From the NCBI GenBank assembly GCA_965261545.1, contig CBDHDF010000010.1, forward strand, positions 416,001-480,000: a stretch of DNA of 64,000 nucleotides, given 5' to 3'. Positions within the stretch are counted from its first letter, which is position 1; the number at the start of each line of letters is the position of its first letter. Position numbers and translations under genes: made by a program. The DNA is from Bdellovibrionales bacterium (GTDB lineage Bacteria > Bdellovibrionota > Bdellovibrionia > Bdellovibrionales > UBA1609). Below, piece after piece: positions 1 through 64,000 of the stretch. The notes under the pieces are model-generated. The model saw only the letters and a list, made by a program, of their open reading frames with translations, made no database searches and was not told where the DNA came from.

Positions 1-311
1 GATTTAAGAATAGCCACCTTGAGAACTTGCTCCGATGTCATACCAATATCACCAGAATCTTTCTTTTCTTTAACAAGGTCTTCATGAACCATATGGGCAA
101 ACTCTGGATGGCGATCAATGATGTTATTAATTTGGGTATATCCGAGTTTCTCAACAGAAAATGGGCCTAATTTCGACGTTGCAGAATTACCGCATTAAAA
201 ACCAAGAAAATAATTCAATTTCCATGATTTATCCCCCTCATTACTTTACCCATAACAAAACCATGGTTTAATCTCTTAATTTACTTATTGGAAAATAATA
301 CAGGAGATGCC

Positions 312-1553
312 ATGGTCTTGAATAAGTTTATTATAAAGATGTTGAAATTATCATTCTTAAAAGTGACTTGGGTTAAATTTAAAAATCGAAATCAAGAACT
401 TCACTTAGGGGTTAAACCCCATAAGAATGGCTGCCGCTGTCCTCATTGTGGACGCCGCTGTAAGATACTTAGATGCTTAGAAGAAAGAGTGTGGCGAGAT
501 ATCGTCGTGTGCGGTACCCCCATTTATTTCCATTATTCTCCGAAGGAAGTTCTGTGTCCCACTCATGGTCGTATTATGGAGAGAATTCCTTGGGCCGACC
601 ACTTCAGTCGAGTCACCTATCGTCTGGAACTAACAATTCTGACCCTGACCAAGCAGATGACCCAAAAAGCCGTTTCAGAGCTTGTCAAGATACCCACATC
701 CACCTTATCTGATCTTATTCATCGAATCATCCACAGGGAACGAGATGGTCACAAAATTCGTGGTTTGGAGGTCATTGGAGTCGATGAAATTTCTTATGCT
801 AAGGGAAGGAAGTTTATTACCTTGATTTACGACATGAAGAAAGGCTGTGTCGTTTGGATTGGAAAAGGTAAGGGTAAGGAGACAATAGACTCCTTTTTTA
901 CAAAGGAACTCAGCCAATATCAGCGAGACAAAATTAGAGTGGCTTGTTGTGATATGGCTCAAGGCTACATCTCCTCTATCAAGGAGCATTGTAAGAATGC
1001 TACTCTCGTTTTGGACAAATTTCACATTATTCAATCCCTCAACAGGGCTGTGGATGAGGTGAGAAAAGAAATTTGGAGAGATGCCTGCAAGAAGGACAGA
1101 AAGGCTATTAAGGGAACTCGCTGGTTGATAGCCTACAGTTCATCCTCTCGTAGTAAGGCCCAAACTCGTAAAATTAACCTCATGGAGAAATCTAACAATA
1201 AAATATTCAGAGCATGGCTGCTTAAAGATAATTTTGAGCATTTCTGGGATTATGTGAGTCCAGGTCATGCTGCGAATTTTCTGAATGCCTGGATCACTCG
1301 TGCCTTAAGATCACGCATTGATTCTATGAAAAAGTTTGCCTTGATGCTCAGGAAGCACCAAGAAAATATTCTTTCCTTCATTAAAGATCCTGTCACAAAT
1401 GCCAAGGCTGAGGGAATCAATCGCCTTCTAAAGATCATAAAAAATCGGGCTTCAGGATTTAAGAACCTACAGGGTTTTGAGAATATGATTTACTTGTGTG
1501 CTGGGGATTTGGATATTGTTGGAAGTTTCCCCAAGCGTTTTTGTACATTATAG
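312..1553 (+). CDS. ISL3-family transposase (apparently intact; ORF track starts at 288)
   Basis: CPHCG zinc finger, IGVDEIS, CCDMAQGY, LDKFHI and NAKAEGINRLLK motifs. AGGAG precedes ATG 312. Confidence 0.95.
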   Translation: MVLNKFIIKMLKLSFLKVTWVKFKNRNQELHLGVKPHKNGCRCPHCGRRCKILRCLEERVWRDIVVCGTPIYFHYSPKEVLCPTHGRIMERIPWADHFSRVTYRLELTILTLTKQMTQKAVSELVKIPTSTLSDLIHRIIHRERDGHKIRGLEVIGVDEISYAKGRKFITLIYDMKKGCVVWIGKGKGKETIDSFFTKELSQYQRDKIRVACCDMAQGYISSIKEHCKNATLVLDKFHIIQSLNRAVDEVRKEIWRDACKKDRKAIKGTRWLIAYSSSSRSKAQTRKINLMEKSNNKIFRAWLLKDNFEHFWDYVSPGHAANFLNAWITRALRSRIDSMKKFALMLRKHQENILSFIKDPVTNAKAEGINRLLKIIKNRASGFKNLQGFENMIYLCAGDLDIVGSFPKRFCTL

Positions 1554-1617
1554 TTTTTATTGTCGATCAACATTTCTTTTTCCAATTCACCTCCCCATAC
1601 TAACTCCGCCAAGATGA

Positions 1618-1716
1618 GTCAGTTATCCACAGACTCATCCATGGCGACGCTGCGGCTATGGCCCTCGGAGCCACAATAAAGCAGCGCTGCTGTGGGTGAG
1701 TCTTGTGGATAACGGC
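1618..1716 (+). repeat. Long hairpin with DnaA boxes in the stem, copy 1 (inside ISL3, downstream of transposase)
   Basis: GTTATCCACA-GACTCATCCATGGC...GCTGTGGGTGAGTC-T-TGTGGATAAC. TTATCCACA at 1623-1631 and TGTGGATAA at 1704-1712. Homologous to 4309-4406. Confidence 0.85.
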
Positions 1717-2522
1717 GGCTCTCCACACAAGTGATTTGGTAGCCCTGTCCTCCGTGTTTTTATGTACAAATCTTAGGAATAACCTGTACATCCAGTTTTT
1801 AGCTATTTCCCTAGGGAATTTGGACTTTAGGCTCCGAGAAACTCGGATATAGCCATTAATTTGCTGCAATTCTGTACTGAGTTGGTGGTTAGGATATTGG
1901 GAAAAGAGTCCCAACTGTGTCTTCTTCAAATGGCGCATAGTCCCCCCTTTGGTGAAAGTTTCTCTTTAATTTTTATATTAACATACGTTTTTTTGAGGGA
2001 AAAAAGTGAGCAAGGATGTCTTTTAAGAAGAAAAAAATCAGAGAGGTTCTCGGAGAACATGGATAAGAATTCTACCTCATAGAGAGGTTCCCACGCCTCC
2101 TAAAACCTACATAAAAAATAAATGAAGAATAAAATATCAAAAATTATTTCTCTGAAAAAACACGTCAAGTATTTTTTGAAGTTGATGCGCAACGTAATGT
2201 TATTTCCCTGAAGGAGGTTTGAAATCACCACGGTGGAAACACAGGTTGATCCAACTCTTCCTCTCATATCAAGTAACCAGTTGATAGCCACATAAGTCAC
2301 TGAAAGGGAGGGGCTGTGAAAGGTTCGTCAAGAGAGGGGGGGGAACTTATTTTATTTTTCCGTTTTATGTAAGTAACTGAATTTACACGGATTATGTTTG
2401 ATGGACTCCATTTTAAAGCATAAAATCTAAAGGGAAGGCATGTAAATACTTAAAACTACTTAACTTTCTTCCCTGGACAGGAACTAACTAGTCGCTGTCG
2501 CGAAATAGACTTAAGAAATCCA

Positions 2523-2963
2523 TCATTCAGCTTCAAGGTGGTCTTTTTGATAAATATAATTTTCAATTTGCATAAGATTTTTAAATGGACTCCTCTCCTG
2601 AAGATAGCGAGTAGAGAATTCTGGGTCAAAATGGTTCATTTTACACATATCCATGATGATTTTTGCTTTTGGCCCCACTGTCCTTTTTGATGTGTTGAAG
2701 TGCTCAACAATCTCATCCATGGAAACATATGGTGACGTCTTGCTATCATAAAGAAAGTTAATTCTCCCAATGGCATGAATAATCCCCGCAGCCCAAATTT
2801 CTACTCTTCCTGTCATGTAAGGGACTTGTCTTTTTCGAGACATTCTTGCTACTACACCGTGACAGAGGTTTTTATACTCATCGTTTATATATTGGTCACA
2901 AAAATCACTAATAGCCTTTTCAAGTTCTTTCCTTCTTGGTTGAATGATTTGCTTCTTTTTCAT
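2523..2963 (-). CDS. DUF6398-like hypothetical protein, passenger gene inside the IS
   Basis: WAAGIIHAIGRINFLYD motif recalled from DUF6398 proteins. AGGAGG RBS precedes ATG 2963. Lies inside the IR. Confidence 0.7.
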   Translation of the reverse strand: MKKKQIIQPRRKELEKAISDFCDQYINDEYKNLCHGVVARMSRKRQVPYMTGRVEIWAAGIIHAIGRINFLYDSKTSPYVSMDEIVEHFNTSKRTVGPKAKIIMDMCKMNHFDPEFSTRYLQERSPFKNLMQIENYIYQKDHLEAE

Positions 2964-4308
2964 TGGGCCTCCTGTTAACCTTATTACCATGTTTCACCTC
3001 ATGATAAAGGATTATCGCTATGAGTTTATGCCCAGAAGGCCTCGAAACCAAGGTCCACCCTGCCAAGGTATCTATTATCGTCACAGAATCCGATCCTCTG
3101 ATTCAACTGGCCAACCACGTCGATTGGAGCTATCTGTCGTGTCTTGTCATGCCCGACTTAAAAGCCACGACTGCAAAGGGTTTTTGGTGGCTAGGAAGAA
3201 AGCTCTTTTTAAGAGTTCATCTAGCCGTGCTGCTGCTTCAGGTTCTATTCAAACTCACGGATCGAGGGGTGGAGCAACGGATAAAAGAGACGGCCAGTTA
3301 TCAGCTTTTTTGTGGTCTAAATATCCTCAAAAAATGGTGTTGTCCCGATCATACGAAAATAGAAAAATTTCGCAATCGACTGACGGAAGAGACTCACAAA
3401 GAAATAGGAGATTATATTCTTCGCTTGGCTCAATCCCTGGGGTTTGCAGACGCCTCTCATTTGGATGTCGATTCGACCGTTCAGGAAGCCAATATGGCTT
3501 ATCCCTCCGATGCCAGTCTTTTGAAAAAGTTGGCTCAGAAGTGTTACAAAATTCTTTCGTATCTTCAAGAAAAGCAGAAGACCTACTTACCATCGGGTAT
3601 AACCATAGATATCAAAGCCATCATCAAGGCCGCTCGAAAGTATTTTTTTCTAGCCAAAAATTGTGTATTAGAGAAGAAGAGGGAGGTATTTTCAGACCTT
3701 CACAGTCTTGTAAAGTCAGAGTTAAAAGCCTTTATAAGGTTTGCAGAAAATCTTTCTCCACAGGCTCTAGCGAGTCTTCCTTGGAACCACCGAGAAGCCG
3801 TCACAGAAGTGAGAGACAAGGCTTGGAGATACCTTTTGGACGTGGCCCATTTTGTAAGAACTCACACCATCAAGCCTGGCAAAATCCTTGCCTTCAAATT
3901 GTGTGCGGTCGCCTGTATCAAAAAGGGGAAGTTAGGCAAAGACAAGGAGTTTGGGAGGGTCTTCCAAGTCGGGCGGATTGGTGGAAATTTTATTGTTCCC
4001 TATTGTTAGGCGCCAATTAAAATTGGCCATTTTTAGAAGCCGTCGCCAATGAAAAACGGCCAGTTGATGATGTACTGATTTAGTTATTCTTCGTTCAGAG
4101 TTTAGTCAAGTGTCTTTATTTTGCTCATCATTTAACTCGGACTATGCCACAAGATTCTGAGGAATGATTTTCTGCCCACCACTTTTGGCATGACCCCAAA
4201 TGCATCCTTCAGCCCTATGGCAGAGGTAAATGGAGTATTTTTCAGGATTCCTTGGCGCAGCTAATGTCTAAAGCTCCGCGAGAGTGACGAGCAAATAGTA
4301 CGGTAAAA

Positions 4309-4406
4309 GCCAGTTATCCATAAATTTATCCATGGCGACACTGCGGCTGTGACCCCGATGTCTAGCAACGCAGTGCTGCTGTGGATAAATTTTGTGGATA
4401 ACTGGC
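4309..4406 (+). repeat. Long hairpin with DnaA boxes in the stem, copy 2 (inside IS21, just past istB stop)
   Basis: GCCAGTTATCCATAAATTTATCCATGGC...GCTGTGGATAAATTTTGTGGATAACTGGC. TGTGGATAA at 4380-4388 and 4393-4401. Confidence 0.85.
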
Positions 4407-4814
4407 GAGTTCCTTCCCCAAAAGTGGGGATCTCTAATGAACTTCTTTGGTTGAACTTTCCTCTTTGCTCTGTTTAGACTTGGCTTTTGCCGATTCGGTT
4501 CTCCAACTTTCTTTTCCTTCAATGTTGAGGGTTTCACAGTTGTGAATAATTCGATCAACAGCAGCAGCGGTGGTAATAGGGTTAAGAAACACCTTATCCC
4601 ATTCAGAGTAAGTTAAGTTTGTAGTGATCATGAGACTTTTCCTTTCATATCGCTGAGATATGAATTGAAAGAAAAGATCAGCACCCTCTGTGCAGGAAGC
4701 TGTATAGCCAAGTTCATCACAAGCAATAAGATCAAAACGGTCTAATTTCTTAAAAAGAGCATTCAATGAGAGTTCTTTCTTGCTTTCACGCATTGTTTCA
4801 ATAAGTTCATGAGT

Positions 4815-6231
4815 CAATGCCGTTTCCTTAAGCCACCACACCCCTCTGCCTCTGCGTTAAGCTATTTCTTTTAAAAGAACTCCCAGCGCTTTTGATAGAC
4901 CTTTCATAGCTTCTTTTGAAGTGCCTCCTCTTCTCCATTGAAATCTTCATCAGCAACTTTATCTGCTTCCTAAATTTCTGATAGAGCCCCGCAACAAAAA
5001 GAGGGATGCTATCCATTATGAAATCAAGAATCAGTTTAAAGTTAGGTTTTTTGTAGTCATTTTTTACCAACTGATTCACACTGTCTTCATCCTCATTTAT
5101 GCTCATTTGAATCTTTGTATAATTGAAGAGCCAAAAATAAGAATACAGCTCTTGCAATATTCCATTAAGGCTTGTTGAGTGCCACTGCTCCATTTTCATT
5201 GTCGATGTAAAATCACGAAATGTCGTTTCTATTTCCCAACGACGAGAGTAAAGAGCAACCATATCCTTCTTGTCCAAGGAGCCATGCGGAAGATTAGTGG
5301 CCAAAACAGAGAACTCCCCAGTCTTTGGGTTTTTATACTTATAGAGATGAATGACCACCCCCTCAATAACCATTCGTGAATACCAACCTGGGCCATTAAA
5401 TAAATTTACAATGGGGATAAAAGTAGAGCCTCGCTTACAACGCGCAATAAAGAAGTTACTGGCTTGAGCATGGGCCTTAATAATCTCTGTAGATAAATAA
5501 AGCCTATCGTAGAGAGTTATGCTATTACTCTCAAAACTACCTATCATTTGAATAGCATTGGCGATTTCGTTGAGAGCGGGAGAATAGCAAAGATTCTTTG
5601 TCACACCCGATAAAACGTCATAAGCATGAGATAGATACATACGTAAGAAATGAGTTTCCATCTCATTTGGGCAAGGGTACCCACAATAACCCTCCTTTAA
5701 AAGATCTTTAGAGCGAGGAAGTGCTAATTGGTCGCCATCTATGGCATAGATATAAAAACCATGAAACGTTTTTCTCAATGGTTCGTAGTCTGTAATCAGA
5801 GATTCAAAGATATCTTTGAAAAATAGGTAAGAAATACTTTGACGTATCTTGCTGAGACTGCTTTTGACTGGCATGAGAAGCAGGTCACCAAAATGAGTCC
5901 ATACCGTCTTAAGAGCGATTTGGTAGCCTTCGTAATTTGTTCCGGAAATAAGATAGATAATGGTAAAAAAGAAAATTTGAGGATTAAATTTTCGATTCCT
6001 TTTTTGTTTTTCTGGATCGACAAGGTGCTCTGGCTTGAAGGAAGAATCAAGTTTTGGTAGAATAAAATGGTCATCTGTGACGCGAACTCGTCATTTGGGG
6101 GCTTTCGAGATCAATATTGGATTGCATGTGACTTACTCCTTGGTTGAGGGTTGGGTGTAAAATAAAACAAGTCTTATTCTTGTCGATTTATCTAATGATT
6201 TCAAGAGATTTTTCTTAAGGAAACGGCATTG
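4815..6231 (-). mobile_element. IS4-family insertion sequence
   Basis: Perfect 18-bp IR CAATGCCGTTTCCTTAAG (4815-4832 / 6214-6231). 10-bp TSD GTTCATGAGT at 4805-4814 and 6232-6241. Confidence 0.93.
4828..6127 (-). pseudogene. IS4-family transposase, probably frameshifted near its 5' end
   Basis: YAIDG, YDRLY and LYSRRWEIETTFR (YREK-like) motifs. The main frame is open from 6090 to 4828, but the RBS-led ATG (AAGGAG, 6127) is one base out of frame. Confidence 0.75.
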
Positions 6232-6642
6232 GTTCATGAGTGGTGACCCATAAACATCGATAGCCTTGTTCACAGAGTGAACGAACTAGGGACATGGCCA
6301 AATGACTTTTCCCCATTCCAAAGCTTCCGTAAAACACAACATTACAGGCTTTTCTGACCCACTCTCCCTCTGCCATCCAATTAATTTGCTGAGCTGTCAC
6401 TCCCGTTCTTTTCTGGAAGTTATAAGTTTGGAGTGATTTAAGTTGAGGAAGCTTGGCCCCCTTAAGCAATCTTTTCACTCTCTGGGAATGCTTGTCAGCA
6501 AGCTCATTTTGAACGAGTATACCTAAATACTGTTCATACGTCTTTTTTGTTTTTTCGGCAACTCTAGCCGTTGCAACATATTCATCCGCCATCGCTGGAA
6601 GTCGGAGTTTTTTAAGAGAACCTATAAGTTCTTCGTGATTCA

Positions 6643-8109
6643 TTAAGAACCTCCTATGTTTGGAACAAGACTGTCATATTGAGACAATCTAGGTTGAAGT
6701 GGTTTTTGTTGGTCATTCAAATTAATTTTGGTGGGATTGCCTAAGAGCAAATCTTTTATGGATTTAAAGTCGAAAATCTCACGACTTTCTAATTGAAGCT
6801 CCATGGCTGTAGATAAGTCCTGCCAACTCACATGCTGAATCAAGTTGATAACTCTTAAATATTCATGCTCGGCACGGCTTGAATCTTGTTGCTTGAGGTA
6901 TTGATAAAAATTTTCAAACACATTTGTTGGAAAAAGAATGGATCGGTGAGCCCATCTTACCATGGCTTGCGGCTTACGAACTAAAGAGGGAAGGATATGT
7001 TCAAGAAGAAGACTATGCTCCCCATCAGGTTTTCTTTGATGGCGAGCGACAATTTCTTGCTTCCCTCCTGCACGATAGATCGTGACATGATAGGGACCCT
7101 GTACGGTTTTACAGGGAGATTGGATCACCTCATCAGGTATGGAATATGTGGTTTTACCTATTCTCAAAGTCCCATAACCATTACTTTGACAAATATTCAC
7201 CTTACAGAGAATATCTTCATCTCGTGGAGGCAAAGGCTTAAGAACTTTGGCCTCCTCCTCAAAGCGAGATTTGGTGGAGTCACTCTGATGCTGATCCATA
7301 TAAGACTCTAAAAACTGATTCAAATGATCCCAGTCTTTAAAAACAATTCCTTTGTTTCTAACAATATTTTTTATCCGAGAACTGAAGGTTCGAATATCAC
7401 GCTCCACATCTCCCTTGTCAGAGCCCTTCCCTGCGCGGCAGGGAAGAACCTTAAATCCATAGTATTGGATGGCTCGATCAAAAGATTGGGTGTAAATTCG
7501 CTGATTTCCTTTAAGAACTTTCTTCACACAGGGAGATAAATTATCAATACGGATGTTCGCACTCATCCCACCTATCTTTTCAAAAAAAGCATGCACCCCA
7601 TCGATGAAACACTCATAGACAAGAAAGGGGTAGGCACGAACCCAACAGGTGCCACTACAAGGCAATGTTCCAAAATGGAGATGAACGATCTGAACACCAT
7701 CGGCAAATGGTAAAGCAACCTTCTCCTTAAAATCAAACTGAGCCTGTTCTCCAGGATCATATCTTTGGCTGAAAAAACGCTCCTTGGGGCGAGAACCAAG
7801 AATCTCACAAACTCTTCTCTGAACCGTTCTCTCACTCCCACGATAACCCTCCTCAACTAATAGCTCATATATTTCACGGGCGGTGTTACTTGGGTTCAAC
7901 TTCAAAAAGTACTTCACCCGATCCATATATCCATTAAGGGGATCTGGGCGAGTTCTTTTGGACCTCGCCTTGTACTTCGGTGGGGTGTTGGACTCACAGT
8001 ACTTGCGCACCGTCTTACGATTGATCCCTAATTCACGAGATATTTCTGTCTTATTTTTACCACTGTGACTCAGGTCACGAATGCGGCCGAAAGTGTATTG
8101 ACTAATCAT
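6643..8109 (-). CDS. istA: IS21-family transposase IstA (ORF track extends to 8247)
   Basis: N-terminal HTH (EISRELGINRKTVRKY), PGEQAQFDF, IRIDNL and KGDVER motifs. GAGGAGG RBS precedes ATG 8109. Confidence 0.95.
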   Translation of the reverse strand: MISQYTFGRIRDLSHSGKNKTEISRELGINRKTVRKYCESNTPPKYKARSKRTRPDPLNGYMDRVKYFLKLNPSNTAREIYELLVEEGYRGSERTVQRRVCEILGSRPKERFFSQRYDPGEQAQFDFKEKVALPFADGVQIVHLHFGTLPCSGTCWVRAYPFLVYECFIDGVHAFFEKIGGMSANIRIDNLSPCVKKVLKGNQRIYTQSFDRAIQYYGFKVLPCRAGKGSDKGDVERDIRTFSSRIKNIVRNKGIVFKDWDHLNQFLESYMDQHQSDSTKSRFEEEAKVLKPLPPRDEDILCKVNICQSNGYGTLRIGKTTYSIPDEVIQSPCKTVQGPYHVTIYRAGGKQEIVARHQRKPDGEHSLLLEHILPSLVRKPQAMVRWAHRSILFPTNVFENFYQYLKQQDSSRAEHEYLRVINLIQHVSWQDLSTAMELQLESREIFDFKSIKDLLLGNPTKINLNDQQKPLQPRLSQYDSLVPNIGGS

Positions 8110-8234
8110 AAGATCCTCCTCATTGCTAACCTTTTGAGTTGCAAAAGGGAGGGACTCTGTGAGCTTAGTATCTATATCAGAAGAAGAGACTTCATTGTCT
8201 AGTATTTGAACACTCCCTGAAGATTGGTCACTTT

Positions 8235-8609
8235 TCATTGGCGACAACCTCCATATTGAAAGTGGGACATTTTAATTGGCGACGGCTTTAAGGGAAGCCT
8301 GTCTTCAGAAAGAAATTCCATGAAAATTGAGGCAAATGTTGGAATCTTGTGGAATTTAAATACTTTAGAAAATGGGCACAGCCTAAACAGGCTTTTCTTG
8401 ACTATATATTTAACCTCATTGAAATCCAGAAACAGTCTACAAAGGAGAAATATGGAACCTGAATAGGCTGTCATGGAAGGACTCTCCAACACGGAGCCCC
8501 TTTCCAGGTCGACAAGAACCCAAAAGGAGTTCTTATCAGCTCGGAGCCTTTTTATGAGTAATATCAATTGATTATATGCGTCTCGGTTGACAATGCCAAA
8601 AATCACCAT
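8235..8609 (-). CDS. Hypothetical ORF inside the IS21 left end
   Basis: Strong AGAGGAGG RBS before ATG 8609. No recognisable domain. Confidence 0.3.
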   Translation of the reverse strand: MVIFGIVNRDAYNQLILLIKRLRADKNSFWVLVDLERGSVLESPSMTAYSGSIFLLCRLFLDFNEVKYIVKKSLFRLCPFSKVFKFHKIPTFASIFMEFLSEDRLPLKPSPIKMSHFQYGGCRQ

Positions 8610-9215
8610 AGGTCCTCCTCTGAAAAGTGGCCACTTTTCATTGGCGACGGTGGGGCATTTTAATTGTCAGCTAACACCTATACTTGCACTTCTGTGAGAA
8701 TGGACGACAAGGAGTCATTGCCAGCTATATTGGAAGAACATCAAAAAATATTTGGCGAAGATATTTTAGAGTCAGTTACAACAGACAAGGGGTATTATTC
8801 ACAAGCCAACGTCAATCTCGTCAAAGATGTTGTGGGAAATGCAGATGGAATTCAAAGACCTGCCAACGTAAAAGAACAGGTCGAAGCCCCCCAGAAAGAA
8901 GAATTATACAATCGCAGGTCGGGGGTCGAACCTCTCATAGGGCATGTCAAAAACTTTGGATTAGCAAGAAGCAAGATGAAAGGGGATGGGGCCACACTGG
9001 CTTCGGGGTATCGCTCGACCATGGGGTTCAATCTGCACCAAATTATGAGAAATTTAGCGGTGACGATGCCAACTCCAAGCTTCAAGGGTGGGTAGAACAA
9101 GGGAAAGTTAAAAAGAGGCTACTTCAGAGCCCAAGTCCAAATGAGGGCACATAAACGGCCCTTTTTAATTTCGCGACAGCGACTAACTACTCCCGATCTG
9201 AATATTTGAAGGCAT

Positions 9216-9239
9216 GTAACTCTTCGTGCGAAGAGTTAC
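9216..9239. terminator. Hairpin downstream of purE, possible terminator
   Basis: GTAACTCTTCG-TG-CGAAGAGTTAC. No clear U-tract. Confidence 0.4.
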
Positions 9240-9277
9240 TATAAATCCCAGGGTTAACTTATAGAAAACTATCCATT

Positions 9278-9880
9278 TTAAATTTCAAACTTCTTGCGGA
9301 TTTCAGCATCTATTTTTCGCACCTTGATTTTTTGATTTTTCTGAAACTCCAACACTTTTCTCTGAAGAGTTGGCTTTTGCAGGCCAATAATTCGAATCGC
9401 CAAAAGTCCTGCATTCATAGAATTATCAACAGCCATGGTCGCCACAGGAACACCTCGAGGCATTTGGGCAATGGACAGAAGTGAGTCAAGACCTTTCAGT
9501 TTCTCTGAACTTACGGGAACTCCAATCACAGGAAGAGGTGTTACCGCAGCCACCACTCCAGGCAAGTGGGCGGCTCCCCCGGCCCCCGCAATAATAACTT
9601 TCATTCCCCTTCCGTGAGCCCGAGATGCATACTGAAGCATAAATTCAGGTGTTCTATGGGCTGAAACAATACGAACTTCATAGTTCACAGAAAAATCATT
9701 CAGGATATCCATAGCTCCCTGCATTTTTGGAAGGTCTGAATCACTCCCCATAATCACAGCCACGGGGCCTATTCCAGAATTTTTTCTGCCAACCACCTGT
9801 CTTCCAGACTTTCCAGCCTTCTTTCTTTTCAACTTTCCAATCTTCTTTCTTTCCAGCCTTCCTTCATTCTTTCTTTTCAT
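9278..9880 (-). CDS. purE: N5-carboxyaminoimidazole ribonucleotide mutase with basic N-terminal extension
   Basis: [24 protein letters not shown] and [10 protein letters not shown] motifs. Confidence 0.97.
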
Positions 9881-11052
9881 AACTGAAAGCCTTTATGGAC
9901 ATCTAACAAAAATCGAAGAGCCTCCTCACCTGTGGAGCCCACAGCGCTCATATGCCCCATCTTACGATTCACACGATGGCTTTTTTTTCCATACCAGTGC
10001 CATTTCACATGGGCCATTTTTTTTGCGACCTCAAGAGGAGCCTCCCACTTAGGAGCGAGACCCTTTCCCCCGGCTCCCACTTCACACCCCAGCAAATTCA
10101 CCATAGCATAACCTCCTGCCACCTCCATGGGGCGAGAAGGTAGAGCTTGGTTTAAAATACTTAAAAGGTGCACCGTGAATTGGTCGGGGCACAGAGCCTC
10201 TAAGCTGTAATGACCCGAATTATGCACCCGAGGCGCCACCTCATTCATTAATAAGTCATCCCCTTGGTCAAAGAGTTCAAAAGCCATGACTCCTTCATAG
10301 TCATAGGCCTCTAAGTAGGTGATGATCCCCTTTTTCAAATCCTCCAGTTGTTGGTGCTCCACAGGCCCCTTGACCCAAAAACACTGGGCATTCCTTTGTC
10401 GAGTTTCCACCAATGGAAAGAAACATATTTCACCCCGGCGATTTCTCGCCGCTAAAATGGCCAACTCCCTCTTAAAGTTCTCAAAGGCTTCTGCCACGAG
10501 GCCATCTTTAAGAGCCTCGTGGGGAATATTAAAAGATTGCAACTCTTTTTCGGAATGGATGATAAATGTTCCATACCCATCGTAGCCAAATCGCCGTTTT
10601 TTAAGCACCATCCCCCTGTTTTGAAATTTTCTCCAAGCTTGTAACAAATCGTCCCTGTGATCCACTTTATAGAAAGGTGCCACGGGCAAACCAGCCTTTT
10701 GAAGTCCCACCTTTTGACTCCAACGGTCTTGAACTTGAGACATAGCAAGAGGATGCGGACAAATAAGAGTACGGGATTTTTTAGACACCTGTTGCAATAA
10801 TTCAGCATTCAGAAATTCACTTTCAAAGGTCGCCACATCAACAAGAGAAAGAAACTTTTCCAAAGAAGGAGCCTTGAATGGGTCTCCTTGAAACCAATGG
10901 GAAGTCACCTGAGCCGCAGGGTCTTCCTTAGACTTGGATAGAACGTACATTTGTAAGCCAAGCTCATGCCCCTTCATAGCTAGCATCCGAGCCAACTGAC
11001 CTCCCCCCAACAGGCCAACTTTCACTTGGGTGAATCTCTCCATAACTCTCAT
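9877..11052 (-). CDS. purK: N5-carboxyaminoimidazole ribonucleotide synthase
   Basis: [27 protein letters not shown] and RKMGH motifs. Adjacent to purE. Confidence 0.96.
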
Positions 11053-11100
11053 GATCTCATTTGAATTCCCATGATCTCATTTAAATTCTCATAATATTCA

Positions 11101-11310
11101 CTATGAAGAACTTTTTAGAGACTTCCCCTGGGCAGATATACGTAAAAGAATTTCATGGGCTTCTTTTTGTAGGTTATTTTTCAATATAAAATGATAAAAG
11201 TCCTTAATTTCAGTACTTTGGCGAAATTTCTTGACAGAATTTGAAAGGATTTCAGACCGTGTAAAATGAATATAACTCCCATCTTCGGAAAGATACACAT
11301 TATTTTTCAA
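11101..11310 (-). CDS. Small hypothetical protein
   Basis: AAGGAG RBS before TTG. Same strand as purK. Confidence 0.6.
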   Translation of the reverse strand: MKNNVYLSEDGSYIHFTRSEILSNSVKKFRQSTEIKDFYHFILKNNLQKEAHEILLRISAQGKSLKSSS

Positions 11311-11524
11311 GATAACTCCTTCGCTTTTTTTGGTAACTGTTCAGGGGGAGGCAGAGTTCAAGAAGTCAAGCCCGACCTTGCCAGAAAAACGTAAACCTCT
11401 TTTTATAAACTCGTGCCCCCCTCTGAACAGTTACTTTCTTTGTAAGAGTTCCCACCTTAACCCACCAACTCCCTCTTGTACCACAAACCTAAAGTGCAAC
11501 CAAGCCCCATTTTCTTAGTTTTTG

Positions 11525-11544
11525 CCGGTAGCTTTTGCTACCGG
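11525..11544. terminator. Hairpin downstream of 11554-12804
   Basis: CCGGTAGC-TTTT-GCTACCGG, 9 bp past the stop. U-tract is not canonical. Confidence 0.35.
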
Positions 11545-11553
11545 ACAGTTCAT

Positions 11554-12804
11554 TCAACCTCTCCCCCTTCCCTTATGCCCACCAAATAAAGATTCAATTT
11601 GAATATAAATACCTGGGGTAGGGCGAAAAGAGCGCTCCCGGGGAAGTATAAGTTCAGGGCGAACTTGCACAGACACCCAACCTCGATAAAAGGACCTTTG
11701 ATAGGCGGCATAAATTCTATAACGCTCCACCATCAAATAAGAACTTTCATTGTTTCTCTCGCTTTCAAAAAGGCTTCCATAAATCAAAAGATTCTTCGAA
11801 TCAATACGGTGAGTGATACTAAGGCCATGGAAGAGACTCAAAGTCTCCTCAGAAATGGTCCACAAAAGATGATTATCAAAATGAAGTAAATATTTTTCAG
11901 AAATTCTACGATCTATTTCAAAGCCTGTCCTATACTCCCATCCTCTGGATTTAAACCAAGAAATACTCCCCTCTAACAACAATTCAAGCTCACGGGTGGG
12001 GAGCCAAAGCTTTCTCACACGCCCCCTCATAAAGGGGTCTAACTTTCGAGACTTCATCCGAATTCCTAAATCTTGGTCCCAGTGAAGCCCATAGCCCCCA
12101 AAAAAATTTTTTAAATGATTATTTTTTTCTTCACTCTGCAAAAAATGGCTCCCTTCGCCTTGACGCTTTAAACAACAAAAATGGTGCATACGCCGCCCTA
12201 TGGCCCTTATTTTTTTTTCAAAACGCGGGAAAACTAACCTAAATGAAGGTTTAACATCACCTTCAAAACCCTCCCCCTCCACGAAAGAAGACGTAAGTCT
12301 CACTCTTAGCCTAGAGGCCTTCTTCCTCTCCCCCACCTCTTCATCAACAAAAAATGTATCAATAGACTCAGATAGACCTATAACAGAATTACTTAGAGTA
12401 TGGTGCACTTGAAAAAAAACGTCTCCGTTAAACAAAGATACTCCAGAATAAGGGTCCCCACGGAAAAGCACTAAGTCCTCATGCTGCGAAGAATGAACAT
12501 ACGGCAACGGCTGTGCCTTTAAATAGCAAATGGATTCTAGTAACTGATCCTTTGTATAGCAGGAAAACCCTGGGTTCCCCTTAGGAACCTGCTCTAAGGT
12601 ATGAAGAAATGGGTCTATGGACTTATATTTAAATCCACCATAGGAGGAAAAAGAGGTCAAAGTAAGAGAAAGTAGGCAAAAGCCATAAAGATAAAGTTTG
12701 ACCATAAACCTACAAGGTAAAAGGTTTTCAAAACGTATCAACTCATCTAGACTCTTTTTCATTAGTCCCTTCCTCCCCTCTACAGGAAAGGAAGGGACTT
12801 TCAT
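11554..12804 (-). CDS. Hypothetical exported, probable outer-membrane beta-barrel protein (true start likely downstream)
   Basis: Long ORF with a signal-like hydrophobic stretch and aromatic-rich beta-strand pattern in the C-terminal half. Confidence 0.6.
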   Translation of the reverse strand: MKVPSFPVEGRKGLMKKSLDELIRFENLLPCRFMVKLYLYGFCLLSLTLTSFSSYGGFKYKSIDPFLHTLEQVPKGNPGFSCYTKDQLLESICYLKAQPLPYVHSSQHEDLVLFRGDPYSGVSLFNGDVFFQVHHTLSNSVIGLSESIDTFFVDEEVGERKKASRLRVRLTSSFVEGEGFEGDVKPSFRLVFPRFEKKIRAIGRRMHHFCCLKRQGEGSHFLQSEEKNNHLKNFFGGYGLHWDQDLGIRMKSRKLDPFMRGRVRKLWLPTRELELLLEGSISWFKSRGWEYRTGFEIDRRISEKYLLHFDNHLLWTISEETLSLFHGLSITHRIDSKNLLIYGSLFESERNNESSYLMVERYRIYAAYQRSFYRGWVSVQVRPELILPRERSFRPTPGIYIQIESLFGGHKGRGRG

Positions 12805-12841
12805 ATTTGCATCGTGGAGCCTAACCTTAATCTTAATCTAG

Positions 12842-13174
12842 TTACTTCTTTTTTTTGGGACGACCTACTTTTTTTGCCCCCACCTTCCTAGTGGCTCGTT
12901 TTTTGGTCGCTTTTTTGGCAGTTTTTCTAGTGGTGCTCTTTTTTGGACGGCCTACTTTTTTTGCCCTTACCTTTTTAGCGGTTTTCTTCTTTATAGTCTT
13001 TTTTGTTTTTTTCTTTGTAGTCTTCTTTGTGATTTTCTTAGCAGCCCTTTTGGTGACCTTCTTTTTTGGACGACCTACTTTACTAGCTCCCCTACTTTTA
13101 GCCGTCTTTTTTGTTGTTTTCTTCTTACTGCCTCTCTTCTTAGAAGTTTTAGCTTTTGCTTTTGTTTTAGGCAT
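12842..13174 (-). CDS. Lys/Ala/Thr-rich basic histone-H1-like DNA-binding protein with three KVGRPKK motifs
   Basis: 110 aa with no Asp or Glu. GGAGG RBS before ATG. Confidence 0.75.
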   Translation of the reverse strand: MPKTKAKAKTSKKRGSKKKTTKKTAKSRGASKVGRPKKKVTKRAAKKITKKTTKKKTKKTIKKKTAKKVRAKKVGRPKKSTTRKTAKKATKKRATRKVGAKKVGRPKKKK

Positions 13175-13350
13175 TTTCCCTCCATTTTTTTTGTTTTACG
13201 CCGCTGTTTACGCCGCTTATTTGCGCCACGAGACGCATACTAATATTAATTCATGTTAACGAAACATCTGCATAAATCAAGAAATAAATCAAGATGATGA
13301 TAAAAAAATTTAAAAAACAGACTTTTTCCAACAAAATTCTTATCCATTCA

Positions 13351-15027
13351 TCATTGCAAACGACGATATTTTAGACGACGAGGAGTTAATGTTTCAACAC
13401 CCAATCTCCCCTTTAAGTCCGCCTCATACTCACTATAATTTCCAATAAACCAATAAACCTGACTATTCCCTTCAAAAGCTAAAATATGAGTGCAAATACG
13501 GTCTAAAAACCAACGATCATGACTAATCACCATAACACAACCCCCATAGCACTCCATCGCCTCCTCAAGAGCGCGCATTGTATTGACATCAAGGTCGTTG
13601 GTGGGCTCATCCAAAAGCATCAGATTACAACCCGTTTTAAGTATTTTTGCTAAGTAAACACGATTTCGTTCTCCCCCAGAGAGTTCCTGTATTTTCTTTT
13701 GCTGATCCCCACCATTAAAATTAAACTTCGATACATAGGCGCGAGAGGACAATTCACGCCCACCAAGTTGCAGTATATCCTGCCCTTCAGAAATTTCTTC
13801 CCAAACTGTTCGGTGGACCTGAATACTTTCGCGAGCCTGATCCACATAAGCCATTTGCACTGTGGAACCTATATGGACACTCCCCTTATCTGGTGAATCT
13901 TGTCCTGTAATCATACGAAATAGTGTGGTTTTTCCTACACCATTGGGGCCAATCACTCCTACAATAGCTCCCTTAGGCAAATCAAAATTCAAATGATCGA
14001 TCAATAGTCGATCACCAAAACCCTTAGAAACTCCCTCAAAGCGAACTACAGAACTTCCAATACGAGGTCCTGGGGGAATATAAATCTGCATTTCTTTAAG
14101 TCTTTCATGGCTTGGTTCTTTAAGTAGGTTTTCATAGGACGAAATTCTCGCCTTGGATTTGGATTGCCGTCCCTTGGGGTTCATACGAATCCAATCCAAT
14201 TCACGCTCAAGGGTTTTCACTCTCCTATCATCAGATTTTTGATCTTGCTTTAACCTCCGCTCCTTTTGCTCCAACCACGAAGAATAATTTCCCTTAAAAG
14301 GAATCCCCTCACCACGGTCGAGTTCTAAAATCCAACCAGCCACATTATCGAGAAAATAGCGATCATGGGTCACGGCAATAACTGTTCCAGGAAATTCAGA
14401 TAAAAAATGCTCCAGCCACGCTACAGATTCTGCATCCAAATGGTTCGTGGGCTCATCGAGCAATAAAATATCGGGGGAGGAAAGCAGCAAGCGACAAAGA
14501 GCCACACGGCGAATTTCACCCCCCGACAGAGAACCTGGTATAGAGTCTTCAGGTGGACACCGAAGAGCCTCCATGGCTCGCTCCACTTTTTGATCAACTT
14601 CCCATCCATCAAGAGTCTCAATTTTTTCCTGAACAATACCTTGGCGATCCATCAAGACTTCCATTTGATCAGGACTTATATTTTCATCACAAAGATCCTG
14701 ACTGATCTTTTGGAATTCCTGTAGGTAGTCATTCAAAGGCCCCAAACCATCGAGAATATTTTCTTTGACCGTCTTTTCGAGGTGAAGTTTAGGCTCCTGC
14801 TCTAGGTAGCCCACCCGATAGTCTTTGGATGGAAGGGACTCTCCGATAAACTCCGTATCAACACCTGCCATAATCCTTAGAAGCGTCGACTTCCCCGATC
14901 CATTCAGACCCAAAACACCAATTTTGGCTCCATAAAAATAAGATAAGTAAATATCTTTCAAGACATACTTCTGCGGAGGATAAACTTTCCCCACACCCTT
15001 CATCGTATAAATAATTTCTTCAGCCAT
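13351..15027 (-). CDS. ettA: Energy-dependent translational throttle ABC-F protein
   Basis: GAKIGVLGLNGSGKSTLL, two ABC cassettes and the RELDWIR...KGRQSKSKARI linker. Confidence 0.96.
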   Translation of the reverse strand: MAEEIIYTMKGVGKVYPPQKYVLKDIYLSYFYGAKIGVLGLNGSGKSTLLRIMAGVDTEFIGESLPSKDYRVGYLEQEPKLHLEKTVKENILDGLGPLNDYLQEFQKISQDLCDENISPDQMEVLMDRQGIVQEKIETLDGWEVDQKVERAMEALRCPPEDSIPGSLSGGEIRRVALCRLLLSSPDILLLDEPTNHLDAESVAWLEHFLSEFPGTVIAVTHDRYFLDNVAGWILELDRGEGIPFKGNYSSWLEQKERRLKQDQKSDDRRVKTLERELDWIRMNPKGRQSKSKARISSYENLLKEPSHERLKEMQIYIPPGPRIGSSVVRFEGVSKGFGDRLLIDHLNFDLPKGAIVGVIGPNGVGKTTLFRMITGQDSPDKGSVHIGSTVQMAYVDQARESIQVHRTVWEEISEGQDILQLGGRELSSRAYVSKFNFNGGDQQKKIQELSGGERNRVYLAKILKTGCNLMLLDEPTNDLDVNTMRALEEAMECYGGCVMVISHDRWFLDRICTHILAFEGNSQVYWFIGNYSEYEADLKGRLGVETLTPRRLKYRRLQ

Positions 15028-15199
15028 ATTATATATCCTTCTGATCCTTTTGATCCCTTTGTTTCTATTTTTCTATCTTTGCCATCTTTCTATTTTATAG
15101 AGAACCATTATCCACAAGTAATGCACATACTTAATCACAATCTTTACCTGATGTACTTTTCACTTGTCAAAAGTAGAAATTCCGTTTTTACTTTAGATT

Positions 15200-15379
15200 A
15201 TGACTTTACCCAAAAGAAACCACCCACTTTCACATACAAGTGAGCCCATTCAGAAGGCTCTCAAAAGCTTTGAAAGCCTTATACCTCCTCACCGTACTCC
15301 CCCCCCTCCCAACTCCTTGGGTATCACCCCAAAAAGACTCCAAAGAATTAAAAAGCTTATTCATGAACTATCCCAATAA
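15200..15379 (+). CDS. Possible 59-aa small protein (below ORF-track cutoff)
   Basis: MTLPKRNHPL...TPKRLQRIKKLIHELSQ in a 650-bp intergenic gap. Confidence 0.3.
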   Translation: MTLPKRNHPLSHTSEPIQKALKSFESLIPPHRTPPPPNSLGITPKRLQRIKKLIHELSQ

Positions 15380-15682
15380 TCCCCTCATTTCTCACCCCTA
15401 GATAAGCCACAACAACAAACATAGAAAAACAAAAAAAAATTAAGTCCAAAAAGAGAGAAAGAGAGTGAGAAAAACGAAATAACCATACCTAAGACCAATC
15501 TCCACTTGATGCTAAGAGTTATTTATTCCTTTAAATTCACTCACTATTTATATTTTTATATACTTAGTAACAGTGTGAAAATATCCGCCGGGTGATTATT
15601 ATAAGCCTCATTATGGTCATAAACTTTATTTATAGTCTCCAATGATTCAGTTATAAAGAAAGGTATTCAAAAGGTACTCAAC

Positions 15683-16255
15683 ATGAAAACATGGCCCTAC
15701 TTTTTAAGCATATTCATCATACTTACCACAGTTTTCTTCTCCTCTCTCCCCTTTTCCATGGCTCAACAGGGGGCAAACTCAAATGATAAACAACCTCAAA
15801 GCCAAGAAGAAAAAGAAGGAGATCAGAAGGATCACTCGCCCCATTCCAATATCCCAAGTTCCGCCATCATGGACCTTGCTCAATCCATGGGAATGCTCAA
15901 GGAAATTCAAGAGCTACATAACCAAGACGGAAAAATTCCGCTTTGGAAGCAAATCACCCATGTGATTACAGACCCCTCATTTTTAGCTTCCATTCGAACC
16001 CTAGGCACAAGCCCTGGCGCTGAGCTATTTATCTTTCTTGAGGGTATCGCCTGGGTTCTTATTCTCTTTTTCAGGAGTTGGAGATTTTCCAGCCGTCAAA
16101 TCTCCTTTCTACAATGCTTGTGGATAGATACATGGACAATTTCCATGGGCCTTTTGATTCTGCTTTTTATTATCCCCTTGGCTCTCTTCCAAAAAAGTTT
16201 TTTAGGGCTCATCATTATTATCAGTACCCTATGGGTGGGGCAAAGCCTTGTATAA
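15683..16255 (+). CDS. Hypothetical membrane protein
   Basis: Signal peptide plus several C-terminal hydrophobic helices. Confidence 0.7.
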   Translation: MKTWPYFLSIFIILTTVFFSSLPFSMAQQGANSNDKQPQSQEEKEGDQKDHSPHSNIPSSAIMDLAQSMGMLKEIQELHNQDGKIPLWKQITHVITDPSFLASIRTLGTSPGAELFIFLEGIAWVLILFFRSWRFSSRQISFLQCLWIDTWTISMGLLILLFIIPLALFQKSFLGLIIIISTLWVGQSLV

Positions 16256-16389
16256 CATGTCGCCATCGCAACAAACCCTTGCCTTGCTCACACCACTAGA
16301 ATTTAATTGACTTAAACCACTTTTCTCAATAGGAAGAAAAAAGAGTTGCTCAAGACAAGAAAGAGCTTCTCAAGACAAGAAAGAACTTC

Positions 16390-18105
16390 TCAAAGCGAAG
16401 AATTCGGCGATGAGGGCAAGCTATCAAGCCAATGGGCCAAGCACTGAACGGCCTGACCACTCCCTCCCACCTCCTGCAAAGCACCCTTGGCTCGGTCATT
16501 CCAAGCATAAATATCTAAATGAGCCCAGGGAATATCTTTCACAAAAGACTCTAGGAAAAGAGCTGCTGTGACAGCTCCCCCAAAACCATCTGTACAATTG
16601 GATATATCTGCAAATGTGGACCCAAGCCTCTTCCGCTCGCTTTGAATCAGAGGCATGGGCCACATGGGATCACCACTGTTCAGAGAGGATCTATAAATCT
16701 CATGAACCAAATTCTCACGATTGCCAAATAAGCCCCCCACACCACAGCCCAACGCCATCTTGATAGCCCCCGTAAGAGTCGCTACATCAACCACAACGCA
16801 AGGGTCCCCCTGAGTCACAGCCACATCAAGAGTATCTGCAAGGGCAAGGCGCCCTTCTGCATCTGTATTATGAATCTCCACAGCCATGCCACTTCGAGAC
16901 GTTAAAACATCACTGGGCCTCATCGCTCTTTCAGACACGGAGTTTTCAGCTATGGCCAAATAAAAATCTAACTTCTTTTCGAGACCCGAATGGCAGGCCC
17001 AGTGGGCCAGACCCACCACCACCGCTGACCCTCCCATATCCTTTTTCATCAAGCGCATCCCACGAGAAGGTTTTAAATCGAGTCCTCCCGTATCAAATGT
17101 GACTCCCTTGCCCACAAAGGCCACAGGCTTTCCTTGAGCCCCTGGTGGCCTATACCGAATATGAACCATACAAGCCTTTTCGGTCGCTCCTTGACCCACT
17201 CCCAACAACAGACCCATTCCCTCTTTTTTTAAGCGCCCTTGGTCCCACACAACAACCTCCACCGACGTCTCCTCTTGAAAAAGAGACTCCACGGACGAAG
17301 CATATGTTTGAGGGTTCAATTCTGAGGGAGGAATGTTCACCAAGTGTCGTGCTATATTCACGGAAGCTCCTAAAGCAAGAGCCCTTTTCTGCTCTTGCTC
17401 AGTGACCTCTTCTCCTCCCAACTTATGGAGATACAAGCTGGGACCAAGATTTAGGTGTTTAAAATTCTTATATTTATAAGACCCCATCTCTAGACCCACC
17501 AATCCCCCCACGACTTGGTCTGAATGACAATCCACAAAGCAAACCTCCATGGAAGAAAGACCTTCTGAAAAGACCTGCGTAAACATAGATCCCAAGCTAT
17601 CCCTCGCCCCAGAATAAAGACTTATGTCATTCACGGTTTTAGGGGATATGCAAAGCCTTGATGCCACCCATAAGTTCACAACCCAGATCGGCCCACTCCG
17701 AACTTCGAAGCGAGTTGTCACACAAACACTCCCTTTTCCTCTGCCGACCTTAACTTCTTTCTTACTTCTAGCCTCGCTTTCTATCTCATACCCTGTCCCA
17801 CCTTCTACCTTGCTTCCTGCCTCGCTTTCCCTCCCTTGACAACGCTCCCACTGCCAGGGATGCAAAACATCCTTCAACACCCTCATCCCACCTGTTGTGA
17901 CAGAAGAAGGCTTTTTACCGAACACGAAAATGCGACCATGAAGCGAGTCACCCGGGGACCATGATACATTGGTAGAAGAAGAAGTGGGAATGGGAGAAAT
18001 GGGAAACTTAGGAACCTGATTCCATTTTGCCCACCGAAGAATAGATGAGACTGCAAGGGGTGAAGAATTTGAAATCATATTTTCTGAAATCATGCTTGCA
18101 GTCAT
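16390..18105 (-). CDS. pepA: M17 leucyl aminopeptidase
   Basis: VGKGVTFDTGG, MKKDMGG, NTDAEGRL, DVATLTGA and WAHLDI motifs. Confidence 0.93.
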   Translation of the reverse strand: MTASMISENMISNSSPLAVSSILRWAKWNQVPKFPISPIPTSSSTNVSWSPGDSLHGRIFVFGKKPSSVTTGGMRVLKDVLHPWQWERCQGRESEAGSKVEGGTGYEIESEARSKKEVKVGRGKGSVCVTTRFEVRSGPIWVVNLWVASRLCISPKTVNDISLYSGARDSLGSMFTQVFSEGLSSMEVCFVDCHSDQVVGGLVGLEMGSYKYKNFKHLNLGPSLYLHKLGGEEVTEQEQKRALALGASVNIARHLVNIPPSELNPQTYASSVESLFQEETSVEVVVWDQGRLKKEGMGLLLGVGQGATEKACMVHIRYRPPGAQGKPVAFVGKGVTFDTGGLDLKPSRGMRLMKKDMGGSAVVVGLAHWACHSGLEKKLDFYLAIAENSVSERAMRPSDVLTSRSGMAVEIHNTDAEGRLALADTLDVAVTQGDPCVVVDVATLTGAIKMALGCGVGGLFGNRENLVHEIYRSSLNSGDPMWPMPLIQSERKRLGSTFADISNCTDGFGGAVTAALFLESFVKDIPWAHLDIYAWNDRAKGALQEVGGSGQAVQCLAHWLDSLPSSPNSSL

Positions 18106-18277
18106 ACAAAAATTTTTCTGTATTCGATAGTGATAATGCGTAAATAATAATGCGCAAAGTTAAAGCTTGCCTACTTCTCAAGCCTAGGGTTAGTTAATCC
18201 TACTCTTAAAATAGGGAGGAGAAATAAAACACTTAAAATCTGATCTCTCAGTTCTTCTCTCAACTCTTCTTTCAACT

Positions 18278-18916
18278 TTGCTCATCTCTGTAACTATGGT
18301 GGCTATGTCTGCTGTTGTAGTTATGCCATTGGAGGTCTATGCCTACCACTCCGTCATGGATACAGGAAATATTATTGAAAGAGGCACATTTAAAGCACAG
18401 GTGGAAAATCAAATCGTTAGCTCTCCTGAAAACCGGCTCAATATCAATGCTCGCTTAGATATGGGATTAAACGAAGAAGCTGAATTTCGTGGTGTTATTG
18501 GAATAGGCGCCACAGACCTCCATGTGGGTGTGTTTTATAAGTGGATCCCCATTCCCGACTTCAGCCAACAACCTGCCGTCGGCCTACTTTCTGGGCTCAC
18601 CTATGCCTCATCAACAAAAGATAATAGCCTCACCCTCCACTTTAACCCCATTGTTAGCAAAACCTTTGAGATGGAACTTGGGGAAATCACTCCCTACGCC
18701 TCCCTCCCCATAGGTCTTCGCTCAACAAGTCGATATAACTCTAGCACCAAATTAGATATTCCCGTTCACCTCACCTTGGGGGGAGAACTTCGAACCACCC
18801 CGTGGGATAAGGTGCGGTTTATGGCTGAAATAAGCTTCAATATCCAAAACACTTTTAACTATTTTAACTTAGGTGCCAATATTAGCTTTGACGAAGAAGG
18901 CATGCTACTCAGATAG
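18278..18916 (+). CDS. Hypothetical outer-membrane beta-barrel protein
   Basis: Signal peptide, alternating beta-strand pattern and aromatic residue near the C-terminus. Confidence 0.6.
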   Translation: MLISVTMVAMSAVVVMPLEVYAYHSVMDTGNIIERGTFKAQVENQIVSSPENRLNINARLDMGLNEEAEFRGVIGIGATDLHVGVFYKWIPIPDFSQQPAVGLLSGLTYASSTKDNSLTLHFNPIVSKTFEMELGEITPYASLPIGLRSTSRYNSSTKLDIPVHLTLGGELRTTPWDKVRFMAEISFNIQNTFNYFNLGANISFDEEGMLLR

Positions 18917-18996
18917 GATTCAGGCAAGGCAATAGCCAAATCACAAATAAAAAATTTCAAATATCAATATCAATATCAATATCAAATAGGAATTGA

Positions 18997-20079
18997 GTGC
19001 AACCTCTACGCATAGCCCACTGGAATATTGAAAATCTTTTTGTCTACCTCCAAGGTCTTCACACCCAAGGTCCTCATTTAGATGCTCATACTGCTTTAGA
19101 TACTCGTGATTTTAGCTTAATGAGTGAAAAGCAATGGCAATCCATGTCCACCAAAGCCAGCGTTAAAAACAAGTCCCTAAAGAAACTACAACAGGTCAGA
19201 GATGTCATCCTTGATATAAATCCCGATATTCTCATGCTCAATGAGGTCGGTGGAGAAGCTTCCTTAAGAAACTTCACACACTACTTCTTAAATAATCAAT
19301 TTAATAACCATATCATCGAGGGCAACTCCCACCGAGGTATTGACGTAGCCTATTTAACTCGCAAAAACCTTCCTTTAAAAACATATCTCAACACCCACAA
19401 ACATCACCCTATTCCCTTGCATTATCCCTCCGATCCCCCCCTAACAACCTACTACTTTTCAAGGGATGCCTGTGAGCTCCACCTCCACGATGCCCAAAAC
19501 GACCAATTGAAGCTCATTTTGATTCTCACTCATCTTAAGTCAAAATTAGATCCCAAAAATATAGACCCCAAGGGAAAATTTCGAAGGGAGGCTGAACTCA
19601 AAGCTCTTGTGAAAATTTACAACAAGGCCCTCAACAAATACCCCGGCACACCTATCATCGTCGGTGGCGACTTTAACGGATGTGCCCAAAGAGACCATTT
19701 TGACTCTGAATATGAAGACCTTATCCTTCAAACAGACCTTATGGATGTTTTTGACCTTTGCCACCTTAAACCCAACCAAAGGTACACCCAAGTAGATTTC
19801 CCATTTAAAAGGGAGCCCCCACAATTTCTCCAACTGGATTATATCTTTGTTTCAAAGGCTCTTGAAAAAAGAGTCCAACCCCAAGAAACCTATGTTTATC
19901 GCTTTAAAGATCATAGAGGAAAAGAGCTGCCACCACCTAAGACCTACAGAGAAAAGCAAGACCTCCCCTCCGACCACTACCCCGTACTGACAAGTATTCT
20001 CTTGGATGAAATAGGTTGGATGAAAGAAATTGATGAAAGGCAGGACAATGTCTCAAGTGCCCCCAAAAAGAACTTCTAA
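18997..20079 (+). CDS. Endonuclease/exonuclease/phosphatase family protein
   Basis: WNIEN, LNEV, HLKSK, GDFN, LDYIF and SDHYP motifs. Confidence 0.9.
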   Translation: MQPLRIAHWNIENLFVYLQGLHTQGPHLDAHTALDTRDFSLMSEKQWQSMSTKASVKNKSLKKLQQVRDVILDINPDILMLNEVGGEASLRNFTHYFLNNQFNNHIIEGNSHRGIDVAYLTRKNLPLKTYLNTHKHHPIPLHYPSDPPLTTYYFSRDACELHLHDAQNDQLKLILILTHLKSKLDPKNIDPKGKFRREAELKALVKIYNKALNKYPGTPIIVGGDFNGCAQRDHFDSEYEDLILQTDLMDVFDLCHLKPNQRYTQVDFPFKREPPQFLQLDYIFVSKALEKRVQPQETYVYRFKDHRGKELPPPKTYREKQDLPSDHYPVLTSILLDEIGWMKEIDERQDNVSSAPKKNF

Positions 20080-20467
20080 AAAAAAACGAAGAGGTTATTT
20101 ATCCTCCTCTTCGGAAATACTACAAAGTGTACTTCAAGAGAAAAGCTCCCCCATATCAACTCAGTTCACACGCTGGAAACTCTGGCATTGTTGGGAAAAT
20201 GTGGTGGGCAAAGATATGGCTCAATATACAACACCTGTGGGTTATTTGAGAGGGCGGCTCTATATATGGGTTCGTCACCCCACTCACATGCAAAATTTGA
20301 TTTTCATGGTGGGACCCATTCGAGATAAAATCAATCAATTTATTGGGAGGAAGTGGGTGCAATCTATCCGCTTTACCTTGGATCGTCGGTCTGTCCCTGA
20401 GCAAGCTGAAATGAGTGAAGAATTTCGAAAATTTCTCTCCATGCCCTCTCCTTCAAAAAAAGATTGA
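20048..20467 (+). CDS. dciA: DUF721/DciA family protein (replicative helicase loader-like)
   Basis: W..VVG..A..T.P.....G.L.I.V....MQNL......I.DKIN...G...VQSIRF pattern. Confidence 0.8.
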   Translation: MSQVPPKRTSKKKRRGYLSSSSEILQSVLQEKSSPISTQFTRWKLWHCWENVVGKDMAQYTTPVGYLRGRLYIWVRHPTHMQNLIFMVGPIRDKINQFIGRKWVQSIRFTLDRRSVPEQAEMSEEFRKFLSMPSPSKKD

Positions 20468-20469
20468 AG

Positions 20470-21612
20470 TCACAAATACCCCTCTCTATCCATAAGACGA
20501 ACAGCTTGGGACTGCAAGAGTCCCGCTTTGACAATATCAACACGATCGGCCTTAAAGGGACCCAATTTCTTTAAAAAAGGTCCCCAAGGAACACGACTAT
20601 TCACAGGATACTCCATATTGGCCTCTACAAATAATTTCTGAGCCACAGGCTCCGAAAGCCACTCAAGAAGCCTTTGAGCCAATTGAGGTTGCTTTGACGA
20701 CTTCAAAAGGCCAGCTCCAGAAATATTGATATGAACTCCTCGCCCCTTCTGATTGGACCAGAAAACACGCACAGGTATGTGAGGTTTTTTCTTTAAAAGC
20801 TGCCCATAGTAATAGGTGTTGGCCACCCCCACATGGCAGAGCCCTGAACCAATAGCCTTCAATAATCGGGAGTCACTTGAAAAAACGGGAGCCACTAGGT
20901 TTTTCACCCAAGCACGAATGACTTTTCCTGTAGCATCTTCCCCATTGTGGGCAATCATAGTTGCCACGAGAGACTGATTGTAAACCTTCTTAGAAGTACG
21001 CAGGCAAAGTCTTCCTCGCCACTTCGAGGAGGCTAAATCTTCATAGGTTGAAAGCTCCTTCACATTCACCTTATTTGGATTGTAAAATATAGTGCGGGCT
21101 CTTTTTGAAAAACCAAACCAGTGATTTTCAGGGTCTTTTAAAAATGAAGGAATATTCTTTGCAAGGGGGATGGATGAAATACTCTGAAAGAGCCCCTCTT
21201 TACGAGCCAAGTATAAGTTCCCAGCATCCACTGTCATAAAAATATCCACAGAACTTGATTTCCCCTCACGAATCAATTTTTGAATCAACACCCCCGCTTT
21301 ATCCGTAAGATACTTCACTTGGATTCCCGTTTCTTTTTCAAAAGCCTTAAACACAGGTTTAATCAAATGCTCTTTGCGAGAGCTATAAACTGTCACTACC
21401 CTGGGAGTTGAAGGCGAAGTGGCCTTCTTAGAAGGATTGGAAGGGACGGCCGAGGAGGGCGCAGAGGGAGAGGCAAAAGGGGACGCGGAGGGTGCAGAGG
21501 CAGAAGGGGAGACAGAGGGAGAAGAGGCAAAGACCGGAGACTCAATGATAGAAGTCCAAGCAAGAGACAAAGTAAAAAACAAAATATGCGAAAGATAAAA
21601 TCTCATGCCCAT
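20470..21612 (-). CDS. Fe(3+) ABC transporter substrate-binding protein (FbpA/FutA-like) with Ser/Pro-rich N-terminal linker
   Basis: VYSSRKE, DIFMTVDAG, YNQSL, ANTYY and HINISGAG motifs. Confidence 0.92.
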   Translation of the reverse strand: MGMRFYLSHILFFTLSLAWTSIIESPVFASSPSVSPSASAPSASPFASPSAPSSAVPSNPSKKATSPSTPRVVTVYSSRKEHLIKPVFKAFEKETGIQVKYLTDKAGVLIQKLIREGKSSSVDIFMTVDAGNLYLARKEGLFQSISSIPLAKNIPSFLKDPENHWFGFSKRARTIFYNPNKVNVKELSTYEDLASSKWRGRLCLRTSKKVYNQSLVATMIAHNGEDATGKVIRAWVKNLVAPVFSSDSRLLKAIGSGLCHVGVANTYYYGQLLKKKPHIPVRVFWSNQKGRGVHINISGAGLLKSSKQPQLAQRLLEWLSEPVAQKLFVEANMEYPVNSRVPWGPFLKKLGPFKADRVDIVKAGLLQSQAVRLMDREGYL

Positions 21613-21621
21613 ACAAGCCTC

Positions 21622-22992
21622 CTATTCAAGAATATATTCTAAGCAAGAAAAAGCATTTTTAAGGAGGAAATACTCTTGGGTCTCCACCACTGTATTTTCT
21701 TTATAATACTCTTTTCTTCGTTCATCCAAATGGACTTGGAAAGCAACTAGGTCTCCTTTCTGTTCCTTAAAAACTTCACAATTGTCAAGAGAGAAAAGGT
21801 CATATTTTTTTTCTGTGGCCGCTTCCCCTGCGGTTGCTTCTCCTGAAGATTTTTCTATGAGTTTTTCTATGGGTTCTTCATCTTTTTTATTGACCCCAAT
21901 TTCGTCCTCGAACAAAGCATCCCAAGATGATTGAAGACGTTTTTGGTATTGAATGGTGGCTTTTTCCACATGAGCAAAATATTCTCTCGTTAATGGATTG
22001 CTGCTATTTTTTAGTTCTTCTATGAGTTGAAAGAGTTCCTTCGGTTTTTTCTGAAGCTGTGAGTGGGCGTGAAACTCCACAGAGCTCAATGCCGTATTTT
22101 CAGTGATTTGAAGAGCCATTTCCGTAATCTCTTGAAGAGAAGATTCAGAGATACCATAGCTATCAATATATTCCTGCGCAACATCCACAGATCTATATAT
22201 GCTATAAACGGTTCCCCATGATATCTCATTCATGTCCAAGCGAGGCCCAAGCAAAGAAGAGTAGCGCCCCCCCACAAAAGAACCTAAAAGCCTGTAGAGA
22301 GACCTAATGGGTCCCACCTGATTGTGGCCGTCTTGAGCTAAAAGCAACATTCCGTGAACCTCAGCAAATATTTCAGATTTATGAATATATTCTTCATCAA
22401 AATAGGCGAATCCAATGTTGAGTTCTACCATATACTTGTCATCAAGGCAGTGGGAAATTTCATGATAATCAGAAAGTTTACTTGCAATTTTTCTTGAAAG
22501 GATGTGCTTGACCTTCTTATTTTTATACTCTGGTACGTTCTTAAAATAAGACCAACGGAGAAGTCGATGTGCCTCTTGGTGAGCATTACCATTGGGGCTT
22601 GAAGGCAAGACAACACAAACCTCTTCAGGTGTTCCATAGTAAAGGGGAATACTCACGCGAGCTTCCGTTTCATAGTATCTCCTGATAAAATCAGCATCAT
22701 TGGATGAAAAATCCAAACCAGAATGCTTCTCTAGGAAATCTTCGACAATTTGATTGAGGTTTTTGCCCGTTATACTCTGCTGAACTTGCAATTCATCTCT
22801 ATCCACAATAACAATGGGCCGATTTGCTTTCACGGAACCAAAGCGTCTTTGAAGCTGAGCGATATACTTAGAGTACTCTGTCTGTGAATAAGAATTCCCC
22901 ACTGTCTTTGAGTGCGAGTAGGAAAATGTTAGAAAGACAAAAGAACCTACTAGCATGAATTTAAAGGTCTTTAAAAAACCAGTTTTTATCAT
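21622..22992 (-). CDS. Hypothetical secreted protein with HEXXH zinc-metallopeptidase motif
   Basis: Signal peptide. YHEISHCLD followed by HKSEIFAE. Confidence 0.6.
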   Translation of the reverse strand: MIKTGFLKTFKFMLVGSFVFLTFSYSHSKTVGNSYSQTEYSKYIAQLQRRFGSVKANRPIVIVDRDELQVQQSITGKNLNQIVEDFLEKHSGLDFSSNDADFIRRYYETEARVSIPLYYGTPEEVCVVLPSSPNGNAHQEAHRLLRWSYFKNVPEYKNKKVKHILSRKIASKLSDYHEISHCLDDKYMVELNIGFAYFDEEYIHKSEIFAEVHGMLLLAQDGHNQVGPIRSLYRLLGSFVGGRYSSLLGPRLDMNEISWGTVYSIYRSVDVAQEYIDSYGISESSLQEITEMALQITENTALSSVEFHAHSQLQKKPKELFQLIEELKNSSNPLTREYFAHVEKATIQYQKRLQSSWDALFEDEIGVNKKDEEPIEKLIEKSSGEATAGEAATEKKYDLFSLDNCEVFKEQKGDLVAFQVHLDERRKEYYKENTVVETQEYFLLKNAFSCLEYILE

Positions 22993-23330
22993 AATTACCC
23001 CCCTTGTTTATAATTCCCTCTTTATATGGTTATCTTTTTTTGTTACTCCTAGTTTTTTATTTCTATTCTGCTATTTTGTATTCATATTTTGTATTCACTT
23101 TCTAACCCCCAGAGGGGCAAACTAGGAAAGTGGTATCTGAAAACCCATAGTAAGACAAATACTTCATGGGAATTTAATACAAAATTGAAATATTTCATGT
23201 AACAATTTGTGTTAATTCATAAGCACAATAAAGAAATATGAGGTTCACTCTACGACTCCCCCCCAAAAAAATATAAAACGACCCTCATCCCTCTGCGTGG
23301 GCCAAAAGTGGACTTCCTTCCACAGGAGCC

Positions 23331-23359
23331 TTGACCTCCCCTAGGGCTTAAGTTAGCTT
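23331..23359 (+). promoter_or_regulatory. Possible sigma70 promoter of metG
   Basis: TTGACC-N17-TAGCTT upstream of the GGGAGG RBS. Confidence 0.4.
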
Positions 23360-23415
23360 ATTAGGGCCACTTTTAGGACCCACTTTCCATTCTTAGCCCT
23401 TAGCTGGGAGGCTTC

Positions 23416-25059
23416 ATGAACCATCGCACAATCATCGCCACATCTGCTCTTCCCTATGCCAATGGCTCCATTCACATAGGCCACTTGGTGGAATACCTTC
23501 AAACAGACTTTTGGGTGCGATTCCAAAAGATGCAGGGGCACCGGTGCCTCTATATATGTGCCGATGACACCCATGGAACTCCTATTATGATTCGAGCCCA
23601 AAAGGAAGGAATCACTCCCCAAGAGCTTATTGCTCAAAGTCAAAAAGAGCACCTTAAAGACTTCAAAGACTTTCAGATTGAGTTTGATGAATATTCATCC
23701 ACGCACTCCTCCACCAACCGAGAGCTTGTTTATAAGATCTTTGCCGCCATGGAAAGTAAAAAGCACTTATATGTAAAGAAGGTCCAACAAAGCTTCTGCG
23801 AACATGACAATATGTTTTTGCCCGATCGCTTTGTGAAGGGAACTTGTCCCCACTGCGAGGCCCACGATGAGTATGGAGATTCATGTAGTCAATGTGGTGC
23901 AACCTATTCGCCCACAGAGTTGAGCAACCCCTACTGTACCCTCTGCGGAAACCCTCCCTCTAAAAAAACCAGCGAGCATTTATTTTTTAAGCTCAATGAT
24001 TTTCATTCATTTCTCAATAGCTGGGTCCCTCAACACACCCCCAAGGAGGTTTCCAACAAACTTAGGGAGTGGTTGGACGATGAATTAAAAGACTGGGATA
24101 TCTCACGGGATGCCCCCTACTTTGGCTTTGAAATTCCTGGACATCCCAAAAAATATTTTTACGTTTGGGTGGATGCTCCTGTGGGCTACTTATCCACAAC
24201 AAAACTTTGGTGTGAAAAAAATGGTAAGAATTTTGAGTCCTTTTGGAACCATGAAAACACTGAGATATTTCACTTTATAGGCAAAGATATCGTTTACTTT
24301 CATACGCTGTTCTGGCCAGCTATGCTAGAAAGTGCTGGGTACCAAAAACCTCGCCAAGTTTTTGTCCATGGATTCTTAACGATCAATGGTGAGAAGATGA
24401 GCAAATCCAAAGGGACCTTTATCGGGGCTCGAAATTACCTCAACCACCTCAATCCCACCTACCTTCGCTACTACTATGCCTGCAAGCTCCGAGGTGTGGA
24501 AGATATTGATCTCAATCTTACAGATTTTAGACAAAGAGTGAATGCTGATCTGATTGGAAAGATCACCAACCTTGGCTCCCGTGGAGCCCAAATGCTCAAC
24601 AAAAAATTTCAAGGAATGACTTTAGAACTTTCCACAGAGGGGCGCACTCTTTTTCAGGAGATTCAGGGCTTTTCTAGTACGATGGCTGAATTTTACGAGA
24701 ATCTCAATTTTTCAAAGGCTCTTAGAGAAATTTGTCACCTTGCAGATAAAGCCAACCGTTACTTTGACCAACAGGCTCCTTGGAAACTTATGAAAACGAG
24801 CCAAGACGAAGACAAAAAACAAGCCCACAAGGTTCTTACCGACGCTCTCAATATGTTTCGTCTTCTGGCCATTTACCTCAAACCCATTCTTCCCGAATAC
24901 ACAAAGAAAGTAGAAAAACTTTTTGGAGAATCTCCCTACCAATGGCCTTCTTTGCAAAATGCTTTTGAACACAAAGCCATTCATACCTACGAACATCTCG
25001 CCACCCGTATAGAAGCCGAAAAGATAGAAGAAATGATCAAAGTTGCAAAGAAGACATAG
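23416..25059 (+). CDS. metG: Methionine--tRNA ligase (no C-terminal dimerisation domain)
   Basis: PYANGSIHIGH, two zinc knuckles, YVWVDAP and KMSKS motifs. Confidence 0.98.
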   Translation: MNHRTIIATSALPYANGSIHIGHLVEYLQTDFWVRFQKMQGHRCLYICADDTHGTPIMIRAQKEGITPQELIAQSQKEHLKDFKDFQIEFDEYSSTHSSTNRELVYKIFAAMESKKHLYVKKVQQSFCEHDNMFLPDRFVKGTCPHCEAHDEYGDSCSQCGATYSPTELSNPYCTLCGNPPSKKTSEHLFFKLNDFHSFLNSWVPQHTPKEVSNKLREWLDDELKDWDISRDAPYFGFEIPGHPKKYFYVWVDAPVGYLSTTKLWCEKNGKNFESFWNHENTEIFHFIGKDIVYFHTLFWPAMLESAGYQKPRQVFVHGFLTINGEKMSKSKGTFIGARNYLNHLNPTYLRYYYACKLRGVEDIDLNLTDFRQRVNADLIGKITNLGSRGAQMLNKKFQGMTLELSTEGRTLFQEIQGFSSTMAEFYENLNFSKALREICHLADKANRYFDQQAPWKLMKTSQDEDKKQAHKVLTDALNMFRLLAIYLKPILPEYTKKVEKLFGESPYQWPSLQNAFEHKAIHTYEHLATRIEAEKIEEMIKVAKKT

Positions 25060-25117
25060 TTCACCTGACTTTCTTGCTTGCTTGCTTTCTCTGGAAAGAT
25101 ATGACATATCATGGCCT

Positions 25118-25576
25118 ATGGAGCCTCGTTTAAAGCCCTCTTCAAAATGGACCTCTCTTCCCAAAGAGCAGCTTCAGCAAATCAAAGAGGCTTTTGCTGA
25201 AAAATTCAAAGAAGCTCTCCAGGGGGGAGCCATTTTAGTGGAGGGGCGAATTTACTCAGAAGAGCTTATTTTGTGTGTGGGTTACGCCAAATCCCTGGCT
25301 TTGAAGCAGAGCAGCTTTGAAGTTTCCTTGCAATACGACAAAGACAAACAAAATGCACTGAAACTCATCTATAAGGCCGTGGATTGTATTGAGTCCATGA
25401 TGCATGAGTATTTTTCCCACCAAGAAAAAATAGAACTCCCTAGATCATGGCACCCCCTCAAATTTGAAGGACAAGAGGTGTTTGTTCAATATTCCACGGT
25501 CAATACAGAACTTGAAGCTTGGGCCAACCAACTTCTGGGTAAGTCCTCCTCCAATGGCCTTATTCAAGACACCTAG
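25118..25576 (+). CDS. Hypothetical protein
   Basis: Clean ORF after metG. Likely start MEPRLKPSSKW. Confidence 0.7.
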   Translation: MEPRLKPSSKWTSLPKEQLQQIKEAFAEKFKEALQGGAILVEGRIYSEELILCVGYAKSLALKQSSFEVSLQYDKDKQNALKLIYKAVDCIESMMHEYFSHQEKIELPRSWHPLKFEGQEVFVQYSTVNTELEAWANQLLGKSSSNGLIQDT

Positions 25577-25642
25577 TTTCTAGGAAAAAGGAGGTATGGG
25601 GGCACTTGTGGGTAACTAACTTGCGGGCAACTTGTGAGTAAC

Positions 25643-25978
25643 TTACACTAGCTTCTTCAAACGATAACCTAAGGGGGCTCCGCTCAATGCCAATATCCCC
25701 CCCAGCGTTCCCACAAGGAGATAACATGAATAGAGATAAAGCGTGGAAGAGGGCACTCCCAGAAGCCCTGTGATTCTTTGGCCCATAAGGTATTGAGAGC
25801 GAAAGTCAAAATAACAGCAAAGGCTTGTCCAAAATATAAAGTAAAGAGCAAAAGGCAAACCCAAGGACTGTTTCCAAGATGAAGAGAAATAACCTATGAA
25901 CACTCCCACGAGACAAGGCCCCCACCAAGGAAGCCAATACGAACATAAAACAAGGAAAATCGCAATCCAGTAAATCAT
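25643..25978 (-). CDS. Hypothetical membrane protein
   Basis: Hydrophobic 111 aa, translationally adjacent to the acylase. Confidence 0.7.
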   Translation of the reverse strand: MIYWIAIFLVLCSYWLPWWGPCLVGVFIGYFSSSWKQSLGLPFALYFIFWTSLCCYFDFRSQYLMGQRITGLLGVPSSTLYLYSCYLLVGTLGGILALSGAPLGYRLKKLV

Positions 25979-25979
25979 T

Positions 25980-28463
25980 TTATTTGGCTCCCAGGGGTTT
26001 GAGGATCGTCAAAGAAGGGAGCGAAGTAGAATCCGAAGAAGAACCCTCAACCTGAGATTGAAAAAATAGAGGCGGCGGCGGTGATTTATAAAAAATCATT
26101 TCCCTCATTTCTCCTCGAGCCCAAGATTCTACAAACGCTGAGTAGTCGGGGTCAAAGGGGTTTCCAGAATGGCCCCCTGGGTAATTGATCCACCCTCGAA
26201 TGTCATCTTCTCCAATTTCCACCACCATTTTCCAGGAGGGGCCATGAACTCCATTGTTCGCCAGTATGCTGCTACCCGTGCCCCCCATGGTCACCACCTC
26301 TGCAAATCCAGGAATACGTAAAAGATGGGGCAACTTTGTTTCTTGCATCTTTTCCCATAACCAACCTTTGGAGTCAGGACCTAATTTTTTTTCTAAGTCG
26401 GACCAAGCTTTAAAAAAAGACTCATGCAAAAGGTCCTTAAAATCTTCCACCTCGGGGCTGTGGATATCATCCACCCACTTGAGAGACCATGGATCCCCTT
26501 GAGCTGCTTTCACAACAGTCTGAACCGTAGAGGACTTAGGTGGTTTCATAAAAGCCCCACCAATAGATAGCTGATCTTCCCAAATCATGTCCCTCAAATG
26601 CCGATACCAAACCATAAAAAGAGATGGCTCTGCAAGGTCAACTCTGTAATCACCCTCCCATTTTCTTAAACTCTCTAAAGCTTGCAACTGCTGGGGCTTT
26701 AAACGATTTGGATCCATGTTTTCCACCATAGATAACTTGACATCCTGGGTAAACAAATCCGATGCATCATTTTGAATATTCATCATCCCTTGGGGGGTGT
26801 GCTGACGGCTTGCCTTCAAGTGGCGATCAATGGCCAAGGCTCGATAAGAGTCCTTGTAATCCCAACCTAGATAAAGATGACCTTGGGGGCCCACACCTAG
26901 CTGGTTGGCCGAGAGGACGTAACCTCTCAAAGGGTTGATCTCAGAAGGCAACTCATCTTTATCCAACCATTCCCCCCAGTCGTGGTCCAAGCGGCGGCCA
27001 TTGAGAATATAGCGACCTTGCTCGCTCCACTTACGAGGGAGCAAACCATTGTGCCAAATACCTATGTTATTGGCATCCGCACAAATAATGTTCATCGCAG
27101 GGGAATCCAAGTGAACACGAGCCTCCTTGCATTCTTCAAAATTTTTAGCTCGATTTAAATTTAAAAAAGCCGAAAACTCATTGGACGCCTCGTGAAGAGC
27201 CGTTTTAAAAACCAAGGCAAGGGGACCTTTTCTATCAAAAACCACTCCGTGGTGAGTCCAAATGAGGTCCATCCACATGGGTTCTTTTCTTCCACGAATG
27301 AAAATTTTCTCTTGAATTTTTCTAGCCTTTTTCCACACACCATCATGTTTGTACTCAAGACTATTCTCGTCTTTAAACTCGACTTCATACCAATCGGAAA
27401 CATCAGATCCTACATTGGTAACAGCCCAAGCCACTTTTTCTGTCATACCCAAAACAACTCCAGGTGCTCCTGGTAGGGCTGCCCCGTAAACATTGAAGTC
27501 TGGTGTGTGAATCTGAAGTTCATACCAAATAGAGGGAAGGATGTAGAGAAGATGAGGATCATTGGCCACAAGGGTTTTTCTGTTTTTGGTATGACTTGGA
27601 TGAATGGCCCAGTTATTACTGCCGCTAGCTCTGTATTTCTTTGAAAAAGGGTCGACAGGTTCACCAGTACCGAGCCCACTGAGAAACTTATCCTGAAGAG
27701 AGGGAGCAAGTTTTTTGGAAAATCTAAAATTTCTTGCTATTGGCAGTGAGTTGTAACGGAATGTGGGGAAAAGCTTTTCTACTTTTTCAAACCCATACTT
27801 TTGAGCCAATTTTGTTAACTCGCGATCATAACCCCCTCTTGTTAATATCCAACCCATATACTGCATAATCCCAATGAGACGAATGGGTTTCCATTTTTCT
27901 GGAAAGGCTCCAATAAATTTATACTCCACGGGAAGATCCCCTGCTCTTTTGATTTGATCAATATAGGCGTTGACTCCAGAGGTATAAGCCACAAAAGCCT
28001 GTGAAGAAATGGGGTTTTTCATGACTTCTTTTATTTTTCTTCTGGCCACCTCTTTAAAGCCAAGCCTTGTGGTCAAAATATCTTTTTCTATCAAAATAGA
28101 TTTAGAATTTAATTCAGAAAGGGTTCCAAGCCCAATGCGTGTCACCACATCCATCTGAAACAAGCGATCTAAGGCCAAAAGGTAGCCCTGAGTAAAATAG
28201 GCATCTTTAATATTTTGTGCAAAAATATGGGGAACATTGTGAATATCCCAATAAATTTTAACAGGAGCCCTCAAACCCTGAAGTGCCAACTCCGTGGGAC
28301 GCTTTCGGGGAATATTTTGCCATAAACCTGAAACAGGGCTTAAAAGAGGACCTATGGGAGGAACCGGCCCCCAAGACCTTCCCAAAGCCAAAAGCACTGT
28401 CATCGCCACAAAAACATGTATAAGCCATAGGAGAACCCCACGCTTAAAGGGCATCACTTGCAC
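25980..28463 (-). CDS. Penicillin acylase family (Ntn hydrolase, S45)
   Basis: VPHIFA, DRLFQMD, GSNNWA, ANDPHL and PGGHSGNP motifs. Confidence 0.95.
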   Translation of the reverse strand: MQVMPFKRGVLLWLIHVFVAMTVLLALGRSWGPVPPIGPLLSPVSGLWQNIPRKRPTELALQGLRAPVKIYWDIHNVPHIFAQNIKDAYFTQGYLLALDRLFQMDVVTRIGLGTLSELNSKSILIEKDILTTRLGFKEVARRKIKEVMKNPISSQAFVAYTSGVNAYIDQIKRAGDLPVEYKFIGAFPEKWKPIRLIGIMQYMGWILTRGGYDRELTKLAQKYGFEKVEKLFPTFRYNSLPIARNFRFSKKLAPSLQDKFLSGLGTGEPVDPFSKKYRASGSNNWAIHPSHTKNRKTLVANDPHLLYILPSIWYELQIHTPDFNVYGAALPGAPGVVLGMTEKVAWAVTNVGSDVSDWYEVEFKDENSLEYKHDGVWKKARKIQEKIFIRGRKEPMWMDLIWTHHGVVFDRKGPLALVFKTALHEASNEFSAFLNLNRAKNFEECKEARVHLDSPAMNIICADANNIGIWHNGLLPRKWSEQGRYILNGRRLDHDWGEWLDKDELPSEINPLRGYVLSANQLGVGPQGHLYLGWDYKDSYRALAIDRHLKASRQHTPQGMMNIQNDASDLFTQDVKLSMVENMDPNRLKPQQLQALESLRKWEGDYRVDLAEPSLFMVWYRHLRDMIWEDQLSIGGAFMKPPKSSTVQTVVKAAQGDPWSLKWVDDIHSPEVEDFKDLLHESFFKAWSDLEKKLGPDSKGWLWEKMQETKLPHLLRIPGFAEVVTMGGTGSSILANNGVHGPSWKMVVEIGEDDIRGWINYPGGHSGNPFDPDYSAFVESWARGEMREMIFYKSPPPPLFFQSQVEGSSSDSTSLPSLTILKPLGAK

Positions 28464-30011
28464 TTATTTTTTTACCTTCATCGTTGGAAATAAAATAACA
28501 TCACGAATGCTCGGCTGACCTGTTAACAACATGACAACCCTCTCAATGCCAATGCCCACCCCCCCCGTGGGAGGCATACCCACCCCTAAGGCCGTGACAA
28601 AATCCTCATCCAAGAGATGCCAATTTTCTTCATCTTTATCATTATTATCATTATCATTACTATAGTGGATTTGATCCATGAGCCTTTTGAGTTGCTCCTC
28701 GGGATCATTCAACTCCGTATAGGCATTGCCAATTTCCATTCCGGCAATAAATGGCTCAAAACGCTCCACAAGTCCCTTGGCACTGCGATGTCTCTTGGTC
28801 AAAGGAGATACATCCACAGGGTGATCCATAACAAAGGTGGGTTGCCATAGATGCTTTTCTACGGCAAGTTCAAATATCTCCATCTCTAGAACCCCTCTGG
28901 AGAAAAACTCTTCCACCTTTGAACCCAAATTTTGAGCTTTTTCAAGAAGGTCCCCATCGCTCAAATCGCAAGAACGAAGCCCCGTGTACTGAAGAATTCC
29001 CTCTTCAATGGTCATGCGCCGCCACGGAGGAGTGAGGTCAATTTCTTTGTCCATAAAGGACACTATCATAGAACCATTTACTTCTTGGGCCACAGATGAA
29101 ATCAAGTCTTCAAATTGCTTCATCTGGTCATTGTAATCTGTATAGGCTTCGTAGTATTCCAACATGGTGAATTCAGGGTTATGGGACCGATCCACACCCT
29201 CATTGCGAAAATTCTTTCCAATCTCATAAACTTTTTCAAAGCCACCGACAATAAGCCTCTTTAAGTACAGCTCAGGACTGATCTTCATATACAGTTTCAT
29301 ATCCAAAGCCCGGTGGTGGGTTGAAAATGGGTGAGCTGTGGCTCCTCCATAGATAGGTTGTAGAACGGGAGTTTCCACCTCCAAAAAGCCCTTGTTATCC
29401 AAGTAGCGACGAATGGTCCCAATGATCTTGGCTCGCTTTTCAAAAATACTGCGAGACTCAGGGTGCATGAGAAGGTCTAAATATCTTTGACGGTATTTCA
29501 TCTCAATATCTGTAAGACCATGGTATTTTTCAGGCAAAGGTTCAAGACTTTTGCAAAGGAGTGTGAGGTCTTGACAACGGATAGACAATTGAGCCTTTTT
29601 TGTTTTAAAAACAAAGCCTCTCACACCGATAATATCTCCAATGTCCAAGAGTTTAAAAACCTCTTGCTGCCCTTTGGAAAGCTCGGCAAGTTTGACATAA
29701 ATTTGCAGAGTCCCGGAGGCATCTTGGATATTAAAAAAGGAGGCTTTTCCCATATCTCGCATGGTCATCAAACGCCCTGCCAAACAGACTTCTTCACTCT
29801 TCAAGGACTCTCCCGCCTCAAGGCGACTATCAAAGGCTCCTATGAGTTCCTTGGACCGGTGGGTGGGATTGTAACTATGGGGGTAGGGATCAATTTTTTG
29901 ACCACGAAGAGCCGCAAGCTTGCGACGCTTTTCTGCCTTAAGGGAATTTTCCTTGTTTCCCTTATTTCCCTTATCTTCTTTTTTATTTTCCTTATTTTCC
30001 TTATTTTCCAT
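28464..30011 (-). CDS. lysS: Lysine--tRNA ligase class II
   Basis: YRQRYLDL, FRNEGVDRSHNPEFT and GMPPTGGVGIGIER motifs. Confidence 0.98.
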   Translation of the reverse strand: MENKENKENKKEDKGNKGNKENSLKAEKRRKLAALRGQKIDPYPHSYNPTHRSKELIGAFDSRLEAGESLKSEEVCLAGRLMTMRDMGKASFFNIQDASGTLQIYVKLAELSKGQQEVFKLLDIGDIIGVRGFVFKTKKAQLSIRCQDLTLLCKSLEPLPEKYHGLTDIEMKYRQRYLDLLMHPESRSIFEKRAKIIGTIRRYLDNKGFLEVETPVLQPIYGGATAHPFSTHHRALDMKLYMKISPELYLKRLIVGGFEKVYEIGKNFRNEGVDRSHNPEFTMLEYYEAYTDYNDQMKQFEDLISSVAQEVNGSMIVSFMDKEIDLTPPWRRMTIEEGILQYTGLRSCDLSDGDLLEKAQNLGSKVEEFFSRGVLEMEIFELAVEKHLWQPTFVMDHPVDVSPLTKRHRSAKGLVERFEPFIAGMEIGNAYTELNDPEEQLKRLMDQIHYSNDNDNNDKDEENWHLLDEDFVTALGVGMPPTGGVGIGIERVVMLLTGQPSIRDVILFPTMKVKK

Positions 30012-30939
30012 TTTCTGTATTTTCTTTGTAAATGTCCATCACCTGGTGCAAAAGTTCGATAGCTTTTTTCTTAGGTCTTTGGAAGGCATTGCGCCCCATA
30101 ATACTGCCAAAGGCCCCCCCTTTGGCAAGCCCTTGAACTTCTTCAAGCACCTGATCGTCATTTTTGACAACCCCTCCACTAAAGATCACAATACGACGAC
30201 CATGAAAGGCGGCATCCATGATATGTTTGGTGCGCTCCTCAATGGTTTGAACAGGAATGCCATTTTGCACATAGGGGTTTGCAATTGCACTCCCCTCTGT
30301 CAAGTGGGACGTACTGGGCTTAACTTTAATAATATTGGCCCCCAATTGAGCTGCTATCTGCGCCGCATAGGCCACAACAGCCACACTGGTTTCTTCCGCC
30401 TTTGAAAGCCACTTTCCCCTAGGATAAGCCCATATGACCACAGGAAGGCCCACCCGCTTGGCACACCTGGTGACCTTGGCTATTTCTTCATACATACGCT
30501 TGCGCTGGGAACTTCCGGGATAAATCGTAAAACCAATGGCCGTACAACCCAATCGAAGGGCGTCTTCCACAGAGGCTGTCACAGCCGAAATAGGTCCCTC
30601 TGGGTGGGCAAAAAGGGAGTCTGAGTGGTTTATCTTTAAAATCAAGGGGATATCCCCCGCATACTCATGGGCGCAAGCTTCGATAAATCCTAGGGGAGCT
30701 GCGTAAGCATTGCAACCAGATTCTATGGCGAGTTCAAAGTGATAAGCTGGGTCGTAGGCCCCAGGGTTTTTAGAAAAACTCCTTCCCGGGCCATGTTCAA
30801 AACCTTGATCCACAGGAAGAATAACCATTTTACCCGTTCCACCAAGGCACCCATGATTGAGCATACGAGCCATGTTGGAAAGAACTCCTGGATTTTCAGA
30901 GCCATACCAACTCAATATTTCTTGCACTCTGTTTGTCAT
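30001..30939 (-). CDS. fbaB: Class I fructose-bisphosphate aldolase (DhnA family)
   Basis: ILPVDQGFEHGP, WAYPRG, IIKVK and GSIMGRN motifs. Likely start MTNRVQ. Confidence 0.93.
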   Translation of the reverse strand: MTNRVQEILSWYGSENPGVLSNMARMLNHGCLGGTGKMVILPVDQGFEHGPGRSFSKNPGAYDPAYHFELAIESGCNAYAAPLGFIEACAHEYAGDIPLILKINHSDSLFAHPEGPISAVTASVEDALRLGCTAIGFTIYPGSSQRKRMYEEIAKVTRCAKRVGLPVVIWAYPRGKWLSKAEETSVAVVAYAAQIAAQLGANIIKVKPSTSHLTEGSAIANPYVQNGIPVQTIEERTKHIMDAAFHGRRIVIFSGGVVKNDDQVLEEVQGLAKGGAFGSIMGRNAFQRPKKKAIELLHQVMDIYKENTENGK

Positions 30940-30979
30940 TGCTTTTGCTACTTTCTGTTTGTCATTGCTTTTGCTACTT
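30928..30979. repeat. Perfect 26-bp tandem duplication spanning the aldolase start codon
   Basis: TCTGTTTGTCATTGCTTTTGCTACTT x2. Confidence 0.9.
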
Positions 30980-31011
30980 TTGCCATAAAGATCATAAAAA
31001 ATCATGAAATA

Positions 31012-32160
31012 TCACAAAATTTCTGTGCCTCCTTTGTGGGCAAGTTTCTCAATAAATCGCTCTATTCCCACAGAAATAGCCTCAGAAATAACATCAGAAA
31101 ATTTCTTTTTAGACTTCGTCGAAATTCTTAAAATACGAGCCGTCTCCCTTTGTGAAAAGAGATACTCATCACTCACCATAAGCTCATCAATGAGCTTGAG
31201 CTTGAGGGCACGCTGACCAAACCAATATTCCCCCGTGGCCACTTCATCAATGTCCACAATGGGACGATGGGTTTTAACAAACTCTTTAAAGAGTTCATGG
31301 GTATCTTGAATTTGTTCCTGAAATTTTGTCTTTCCCTCATCGGTGACCTCACCAAAAATGCTAAGAGTGCGCTTGTATTGACCGGCAGTGATCTCTTGAT
31401 AGTCGATATCATGCTTCTTCAAAAGCTTATTCACATTGGGAACTTGGGCAAGGACTCCAATGGAACCCATAATGGCAAAGGGAGAAGCCAAAATCTTATT
31501 GCCCGTACAAGCCATCATATAGCCCCCGCTCGCTGCCACCTTATCGACACAAATCGTTAATGGTATTTTGTGCTCTCGTATTCTCAACAACTGAGCTGCG
31601 GCAAGCCCATACCCATGGACCACTCCCCCAGGGCTTTCCACACAAACCACAACTTCATCTGTAGACTGAGCCACGCTGAGAATCGCAGAAACTTCATTTT
31701 GAAACTGTTTGATACCACTGGCTTTGATATCGCCCTCAAACTGGAGGACAAAAATATTTTTCTTGTCACCAATGTTTTTTTTGTCGCCCTCTAGGGAGAG
31801 AGCACCTTCGCCCTGTAGAGAGAGATCACCCTCATCCCTGGGGGAGAGATCATCTTTTTGCTCCCCTCTGTCTTCTTTAGACTTTTTCTCCTTTTGCGCT
31901 TTCTTTTTTTCTTTCTCTTCTTGCTTTTCTTTTTTCTTTTGCTCCTTTGCTTTATTTTTCACGGCCTTCTTATCGAGAATATGGGCCTCTAGGAGAGTGC
32001 TATACTTTTTAAACTTGTCCGACAAGTCCTCCACATCGATCATATCCTTGATTTTATGCCGCATGGAGATCATGGCTCCAAAGCCAATGAGAATCAATCC
32101 ACCTAGGACAATAACAAAAGCCTTTCCCGCAAAAAGGCCAAATTCAATAAGGTATTCCAT
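31012..32160 (-). CDS. sohB: Protease SohB (S49)
   Basis: ESPGGVVHGYGLAAAQL, DKVAASGGYMMAC and GSIGV motifs. GGAGG before ATG 32160. Confidence 0.95.
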   Translation of the reverse strand: MEYLIEFGLFAGKAFVIVLGGLILIGFGAMISMRHKIKDMIDVEDLSDKFKKYSTLLEAHILDKKAVKNKAKEQKKKEKQEEKEKKKAQKEKKSKEDRGEQKDDLSPRDEGDLSLQGEGALSLEGDKKNIGDKKNIFVLQFEGDIKASGIKQFQNEVSAILSVAQSTDEVVVCVESPGGVVHGYGLAAAQLLRIREHKIPLTICVDKVAASGGYMMACTGNKILASPFAIMGSIGVLAQVPNVNKLLKKHDIDYQEITAGQYKRTLSIFGEVTDEGKTKFQEQIQDTHELFKEFVKTHRPIVDIDEVATGEYWFGQRALKLKLIDELMVSDEYLFSQRETARILRISTKSKKKFSDVISEAISVGIERFIEKLAHKGGTEIL

Positions 32161-32240
32161 ACGCCCTCCCAATGGCCAATGGTCACAACAAGAAATAAAT
32201 AATACACAACCAAGGTGTAAGAGCAACAGCAATTATTGAT

Positions 32241-33122
32241 TTATTTAGCTCTTGTCTGCTGTAAAGCAATATTCTTGAGATGTCCATAGGCAAAAAACTC
32301 TTGATTACCATCTCGCCCAAGAGGTTGGCTTTCAATATAAGCTTCCACATACATACCAAGAAAGCGTCCCTGTCCAGTCACTTTGTCCTTAATGTCTTTG
32401 AAAGATATCCGTGGAGCGCGCCCCTGTTCAAACTGAGGCTTGACAAGAAGCAGAAACTCCCCTTCTGGGTTTAAAAAATAGGGAATCTCTGGCAAAACAT
32501 GCTCAAGTGAGATAAAAGAAATGTCCACAGTGACAAGTGAAAAGTGATTCTTATAAGAAGGATTGAGTTCGGTGCGGAGATAGCGAGCATTGACTCCCTC
32601 AAAAAAAACAAGATTGGGGCGGTTTCTTAACTGGGGGTGGAGTTGGTTTGTCCCTACATCCACTCCCACGACCCCCAGAGCTTCATGCTCTAAAAGACAG
32701 TGGGCAAAGCCACCTGTGGATAGGCCCACATCCAACACTTTTTTCCCCTTGGGGGAAATTCCCAAGGTTTTTATGGCATGTTCAAGCTTTAAGCCTGACC
32801 TTGCCACGTATTTCAATAGATCCTGTTTCACAATGCGAACATGGTTGATATGGTGACTTCTGCGGCGGCCCGCCTGGTGATTTTCATAGTGACTCGCCAG
32901 GTAATTCTCGTGGAGATTCGCTTGGCTGTTTTCGCAGTGATTTTTATGGTCATTGACTGGGGAGGGGACCTGGCATTCCTCTACTCTGAAACTCGGTTTT
33001 TGAATCACTTGAAAATGGCCATTCACAAGAACTTCAATGCTACCACTTTCAATCAATTCTTGGGCTTTGGTGCGTGAAGGGGCCAAAGCCTTCTCTACGA
33101 GGTAGATATCCAGGCGTTTCAT
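32241..33122 (-). CDS. tlyA: TlyA family rRNA methyltransferase with His/Asn-rich insertion
   Basis: S4 domain KRLDIYLV, YVARSGLKL, LDVGLSTGGF, DISFISL and LVKPQFE motifs. Confidence 0.93.
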   Translation of the reverse strand: MKRLDIYLVEKALAPSRTKAQELIESGSIEVLVNGHFQVIQKPSFRVEECQVPSPVNDHKNHCENSQANLHENYLASHYENHQAGRRRSHHINHVRIVKQDLLKYVARSGLKLEHAIKTLGISPKGKKVLDVGLSTGGFAHCLLEHEALGVVGVDVGTNQLHPQLRNRPNLVFFEGVNARYLRTELNPSYKNHFSLVTVDISFISLEHVLPEIPYFLNPEGEFLLLVKPQFEQGRAPRISFKDIKDKVTGQGRFLGMYVEAYIESQPLGRDGNQEFFAYGHLKNIALQQTRAK

Positions 33123-33153
33123 GTTATCCTTGCTGTTGTTTTTACCGGTGTTT

Positions 33154-34056
33154 TTACCGGAGATTTTTTGCCAAGACCCGTTGGGCATTCCATTGGGTTA
33201 GTTTTCGAAGGTCTGCGGCCTCCTCTCCCAACGAAGCTAAAAGTTGGAGGGCCTCATGAGTTATCTCTTGCAAATAGGACTTTGTCTCCTCAAGTCCCAT
33301 AATATATGGAAAACCCGATGCTTCAGGCTGATCTTCGTTGTGGTCGGCAATGTCATCGGCCAATTGAAAAGCAAAGCCGAGTTTCTCACCAAATTCCCTT
33401 AGGTTTTTCCGTTCTTCCTCAGTGGCTTCGCAGGCAACAGCAGCTCCCTCGGCACAAAAGCGAATGAGCGCTCCTGTCTTCATGCTATGGAGACCGCACC
33501 TTAAGGCAAAGGAAGACCTACCCTCTAACAATGTTTCTCCCTCTAAGGTGACATCGATAGCCTGTCCCCCCACCATGCCCTTGATACCCGTGGCTTCAGA
33601 CAACAATACAATCAATTCCAAGGCCATGGAGGGTTGATATCTGTAGGCGAAACCCAAGTTCTCAAAGGCCATGGGCTGCAAAGCATCACCAGCCAAAAGT
33701 GCGATAGTTTCACCATAAACCTTATGGTTGGCAAGTTGACCTCGCCTCTCATCGTCATTATCCATCATGGGTAAATCATCGTGAATCAATGAGTAGCTGT
33801 GAATGAGTTCTGCGGAGATTCCCAAGGGTAGAGCCTTATCTTCGGTTTGCCCCAGAGCCTTGGCCACAAGGATCGATAGCAGGGGGCGAAACCTTTTCCC
33901 TCCTCTCAAAACTCCATAGGAAATAGAGTCGGCAAGCCACGGCTTTGCGCAGGCCTTTTCTATGTGGGGAGGAAAAGGGCCACTAAGGCATTTTTTTAAG
34001 TCTTGCTCTAGGCATTTTTCTATTTTTTGGAGATAGGGCTGGAATGAATCAATCAT
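33154..34056 (-). CDS. ispA: Polyprenyl (farnesyl/geranyltrans) diphosphate synthase
   Basis: GGKRFRP, HDDLPMMDNDDERRG and FQLADD motifs. Confidence 0.95.
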   Translation of the reverse strand: MIDSFQPYLQKIEKCLEQDLKKCLSGPFPPHIEKACAKPWLADSISYGVLRGGKRFRPLLSILVAKALGQTEDKALPLGISAELIHSYSLIHDDLPMMDNDDERRGQLANHKVYGETIALLAGDALQPMAFENLGFAYRYQPSMALELIVLLSEATGIKGMVGGQAIDVTLEGETLLEGRSSFALRCGLHSMKTGALIRFCAEGAAVACEATEEERKNLREFGEKLGFAFQLADDIADHNEDQPEASGFPYIMGLEETKSYLQEITHEALQLLASLGEEAADLRKLTQWNAQRVLAKNLR

Positions 34057-34134
34057 TGCTCAAAGTCTCTCGTCTGTTGATTTACGTCTGTGAATTTGTG
34101 GGTTCAAACCACATGCGCATGAGGTTGAGTTCCG

Positions 34135-34347
34135 TCACTCAAAGTTTTTTGTCTCTTGAGTTCCATCCTCTGAAATATTGAGCAAGACCTTCACTTTTTG
34201 CTCGGCCTCATCAAGTTGTTGGTAGCATTCCTTCGAAATTCGCACGCCTTCCTCAAAGTCCTTGAGAGCTTCTTCAAGGCTCAAGTCTCCGGATTCCATG
34301 TTTTCCACAATCTTATCGAGGCGATGTAATTTTTTTTCAAAATCCAT
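34135..34347 (-). CDS. xseB: Exodeoxyribonuclease VII small subunit
   Basis: FEKKLHRLDKIVENMESGDLSLEEALKDFEEG. Lies between xseA and ispA. Confidence 0.95.
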   Translation of the reverse strand: MDFEKKLHRLDKIVENMESGDLSLEEALKDFEEGVRISKECYQQLDEAEQKVKVLLNISEDGTQETKNFE

Positions 34348-35590
34348 AGGGTCCTCCCTCATTTATTTCAATCACCTTAGCGGAAAATCCACCTCGGCGC
34401 AATTGCACTTGTACCTCATCCCCCAACCTCACATTCTCGTAGGTTTGAGAAAGGTTTGTGCCCACTTTCACCACGGCATATCCTCGTTCTAAAACTTTAA
34501 AAGGGCTCAGGCTATCCATCATGGAGCCTCGGTGAGTGACTTTGGTACGCTTTTCCTTGAGCGACCTCGCCATGGATTGCTCCAAGCGAAATCTGACATC
34601 ATCACAGCGAAGGGTTAGATCTTCAAGCCTTCGCTGGGGATCCTTAAGGCGTCGGTGCAAGTGAGTGACTTGGTGACGTCGCTGGCCCATGGATTGTCGC
34701 CACGATATATAGAGGCGTTTTTTTAAGTGATGAAGCTCTTCGTGGAACTCCTGAACACTTTTTACCACAAGCTCTGCGGCCACAGAAGGTGTGGCCGCAC
34801 GCATGTCGGCCACAAAGTCAGCTATGGTGAAATCCACTTCATGTCCTACGGCAGAAACCACGGGAATGGGGGAGTTAAAAATAGCCCTAGCAACACCTTC
34901 ATGATTAAAGGCCCAAAGGTCTTCCATGGATCCGCCACCACGACCCACAATAAGAACATCGGCATCTTTGATAAGGCGAGCTTGGTGGAGACCATGGAGA
35001 ATGGAGGTGGGGGCCCCCTCCCCCTGAACCTGCACAGGGACAATGGTGATTTTGAGCCCCTTAAACCGACGATTCAAAACATTGAGGATATCGCGGACGG
35101 CGGCCCCCGTGGGAGATGTGACGAGGACGACATGTCGTGGCAAGGTGGGCAAAGGTTTTTTGTGTTCCTGTGAAAAGAGCCCCTCTTTTTGAAGTTTTTC
35201 TTTAAGCTGTTCAAAACCCTGCTGAAGGGCCCCCGCACCCACGGGCTCCATGGATTGGCAAAAAACCTGGTAGTTGCCACGGGGTTCATAAACGGTGATC
35301 TTTCCCTTGATGAGAACTTCCATTCCCGTTTTGGGTCGAAACTTTAGCTTTGAGTTTGCCCCTCGAAACATGACCGCATTGATTTGGGATTGATCGTCTT
35401 TGAGGCTAAAGTAAAAGTGTCCCGAACCGTGGGCCTTAAAATTGGAGATTTCACCTTGCACCCAAATATCCAAAAACTCTCCCTCAAGTCGTTGACGAAT
35501 TTTTCGATTGAGATCCGAGACCCTATAAACCTTGGGCTTCACGCTTACGCTTGTAGAGTTTTCACTAAAGTCAAAGGATGTTTGGTTCAT
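34337..35590 (-). CDS. xseA: Exodeoxyribonuclease VII large subunit
   Basis: SGHFYFSLKD, RGGGSMEDLWAFN and SAVGHEVDFT motifs. Confidence 0.97.
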   Translation of the reverse strand: MNQTSFDFSENSTSVSVKPKVYRVSDLNRKIRQRLEGEFLDIWVQGEISNFKAHGSGHFYFSLKDDQSQINAVMFRGANSKLKFRPKTGMEVLIKGKITVYEPRGNYQVFCQSMEPVGAGALQQGFEQLKEKLQKEGLFSQEHKKPLPTLPRHVVLVTSPTGAAVRDILNVLNRRFKGLKITIVPVQVQGEGAPTSILHGLHQARLIKDADVLIVGRGGGSMEDLWAFNHEGVARAIFNSPIPVVSAVGHEVDFTIADFVADMRAATPSVAAELVVKSVQEFHEELHHLKKRLYISWRQSMGQRRHQVTHLHRRLKDPQRRLEDLTLRCDDVRFRLEQSMARSLKEKRTKVTHRGSMMDSLSPFKVLERGYAVVKVGTNLSQTYENVRLGDEVQVQLRRGGFSAKVIEINEGGPYGF

Positions 35591-35855
35591 AGGGGCTTCA
35601 CACTACCAGATTGACTTTTCAAGTCAACATATGGCCCATCGGGGAGATGGTGAAGATGGCGAAATAGCTCGGAGCAATATAATTATAATAATTTCAAATT
35701 TTTTTGAAAAAATTATTGATTTCCATAAATGAAACAAGATATAAGATTTCTTATGAACAGGCTTGCTCCTTATTTTTAGAGCGGAGTAAGCCATAATTAT
35801 AAAAATGATCCAATGGAGGGTCTTAACATAAACAACCTTAATAAGGAGGTAAAGA

Positions 35856-36323
35856 ATGAAGAAAATTATTGCAATAGGTTTATTGTCGCTTAGTTTGGCA
35901 ATGCCAGCTCATGCTGTTGTTGTAGGCATTTTCACTGGTGGTGTTGCTGGAGCAGCTCTTGCTGCTAGTGGAGGGGGATTGTTCCTTGGTGCTCATCTTA
36001 GTGATGGTGATTCTAAAATGAATCCATTTATTATCATTGCAACTATCTTATTAGAGAGAGATGATTATTACGAGAACAGCAACAGAAAAAGTCCAATGGT
36101 TAAGATCGACGTCAATGCAGATGTTGATGAATTGGTGAGTGCTGGTCTTTATTCTATGAATGAAGGAGAGGCTTTAAAAGCTGAATTTGCTCTTGGTGAC
36201 TTTTCTGTTCGTACAAAAGAGATCAAAGATATGACTTCTGATGAAGCCATGGATTTGATTCAGGAAAAATCTGGATGCAGCGAACTGCTTGCCGGCTACC
36301 TTGCGAGTAAAGTCGGGCTCTAA
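35856..36323 (+). CDS. Hypothetical secreted protein
   Basis: AAGGAGG RBS and signal peptide ending AHA. Confidence 0.8.
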   Translation: MKKIIAIGLLSLSLAMPAHAVVVGIFTGGVAGAALAASGGGLFLGAHLSDGDSKMNPFIIIATILLERDDYYENSNRKSPMVKIDVNADVDELVSAGLYSMNEGEALKAEFALGDFSVRTKEIKDMTSDEAMDLIQEKSGCSELLAGYLASKVGL

Positions 36324-36354
36324 TCTCCTCAATTAGAATTATTGATTGATGATT

Positions 36355-36386
36355 GCCAGCATTAGCACGCTCGTGCTAATGCTGGC
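36355..36386 (+). terminator. Strong hairpin, likely terminator
   Basis: GCCAGCATTAGCACG-CT-CGTGCTAATGCTGGC, 31 bp after the stop. Confidence 0.6.
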
Positions 36387-36458
36387 CCGTTCCTAGTTGA
36401 AAAGATATCTGTCTCGTACCCTCTAACTTTTACATATGGTTGACTGATAGCAGTTTCT

Positions 36459-37448
36459 ATGAAAGGTTGTTCCATGTTGAAATCTCGTCTTTGTTTGGTC
36501 TATATTTTTTTGTGTTTCATTCTGTTCCCTTTATGGGGGCAAGCTTCATCTCTCTGTGTTGTTTCCCTCCTCCATGAAAAGCCTTTGAATAAAACTCTGC
36601 TAAAAGAGGTGTCTAAGTATTTAAAAAAAATGGGTCACTTATCCTCCCAGAGACCCTCCGTAGCCCATAGGAAAGACAAGCCTGAAGAATCTGAAAAAAA
36701 GAAAGAGTACAAAGATTTTTTTAAGTTTTATGGGGACTTGGTTGGTGTCAGTGAAGTTTATGGAGCCTTGAAAAATTGTTTAGGGGGTGGTTATGAAGAA
36801 GTCATCATCGTGGCTCATTCCATGAAAAACATCATTGGCCAGCCCCGTCTCATATTTCCTTATCAAAGGATTAAAGGAAAAGTGGCAACGTCATTTATCA
36901 ATGACAGGTTTTTTGCAAACTTGAACCACAACCCTATGATAAAGCAGATTTCGGTGATAGGTTGTAACTCAGAAGAAGTCCTGCCTAATTATCCCAATTT
37001 GTTAAATTATGTATCTCGCTACAATATCAACCTCAAGCAAGCTCCTACCGACACTGTGTTATCAAAAAAGCAAGGAGTTACAAGGGGCCGTTCATTCAAG
37101 AGTGTTATATCCATGCTGGCTGAGGCAGCACAACCCATAGAGTCTGAAGTCTTATTTTGCCGTATCCACTTTCAAACATCTGATGTTTATTCTTGTTTAA
37201 GAGGGCATATTCAAATAGAAGCTATGGATGAAAGTCTTTTACCTGTGGAGCGTTGGATCAGGATTCATAGAAATGCCAATGGTATTTCATGGATTTTTCT
37301 AGGCCCCGACGAAGAATCTTCAAGACCGCCAAGCCTTCCTGACAACCACCATAACTCCTCTATTGGTTTACTTCCTGGAGACGTTATTTATGAGGATCAA
37401 GGTTATCGCATCTTCTTTGTAAAAGAAAAAGAGATTGGGCTTCACTAG
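36459..37448 (+). CDS. Hypothetical secreted protein
   Basis: 329-aa ORF with signal peptide. No recognised domain. Confidence 0.7.
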   Translation: MKGCSMLKSRLCLVYIFLCFILFPLWGQASSLCVVSLLHEKPLNKTLLKEVSKYLKKMGHLSSQRPSVAHRKDKPEESEKKKEYKDFFKFYGDLVGVSEVYGALKNCLGGGYEEVIIVAHSMKNIIGQPRLIFPYQRIKGKVATSFINDRFFANLNHNPMIKQISVIGCNSEEVLPNYPNLLNYVSRYNINLKQAPTDTVLSKKQGVTRGRSFKSVISMLAEAAQPIESEVLFCRIHFQTSDVYSCLRGHIQIEAMDESLLPVERWIRIHRNANGISWIFLGPDEESSRPPSLPDNHHNSSIGLLPGDVIYEDQGYRIFFVKEKEIGLH

Positions 37449-37550
37449 CACCTCACTCACGAAGAACTTCACTAAGACCCCCCAGAATAAAGATCACTAA
37501 AAAAGGGAATCACTGAAAATCTGAGAGACTGAGAATAAGAATTTTTGGTT

Positions 37551-40500
37551 TCACTCCAAAAGTGTTTTCAAGTGGGAGACCTCACTGTGAATTCGAGGCC
37601 ATTGGATATCATCCATACGGATTTTGAGCCGATGATCGGGGGTGATGGAATACTTCTTACTTTCTCTTAAAGTGAGTTCCACTACCTTTTCTGGAGAAAG
37701 GCGTGTGCTTTCCATGAATTTCATGGTGATGGTATTTTTTCCTGAACTTATATCTTCCACCCTCAACTCTTTGCACTCCCTTCGAATCAACATGATGCCC
37801 ATGAGGTTGAGAGTTTCATTGGGTATTTTACCAAATTGATCTTGAAGGTCAGCTTCAATGGTGTCGATATCCTGGGGGCCTTTGATTTGAGAAAGAATTT
37901 TGTAGTATGCCAGGCGAATGCGAATATCTGGGATATATTTATCGGGTATGTAGGCAGGAATAGAGATATTGATCTCCGGCTCGATACTTTCCTCTTTGGG
38001 AGATTCACCCTTTTGTTCTCTCATGGCCTCTTCTAAAAGTTCCATATAGTGTTCGTAGCCAATGGAGTGAATGTGACCCGATTGGCTTTCACCTAAGAAA
38101 TCACCAGTGCCTCTTATTTCTAAATCGTGCTGGGCGATCCTGATACCACTTCCTAACGCAGAGTTTTCTTGCAATATGCGTAGTTTTTCTTGAGATTTGT
38201 CGTCAAGAGCCCTGTTGCGTGGAATGAGCAAATAACAATAACCTCGCTCCTTACTGCGGCCAATTCTTCCCCTTAGTTGATAGAGTTGGCTTAAGCCAAA
38301 GTTTTGAGCCTCGTTAATAAACATCGTGTTGGACCTTGGTATATCCATACCAGATTCAATGATTGTTGTGCAGATGAGAACATCTGTGTTGTGGTTGAGA
38401 AAATCAATCATGACTTGTTCAAGTTGAGACTCCTCCATTTGACCGTGCCCCACGGCAAAGCGTACTCCTGGCATAAGTTCTCTTAGCTCTGAGGCCACGA
38501 AATCAATGCTTTGAATGCGGTTATGTAGAAAAAAAGTCTGCCCCCCACGGGCAATCTCATTTTCAATGGCTTTTTTAATGGTTTGCATATCATGGTGGGA
38601 TACGAAAGTTCTTATGGGCAATCGGTCCACGGGAGGAGTGCTGATAAGGCTAAGGTCTCTTATTCCCACAAGGCTCATATTTAAAGTTCTTGGAATAGGT
38701 GTGGCTGACAAAGCCATGGTATCTACAGCCGCTTTGATTTTCCGAATTTTTTCTTTGTGTCGAACGCCAAATTTTTGTTCTTCGTCAATGACGAGCAAAC
38801 CCAGGCGTTTGAATTTAATATCTTTACTTAGAAGACGATGGGTTCCAATAATAATATCTGCACGTCCTTCTTCCATCTCTAAGAGAGTTTCTTTGATTTT
38901 CTTTTTGTCCACAAAGCGATTGAGAAGTCTTATTTCCATGGGCCAGCCTTTAAATCGCCTTTTGAAGTTTTCAAAATGTTGCATGGTGAGAATCGTTGTG
39001 GGAGCTAAAAGGGCCACCTGCTTGCCCCCATAGGCCACATGAAAGGCCGCACGCATGGCCACTTCTGTCTTGCCAAAGCCTACATCTCCACAGATGAGAC
39101 GGTCCATGGGGTTATCCTTTGTAAGGTCTAGGAGAACCTCTCCAATGGCCTTCATCTGGTCTTCGGTTTCTTCAAAGGGAAAGCTATCCTCAAATTTAAA
39201 GTAATCGCTATGAGGTTCATCAAAGGAGGGGCGCTTCATGTGAGTTCTTTTTGCGTACATGTGAAGAAGCTCGGCCGTCATATCCCTGATATATTTTTTG
39301 GCTTTTGTTTGAACTTTGGCCCATTGAGTTCCACCCAGTTTATCCATCAGACGCGTGGATAACGGCCCCGAATATCTTTGAATCTGGCCAATGCGATAAA
39401 TGGGGAGGTAGAGTTTATCTTTGTCTTTGTATTCAAGTTGAATAAATTCGGATTTCACTCCCCCAATAGGCATCACACTGAGTCCTCGAAAAATGCCCAC
39501 TCCGTGGAGCTTGTGAACAATAAGGTCCCCTGGTGCAAGATCCCCAAAGTTGAGAGCCTTTGTTTTTTCTTGGACCCTTTCAGAGTCGGATCTGGAAATT
39601 CGACTCCTGTAGTGTCCAAAGATATCCTTGTCTTGAATGAAAATAATTTTCTCTTCAACAAATTTTAAACTTACCCCCAGTTTTCGAGGTACGATGTGAA
39701 CTTGGACTCCTCCTTGGAGGCTTTGCTCCTCCAGCCACTTTTGCCATGAATAATCATCTCTATGGGTGAGTTTGTAGTTCACTGAATTGTCTTTTAATAT
39801 TTGCTCAAATCGTCGAAAAAGTGTTTGTGAAGTTGAAGAGATGAATATTTTGTAACCTTGGTGGGACCAATCAGAAATTTTTTCTTGAACGATCTGACCA
39901 ATTCGGCGGTAGTTACCTAGGGCTGCTTTGCATAGAGAGATAAAGTCATTCACCTCTTGGGTGCGATAATCCACCTCCCTGTGGGAAGAAGGGGAAAGCA
40001 TGGATTGATCTTGAAGGCTACCATTTTGAGGACTTCTACTTTTGGTGTTGTCCTTTTGGGGGCTTTTATCTTGGGGGCTGCTGCTTTGAAGGTTGTAAAT
40101 GCCCACCTTGGAAACATGAATTTTTCTTGAAGATGGTGGAAGCATAAAATCTTCAAATTCCACAAAGAGTTTTTGGGGCGATGGAATGAGAGTGGTTGCA
40201 GACTCCCAATCCTCTTTGAGTTCTTTCATCTGAGCGTCAAATTTTTGAGTGATATCCACGGGATTGATCATCCAGAAATCAATGTCTTGTAAGAAGTGTT
40301 GGAGAGGTTGGGCACAGGGCTTATAAAAATAAGGCAAATAAAATTCCACTCCACGAAAATAGATTCCCTGACTCATGGAGTGAAGGAGAGGCATGATCTC
40401 TGCTTCGTCCATCTTTGAGTCCAACTTTTGATTTAAACTATGGGCTTTCAGACTTTGAGCTGCCATCTGGCGGTTTTCATCCGTGAAAATAATTTCTTTT

Positions 40501-41186
40501 GTTGGAATGATGACAAAATCTTTGATGCTTTCAAAACTCCTTTGTGAATAGGGGTCAAAGTGGCGAGCGGATTCCACGATGTCTCCAAATAGCTCCAAGC
40601 GTAGGGGGTATTTGTGGGCAGGGCTATAGATATCTACAATTCCTCCTCGCTGGCAGTAGGAGCCAGGGTCTTCAACATAGCTGACGGAATGATAACCGTA
40701 GCGATCCATAAGAAGAGAAAAATTGCTGGGGAGTTCGTCTCCCACTCGAAAAGCATGGGTGTATTCAAAGAGGTCCTCCACGGGAAGAGTTCGCTGGGAG
40801 AGACTGCGGAGGCTGGCCAAGAAGATATCTCCTGGTGTTGCATTTTGAGCTCTGTAAAGCCAGTTCACCCTTTCACAAATCATACGTCGATGGGGGTCTT
40901 GGTGTAAGTAGGGGCTAATATCAAAGCTTCTTAAAAAGTGGACCTCCACATCGGGGTTAAAAAATTGAATGGCTTTGGCAAAGGGTTCCATATGAGATTC
41001 ATCGGGAACCAGAATAAGTTGGGGCCTTGAAAGACTTGCAGAGACCTGGGCACATGAGAAGAAAGGGATAAGGGCCATCCAAGAGCTTGAGCCCAAAAGG
41101 TGGGTTTCTTGGGAATCCTCCCCCAGTAGACTTCTCAGCCTTGTGGGGAGTTCTTCAACCATATGATCCGCCATAGAGTCAGTCAT
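37551..41186 (-). CDS. mfd: Transcription-repair coupling factor
   Basis: RGGIVDIY, CGDVGFGKTEVAMRAAF, DEEQKFGV, QLRGRIGR and DLEIRG motifs. Confidence 0.98.
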   Translation of the reverse strand: MTDSMADHMVEELPTRLRSLLGEDSQETHLLGSSSWMALIPFFSCAQVSASLSRPQLILVPDESHMEPFAKAIQFFNPDVEVHFLRSFDISPYLHQDPHRRMICERVNWLYRAQNATPGDIFLASLRSLSQRTLPVEDLFEYTHAFRVGDELPSNFSLLMDRYGYHSVSYVEDPGSYCQRGGIVDIYSPAHKYPLRLELFGDIVESARHFDPYSQRSFESIKDFVIIPTKEIIFTDENRQMAAQSLKAHSLNQKLDSKMDEAEIMPLLHSMSQGIYFRGVEFYLPYFYKPCAQPLQHFLQDIDFWMINPVDITQKFDAQMKELKEDWESATTLIPSPQKLFVEFEDFMLPPSSRKIHVSKVGIYNLQSSSPQDKSPQKDNTKSRSPQNGSLQDQSMLSPSSHREVDYRTQEVNDFISLCKAALGNYRRIGQIVQEKISDWSHQGYKIFISSTSQTLFRRFEQILKDNSVNYKLTHRDDYSWQKWLEEQSLQGGVQVHIVPRKLGVSLKFVEEKIIFIQDKDIFGHYRSRISRSDSERVQEKTKALNFGDLAPGDLIVHKLHGVGIFRGLSVMPIGGVKSEFIQLEYKDKDKLYLPIYRIGQIQRYSGPLSTRLMDKLGGTQWAKVQTKAKKYIRDMTAELLHMYAKRTHMKRPSFDEPHSDYFKFEDSFPFEETEDQMKAIGEVLLDLTKDNPMDRLICGDVGFGKTEVAMRAAFHVAYGGKQVALLAPTTILTMQHFENFKRRFKGWPMEIRLLNRFVDKKKIKETLLEMEEGRADIIIGTHRLLSKDIKFKRLGLLVIDEEQKFGVRHKEKIRKIKAAVDTMALSATPIPRTLNMSLVGIRDLSLISTPPVDRLPIRTFVSHHDMQTIKKAIENEIARGGQTFFLHNRIQSIDFVASELRELMPGVRFAVGHGQMEESQLEQVMIDFLNHNTDVLICTTIIESGMDIPRSNTMFINEAQNFGLSQLYQLRGRIGRSKERGYCYLLIPRNRALDDKSQEKLRILQENSALGSGIRIAQHDLEIRGTGDFLGESQSGHIHSIGYEHYMELLEEAMREQKGESPKEESIEPEINISIPAYIPDKYIPDIRIRLAYYKILSQIKGPQDIDTIEADLQDQFGKIPNETLNLMGIMLIRRECKELRVEDISSGKNTITMKFMESTRLSPEKVVELTLRESKKYSITPDHRLKIRMDDIQWPRIHSEVSHLKTLLE

Positions 41187-41423
41187 AGGATCACCCTATG
41201 TCGTATGTGACAGGCTGGACCTGCTTTGGGGTCATTTTTTGGGTCATCTATGATATTGATATTTTCGACTACCTCGTTCGCCACGGGAAGTGAGTAGCAA
41301 AGTGTGGAGTTTCAAGCAATGATCAAAGAAGAAAGATATTGCGAAGCGGCATTTTTCTGCTTGGATTTGTATATATTTTATCTCATAACTTTGTTTTGGG
41401 TAAATTCGAAACTTCACTCACTT

Positions 41424-42872
41424 TTACTCTCTAAATCTAAATCCCTGAACATCGATCTCGCTAGAAACATGGGGAAGAGGCTCGTTGGCATCGTCAAAGC
41501 CTGTGACGTACCCGTAGGCCCCTAGGCTCATATCAGCTTCTCGACGATGAAACTCAGGCAAAATAAAAGATGCATCTTCACCATTTCGGGAAAGGGATCC
41601 CGGCCGCAGGGAAAGAGCTTGAATGCGCTCGTTGAAATCTTGAAGAATATTCGCAGTTTCTTCCTCAAGCTGACGACTGTGAGGACGAGAGGAGACCATT
41701 GTGGGAATGGCTTGCTGAACTCTGGAATTGAGATGGTCGAGGCGAAGCCTGTAGTTGCGCTCAATGGAATTTTTACAGTTTGAGTAATATAATTCCATAG
41801 TTGAACTCTCCCCCCGATGAGCCCCCTGGTGGGTCATGTAGGGAGAGGGAGAAGCAGAACGATAGCGGCCACAGTGATAGGCAAGATCTTTTGTGTAACT
41901 TTGGTCCCATCGAAAGGTGGTTTGGATCGCTCTATGCATGGATCGAAGTTGATGGGCGGCTGTTCGAATAGCTGATGAATCGTGATCTATAAATAGCTCA
42001 ATTTGTTCAGCCACATCATCCAAGTTGTCTTTGTGACCGTGGGTGAGAGCTTTCTTCAAAGGACGATAAAAATGCTTCATAAAGTATTTTTCACGCTTTG
42101 ATTCCGATGAAAAATTATAGTTAGAAAGAGCCTCCATACGGCAAGCCTTCACGTCATCTGTGGAATTCACTTTGCTCACGACTCCCTTTTTCGTTTGCTT
42201 CCATAAATGCGTGCATTTCAATTCAACGCTTTCTTTGTTTTTCTTATAGTTGGCAATATATTTCTTAAGATTCTTTTGTTCAGATTGGACCCTGGCATCA
42301 ATCACATCTGCAAGATCGTGGATATTCTTCTGAGTCACTTTGCCCATATGACCTATAATAGAAACCTCTAAATCCACAGCCTTTTCAAGACAACCCTCAC
42401 AAGTATCAATTTCAGCGTCTTCACTGATATGGGATTGGACATCAAAAAGGGTCTTAACTTCCTCTTTCTCATTACCATTTGTATCCTCTGTCACACATGT
42501 GATATCAAAAACTTGGATGTCCCAAGTTAAAGATGTAATATCTAAATCCGTTTCAGCACTTTCAAATTGATTTTCCAAAAGTTGATTTCGTTTTTTGTCT
42601 TTGACTTTAAGACAGCCCTGAATAACTTCCTTGGGAGTGGCTCTTGAGATCTCGTTGGCATCCCTTGAAGCTCCCTTTAAACTGACAACACGGCTGGACA
42701 TGGAAATTTCACTGTAGGTTTCATTGTTGTTTGTGAAAAACCGCTGAAGCCAGGATGTGTTGAGTAGCAAGATGACCACAAGAACTGCTATTTGTTGTCG
42801 CTGCTTCTTTGGCACCTTTGAGTCTTTGTCTTTGACTTCGCCTTCGCCTCTGTCTTTATAAGATGTAAACAT
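41424..42872 (-). CDS. Hypothetical protein with N-terminal membrane anchor
   Basis: 482-aa ORF with a single hydrophobic segment. Confidence 0.7.
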   Translation of the reverse strand: MFTSYKDRGEGEVKDKDSKVPKKQRQQIAVLVVILLLNTSWLQRFFTNNNETYSEISMSSRVVSLKGASRDANEISRATPKEVIQGCLKVKDKKRNQLLENQFESAETDLDITSLTWDIQVFDITCVTEDTNGNEKEEVKTLFDVQSHISEDAEIDTCEGCLEKAVDLEVSIIGHMGKVTQKNIHDLADVIDARVQSEQKNLKKYIANYKKNKESVELKCTHLWKQTKKGVVSKVNSTDDVKACRMEALSNYNFSSESKREKYFMKHFYRPLKKALTHGHKDNLDDVAEQIELFIDHDSSAIRTAAHQLRSMHRAIQTTFRWDQSYTKDLAYHCGRYRSASPSPYMTHQGAHRGESSTMELYYSNCKNSIERNYRLRLDHLNSRVQQAIPTMVSSRPHSRQLEEETANILQDFNERIQALSLRPGSLSRNGEDASFILPEFHRREADMSLGAYGYVTGFDDANEPLPHVSSEIDVQGFRFRE

Positions 42873-43185
42873 GGAGCCCCCCTCTCATATATATATATTA
42901 GTTATTCAAAATCCGTTCCCTTTTTGTCTAAGGTCCTTCAAAGAACTCTAACCCCCTGTAAAAACTTATAAATTTAAGATTTTTCTCCATGGTTCTCCAT
43001 GGGTGGCGCAGGAAATTCCCCAAAAGACCTGTTGAGAATACGAACAGTTTTTTAAGTATTTTAGGAATAAGATGTAATATCAATAACTTAGTCTGTCTGT
43101 TAAAAAAGCCTCGTTCTAAGAAATTGACAGTGGTCTTTTTTGCTCCACCTGTGTTAGCTTGCTTTTGTTGTAACAGGAGAGCTAT

Positions 43186-44358
43186 ATGGCTTTTGATTTC
43201 CCCCCCCTTCAACCAAGACAAGATATTTCCTGGGATCAATGGAATGACTGGAAGTGGCAGTTTCGTGCGAGCCTAAAAAATCTGTCTCAATTTGAGTCCT
43301 ATTTCCACTTGACTGAGGAGGAGCGAAGAGGGTTTACCCATGGCAAAGATTTATTTCAAATCCGAGTGACCCCCTACTATGCCCACTTGGCTGACCCCCA
43401 TAATCCCCTAGACCCCATACGTAGAATCTTCATGCCCCTGGAGCAAGAACTCCACCTTGGCGTTCAAGGGCAATTCGATCCCTTGGGCGAACGCCAGCAC
43501 TCCCCAGTGAGACGTATTGTCCACCGCTATCCAGATCGCGTGCTCTTTTTGGTCACAGATACTTGCAGTGTTTACTGTCGCTACTGCACGAGAAAGCATT
43601 TTACGGGACAAGACCAAGCCTTCATCAAAAACAGAGAGTACACAAAAGCTATTGAATACATAAAATCAAAAAGGGGAATTAAAGAAGTCATTTTATCAGG
43701 GGGGGACCCACTGACTTTGGGCCAACGACCTCTGGAGTCTGTGCTTAAAGATTTGAGAAGTATTGAACACATTGAGATCATTCGCCTAGGAACTCGAATC
43801 CCTGTTGTCAACCCCATGCGTGTCAATCGAGAACTTGTAAGAATGTTGAGAAAGTACAAGCCGGTATTTTTAATGACCCACTTTAATCACCCCAAAGAAC
43901 TGACAGAGCAAGCGGCAAAATCTTTAGAGCTGTTTGTCGACCACGGTGTGCCTGTATTTAATCAAATGGTTTTGCTCAATGGAGTGAACAACCACCATGT
44001 GATCGTTCAAGCTCTGTCTCGAAGATTGTTGTATTTAAGGGTCAAACCCTACTATATGTTTCAATGTGACCCCTCCCAGGGAACAGATCACCTGCGAACT
44101 TCCATTGAGGAGTCCCTCGATATTCAACGTAAGCTTTGGGGAAAATTGTCAGGGCTTGCCATGGCCAACCTCTCCCTAGATATTCCCGATGGAGGTGGAA
44201 AAGTAAGCCTTGTCCCTAGCTTCACCCAATCTCGCTCAAAGACCCAATGGAATTTTCGTGGTTGGGATGGCGTGGAGTCGGCCTATAAGAATCCTCATCC
44301 CCAACAAGAACTTCAGCCCGTAGACATTTCTCAATACATGGATGAGTGGCTTCCCTAA
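43186..44358 (+). CDS. kamA: KamA-family radical SAM protein (lysine 2,3-aminomutase-like)
   Basis: HRYPDR, CSVYCRYCTR, LSGGDPL, HFNHPKE and GGGK motifs. Confidence 0.9.
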   Translation: MAFDFPPLQPRQDISWDQWNDWKWQFRASLKNLSQFESYFHLTEEERRGFTHGKDLFQIRVTPYYAHLADPHNPLDPIRRIFMPLEQELHLGVQGQFDPLGERQHSPVRRIVHRYPDRVLFLVTDTCSVYCRYCTRKHFTGQDQAFIKNREYTKAIEYIKSKRGIKEVILSGGDPLTLGQRPLESVLKDLRSIEHIEIIRLGTRIPVVNPMRVNRELVRMLRKYKPVFLMTHFNHPKELTEQAAKSLELFVDHGVPVFNQMVLLNGVNNHHVIVQALSRRLLYLRVKPYYMFQCDPSQGTDHLRTSIEESLDIQRKLWGKLSGLAMANLSLDIPDGGGKVSLVPSFTQSRSKTQWNFRGWDGVESAYKNPHPQQELQPVDISQYMDEWLP

Positions 44359-44379
44359 ACTGTCTACGGGCGACTGTAT

Positions 44380-46644
44380 TTAAACTGTGTTTATCACAAT
44401 GACAGGTAATTCAATCACAATCTTGGCCCCTGGGGGACGGTCCCCTGCATGGTGCTTAGGATGCTGCTGGTTAAAAGCCCTCACAAATCCATTATGATCC
44501 TCAATCACACGTTTTACAATGGAAAGCCCTAGGCCCGTGCCATGCTCTTTAGTGGTCATATAGGGCTCAAACACTCTGTCCATGGATTGTGTCGGGAAGC
44601 CCGGCCCATTATCTATGACAGAAATTTGAATCATTTTTAACAATTTGTCATACTTTGTACAAATGGTAATTTCGGGAGAATTCCCCAAAGAAAGAGTTGC
44701 CGAAAGTGCATTTTTTATAAGGTTGGTGATGACTCTTTTAATTTGATCCGGGTCAAATAAAAAGTGTGGGAGGTCTTCATCCAGGTCTTGAATAAAGCGC
44801 ACTTCCTTATGGGCTTGAGTAAAAAGAACCATAGCCTCTGCAATCACCTTATTCAGAGATGACATTCTTGGTTGTGACTGGGGAAGCCTTGCAAAGTGGG
44901 TAAACTCATTGACAATGGTCTTTAAATCATCCACCTGACGAATAATCATCTGCACACAGTCGGAAAAAGCTGGATCTTTGAGGGAGGAACCAAATTTTCT
45001 CTGTAACCTTTGAGCTGAAAGTCGAATGGGTGTCAGTGGATTTTTAATTTCGTGGGCAATTCTTCGGGCGACTTCTTTCCAAGCAGCCGATCTTTGAGCA
45101 CTTAACAAGTCAGAGAGATCATTTAACACAACGACTGTGCCCAATTCCCTTCCTGACTTATCACTTAAAAGGGATAAGGTCATTTGCATAGGAATTGTTC
45201 GATCGTGGATGGCAATATGAACTTCTCTTTGAATGCTTTTTGATTTTTGATTTTGCATAACTCTGACAAGCTCGTTAAAAAGCTTGCGATGTTCTTCACT
45301 AAGAATATCTACAACCTTTTGGCCCACATATTTTTGAGGGTTTATTCGAAATAAATGAGCAGCATGACGATTCACCATAGTCACTATACCCTTATTATCT
45401 ATGGAGACCACTCCCGTACTCACATTGGATAAAACAATCTCAATATAGCTACTGTGTTCATCAAGCTGAACAAAAGCCTTTTTGAGGCTCTCATTGGCTT
45501 GTTTAATCTCAACCTGGGAAGCCTCCAAATCATCGACCATCTTGTTGAAATTATTGATAAGAAGGCTCATTTCTGGAGACCCCCGTGAAATTGCAACCCG
45601 TCGATACTGTCCACTGGCAAGATCCCTGGCGGCTTGGGTGAGTCTGTCTATGGGAATGCTAAGTTGCTTGGCTAAGTAAAATCCAAACCATGTGGCACAA
45701 AGTAAAATAAAAAGAGTGATAAAGATAAGGACTCCAATGTAAAAGGGCTCAAGAAGAGCCACGGGTGAGAGGTCGTTTCTCAAAGAGTTGTAGGTTGCTT
45801 CAATATCACCAATGTTTCTTGGAATGGAGCTTGGAATAATAGAGGTCACAACGAGAACTCCCTTGGCTTTTACAGGTATAAGCACACGAACCAAAGCCTC
45901 TCCATTGAAATTGTGAGTGTCGCTCATTTCAATTTTCTCTTCGAGAACACGCCTCCTATACTTGGAGTTCACCTCTGGAAGAACTGTAAAGGGAACATCG
46001 GGGGAAATGGACAAATACTGGGGAGCCATATCCTGGGCTGTATAGTATTCAACGGCATCTAGGTTGTATATTTCCCTTGCTTTGTTCAAAAGTTCTGGGA
46101 AAAGGCTCGAGTCATTGAGGCTTTCAAGCTCCTTTCCAATCTTATAGGCAAAATCATAATTTTTTTTCTTCGTCGAAGTAATATAAGACACAGAGATATC
46201 AATGGCGTTTCTCAAGACATGCCCCAATTGAGGATTGGACCACTTTTCCACCGATGCTTTTATATAAATGATAGAAACAAAAAATATGATCGTTGTAGGA
46301 ATGGCGCTAAATCCTACAAAGGCTGCAATAAGCTTTCTCTTGAGAGTGCTTCCCACAATTCCTTTTTCTTGCTCTGAGAAGCTTTTAACAACAATTCTAA
46401 AGATCAAGAAAATAAGAAGGAGTAAAATGGTAATGTTAAAGCTAAGCAATCCAAAAAAGAAGATGGAATGCTCTAGAGGAAGACTATCTGTGATACCAAA
46501 GATTTTGAAGGCAAAACCCGCCAGCACAAGAAACAAAAGGCCAAGAAATATAATGGCCTTTACCTCACGATGACGTTTTTTAACTTCGTTTGTATTGACG
46601 TCATTTGTATTTGCTTCATCCGCATTTGATGGATGGAATGTCAT
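44380..46644 (-). CDS. NtrY-like sensor histidine kinase (HAMP, PAS, HisKA, HATPase)
   Basis: AAWKEVARRIAHEIKNPLTPI, DNGPG and GTGLGL motifs. Confidence 0.92.
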   Translation of the reverse strand: MTFHPSNADEANTNDVNTNEVKKRHREVKAIIFLGLLFLVLAGFAFKIFGITDSLPLEHSIFFFGLLSFNITILLLLIFLIFRIVVKSFSEQEKGIVGSTLKRKLIAAFVGFSAIPTTIIFFVSIIYIKASVEKWSNPQLGHVLRNAIDISVSYITSTKKKNYDFAYKIGKELESLNDSSLFPELLNKAREIYNLDAVEYYTAQDMAPQYLSISPDVPFTVLPEVNSKYRRRVLEEKIEMSDTHNFNGEALVRVLIPVKAKGVLVVTSIIPSSIPRNIGDIEATYNSLRNDLSPVALLEPFYIGVLIFITLFILLCATWFGFYLAKQLSIPIDRLTQAARDLASGQYRRVAISRGSPEMSLLINNFNKMVDDLEASQVEIKQANESLKKAFVQLDEHSSYIEIVLSNVSTGVVSIDNKGIVTMVNRHAAHLFRINPQKYVGQKVVDILSEEHRKLFNELVRVMQNQKSKSIQREVHIAIHDRTIPMQMTLSLLSDKSGRELGTVVVLNDLSDLLSAQRSAAWKEVARRIAHEIKNPLTPIRLSAQRLQRKFGSSLKDPAFSDCVQMIIRQVDDLKTIVNEFTHFARLPQSQPRMSSLNKVIAEAMVLFTQAHKEVRFIQDLDEDLPHFLFDPDQIKRVITNLIKNALSATLSLGNSPEITICTKYDKLLKMIQISVIDNGPGFPTQSMDRVFEPYMTTKEHGTGLGLSIVKRVIEDHNGFVRAFNQQHPKHHAGDRPPGAKIVIELPVIVINTV

Positions 46645-46673
46645 GCACTTGCCTCAACAACCATGAGTTTGCC

Positions 46674-47834
46674 TCAACTATAAAGTTGGTGACGAAGGTA
46701 AAGCATTTCCACAGCAGCTTCCATGGCCTCCATTCCCTTGTGCCCCTTCTCGCCACCCGCTCTTGCTAGGGCTTGGGTTTTGTTTTCAACTGTCAGCACA
46801 CCAAAAGTAATGGGTTTACCTAGTTTTTCTTGCAACCGCAGGCAGCCCCATAGATAGCCCTCACAAACAACTTCGTAGTGAGAAGTCTCTCCACGAATCA
46901 CAGCCCCTAAAGTGACCACGGCCTCACAGCCTGAATCAAACATCCATTGACTCGCCATGGGAATCTCTAGGGCTCCAGGAACAGTCACACAAGTCAATTG
47001 GTCAAGCTTTCCACCCAACTCTAAAAATCGATGAACGGCTCCTTTTTCCAAAAGAGAGGTGACCGTCTTATTAAAACGAGAGGTGACAACCCCCAGTTTC
47101 CAATGGGATAAAGCTTTAACTTCCTTCTGATGACTCTTCTGATGGCGAAAGGCCCCCATCTCAGAGCCTTCACTATAACGAGTTGGCAAAGGGGCACGCA
47201 CCATCTCTTCCTCTTCCACAAAATTTTCATTTTCTATTCTGTATTGAATGAGATCTTCAATGTTTCCCATTTTGCACTTGTGCTTTTTGGCAAAGGCTTT
47301 GAGATCCATAATCCGAGCCATGGAACCATCGGGGTTCATGATTTCACAAATCACTGCCGCTGGACGAAGTCCCGCCAAAGTGGCGAGGTCCACGCTGGCC
47401 TCCGTGTGACCGGCCCTCTTGAGCACACCTCCATCATGGGCTCGAATAGGGAAGATATGCCCAGGTATTGTGATATCTTTTTTTGTCGACTGGGGGTCTG
47501 AAGCCACAAGAATTGTTTTGGCTCGATCCGCTGTGGAAATACCCGTTGTCACACCTTGAGCGGCTTCAATGCTGACCGTAAAGGCCGTCTTGTGGGGTGA
47601 AAGATTGAGGTCTTCACAAACCATCAGTTGGAGTCCTAGTTGTTGGACCTGTTTCTTCGACAAAGCTAAGCAAACCAAACCCCTTGCCTCAGAAACCATA
47701 AAGTTTACAGCTTCAGGAGTAATATGTTGGGCCGCTATAATGAGGTCTCCCTCATTTTCACGATCTTCACTGTCGATAAGAATGACCATTTTTCCCTGGC
47801 GAATATCCTCAATAAGTTCAGGAATTGTATTCAT
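46674..47834 (-). CDS. ribB-ribH: Fusion: 3,4-dihydroxy-2-butanone-4-phosphate synthase (RibB) + 6,7-dimethyl-8-ribityllumazine synthase (RibH)
   Basis: aa 1-200 carry RENEGD, PGHIFP, RAGHTE and CEIM. From about aa 245: [24 protein letters not shown] and FGVLT. Single ORF. Confidence 0.9.
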
Positions 47835-48543
47835 ATGATTCCTCTTCAGTATGAGCGTCTTCAGTATGAACGTCTTCTTTAGTTGTAAATGCCCCCTCTT
47901 GAGTTGTGGATGATTCTTCTTTCGTTGTGGATATCCCTTCTTTGTAGCGTTTGAAGTGAGTAGCTAAGCCTCTGGCCAAAATATCCAGCTCAAAGTGGGC
48001 GGACTCCCCAACCCTCAAAGAGCCTAAGTTGGTTCGCCTCATCGTTTCTGGGATCAATGCCACTGAGAAAAAACTTTCACGACACTCATTCACGGTCAAG
48101 CTCACTCCATTGAGAGCCAAGCTCCCCTTGCTCCAGACCATAGAATTGTGGTTGGAGGGAAGGGAAAACTCCATATAACAGGTTTCTTCACCCACATTTT
48201 GCTTGGACTCTAACCATGCCAGGCCATCGACATGACCTAGCACCCAGTGACCATGGAGACGATCTCCCACCTTTAAGGCACGCTCAACGTTGACCTGTCG
48301 CTCCTCTAAATCACGAATGAGCCAATTTGTCACCTGCAAAGTTTCTGCACCGACTGTCACTGTAAAGGATGCCTCGCAAAAGCTTTCCACAGTGAGGCAA
48401 ACTCCATCCACAGCGATACTGTGCCCCCATTGAATGTCGTCAAATTCTTGGGGCCTCTGAAAGGTCACCTGACAAGACTGATCTTTTTTCACAATCTTTA
48501 GTGCTTTGGATTGAGCTTCCACAATACCTGAGAACATAACCAC
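47818..48543 (-). CDS. ribE: Riboflavin synthase (alpha type) with low-complexity C-tail
   Basis: MFSGIVE, GVCLTV, GHWVLGHVD and NGVSLTV motifs. Confidence 0.95.
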   Translation of the reverse strand: MVMFSGIVEAQSKALKIVKKDQSCQVTFQRPQEFDDIQWGHSIAVDGVCLTVESFCEASFTVTVGAETLQVTNWLIRDLEERQVNVERALKVGDRLHGHWVLGHVDGLAWLESKQNVGEETCYMEFSLPSNHNSMVWSKGSLALNGVSLTVNECRESFFSVALIPETMRRTNLGSLRVGESAHFELDILARGLATHFKRYKEGISTTKEESSTTQEGAFTTKEDVHTEDAHTEEESYEYNS

Positions 48544-48649
48544 CTTACCCGGTCCTATTCGATCCGATCATACTCGCAACCCCTAGTCTACCATAGTCTA
48601 CTTTAAAGCCTACCCATGAGAGTATTTTTTAAATATTTTGTGAATATTT

Positions 48650-49462
48650 TTAACCTATATCTTTTGTTCCTTGCCTTTTCTTTTGTTCCTTTTGTTTGAA
48701 AAAAGGAAGCCTCAACAGCTCCCACAAACCATGGGGACCCTTTTCCTCCCTAAGACCTATCTCTATCTCCCCCCTTTCTCTCGATGGGGCGGTGTATGTG
48801 TGAAGCAGGCGATCCCAAATAGATAAACTGAACCCATAGTTACTATTTGTTTCATTCATATTCTGAGAGTGATGTAGCCTGTGCATATCGGGAGTCACCA
48901 AGAGAGGGCGTATAAATTTTTCAACCTTTGGGTGAATCTGAATATTTGCATGTTGGAAAATGGCACAGGCATTGAGAATGATTTCAAAGCTAAGAATAGT
49001 AAGAGCTGAGATACCCAAGGATCCCACCAGCACAAACTTAAAGATCATGGAAAAAAATATCTCCACGGGGTGAAATCGTAGAGCTGAAGAGGCATCTAAG
49101 TGGTGGTCACAATGATGAACTCGGTGGAACTTCCAACTCCATGACCACCTATGCAAAAACCAGTGCTGCCCATAGATACTTATATCCAGTAAAAAAAGCC
49201 CCAAGATAAAAGCTATTATGGGGTGTAAATCTAGAAAATAAAAAACTCCGTAACCTTGAGCCGAAACCCAGTAAGCAAACACTGTCGAGCCCATGGGAAG
49301 CCCCCCACGCACCAGCAGAACCCCCACAAAGATGAGTCCGTAGTTGGCCACCCACCTTGATCCTCGCACATGAGGTCTCCACGGGAGACAAAGCTCATAG
49401 ATATTCATAGTGGCGAGAGCGAGTGCAAAAGCTCCCAAGCGAATATAAGCCTCGTTTTCCAC
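48650..49462 (-). CDS. Sterol desaturase / fatty-acid hydroxylase family protein
   Basis: His boxes HWFLH, HRVHH, HRLHH and the NYG...SIWDRL motif. Confidence 0.9.
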   Translation of the reverse strand: MENEAYIRLGAFALALATMNIYELCLPWRPHVRGSRWVANYGLIFVGVLLVRGGLPMGSTVFAYWVSAQGYGVFYFLDLHPIIAFILGLFLLDISIYGQHWFLHRWSWSWKFHRVHHCDHHLDASSALRFHPVEIFFSMIFKFVLVGSLGISALTILSFEIILNACAIFQHANIQIHPKVEKFIRPLLVTPDMHRLHHSQNMNETNSNYGFSLSIWDRLLHTYTAPSRERGEIEIGLREEKGPHGLWELLRLPFFKQKEQKKRQGTKDIG

Positions 49463-49592
49463 ACCTTTCCCCTCCTAAGTTTTTCAGAAAATGATTATGG
49501 TATATAAGGGTCTTGTGCTATGATAAACACAAATTTCTATTGGCTGTCACTTAGAATGAATATGAAAAATATGATCCAGAATATGGCCTAGA

Positions 49593-51173
49593 GTGGAGGT
49601 TTCTCAATTGGTTTTCTTTATAGTTGTTTTGGCAAGCTTTTTTTGCGGCCTCTTCTTTGTGGGATTTCTCAACTACATGATGAAAAGGCGAATTCTCAAG
49701 GAAGCAGAAGCTGAGGGGCGTGAATATATTTCTCAAGCCCAACAAAACTCCGATGACATGATGTCGGACCTTCAAAGGCAAATAGAAGAAGAGCGCCTCG
49801 TGCATCTTGAGAATCTAGAAAATGAGCTTCAGCCTACCATAGAAAAAGATGAAGAAAAAAAGACCGCTCTCTCCGATCGTGAAACTCAATTGAAAGAATA
49901 TATCCTCGAAAAAGAGCGCATAGCTCAAGGCCAGCAATCCCAAGTCGACCACTATGAGAATCAAGTCAAGGGCCAGCAGGAGCGACTTCATCGCTTCAAG
50001 AAAAAATTCAGTCGCTTGCACAGCCATTATCAAAAAGAGCTTGAAAAGAAGTTTTCATTCTGTGTTGACGAAATCAAAGAGGAACTCAAAGAGTTAATTG
50101 TCGAAGAGGAACGCCTTGCTTGTCAAAAAGACTTGCAATTTCAAGAAGAGTTGGCCCAGCAAAATATGGAAAGAAATGCTCGCTCTATTCTCCATATTGC
50201 CTTGAACCGTTTTGCCCGGGCTTATTGCCCCGAAAGAGGAAACAATTACATTCATCTCATTGATGAGGAAACGAAAGACCGTATATTTGAATCCCAAAGG
50301 GCTCATTTGAGACAAGTTGAAGAACTTTGTGGTGTGGACCTTATCTATAAGCCTGATATGAACTCACTCTTTATTTCCGGTTTTGATCCCGTACGACGAG
50401 AATGGGCTTGCATTTGCCTTAAAAAATTGTTGGTAAAAAAGAATATTGATGAAACTTTTATTCGTAAAATGAGCCACGGTGTGAAGCGTGAACTTTTTAG
50501 AAAGATCAAACGGAATGGAAAGAAGCTTGGCAAGGAACTATGTTTAACAGGTTTGCATCCTAAAATCATTTATATGATGGGAGCCCTTCGATATCGCTAT
50601 TCCTTTGCTCAAAACCAGTACTTTCATTGCTCAGAAGTGGGTTTTTTGTGTGGACTTCTTGCCACTGAACTGGGCCTTCCCATTTCTGAAGCTCGTCGTA
50701 TAGGAATGCTTCATGATATTGGAAAGGCCATGGATCACAGCTTGGATGGAGGGCATGCTGTCATTGGAGCTGATTTCATTAAAAATCATGGTGAATCTGC
50801 GGCAGTTGTTCATGCTGTTCGCGCCCACCACTATGATGAAGAACCCTCCACAGATCTTGCCTTCCTTGTTATTGCAGCAGATGCTCTTTCAGGAGCAAGA
50901 CCGGGGGCAAGACGCTCCACCACAGACTCCTATGTGCAAAAAATGGGACAACTTCAAAAAATTGGAAGTAGCTTTGAACACACAAAAGATACTTGTATTA
51001 TGAGTGCCGGTCGAGAAGTTCGCATTCAGGTCGACAGCAAAAAAGTGAGTGACCGAGATATACTTGATTTGAGCAAGAAAATTGTTCGCAAAATCGAAGA
51101 AGAATGTAACTATCCAGGATTCATTAAAGTGACTGTTGTTCGCCAAACTCAAACTGTTGAATACGCAAAGTAA
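49593..51173 (+). CDS. rny: Ribonuclease Y-like protein (TM, coiled coil, degenerate KH, HD)
   Basis: SGFDPVRRE, LHDIGK, ADALSGARPGAR, AGREVR and YPGFIKVTV motifs. Confidence 0.9.
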   Translation: MEVSQLVFFIVVLASFFCGLFFVGFLNYMMKRRILKEAEAEGREYISQAQQNSDDMMSDLQRQIEEERLVHLENLENELQPTIEKDEEKKTALSDRETQLKEYILEKERIAQGQQSQVDHYENQVKGQQERLHRFKKKFSRLHSHYQKELEKKFSFCVDEIKEELKELIVEEERLACQKDLQFQEELAQQNMERNARSILHIALNRFARAYCPERGNNYIHLIDEETKDRIFESQRAHLRQVEELCGVDLIYKPDMNSLFISGFDPVRREWACICLKKLLVKKNIDETFIRKMSHGVKRELFRKIKRNGKKLGKELCLTGLHPKIIYMMGALRYRYSFAQNQYFHCSEVGFLCGLLATELGLPISEARRIGMLHDIGKAMDHSLDGGHAVIGADFIKNHGESAAVVHAVRAHHYDEEPSTDLAFLVIAADALSGARPGARRSTTDSYVQKMGQLQKIGSSFEHTKDTCIMSAGREVRIQVDSKKVSDRDILDLSKKIVRKIEEECNYPGFIKVTVVRQTQTVEYAK

Positions 51174-51208
51174 GAAAGGGCGTGAACAGTTCCTACAATA
51201 AATAAGAG

Positions 51209-52444
51209 CTATCCTAGCTTCTTTTTTCCAAAACCCAAGCCTCCAAGTATGTCCTTTTTCGGGGAGGTCTTGTTATCAAATGTTTTACTACTTGGAGAAG
51301 CGGAGGTTGAAGACGTGGCACCTCTGGGGGGGGGGCGATTGGAATTGGAATTGTTGTTCAGGTATGTAATGTCACCACCCTGTTGAGAAGCACCTTGGGC
51401 GCGAACTTGCCGCAAGGGCCTTCCTAAAAACAGTTCGGCATCGTCTTCGGAGACCTTTCCTTCACTGATAAGTTTAGTAAGACTGCTTTCAAAAGTAATC
51501 ATACCATGTTCAGAACTTGTTTGCATGGTCGATGGAATTTGGTATGTCTTTCCCTCACGAATGAGGTTGGCCACCGCATGAGTATTGGTTAAAACTTCAA
51601 AGGCTGCCACTCGTCCCGCCTGGTCTCTCCTTTTAAAGAGAGTCTGTGCCACAACACCCTTTAAGCTTTCTGCCAACATCTTACGAATTTGAGCCTGCTG
51701 ACTTTCAGAAAAAACATCGATGATACGATCGATAGTTTTGGAGGCGCTGTTGGTATGGAGTGTTGCAAAGACCAAGTGACCTGTTTCAGCTGCTGTGATG
51801 GCGAGGTGAATGGTTTCTAAGTCACGCATCTCACCCACGAGAATGATATCTGGATCTTCACGAAGAGACGACCTGAGGGCATTGGCAAAGGACTTGGTAT
51901 GACTATTGATCTCTCTTTGGTTGATCAGGGATTTGATGTTAGAGTGCACAAACTCAATTGGATCTTCAATGGTGATAATATGCTCTTTTCTTGTGGAATT
52001 GATGGCATGAATGAGAGCGGCAAGAGTTGTGGATTTACCTGAACCCGTGGGGCCTGTGACGAGAATGAGTCCCCGTGAAGTATCTATAAGGCTCGTGATT
52101 TCTTTGAAGAGTCCGAGTTGCTCAGTTGTGACCACTTCTTCTGGAATCACACGAAAAACCGCTCCTAAGCCTCGTCGTTGCATAAAGACATTGCAGCGAA
52201 ATCTTCCTAGACCTTTGACGCTATAGCTACAGTCCAATTCCCACTTCTCAACAAAGTCCCTCTTTTGCTTATCCGTAATGATTTCAAAAATGAGGGACTG
52301 GACATCCGCACTCTTAAGAATTTTGTCATCGAGCTTCACTATGGATCCGTGGCTTCGGATACATGCTGGGGACCCCGCACTCAAGTGCAGATCTGAGGCA
52401 CTCTGAGCAATCATCATCTTAAAAAGTTGATCAATTTGAGCCAT
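51209..52444 (-). CDS. pilT: Type IV pilus retraction ATPase
   Basis: ASDLHL, GPTGSGKST, TIEDPIE, LREDPD and ETGHLVFATLHT motifs. Confidence 0.96.
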   Translation of the reverse strand: MAQIDQLFKMMIAQSASDLHLSAGSPACIRSHGSIVKLDDKILKSADVQSLIFEIITDKQKRDFVEKWELDCSYSVKGLGRFRCNVFMQRRGLGAVFRVIPEEVVTTEQLGLFKEITSLIDTSRGLILVTGPTGSGKSTTLAALIHAINSTRKEHIITIEDPIEFVHSNIKSLINQREINSHTKSFANALRSSLREDPDIILVGEMRDLETIHLAITAAETGHLVFATLHTNSASKTIDRIIDVFSESQQAQIRKMLAESLKGVVAQTLFKRRDQAGRVAAFEVLTNTHAVANLIREGKTYQIPSTMQTSSEHGMITFESSLTKLISEGKVSEDDAELFLGRPLRQVRAQGASQQGGDITYLNNNSNSNRPPPRGATSSTSASPSSKTFDNKTSPKKDILGGLGFGKKKLG

Positions 52445-52662
52445 ATGAATTCCTTTCTCAAGTTATGGTGTTATTTACCTATCGGCTGCATGGAGGGAGT
52501 CCTACAGGCACTTTAATACACTGCGCAGGACGAGGGGGCCAAAGCTCCTTTAATTATGTGAAATACTTTGCTTTGTTTTTATATCTGTTGTATCTATCTA
52601 GAGTTGTGTCTATATAGTCTATACATTATCTATCTAGCTGTAGGGTTAGTGGGAGGTAAAGG

Positions 52663-53031
52663 GTGTATGCTGTTATATGTTCAGGTGGAAAGCAATACAA
52701 AGTCAAACCTGGAGATGTTATCCGTGTTGAAAAAAGAGATGAAGACTTAGGAGCCGAACTACAACTGACGGATGTTTTGTTTTTGGGTGGCTGTACTCCC
52801 CCCATTGTGGGTGAGCCTCAAATCTCATCTGCCAAGGTGATGGCTCTTGTCACAGCCCAAGCGAGAGGTCCAAAAGTACTTGTATTTAAGAAAAAGCGTC
52901 GCCAAGGTTACAAGCGAATGAAAGGGCATCGCCAGGATTACACAGAGCTTTTCGTGAAATCTCTAACACTTCCCAGTGGAGAAGTTATAGGTAAGGAATT
53001 AGGTAAAGAAACAAGTAAAGAAAATAGGTAA
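52663..53031 (+). CDS. rplU: 50S ribosomal protein L21
   Basis: YAVI.SGGKQYKV and FKKKRRQGY..MKGHRQ motifs. Confidence 0.97.
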   Translation: MYAVICSGGKQYKVKPGDVIRVEKRDEDLGAELQLTDVLFLGGCTPPIVGEPQISSAKVMALVTAQARGPKVLVFKKKRRQGYKRMKGHRQDYTELFVKSLTLPSGEVIGKELGKETSKENR

Positions 53032-53180
53032 CTACTCATCCCTATAGCTGCTCACGGCTTGGATGAGATACGAGGCACCAAGGCGGCGGCGACTGGAGGC
53101 GTACTTTGAGTACGTTGAAAGGAGCCACCGCCGCAGGTAACGAAGTAGATCGCCAAGGAGTGAGCAGCTACGAAAGTAGT
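53031..53180. repeat. Nested palindromic element (RPE/MITE-like) in the rplU-rpmA spacer
   Basis: IR TAGCTGCTCAC (53045-53055) / GTGAGCAGCTA (53160-53170). Outer ACTACT/AGTAGT. Inner GCGGCGGC/GCCACCGCCGC and GCGTACT-TTG-AGTACGT. Confidence 0.7.
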
Positions 53181-53222
53181 GTTCAAAACTAAACTCAGTG
53201 GCAGGAAAGAAAGGAGTTCATT

Positions 53223-53510
53223 GTGGCATCAAAGAAAGCCATGGGGAGCACAAGGAATGGACGAGACAGTCAAGGTCAGCGCTTGGGCGTCAAGCGTTTT
53301 GGTGGCCAGCGTGTCAAGCCAGGGGTGATTATCGTTCGCCAAAGGGGAACTAAGTTTGATGTTGGCAATAATGTAAAAATGGGGCGTGACCATACCATCT
53401 ACTCTGTAATTCATGGGTGCGTTAAGTTTGAACGAGTGAATAAGAAAAAATTTAAAATTAGCGTGTATCCGCAAGCACCCCAAGCGGCTAAGACAAACCA
53501 AACGGCATAA
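53223..53510 (+). CDS. rpmA: 50S ribosomal protein L27
   Basis: [21 protein letters not shown] and GRDHT motifs. Confidence 0.97.
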
Positions 53511-53555
53511 TTTATTCATCACTATCCACCCACCAACCTTATGATCGACCGACCC

Positions 53556-53614
53556 TACTTAATTATGAAATTTATACTTAATTATGAAATTTATACTTAA
53601 TTATGAAATTTATA
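53556..53614 (+). repeat. Perfect 19-bp tandem repeat x3 containing the obgE start codon
   Basis: TACTTAATTATGAAATTTA x3. The third ATG (53603) is the obgE start. Confidence 0.95.
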
Positions 53615-54643
53615 GATGAAGTTCATATTTCAGTGGGCTCTGGACATGGAGGCCCCGGCTGTGTGAGCTTCCGCCGTGAAAGCGGAATCCCCCGGGGCGG
53701 CCCCGATGGAGGGGACGGCGGAAAGGGTGGAGATGTCATCTTTCAAGCGAACCCCCAACTATCATCGCTTTTGGATCTCAGATACAAAAGAAAGTATTAT
53801 GCAGGGAATGGAGAGCCCGGAAGAGGCTCTCTGATGACCGGAGCCAGCGGTCGGAATATGGTCATTCAAATTCCCAAAGGCACAGTGATTCGTCGCGAGG
53901 AAACCGATGAGCTTGTGGTGGATATGGCAGATCATGAAGAATACCTCTTTTTAAAGGGAGGACGCGGGGGCAAAGGGAACACTTTTTATAAATCCAGTAT
54001 TCAACAAGCCCCGCAAAAGGCTCAATCCGGGGAATCGGGACATCGAGCCAACCTTCAGTTAGAGTTAAAACTTCTTGCCGATGTCGGCTTGGTCGGCATG
54101 CCCAATGGGGGAAAGTCCACATTTATTTCCAGGGTTTCAGCTGTGAAGCCCAAGGTTGCAGACTACCCCTTTACAACATTGATCCCCCATCTAGGTGTGG
54201 TTCGTTATACAGATGAGAAAACCTATGTTATGGCAGACATTCCTGGCCTTATTGAGGGCGCTCACCGTGGAATCGGGCTAGGCATTCAATTTTTAAAGCA
54301 TATTGAGAGAACCAAGATTTTTATTCACCTCATCGATGGTTCCGAAATGGCTTCCACAGAACCCCTTGAGGCTTATCAAGTTATTTGCCGAGAGCTAGAA
54401 GCCTATGATCGAGAGCAAGCTTCAAGGTTGGAGTGGACCCCTCTCATGAAGCGTCCTCAAATTGTTGTTATCAATAAGGTCGATATTATAAGTGATCTGA
54501 GAAAGAAAGAACTCAAGAAGTTGTTTGCCCACAGCTCTGCCCCCCCCCCTGTCACTTCTATTCACTTTGTTTCAGCGGCCACAGGAGAGAACATGCAGAA
54601 AATGGTTTACTTAGTGGGTGACAGAATTTTTAACCCAAGGTGA
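53603..54643 (+). CDS. obgE: GTPase Obg
   Basis: MKFIDE, GGPDGGDGGKGG, GMPNGGKST, DYPFTT, DIPG and NKVD motifs. Confidence 0.98.
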   Translation: MKFIDEVHISVGSGHGGPGCVSFRRESGIPRGGPDGGDGGKGGDVIFQANPQLSSLLDLRYKRKYYAGNGEPGRGSLMTGASGRNMVIQIPKGTVIRREETDELVVDMADHEEYLFLKGGRGGKGNTFYKSSIQQAPQKAQSGESGHRANLQLELKLLADVGLVGMPNGGKSTFISRVSAVKPKVADYPFTTLIPHLGVVRYTDEKTYVMADIPGLIEGAHRGIGLGIQFLKHIERTKIFIHLIDGSEMASTEPLEAYQVICRELEAYDREQASRLEWTPLMKRPQIVVINKVDIISDLRKKELKKLFAHSSAPPPVTSIHFVSAATGENMQKMVYLVGDRIFNPR

Positions 54644-55680
54644 GGCTAGGTATTTTTGGGGGTTCTTTTAATCCCATTCATAATGGACATATCAACAGCC
54701 TTGTTTCCCTGTACAAAGCCCTAGGACTAAACCGCCTCTTTGTTGTGCCTGCGGCCCAGAATCCCCTGCGCCCCCCCGTGGAGGGAGCTTCACCATGGCA
54801 TCGTCTCGAAATGGTTCAAATAGCTCTTAAGGAGACACCTTTTGAGCTAGACCCCTTTGAACTAGAAAAAGGCGGTCTTAGCTTTACAATAAACACCCTT
54901 CAGAGGTATCATAGTAGATATAGGAACTGGGAGGTAAGTCTTATTATAGGGATCGACCAATTCTTACATTTTCATCAATGGAAGGATTATAAAACAATCC
55001 TTTGTAAAAATGATCTTGTGATCACCAGCCGCCCCGGCGAGAATCTTCCCCAAAAGTCATCGGAGATACCACCCATCTTTAGATCTTTTCTAGCTCCGCC
55101 CCATACCCCAACTTCTTCAACGTACTCAATGGCTTACGAAGTGAAACTAAAAACTGGACGAAGTCTTATTTTCTATCCATTGGAAGATAGGAATATCTCT
55201 TCGACTCAAATTCGAGACAATTTAAGGAAAGGAGTGTCTGTGGCAGAAATGATTCCCAGTGAAGTTTTAGAATACATTCACCATCGTAAACTCTACAAGT
55301 CAGGTGATGTTGATACTGATGATTCTGACTTTAAAGTGCTTACAGAATTTGCAGCTCGCATTCTCTGTGATAAGGGCGGTATTCAAGTAAGAGCCTTCGA
55401 TGTGTCCCACTTAGATCGACCCACAGAGTATTATCTCATCGCATCGGGAACAAGCACAAGGCACACCACGGCCCTTGCCGAGCATATGGTCATGGGACTC
55501 AAAAAGAAGTGGACTGTCACTCCCCAAGGAACAGAAGGGGAGTTGGAGGGACGCTGGATTGCCCTCGATTATGGGTCTTTGATTGTCCATGTGTTTTATG
55601 ACTTTGTTCGCTGGGAGTACAGGCTAGAAGAACTGTGGCAAGACGGCATTGAAATGGAAGTTAAAAGCCATGAAAATTAA
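54640..55680 (+). CDS. nadD-rsfS: Fusion: nicotinate-nucleotide adenylyltransferase (NadD) + ribosome silencing factor RsfS
   Basis: GGSFNPIHNGH and ISSTQIR, then IASGTSTRH, WIALDYGSLIVHVF and YRLEELW in the same ORF. Confidence 0.9.
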   Translation: MRLGIFGGSFNPIHNGHINSLVSLYKALGLNRLFVVPAAQNPLRPPVEGASPWHRLEMVQIALKETPFELDPFELEKGGLSFTINTLQRYHSRYRNWEVSLIIGIDQFLHFHQWKDYKTILCKNDLVITSRPGENLPQKSSEIPPIFRSFLAPPHTPTSSTYSMAYEVKLKTGRSLIFYPLEDRNISSTQIRDNLRKGVSVAEMIPSEVLEYIHHRKLYKSGDVDTDDSDFKVLTEFAARILCDKGGIQVRAFDVSHLDRPTEYYLIASGTSTRHTTALAEHMVMGLKKKWTVTPQGTEGELEGRWIALDYGSLIVHVFYDFVRWEYRLEELWQDGIEMEVKSHEN

Positions 55681-55717
55681 GAGCAATGAAATTAAGATTC
55701 ATGGAAGTTAAGAGCAA

Positions 55718-56203
55718 GTGAAGCTCGCTTTTGTGGGCTTTCTTTCGTCCAAAGATCAATGGTTTGAGTTTTTTGTCCATGGGTACACAAAAAAGATCAA
55801 CCATTTATTTCCCTTTGAATATCATTCCTTAAAGTCCAGACCCTTTCCCCAAACTCAATGGGATAGCAAAGTCCGAGAAGAATGCAAACAGCTTTTCAAA
55901 TTTCTTACCCTTAGGGATCGCCTCATTTTATTGGATGTTAAGGGTCGCTCCTTCAAAGACTCCATGGAATTTTCAAGATTCCTTGTGACCCATGTGGAGT
56001 CTGGCCCAAAGAGGTTGGTTTTTGCCGTGGGGGGAGCTTATGGATTCTCCCCGGAGGTCCATTCACGGGCCCTCGATCAAATATCTCTCTCTTCGCTCAC
56101 CATGAGTCACCAAGTGGCCATGGTGGCCTCCCTTGAGCAAATTTATCGTGGCCTTTCTATCTGGAAGGGTCTTCCCTATCACCATGAAAATCATAGCTTT
56201 TGA
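55718..56203 (+). CDS. rlmH: 23S rRNA pseudouridine1915 methyltransferase
   Basis: FAVGGAYG, SLSSLTMSH and EQIYR...G.PYH motifs. Confidence 0.93.
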   Translation: MKLAFVGFLSSKDQWFEFFVHGYTKKINHLFPFEYHSLKSRPFPQTQWDSKVREECKQLFKFLTLRDRLILLDVKGRSFKDSMEFSRFLVTHVESGPKRLVFAVGGAYGFSPEVHSRALDQISLSSLTMSHQVAMVASLEQIYRGLSIWKGLPYHHENHSF

Positions 56204-56315
56204 TAGAGAACAGCCCTTGTGCCGGTACCGGAGACACGATGACCGGATAAAAATCTTTTCATCTAAAATACAAAGATGATAAAAGCTGAGACTAGGCTTG
56301 CAGTCACGTTGTTTT

Positions 56316-57755
56316 ATGCGTGTTTACTCCTTAACAAAACAACTTTATGAATTTGTCCCCCTTGAGGTCGAAATTTCATTTATGCCAGGTCTTCCTCGCT
56401 TTCACATTATGGGTCTCCCCGATATTGCCATACGTGAAAGTCAAGCGAGAATCAAATCAGCCCTGCGCCACCAGGGATTTAAACTTCCCCGCTATCAACA
56501 AGTTTTAGTGAACTTAAAACCCTTGCATTTAAAAAAGAGCAGTCAAGGCTTAGACTTGGCCATTGCCTGTGCTTATTTGTGGGCCTCCAAGCAGGTTCCC
56601 CTACCTGAAGTTTCCTTAGATAAAATATGTATTTATGGGGAGCTCAGTTTAGCCGGTGAAATTCAAGTCCCCGAAGACTTTGAGGACCTCGATGAAATGA
56701 AGGAAAATCACTTCATTCTGTCGGCCCCGCCCTCATCCACAACAAGGTGGAATTGGTTGGGAGCCAAAAAGCTTCAAGACCTAGAAAGCCTTGAAAAAAT
56801 CACCCCCCAAGAAGAAAGCTGTGAGTTTACAAGACCCTCTTTGGATGACAACGTCCACTTTAAACTCGCCCAAGCCCACCTTATGACTGTTGTAGGCACT
56901 GGTGAGCACTCACTCTGTATTGCCGGACCTGCTGGCTCAGGAAAAACAACATTGGTTAAAAATACCCATAGAATATTATCCAACCCCAGTCCCTGTCGCT
57001 ATCGAGAAAGTCGAAAAATGGCAAGATCCATGGGGCTTCAAGAGTCGTGGAGGCCCTTGGTGGTCCCCCACCACAGTATTCCCGTGATGTCTATGGTGGG
57101 GGGAGGAAGCCCCCCTGTTCCAGGAGAAATTTCAAGAGCCCACGGGGGTGTTCTTTTGCTGGATGAATTCTTGGAATTTCACACTTATGTTAGAGAGTCT
57201 TTAAGGGAGCCCATGGAGAGCAAAAACATCACTGTGGCTCGAAGAGGACAAATTTGCCACTTTCCCGCCAACTTCATACTCATGGCCACGACCAATCTGT
57301 GTCCCTGTGGAAACTATGTTCCCGCAAACCCCACTCGCTGTCATTTTACAATATCACGCTGCCGCTCCTACTTGGATAAACTAAGCGGTCCTCTCTTGGA
57401 TCGCTTTGCCATACTTGCCATGAGCCATCAATGGAAGGGGGACTTAATTGTGCCAATCAAGGAAATCAGAGAAAGGGTGGCTCAAGCCCAGGACTTTGCC
57501 CGCAAGACCCGAGGACAAATATCCCCCAATGCAGACTTAGATATCAAGAGTTTAGAAACTTTTGTTGACAAGTTTGTCATAGAAAATTTGCTTCCAAGCT
57601 TTGAAGGCTCTCAACGTCGAAAGAAAGCTCTTTTTCAAGTGGCAAGAAGTCTCGCTGACTTGAAGAAACAAGAGAAAATTCCCATGGAAACTCTCAATGA
57701 AGCCATGGATTTGTGCGTAAGACCTTTTAGTGATCTTAAATTTGGAGTGACTTAA
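56316..57755 (+). CDS. comM: YifB/ComM family Mg-chelatase-like AAA+ ATPase
   Basis: GLPDIAIRES, GPAGSGKT, PGEISRAHGGVLLLDE and NLCPCG motifs. Confidence 0.9.
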   Translation: MRVYSLTKQLYEFVPLEVEISFMPGLPRFHIMGLPDIAIRESQARIKSALRHQGFKLPRYQQVLVNLKPLHLKKSSQGLDLAIACAYLWASKQVPLPEVSLDKICIYGELSLAGEIQVPEDFEDLDEMKENHFILSAPPSSTTRWNWLGAKKLQDLESLEKITPQEESCEFTRPSLDDNVHFKLAQAHLMTVVGTGEHSLCIAGPAGSGKTTLVKNTHRILSNPSPCRYRESRKMARSMGLQESWRPLVVPHHSIPVMSMVGGGSPPVPGEISRAHGGVLLLDEFLEFHTYVRESLREPMESKNITVARRGQICHFPANFILMATTNLCPCGNYVPANPTRCHFTISRCRSYLDKLSGPLLDRFAILAMSHQWKGDLIVPIKEIRERVAQAQDFARKTRGQISPNADLDIKSLETFVDKFVIENLLPSFEGSQRRKKALFQVARSLADLKKQEKIPMETLNEAMDLCVRPFSDLKFGVT

Positions 57756-57989
57756 GTGACTTGTAAAAGCTTACTTCTCGATAACTTGTAAGCAAGTGTC
57801 TAAAGTATGACACCAAACCTCTTAGAGCTTTCAAGAAACCCCCAAAAAACCTTGCAAAAGCAAAGCTTTACAAAAGTTTTATTGGCCTCTGTCTTGCATC
57901 TTTCATATATTATAGCTCTATGGCTATCAATTATAGCTAGGCTGCGGCTTTGGCATAATCTATGGTCACACACATGGGGGAGGGAAAGT

Positions 57990-58571
57990 ATGAAATATCT
58001 TTCACGAGTAGGATTTGGTTTAGCCGCTCTGATGGGACTGCTACTTCTTTTGTGTGTCTCCTCATCACCAAACCCGAAGGGGAGGATAAAAGCCTTAGTC
58101 TCAAGGCTTGTGTTTGACTCCATAGAAGAGCAAGATGCAGAAATCAATCATCATTTGAAACAAAATTTTATGAAACAAAAAATAAAAGCCATGGTGGTGG
58201 AGGCTGAAAATGGCGACATCAAGCTCGATCCTTTGCCTGAATTGCTGGCAAAGAAAACCGTAGATAAAAATTTGTGGGGAGTCAACTTGAAGCAAGAAAG
58301 AGGGGCTCGCCATATTGTTGCAGATATTGAAAAAGAAAAGAGAGACTCACAGCCACAACCACAAACTGTGGAACAAGAGATTCTCCAAGAAATAGCTGAA
58401 ATTGAAGCAGAAACTCAATACTACAAAATGTATAAGAAGGAGTTTATAGATTCCTTTATAGAAAATGCCTTAGAGGCCGGCTACGCAATTCAACTGAGTG
58501 AAGACCTTGAAGTTGTTGGCATTCAAGAAGCAAGAATAAAGCCTAGGCTTTATGACCCAGAAACACTTTAA
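57990..58571 (+). CDS. Hypothetical protein with N-terminal anchor (ORF track starts at 57807)
   Basis: GGGAGG RBS before ATG 57990. Confidence 0.65.
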   Translation: MKYLSRVGFGLAALMGLLLLLCVSSSPNPKGRIKALVSRLVFDSIEEQDAEINHHLKQNFMKQKIKAMVVEAENGDIKLDPLPELLAKKTVDKNLWGVNLKQERGARHIVADIEKEKRDSQPQPQTVEQEILQEIAEIEAETQYYKMYKKEFIDSFIENALEAGYAIQLSEDLEVVGIQEARIKPRLYDPETL

Positions 58572-60115
58572 CCCAAGGGTTCTTCAAAGCTTAAAAGTTC
58601 TCCACAGGGCTCTTGCCCTGTAAGCTTTCCATCTTTCATGACAACATTTCCCTTGAGCAAAGTGGCGACGGGCCACCCTTTGACTAACTCCCCCGAAAAA
58701 GGACTCCAGCCACACTTATATCTCAACCAGTCTTCAGAAATTTTCGCCTCTTTGTTAAGGTCAATGATGGTGAAATCAGCATGGTAGCCCTCCTGAATGG
58801 CCCCCTTATGTTGGACTCCAAATAAGTTCACAGGATTCACACACATCAGTTCCACCAACTTTTCCAAACTTAAACGCCCATGTCCAACATGGTTAAGCAT
58901 AATAGGAACAATGGTTTGAACCCCTGGCATGCCCGACGGACTTAAGGGGTAAGTGCGTGCCTTTTCTTCTTTGGTATGGGGAGCATGATCTGAACCAATA
59001 ATATCCACCGTCCCATTGTAAATACCTTCCCACAAAGCATCTTGGTGGCAAACGCCACGGATGGGTGGGTTCATTTGAGCCCATGTTCCCCATTTTTCGT
59101 AACAATGAGGGGCCACCAAAGTGAGATGTTGAGGTGTGCATTCCACAGAGAGAATATTCTTTGGTGAGGGGCTTTTGGAAAGATAATTTTCTTTATGGGC
59201 TTCTCCGCAAGGAACTTCTTTATGAACTCCTCTATGGAGGGCTTCTCTATGGTTCTCTTTATAGGACTTAAGGAGTTTCATTTCCTGGGCGGTGCTCACA
59301 TGCAATACATGCACAGAACGCTGGTGTTTTGTCGCCAGCTTCAGAAGGCACTGGGTCGCCCTCAAGGCCACTTCTTCATCTCTCCACTGAGGATGAAAAG
59401 CAGGGTTGCCCTTTTGACTCTGAAGAAGTGGACTTCTTTCTTGCAAGCGAGCTTCATCTTCGGCGTGAATGGCCACACGCCTTTTTCCCAAGGCTAAAAT
59501 GCGATCCAAAGCCTCGCTGTCTTTAACGAGGAGGTTGCCTGTGGAGGACCCCATAAAAATTTTGATACCACAACAGCCGGGAAGTTTTTCCAACTCAAGA
59601 AGCTGCTCCCCATTGTCAGGAGTGGCCCCTGCGTAAAAGGCATAGTGGGACCAACAGCGCCCCTGGGCTCGACCCACCTTATTTTTGAATTGTTCCACAG
59701 TGATTGTCGGGGGAAGTGTGTTGGGCATTTCAAAAACAGCGGTGATGCCCCCAAGAATGGCAGCCCTGGTTCCTGAAAAGAGATCTTCTTTGTGCTCCAA
59801 ACCAGGCTCTCGAAAATGAACCTGGGTATCCATAAGCCCTGGTAAAATGTGAAGCCCTTGGGCATCAAAAACCTGCTCTCCCAAATGGGAGTCGATGGAA
59901 CCCACTTGGGTGATCCAACCTCCACGAATACCTACGTCTGCGGTGACCTGGGTGAGTGGACCGATAAGGGGAACATGGCCTTCTTTCACCTTACCAGCCC
60001 CCCCCGTATGACTCTCGTTCTCACAGCCCCCCCCATAGGGAGCTTTTCCGTAGATTTTACTGGTTCTTCTGTGGGGAACCAAACAGGTGCCAGCCTTAAT
60101 GATTAAATCAAACAT
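58568..60115 (-). CDS. pyrC: Dihydroorotase (amidohydrolase) with two low-complexity insertions
   Basis: QVHFREPG, EMPNT, KIFMGSSTG, HAED, MNPPIR and SDHAPH motifs. Confidence 0.9.
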   Translation of the reverse strand: MFDLIIKAGTCLVPHRRTSKIYGKAPYGGGCENESHTGGAGKVKEGHVPLIGPLTQVTADVGIRGGWITQVGSIDSHLGEQVFDAQGLHILPGLMDTQVHFREPGLEHKEDLFSGTRAAILGGITAVFEMPNTLPPTITVEQFKNKVGRAQGRCWSHYAFYAGATPDNGEQLLELEKLPGCCGIKIFMGSSTGNLLVKDSEALDRILALGKRRVAIHAEDEARLQERSPLLQSQKGNPAFHPQWRDEEVALRATQCLLKLATKHQRSVHVLHVSTAQEMKLLKSYKENHREALHRGVHKEVPCGEAHKENYLSKSPSPKNILSVECTPQHLTLVAPHCYEKWGTWAQMNPPIRGVCHQDALWEGIYNGTVDIIGSDHAPHTKEEKARTYPLSPSGMPGVQTIVPIMLNHVGHGRLSLEKLVELMCVNPVNLFGVQHKGAIQEGYHADFTIIDLNKEAKISEDWLRYKCGWSPFSGELVKGWPVATLLKGNVVMKDGKLTGQEPCGELLSFEEPLG

Positions 60116-60160
60116 CGTGGAACCTTACTAAGCATAGCAGAGCCTTTCATATAACGAAGC

Positions 60161-63100
60161 CTAGGGAAGGGGAAGAGTTTTCTTTAAGAAGGATGCCTCC
60201 TTTTTAAGCTTCTTGGGGTTTCCAGCCACTGTTATTTTAGACTCCTTAAGAGCTGAGGCCAAAGCTTGATTAATCTTTTTAAAATCTCTAGATGTTGTCG
60301 CCAATATCTCCTTTTGTCGTAAAATGTACTCCTCCCAAGTCAAATCGTTCAAATAAAGATTTGTCATTAGGTCGGCCTTCTCCAACACGGATTTATCTTT
60401 GTAATAAGGTTTAAGGGAACCTAAAATAGCTGGTTTCAACTGAGCCTTATCAAACTTTTGTTTCTCCATAAAGTCTACTATCTGAGAAAAGGCATCTAAA
60501 CTGTCCCGAAGATTTGGATCTCTGTAGGTGGACATTTGAAACAATCCATTCCAATGAAAGCCTGCTCTTGCACCGTAGGCCCCCAACTGCTCTCGAAGGC
60601 GTGGAATAAGAAAATAAGTATTTAGATATTGGGAGTAAACACCCATGGCTCCATTGTAATCTAAGCCCTGTTTTCTAAAGGAAGCCATTTTAAACACATA
60701 TTGAACCTCTCCATGGATGGCGTAACCATCGTAGTGTTTTTGATGGGCAAACAACCACCCTTGATCCTGGTTTTTTTGAGAGAAAAGGGCCTTTTGAACT
60801 TGGTTTATGGAATGGTTCAGTTCCTTAAGACTCTTTTCTTCAGAGGTGAGAGTGACAAGATAAAATCTATTTTGGTGGAAAATATTTTTTAGCATCTCTT
60901 GAAACTTGGAGGACAAAATCTGGGGTTTAACTTTGAAAGAGCGCATGTACTCTTCAAAGGTGGCTCCCCGTATTTCGTCTTCAAAGGCTCCTTGCAGGGG
61001 AAAAAATGTCTTTTCTGCCGCCCCCATGGCTAAATTTCGTGCCCTGGATGAAAAGCTGTTGGTCATTCCCGCCTTTATCTCTTTCACAAGGTGGCCCACT
61101 CGATCCTTGGGGGAAAACTGACTTTCAGTAAGAATTTCTTTGAGCAGGCCCATGGATTTCTCACGATTTTCCGCTAAAAAACTTAAGCTTACAACCAAGG
61201 TTGGTTTAAATTTGTACAAATCTTTGGATGACTGATAGGTCGCAAGTTCAAAGTTGATACCACCTGTATGGAGGTCTATTTTCTTTTGAAGTTCCATAAA
61301 AGAACGATGCTGTGTGTTTGTCTCTTTTATGAGTTCCTTGAAAAGGTAGAGATTTTTAAGATTCCTTTCTTCCACACCTCGAAGATCAAAAAAAAGTTTG
61401 ACATAAGAAATACCACCGGTGTTCTGCGGAAACTCCATCACCATGGTTTGTTGAACCAGTTGACCTTTCTGAATCTTTGAGCCCATGGGAAACTTTCTTG
61501 AAGGAATGGGTGTTGTATTCACGGTGATCTCCGAAAGATCAAGAAGAGGGGTGCGGTCCGTGATGGCCTTCGGTTCTTCGCTGGCAACCCACTGGCGGTA
61601 AATCTGATCCTCCTTGGCATAGGCACTGAGGGGCTTGATTTTGAGAGCCTTTTTCACTCGATCTTCAAGACGAGAGTTGAATTTTTTAGAAAACAAAGGA
61701 TCAGGGGTCATAACAAGCCACCGAGAGTGGCCGTTTTCCTTGAGGCGTGTCTTAAAGAAATCTTTCACAAATTCTCTGTCCTTGATTTTGTGACGAATTT
61801 TTTTGAAGTGGCTCTCAAAGTCCAGTTGCCTTTCTAAGGGCTGCTCTTTCTTGATCCAGTTGTCGAGCACAGTCCAACCGAGACTCATCCCCTTATGGGA
61901 CCCGTTGCTGTACTTCTCTTTATGGGAGAATTCTTCTTTATTGACAATAGACTCTAAAAGTTCTTCATCGAGACCTTGGATGATGACTTTGCCTATTTCT
62001 TCTTGGAGAACCTTGGCCATTGGCTCTTTCTGGGCTTTATCCCCCTCAAAAATAAAAGTGAAACTATGGTCTTGGCTATCTGGATTTAAAAGAAAAACTG
62101 AGGTGGCCAGACCCTCCTTGAGGAATCGAAGCTTAAGGGGGGCTGAAGAATGGGAGGCAAAGGCTGTCAGGAGGACATTGGCCACATCCTCTTCTATGGG
62201 GGTGAGGGGGCCTAAGATATAGGACTGGGCGATAAAGTCTTTGCCACCAATGGCGGGACCAGGGTAGGTGGCCTCAGCCACAGACGTGGGGTAATTAAAG
62301 TCTTTTTGCAGGGGAATATCAGGGGGCTGAAAACCTGGGGTTTTGCGAAAGTGACGTAGAAATTTTTTATCTATGGTCGCCAAAGCTTTTTTATAATCGA
62401 TGTTCCCATAGAGGTAGATCACTGAATTTTGGGGGTGATAGTATTTTTTGTGAGCCTCTACAATTTGCTCAAACTGAAGGGTGGAAATCTGGTCGGGAAA
62501 ACCTCCGCTGGATTTGGCATAGGGCGTGTCAGGTAGCACCGAACTCTGGAGGTGGTAATAGAGAGATCTGTAGGGGCTTGAAAAGGCTCCCTTCATTTCA
62601 CTGAGGACAATTCCGTTAATGGACATTTTATTGGTTTTTGGGTCCACTTCGTATCGCCACCCCTCTCGCTTCATAATACGAGGATCCTCAATGGCCTTGG
62701 GGAAGAAAACGGCATCCATATAAACAGAGAGGAGATTATCGAAGTCTTTAGGGTCTTTGGTGACAAAGGGGTAAAGGGTACTTACGCTCGAAGTCATAGC
62801 GTTTATAAAACTCGCCACTGTAGACCCCGCCACCTTCAAAAAGTTGGACCTAGAGGGATAGAGCCTCGACCCTGCAAGGACAGCATGCTCAAAAATATGA
62901 AAAAGGCCGGTATTGTCGTAGGGGGGAGTTCGAAAGCCTGCCATAAAAGAGCGAGCAGGGTCTGAGTTTTTAATAAGAACCAGGCGCGCCCCTGATTTTT
63001 TATGGGAAAGTTCCACGACCTCCGAAACGGGCGAGGGCAGCGAAAAACGCTTCAATGTTTCATAGGGGCTATAAAATGGAAACTCTTGAATGGAAGAGCA

Positions 63101-63325
63101 TGAGAGCAAGAGGCTCGCCAAGATCACCCAAAGAGTTGTCAATACGACGCGATGAACTTTCTTGTGAGCCTCGTAAACCTTATGGATCTTGTGAATATTA
63201 TTATAGATCTTGTGAATAGTCTGGAGGGTAAAGTGATGAGTCTTATGGAAAGATCTTATAATTTTCATGGATGTCATAGGGGCTCCTTGGATGGTAGGGG
63301 GTCGCATGATGGCACGAATGGCCAT
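60161..63325 (-). CDS. M16C (presequence protease/insulinase-like) metallopeptidase, predicted lipoprotein
   Basis: HIFEH, INAMT, NGIVLSEMKGA, REQLGAYG and STYRDP motifs. Hydrophobic stretch ending LLLSC. Confidence 0.9.
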   Translation of the reverse strand: MAIRAIMRPPTIQGAPMTSMKIIRSFHKTHHFTLQTIHKIYNNIHKIHKVYEAHKKVHRVVLTTLWVILASLLLSCSSIQEFPFYSPYETLKRFSLPSPVSEVVELSHKKSGARLVLIKNSDPARSFMAGFRTPPYDNTGLFHIFEHAVLAGSRLYPSRSNFLKVAGSTVASFINAMTSSVSTLYPFVTKDPKDFDNLLSVYMDAVFFPKAIEDPRIMKREGWRYEVDPKTNKMSINGIVLSEMKGAFSSPYRSLYYHLQSSVLPDTPYAKSSGGFPDQISTLQFEQIVEAHKKYYHPQNSVIYLYGNIDYKKALATIDKKFLRHFRKTPGFQPPDIPLQKDFNYPTSVAEATYPGPAIGGKDFIAQSYILGPLTPIEEDVANVLLTAFASHSSAPLKLRFLKEGLATSVFLLNPDSQDHSFTFIFEGDKAQKEPMAKVLQEEIGKVIIQGLDEELLESIVNKEEFSHKEKYSNGSHKGMSLGWTVLDNWIKKEQPLERQLDFESHFKKIRHKIKDREFVKDFFKTRLKENGHSRWLVMTPDPLFSKKFNSRLEDRVKKALKIKPLSAYAKEDQIYRQWVASEEPKAITDRTPLLDLSEITVNTTPIPSRKFPMGSKIQKGQLVQQTMVMEFPQNTGGISYVKLFFDLRGVEERNLKNLYLFKELIKETNTQHRSFMELQKKIDLHTGGINFELATYQSSKDLYKFKPTLVVSLSFLAENREKSMGLLKEILTESQFSPKDRVGHLVKEIKAGMTNSFSSRARNLAMGAAEKTFFPLQGAFEDEIRGATFEEYMRSFKVKPQILSSKFQEMLKNIFHQNRFYLVTLTSEEKSLKELNHSINQVQKALFSQKNQDQGWLFAHQKHYDGYAIHGEVQYVFKMASFRKQGLDYNGAMGVYSQYLNTYFLIPRLREQLGAYGARAGFHWNGLFQMSTYRDPNLRDSLDAFSQIVDFMEKQKFDKAQLKPAILGSLKPYYKDKSVLEKADLMTNLYLNDLTWEEYILRQKEILATTSRDFKKINQALASALKESKITVAGNPKKLKKEASFLKKTLPLP

Positions 63326-63522
63326 TGCTTTGTCCGCTTCGTTTGGTCACTGCTCTACAAAGCTCCAGCCACCCACCATAATAGAACCAAAGGGGTTGGT
63401 CATGTCAAGTTCTCTCACAAGGGTCAGTCAACTAAGTTGAGGTTGGCCCAAAGTCCAGAGGTTTTCTCGTAGGTAAGGCATTCTTGCTCTTTGTACCATC
63501 TTCATGGAAACTATGAATATCC

Positions 63523-63906
63523 ATGGATTACACAGAAACATTCTTGTACTTTTGGTTTGAGAACAATGAGTTAATCATTCAATGGGCCACATTGATTTTG
63601 ATTATCAACATTACCTTTTTGGCGGTGATGTCTTATCTTCGCCGCAATATATCTTCCAATGCACCTCATCTGGATGCTAAACTGCAAAGCCTAGACCAAA
63701 GGTTAAGGCGGATGGAAGGAATGGACTCAGGAATTTCTAACAATTTGCAACGCCAAAGAGATCTAGCAAAAATTAAAGATTTAGAGAAAAAACTCACTGA
63801 GTATCAAGTGATTGAGGATGATATTGCCAATCTCTCAAAATATAAAGAAGAAAATAAAGAGCTTCGAGAACGACTTGCTCAGACGCGGTCAAACCATAAA
63901 AAGTGA
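63523..63906 (+). CDS. Hypothetical membrane-anchored coiled-coil protein
   Basis: TM helix followed by heptad-rich sequence. Confidence 0.7.
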   Translation: MDYTETFLYFWFENNELIIQWATLILIINITFLAVMSYLRRNISSNAPHLDAKLQSLDQRLRRMEGMDSGISNNLQRQRDLAKIKDLEKKLTEYQVIEDDIANLSKYKEENKELRERLAQTRSNHKK

Positions 63907-64000
63907 ATGGGTCGTTGATCTTGGCATTTGTATTGGACATTTTAGCATTTACTAACATTTATTTATTATTGATAATTCCATGGCAAAAAATAGGAGATGT

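Follow-up and report, generated by a model that had tools for sequence, protein, structure and literature searches.

Why should a transposase gene carry, along its entire length and on the same strand, a second reading frame without a single stop codon? The question is raised by an IS5/ISNCY-like element in the window (the whole stretch of 64,000 nucleotides analyzed here), in which an IS21 insertion cuts both the transposase frame and the -1 frame, referred to below as the shadow frame.

The element and its stop-free -1 frame

The features of the window copy are as follows.

2485..2490, no strand: left target-site repeat TAACTA, with an identical 6-mer at 9184-9189
2491..2506, plus strand: left terminal inverted repeat (I2) of the IS5/ISNCY-like element, with the same ends across the family
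2523..2990, minus strand, divergent from the transposase: passenger gene DUF6398, 155 aa (PF19935, E 1.5e-38)
2944..4003, plus strand: 5' part of the shadow frame, first ATG at 2944 (from the ORF list; the preferred start comes from homologues)
2973..2981, plus strand: putative extended -10 promoter TG-T-TAACCT, 7 nt before ATG 2989
3007..3011, plus strand: AAGGA, Shine-Dalgarno-like (SD), for the transposase, within the first shadow-frame codons (duplex energy -5.4 kcal/mol)
3020..4003, plus strand: 5' part of the transposase, DUF772 domain (PF05598, E 3.8e-11), first catalytic Asp region DVDSTVQE
3999-4003 and 8677-8681, no strand: CCTAT target duplication made by IS21, from the junction sequence
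4004..8676, minus strand: IS21 element cutting both frames (TGT...ACA; inverted repeats I1, I11-type ends I9, I21; NF033546 and NF033592 above cut-offs)
6643-8247, within IS21: istA
6215-6643 and 4434-4841: halves of istB, both with IstB Pfam matches, split by an IS4 element at about 4807-6239
8682..9095, plus strand: 3' part of the transposase up to its stop TAG 9093-9095 (PF01609, E 7.3e-07; carries the Y-x2-R-x3-E-x6-K motif as well as D363 and E411)
8682..9154, plus strand: 3' part of the shadow frame, ending with TAA 9152-9154
9168..9183, minus strand: right terminal inverted repeat; the adjoining target repeat TAACTA occupies 9184-9189

The left end reads GTCGCTGTCGCGAAAT (2491-2506) and the right end (9168-9183) is its complement; 16-bp repeats and 6-bp duplications occur in the window copy as well as in L004, L005, L007 and L008, and flanking 6-mers match in other copies too (TAACTA, TATCTA, AAGTTA). 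The element measures 2015 bp including its passenger gene and has a 6-bp target of the TANNTA type; in relatives the passenger slot holds DUF6398, GIY-YIG, DUF6788, an unknown ORF or nothing. All 51 sequences compared share D151, D363, R407, E411 and K418, and Y404 is seen in P0121. The Y-x2-R-x3-E-x6-K motif is typical of IS4/IS5-type DDE transposases, to which the enzyme belongs by its catalytic triad and motif, terminal repeats and target duplication. Its scores against NCBIfam transpos_IS5_1 (NF033578; 174.3 bits, E 4.4e-51) and transpos_ISNCY_1 (NF033593; 141.3 bits) lie below the curated cut-offs of 275 and 325, and identity to named elements is about 22-28%. Members of the ISNCY subgroup ISDol1 are about 1.6-1.9 kb long, with a 6-7 bp duplication and AT-rich targets; the length (with passenger gene) and the TANNTA-type target found here fit these values, and the element may belong to this subgroup. 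A frameshift-fused orfA/orfB arrangement was rejected, the transposase being complete in one frame and the overlap total.

When the IS21 element and one CCTAT copy are taken out, a 465-aa transposase starting at ATG 3020 is restored together with a 510-aa -1 frame that runs from ATG 2944 to TAA 9152-9154, joined as CTA-TAC-TTG, exactly as the original prediction had it. Four uninterrupted copies in the same genome (on C1, C7 and two on C11), each of 465 codons, also have a fully open -1 frame, so the result does not depend on the reconstruction. Across the transposase coding sequence the -1 frame contains no stops, compared with 32 in the +1 frame and 22, 23 and 25 in the reverse frames. There are 132 junctions before AA, AG or GA, at 95 of which the amino acid could end in T; T-ending codons are used at 0/95 of these stop-making junctions vs 125/266 others, which bears out the T avoidance first noticed by eye. 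Synonymous shuffling of the transposase never produced an open -1 frame in 20,000 trials (mean 28.2 stops, sd 3.6, minimum 13). The genome as a whole does show a codon-pair bias, though a mild one, with T used at 36% of risk junctions vs 46% elsewhere in 1750 ORFs of at least 300 codons, and the only ORFs among these without any stop-making junction are five copies of this transposase gene.

Conservation, starts and ends of the shadow frame in homologues

Of 85 homologues, 40 have zero stops in the -1 frame, at 24-66% identity and where shuffles expect 10-28, and most of the remainder have stop counts close to chance, so that the distribution is all-or-nothing, open or closed. The expectation that homologues keep the frame open was thus borne out for these 40, while the loss of the frame in about half of the family had not been foreseen. 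This survey did not count L002, which another IS interrupts, or the other copies from the same genome; the open/closed comparisons below left out L001, L003, L043, L053, L072, L079, L089, L094 and L096 as fragments, frameshifted, intermediate or duplicate. On a quick, unrooted tree without a clade test, the open state looks ancestral and lost several times. Closed members include a copy in a Gammaproteobacteria MAG and one on a Legionella plasmid, and no relative was found in viral contigs.

Among 15 disjoint open pairs, two-fold C/T differences are seen at 0/115 risk junctions vs 237/667 other sites; in 17 closed pairs the figures are 49/197 and 196/898. Judged from these substitutions, stop purging in open elements is ongoing. 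Could it nevertheless arise without selection, through a codon-pair or nucleotide-motif bias or through inheritance from a recent ancestor? The mild genomic T deficit before AA, AG and GA, which recurs in most closed relatives, speaks for this, but the same triplets are frequent in the +1 frame, open elements that all have zero stops differ at about 0.7 of their four-fold sites (saturation), the effect is independent of GC over the family's range of 33-60%, and start codons co-occur with the open frame. The shuffles, the homologue survey and the paired-site comparison already refute this reading, to which we assign practically no probability, and the original inference of selection for a second open frame has strong support: the shuffles, the genome-wide bias and the homologues, proposed at the outset as refuting tests, all failed to refute it.

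A -1-frame start codon lies 16-40 nt upstream of the transposase ATG in 30/35 open elements, against 3/35 for the +1 frame of the same elements and 8/36 for the -1 frame of closed ones. Since start positions in homologues point to ATG 2989 (495 aa, at -31) or ATG 3001 (at -19), these two of the starts proposed earlier are likely and ATG 2944 is not. A candidate start was identified in 34 open elements. It is led by an SD in 16 (three of them with ATG); 17 of the other 18 start with ATG, and four of these 18 have a -10 score of at least 6.5 (background 4%). The split matches what would be expected of two initiation modes. As a sign of translation, the start codons are indirect. The extended -10 at 2973..2981, scoring 4.9 in a scan with approximate weights and not listed by a standard -35/-10 scan of the window, would yield a leaderless mRNA beginning on the shadow frame. 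The transposase SD is weaker in open than in closed elements (mean -4.8 vs -7.0 kcal/mol), a contrast that runs between related clades and is opposite in direction in the loss L097 (-4.2). No specific structure emerged when the start region was folded.

In all 33 elements whose right end was located, the shadow frame stops no more than 124 nt short of that end or past it, and in 10 of them it crosses the right repeat. The frame closes ahead of the transposase stop in only two open elements (by 19 and 13 nt), and in most it extends at least 26 nt beyond; in the window copy the TAA lies 59 nt beyond the transposase stop and 32 nt short of the element end. The spacer is 72-147 nt in open elements vs 16-27 nt in 12 loci of the largest closed clade. 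No conserved terminator was found at the shadow stop, and attenuation there was rejected, as a terminator-like hairpin in the window copy is neither conserved nor called by the scan.

Product, rival explanations and proposed ribosome escort

The shadow product (495 aa, pI 10.5; 60 Arg, 66 Ser and 36 Gln) could have a function as a disordered, basic protein; it would bind the transposase or nucleic acid, regulate transposition and tolerate almost any substitution. Its conserved start and length and its Arg/Ser/Gln-rich composition would suit such a role, and the small overlapping or coupled ORFs Ins5B/C (PMC11677980) and IS91 Orf121 (bioRxiv 10.1101/2025.01.24.634351) are described as affecting transposition. 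Against it, no reduction of synonymous divergence in the transposase was found across homologues, four-fold divergence is no lower in open pairs, third-position agreement relative to expectation is 1.061 vs 1.064, and shadow-frame changes show no conservative bias (BLOSUM -0.085 vs -0.048, p 0.65). In open pairs, doubly synonymous sites differ at 41/111 vs 344/1104 singly synonymous ones (p 0.24); because this slight, non-significant excess points towards the product, a weak constraint may remain. Nowhere along the shadow proteins was a conserved window found, and a shared C-terminal tail was rejected (tails are unrelated, and A/G-rich in all three frames). An apparently invariant PP, seen when the proteins were aligned with MAFFT, is absent from the codon-guided alignment and was set aside as an artefact. 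The predicted structure has no fold (pLDDT 36) and Pfam and NCBIfam searches gave no family match. The composition follows from the transposase codons, with residue choice at free sites equal to that in closed controls; C-over-G skew differs little (-0.017 vs -0.064), a comparison confounded by T-to-C replacement. A composition-only role would, moreover, leave the purging of stops at the 3' end unexplained. A single-sequence search with the shadow protein retrieved only P0005, a hybrid, and a profile search gave 126 matches; among the 16 of these scanned in Pfam (nine without a family, six with a transposase domain of this type, one Y2_Tnp), none points to a stand-alone gene. ESM Atlas neighbours are clusters of about 450-550 aa with partial DDE_Tnp_1/DUF772 membership from several phyla; a wrong frame can score in this way, so they count as no more than a lead. 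Amino-acid constraint on the product is not detectable in these comparisons: a long ORF is maintained beyond chance in homologues, as in an overprinted gene, but purifying selection on a second product was not found, and the case shows that a depletion of stop codons is not in itself proof that an overlapping gene codes for protein. We hold a functional protein, which ranks second among the readings, to be unlikely, and the overprinted regulator suggested at first, given undiminished synonymous divergence and the lack of a fold, finds no support.

Programmed or slippage frameshifting, joining both frames into a regulator or second transposase form, is common among IS elements, the IS5 family included (PMC5009743), and database hybrids exist (P0005 and 6/16 scanned profile matches). 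These hybrids switch at differing places, as mutated or mis-assembled copies would, and one shift site requires openness on one side only, whereas here the entire length is open and the shadow frame has its own conserved upstream start; the frameshift product considered in the original prediction is very improbable. We also regard as distinctly unlikely that the frame serves non-polarity for the host, read-through being carried to the right end so that downstream genes are expressed, with the transposase start occluded. The position of the frame's end, beyond the right repeat in some elements, and the loss of the spacer along with the frame in the largest closed clade would fit, but there is no orientation bias in this genome (the nearest long frame past the right end is co-oriented in 2/6 copies), the upstream passenger gene that many elements carry on the opposite strand would be untranslated on read-through RNA, and the shadow stop has no conserved terminator. 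Insertion at host stop codons is not supported in this genome.

A full-length open frame with its own start signal and no conserved protein therefore suggests that ribosome escort, and not a useful product, is what matters, and we lean, by a modest degree, towards ribosomes that enter upstream, escort the transposase mRNA to its end, shield it from Rho or nucleases and damp transposase initiation. A single promoter near the left end would give an mRNA whose first start codon lies in the -1 frame, 19-40 nt ahead of the transposase ATG, and ribosomes loading there, SD-led or at a leaderless or short-leader ATG, would traverse the entire transposase gene and stop just past its end. They would cover the transposase start and make initiation there rare, and would keep the 1.4-kb message completed (no Rho polarity) and uncut, so that an occasional transposase ribosome could finish on an intact message; the shadow product, basic and unfolded, would be expendable. 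Wherever a stop arose in the frame, it would leave the remaining message bare and the element crippled, and lineages gaining a stronger transposase start would lose the frame altogether. Under a pure Rho model about the last 60 nt could stay uncovered, given the length required of a rut site; because most frames pass the transposase stop, RNase shielding or another end effect must be added. The host genome encodes Rho, and a coupled ribosome is reported to block Rho termination (PMC7858274). Counting against escort, about half of the close family manages without an open frame, and the transposase SD stays at -3 kcal/mol or stronger in 31/35 open elements. Of the three roles originally offered, a translated frame protecting the mRNA appears to fit best.

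Comparison with known systems

Bacteria couple mRNA fate to translation, and a weakly translated gene is therefore exposed to polarity and decay. A shadow frame of full length would remove that danger, a solution not found in the literature searched; nor did the search find an IS with a full-length same-strand second frame, which older IS descriptions, e.g., in ISfinder, could mention. We see an even chance that an ancient IS lineage here reveals a new principle of bacterial gene control, a sacrificial full-length same-strand frame whose only task is to load ribosomes on the transposase mRNA, with completion and stability of the message uncoupled from protein output. On this reading the frame has persisted although silent sites have become saturated, and a lineage that gives it up does so for the whole frame at once. 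The family offers a natural experiment, with open and closed sister clades, single silent closing substitutions and intact multi-copy elements, and the frame could be built into constructs meant to be expressed stably at a low level. If the protein reading were true, this would be a same-strand overprinted gene of roughly 500 aa, conserved while its host gene falls to 25% identity and about as large as the longest bacterial overlaps reported, which are antisense (PMC8850804).

The long DDE transposases of the IS5 family (NF033578; IS1478, ISXca5, ISMae6) and of ISNCY (NF033593) share DUF772 and DDE_Tnp_1, the DDE and YREK-type residues, short terminal repeats and target duplication. Their -1 frame is closed in 10/10 named plasmid elements and in 29/30 NF033578 loci, the exception being a 284-codon fragment of 65% GC with 5 stops expected. 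IS5 insH1 has 8 stops in this frame; the E. coli ORFs ins5B and ins5C also overlap an IS5-family transposase gene and are reported to stimulate transposition, but are small and on the opposite strand (PMC11677980). In IS91, the transposase mRNA is described as carrying orf121 upstream, an ORF that secures expression of tnpA while lowering the amount of transposase; orf121 stops where tnpA begins, its product works in trans, and the IS91 transposase is of the HUH type (bioRxiv 10.1101/2025.01.24.634351). Pseudomonas olg1 and olg2 are long bacterial overlapping ORFs of similar size, presented as antisense, young, genus-restricted and under purifying selection for their product (PMC8850804), whereas the shadow frame is same-strand and old, with no detectable product constraint.

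The nearest parallel is the reverse ORF of ambigrammatic narnaviruses. There too a second ORF covers nearly all of an essential enzyme gene of a mobile element and is kept by stop avoidance in a subset of the family; it is described as lacking homology to known proteins, with analysis indicating no functional protein, and protection of the RNA by ribosomes is the role proposed (PMC8316113, PMC8155312). A reverse-strand ORF of that type is excluded here by the stops in the reverse frames. The narnavirus ORF lies on the opposite strand of a eukaryotic RNA virus, and its requirement and translation have been demonstrated; for the shadow frame the purging of stops implies that an intact frame may be required, and translation is predicted. 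The shadow frame belongs to a bacterial DNA transposon, shares its mRNA with the main gene and overlaps the start of that gene. It thus offers a bacterial test of the narnavirus idea that selection can act on the translation of an ORF and not on its product.

A stop-free frame in the host genome

The transposase gene lies in an IS5/ISNCY-like element that has itself been invaded, and three levels of nesting are evident at 4004-8676 of the window, with an IS4 element inside istB of an IS21 and the IS21 inside the IS5-like element.

Nested insertion sequences in the window
2491 and 9183: ends of the IS5/ISNCY-like element, flanking target repeat TAACTA
4004-8676: IS21 interrupting the IS5/ISNCY-like element, CCTAT duplicated
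about 4807-6239: IS4 element splitting istB, 26-nt inverted repeats

With the IS21 removed, the transposase gene has 465 codons and encodes a DDE enzyme of IS5/ISNCY-like type, which scores under both NCBIfam cut-offs (IS5 and ISNCY profiles); the -1 frame of the same strand (the shadow frame) is stop-free over 510 codons. Stops arise in this frame where a codon ending in T precedes AA, AG or GA; at these risk junctions T is found in 0/95 cases, as against 125/266 at other junctions, while 20,000 synonymous shuffles of the transposase gave 28.2 +/- 3.6 stops with a minimum of 13. Together with the openness seen across the family, these values bear out the original prediction that selection keeps a second frame open. 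Four other copies of the gene in this genome, none of them interrupted, have the same open frame, and an intact copy of the element lies at 157335-159350 of contig C11. Of the genome's 1750 ORFs at least 300 codons long, only copies of this transposase gene lack stop-making junctions. A further copy (L006), its left part replaced by DNA foreign to the element, differs at three sites; two changes are missense and one, silent in the transposase, introduces a shadow-frame stop, which is consistent with relaxation in a dead copy.

Elsewhere in the host genome (G000), long -1-frame stop-free runs occur in a 712-codon ORF (351 codons; contig C7, reverse strand, offsets 153302-155441) and a 602-codon ORF (320 codons; contig C11, +, 70873-72682). 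At C7:160249-160400 and C10 near 814840 lie left ends of the element, 87-99% identical, that lack a matching right end in the vicinity; they are remnants or split copies. The window also carries two copies, 83% alike, of a palindromic element of ~95 nt (GTTATCCAC...GTGGATAAC), of which the first follows the ISL3 transposase (1617-1713) and the second sits within the IS21 end (4308-4402). A 112-aa ORF (1600-1938, minus strand) ends within this palindrome and is probably a truncated transposase start, given the match of its N-terminal part to a far longer ORF on C11. At 12842-13174 (minus strand) lies a histone-like 110-aa ORF, rich in Lys, Thr and Ala, with repeated KKVGRPKK units.

Distribution across the family

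Homologues were surveyed at 85 loci (80 metagenomic, 5 genomic), counting stops over the matched stretch. No -1 stop was present in 40 of them, at 24-66% identity to the window transposase and 33-60% GC; three were intermediate or frameshifted (2, 2 and 15 stops), and the remainder had between ~3 sd fewer and 1 sd more stops than their own shuffles. None of the 85 had an open +1 frame, and the reverse frame was open solely in three identical GC-rich sequences. Fifteen additional loci from the same phylum comprised four fully open (L105, L113, L118, L119), six closed, two open in segments separated by a frameshift (L114, L116) and three near-open fragments. Beyond this family the -1 frame is closed, in E. 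coli IS5 (8 stops), in 10/10 named plasmid transposases of IS5/ISNCY type (IS1478, ISXca5 and ISMae6 among them) and in 29/30 NF033578 loci. The feature is genuine, extends across the family and is under selection.

A quick ML tree requires 7 changes of the trait, at least 6 of them forced by starred branches; shuffles require 28. The closed elements group in shallow clades that sit among deep branches with an open frame, and all four of the most distant sequences are open. We read the open frame as the probable ancestral state, lost several times, the direction of change being inferred because the tree is rooted by midpoint only. In the largest closed clade (L066, L068, L071, L078, L083, L088) a same-strand ORF of ~100 aa and no known family stops ~50-70 nt short of the transposase, with the 3' spacer shortened to ~20 nt; this ORF may have replaced the shadow frame as first cistron.

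The interval from the left end to the transposase holds exchangeable passenger genes (window 2523-2990; L025, L044, L048, L050, L058, L062, L066, L091), in open and closed elements alike; they encode DUF6398, small GIY-YIG nucleases, DUF6788, a KOW-like ORF or unknown ORFs, and some elements have none. GIY-YIG-carrying and some other members (L045, L047, L048, L051, L055, L056, L061, L062, L070, L086) bear long composite terminal repeats at both ends, in which the end motif pairs with an inner copy as a hairpin adjoining a GCGCAGCGAAGGATCTCG-type repeat.

Boundaries of the shadow frame and selection on stops

The shadow frame appears to have its own start. An ATG, GTG or TTG lies in the -1 frame 16-40 nt upstream of the transposase ATG in 30/35 open elements, as against 3/35 for the +1 frame and 8/36 closed elements, contrasts whose Fisher significance is overstated because the elements are related. 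The other five open elements have an ATG further upstream (four, at -43 to -85) or an ACG after a strong Shine-Dalgarno sequence (SD; one). SD-led starts are mostly GTG or TTG (ATG in 3/16), while those without an SD are ATG in 17/18, several with a -10-like box, scored with approximate weights, 5-12 nt upstream. The candidate box before ATG 2989 suggests a leaderless mRNA opening with the shadow frame.

Initiation signals in the window
2973-2981: candidate -10, TG-T-TAACCT, 7 nt upstream of ATG 2989
3007-3011: transposase SD, six codons into the shadow frame

Open elements have a weaker transposase SD than closed ones (-4.8 vs -7.0 kcal/mol). At the other end, the shadow frame stops short of the transposase stop in just two elements, by 13 and 19 nt, and in 33/33 located cases it terminates at most 124 nt from the element end or past it. 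The favoured target, TA-N-N-TA (TAACTA, TAGTTA, TAGCTA, TAATTA), is seen at window 2485-2490 and flanking most loci; each of its strands usually contains a stop codon, and in several elements the target provides the shadow-frame stop. This 6-bp target is reminiscent of the ISDol1 subgroup.

In 15 disjoint open pairs, C/T two-fold sites differ at 0/115 risk junctions vs 237/667 others, a zero that is partly circular since the trait itself defines openness; the values for 17 closed pairs are 49/197 and 196/898. Four-fold sites are saturated between distant open pairs (about 0.7 different), and it is this saturation, with the bimodality of stop counts, rather than the 0/115, that constitutes the independent evidence of selection. 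Relative to transposase divergence, four-fold divergence in open pairs is not reduced and, if it differs at all, is higher (p 0.051), their shadow-frame substitutions show no extra conservatism (p 0.65), and third-position agreement (1.061 vs 1.064 of expectation) reveals no product constraint. Selection seems to act on stops and not on residues.

Ribosome passage, its alternatives and known systems

The shadow frame has a conserved start, covers the gene fully, is purged of stops and is otherwise free in sequence; this combination points to the passage of ribosomes over the transposase mRNA as the selected trait, an inferred mechanism towards which we lean slightly. The upstream out-of-frame start would overlap the transposase ribosome-binding site and keep transposase initiation rare, while ribosomes from this start would cover the message through to its end. 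IS elements hold transposase translation low. For IS10, PMC5006887 deals with repression by Hfq. Coupled ribosomes prevent Rho-dependent termination and drive RNA polymerase forward (PMC7858274); Rho is present in this genome. Against ribosome passage stand the half of the family that does without the shadow frame, the usable SD retained in most open elements, and a coverage longer than Rho alone would require.

It is unlikely that the frame encodes a functional disordered protein: the product has no match in Pfam or NCBIfam, a 31-sequence alignment gave no predicted fold (pLDDT 36.4, pTM 0.15), and N- and C-terminal extensions are unrelated among family members, although doubly synonymous sites in open pairs (41/111 vs 344/1104, p 0.24) still allow a weak constraint on the product. 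A non-polar insertion is decidedly improbable, a frameshift fusion can be given very little credence, and a bias is practically negligible. Genome-wide there is a mild tendency (T at 36% of risk junctions vs 46% of others in the 1750 ORFs). Other causes, none specified, retain a slight share.

IS1414 reportedly represents an embedded passenger type of overlap. Other known overlaps in insertion sequences are partial and frameshift-fused (PMC5009743), or small and antisense as in IS5 ins5B/C (PMC11677980), whereas the shadow frame is full-length and same-strand; orf121 of IS91 lies upstream of, and is coupled to, its transposase gene, according to a preprint. Our literature search, with most subscription journals and ISfinder outside its scope, turned up no insertion sequence with such a frame, full-length and on the same strand. 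The reverse ORF of narnaviruses comes closest as a working parallel; PMC8316113 and PMC8155312 describe it as needed for persistence, with RNA protection by ribosomes proposed. It lies, however, on the opposite strand of a eukaryotic virus, and the shadow frame on the same strand of a bacterial insertion sequence. The narnavirus ORF is a conceptual precedent for this bacterial architecture.
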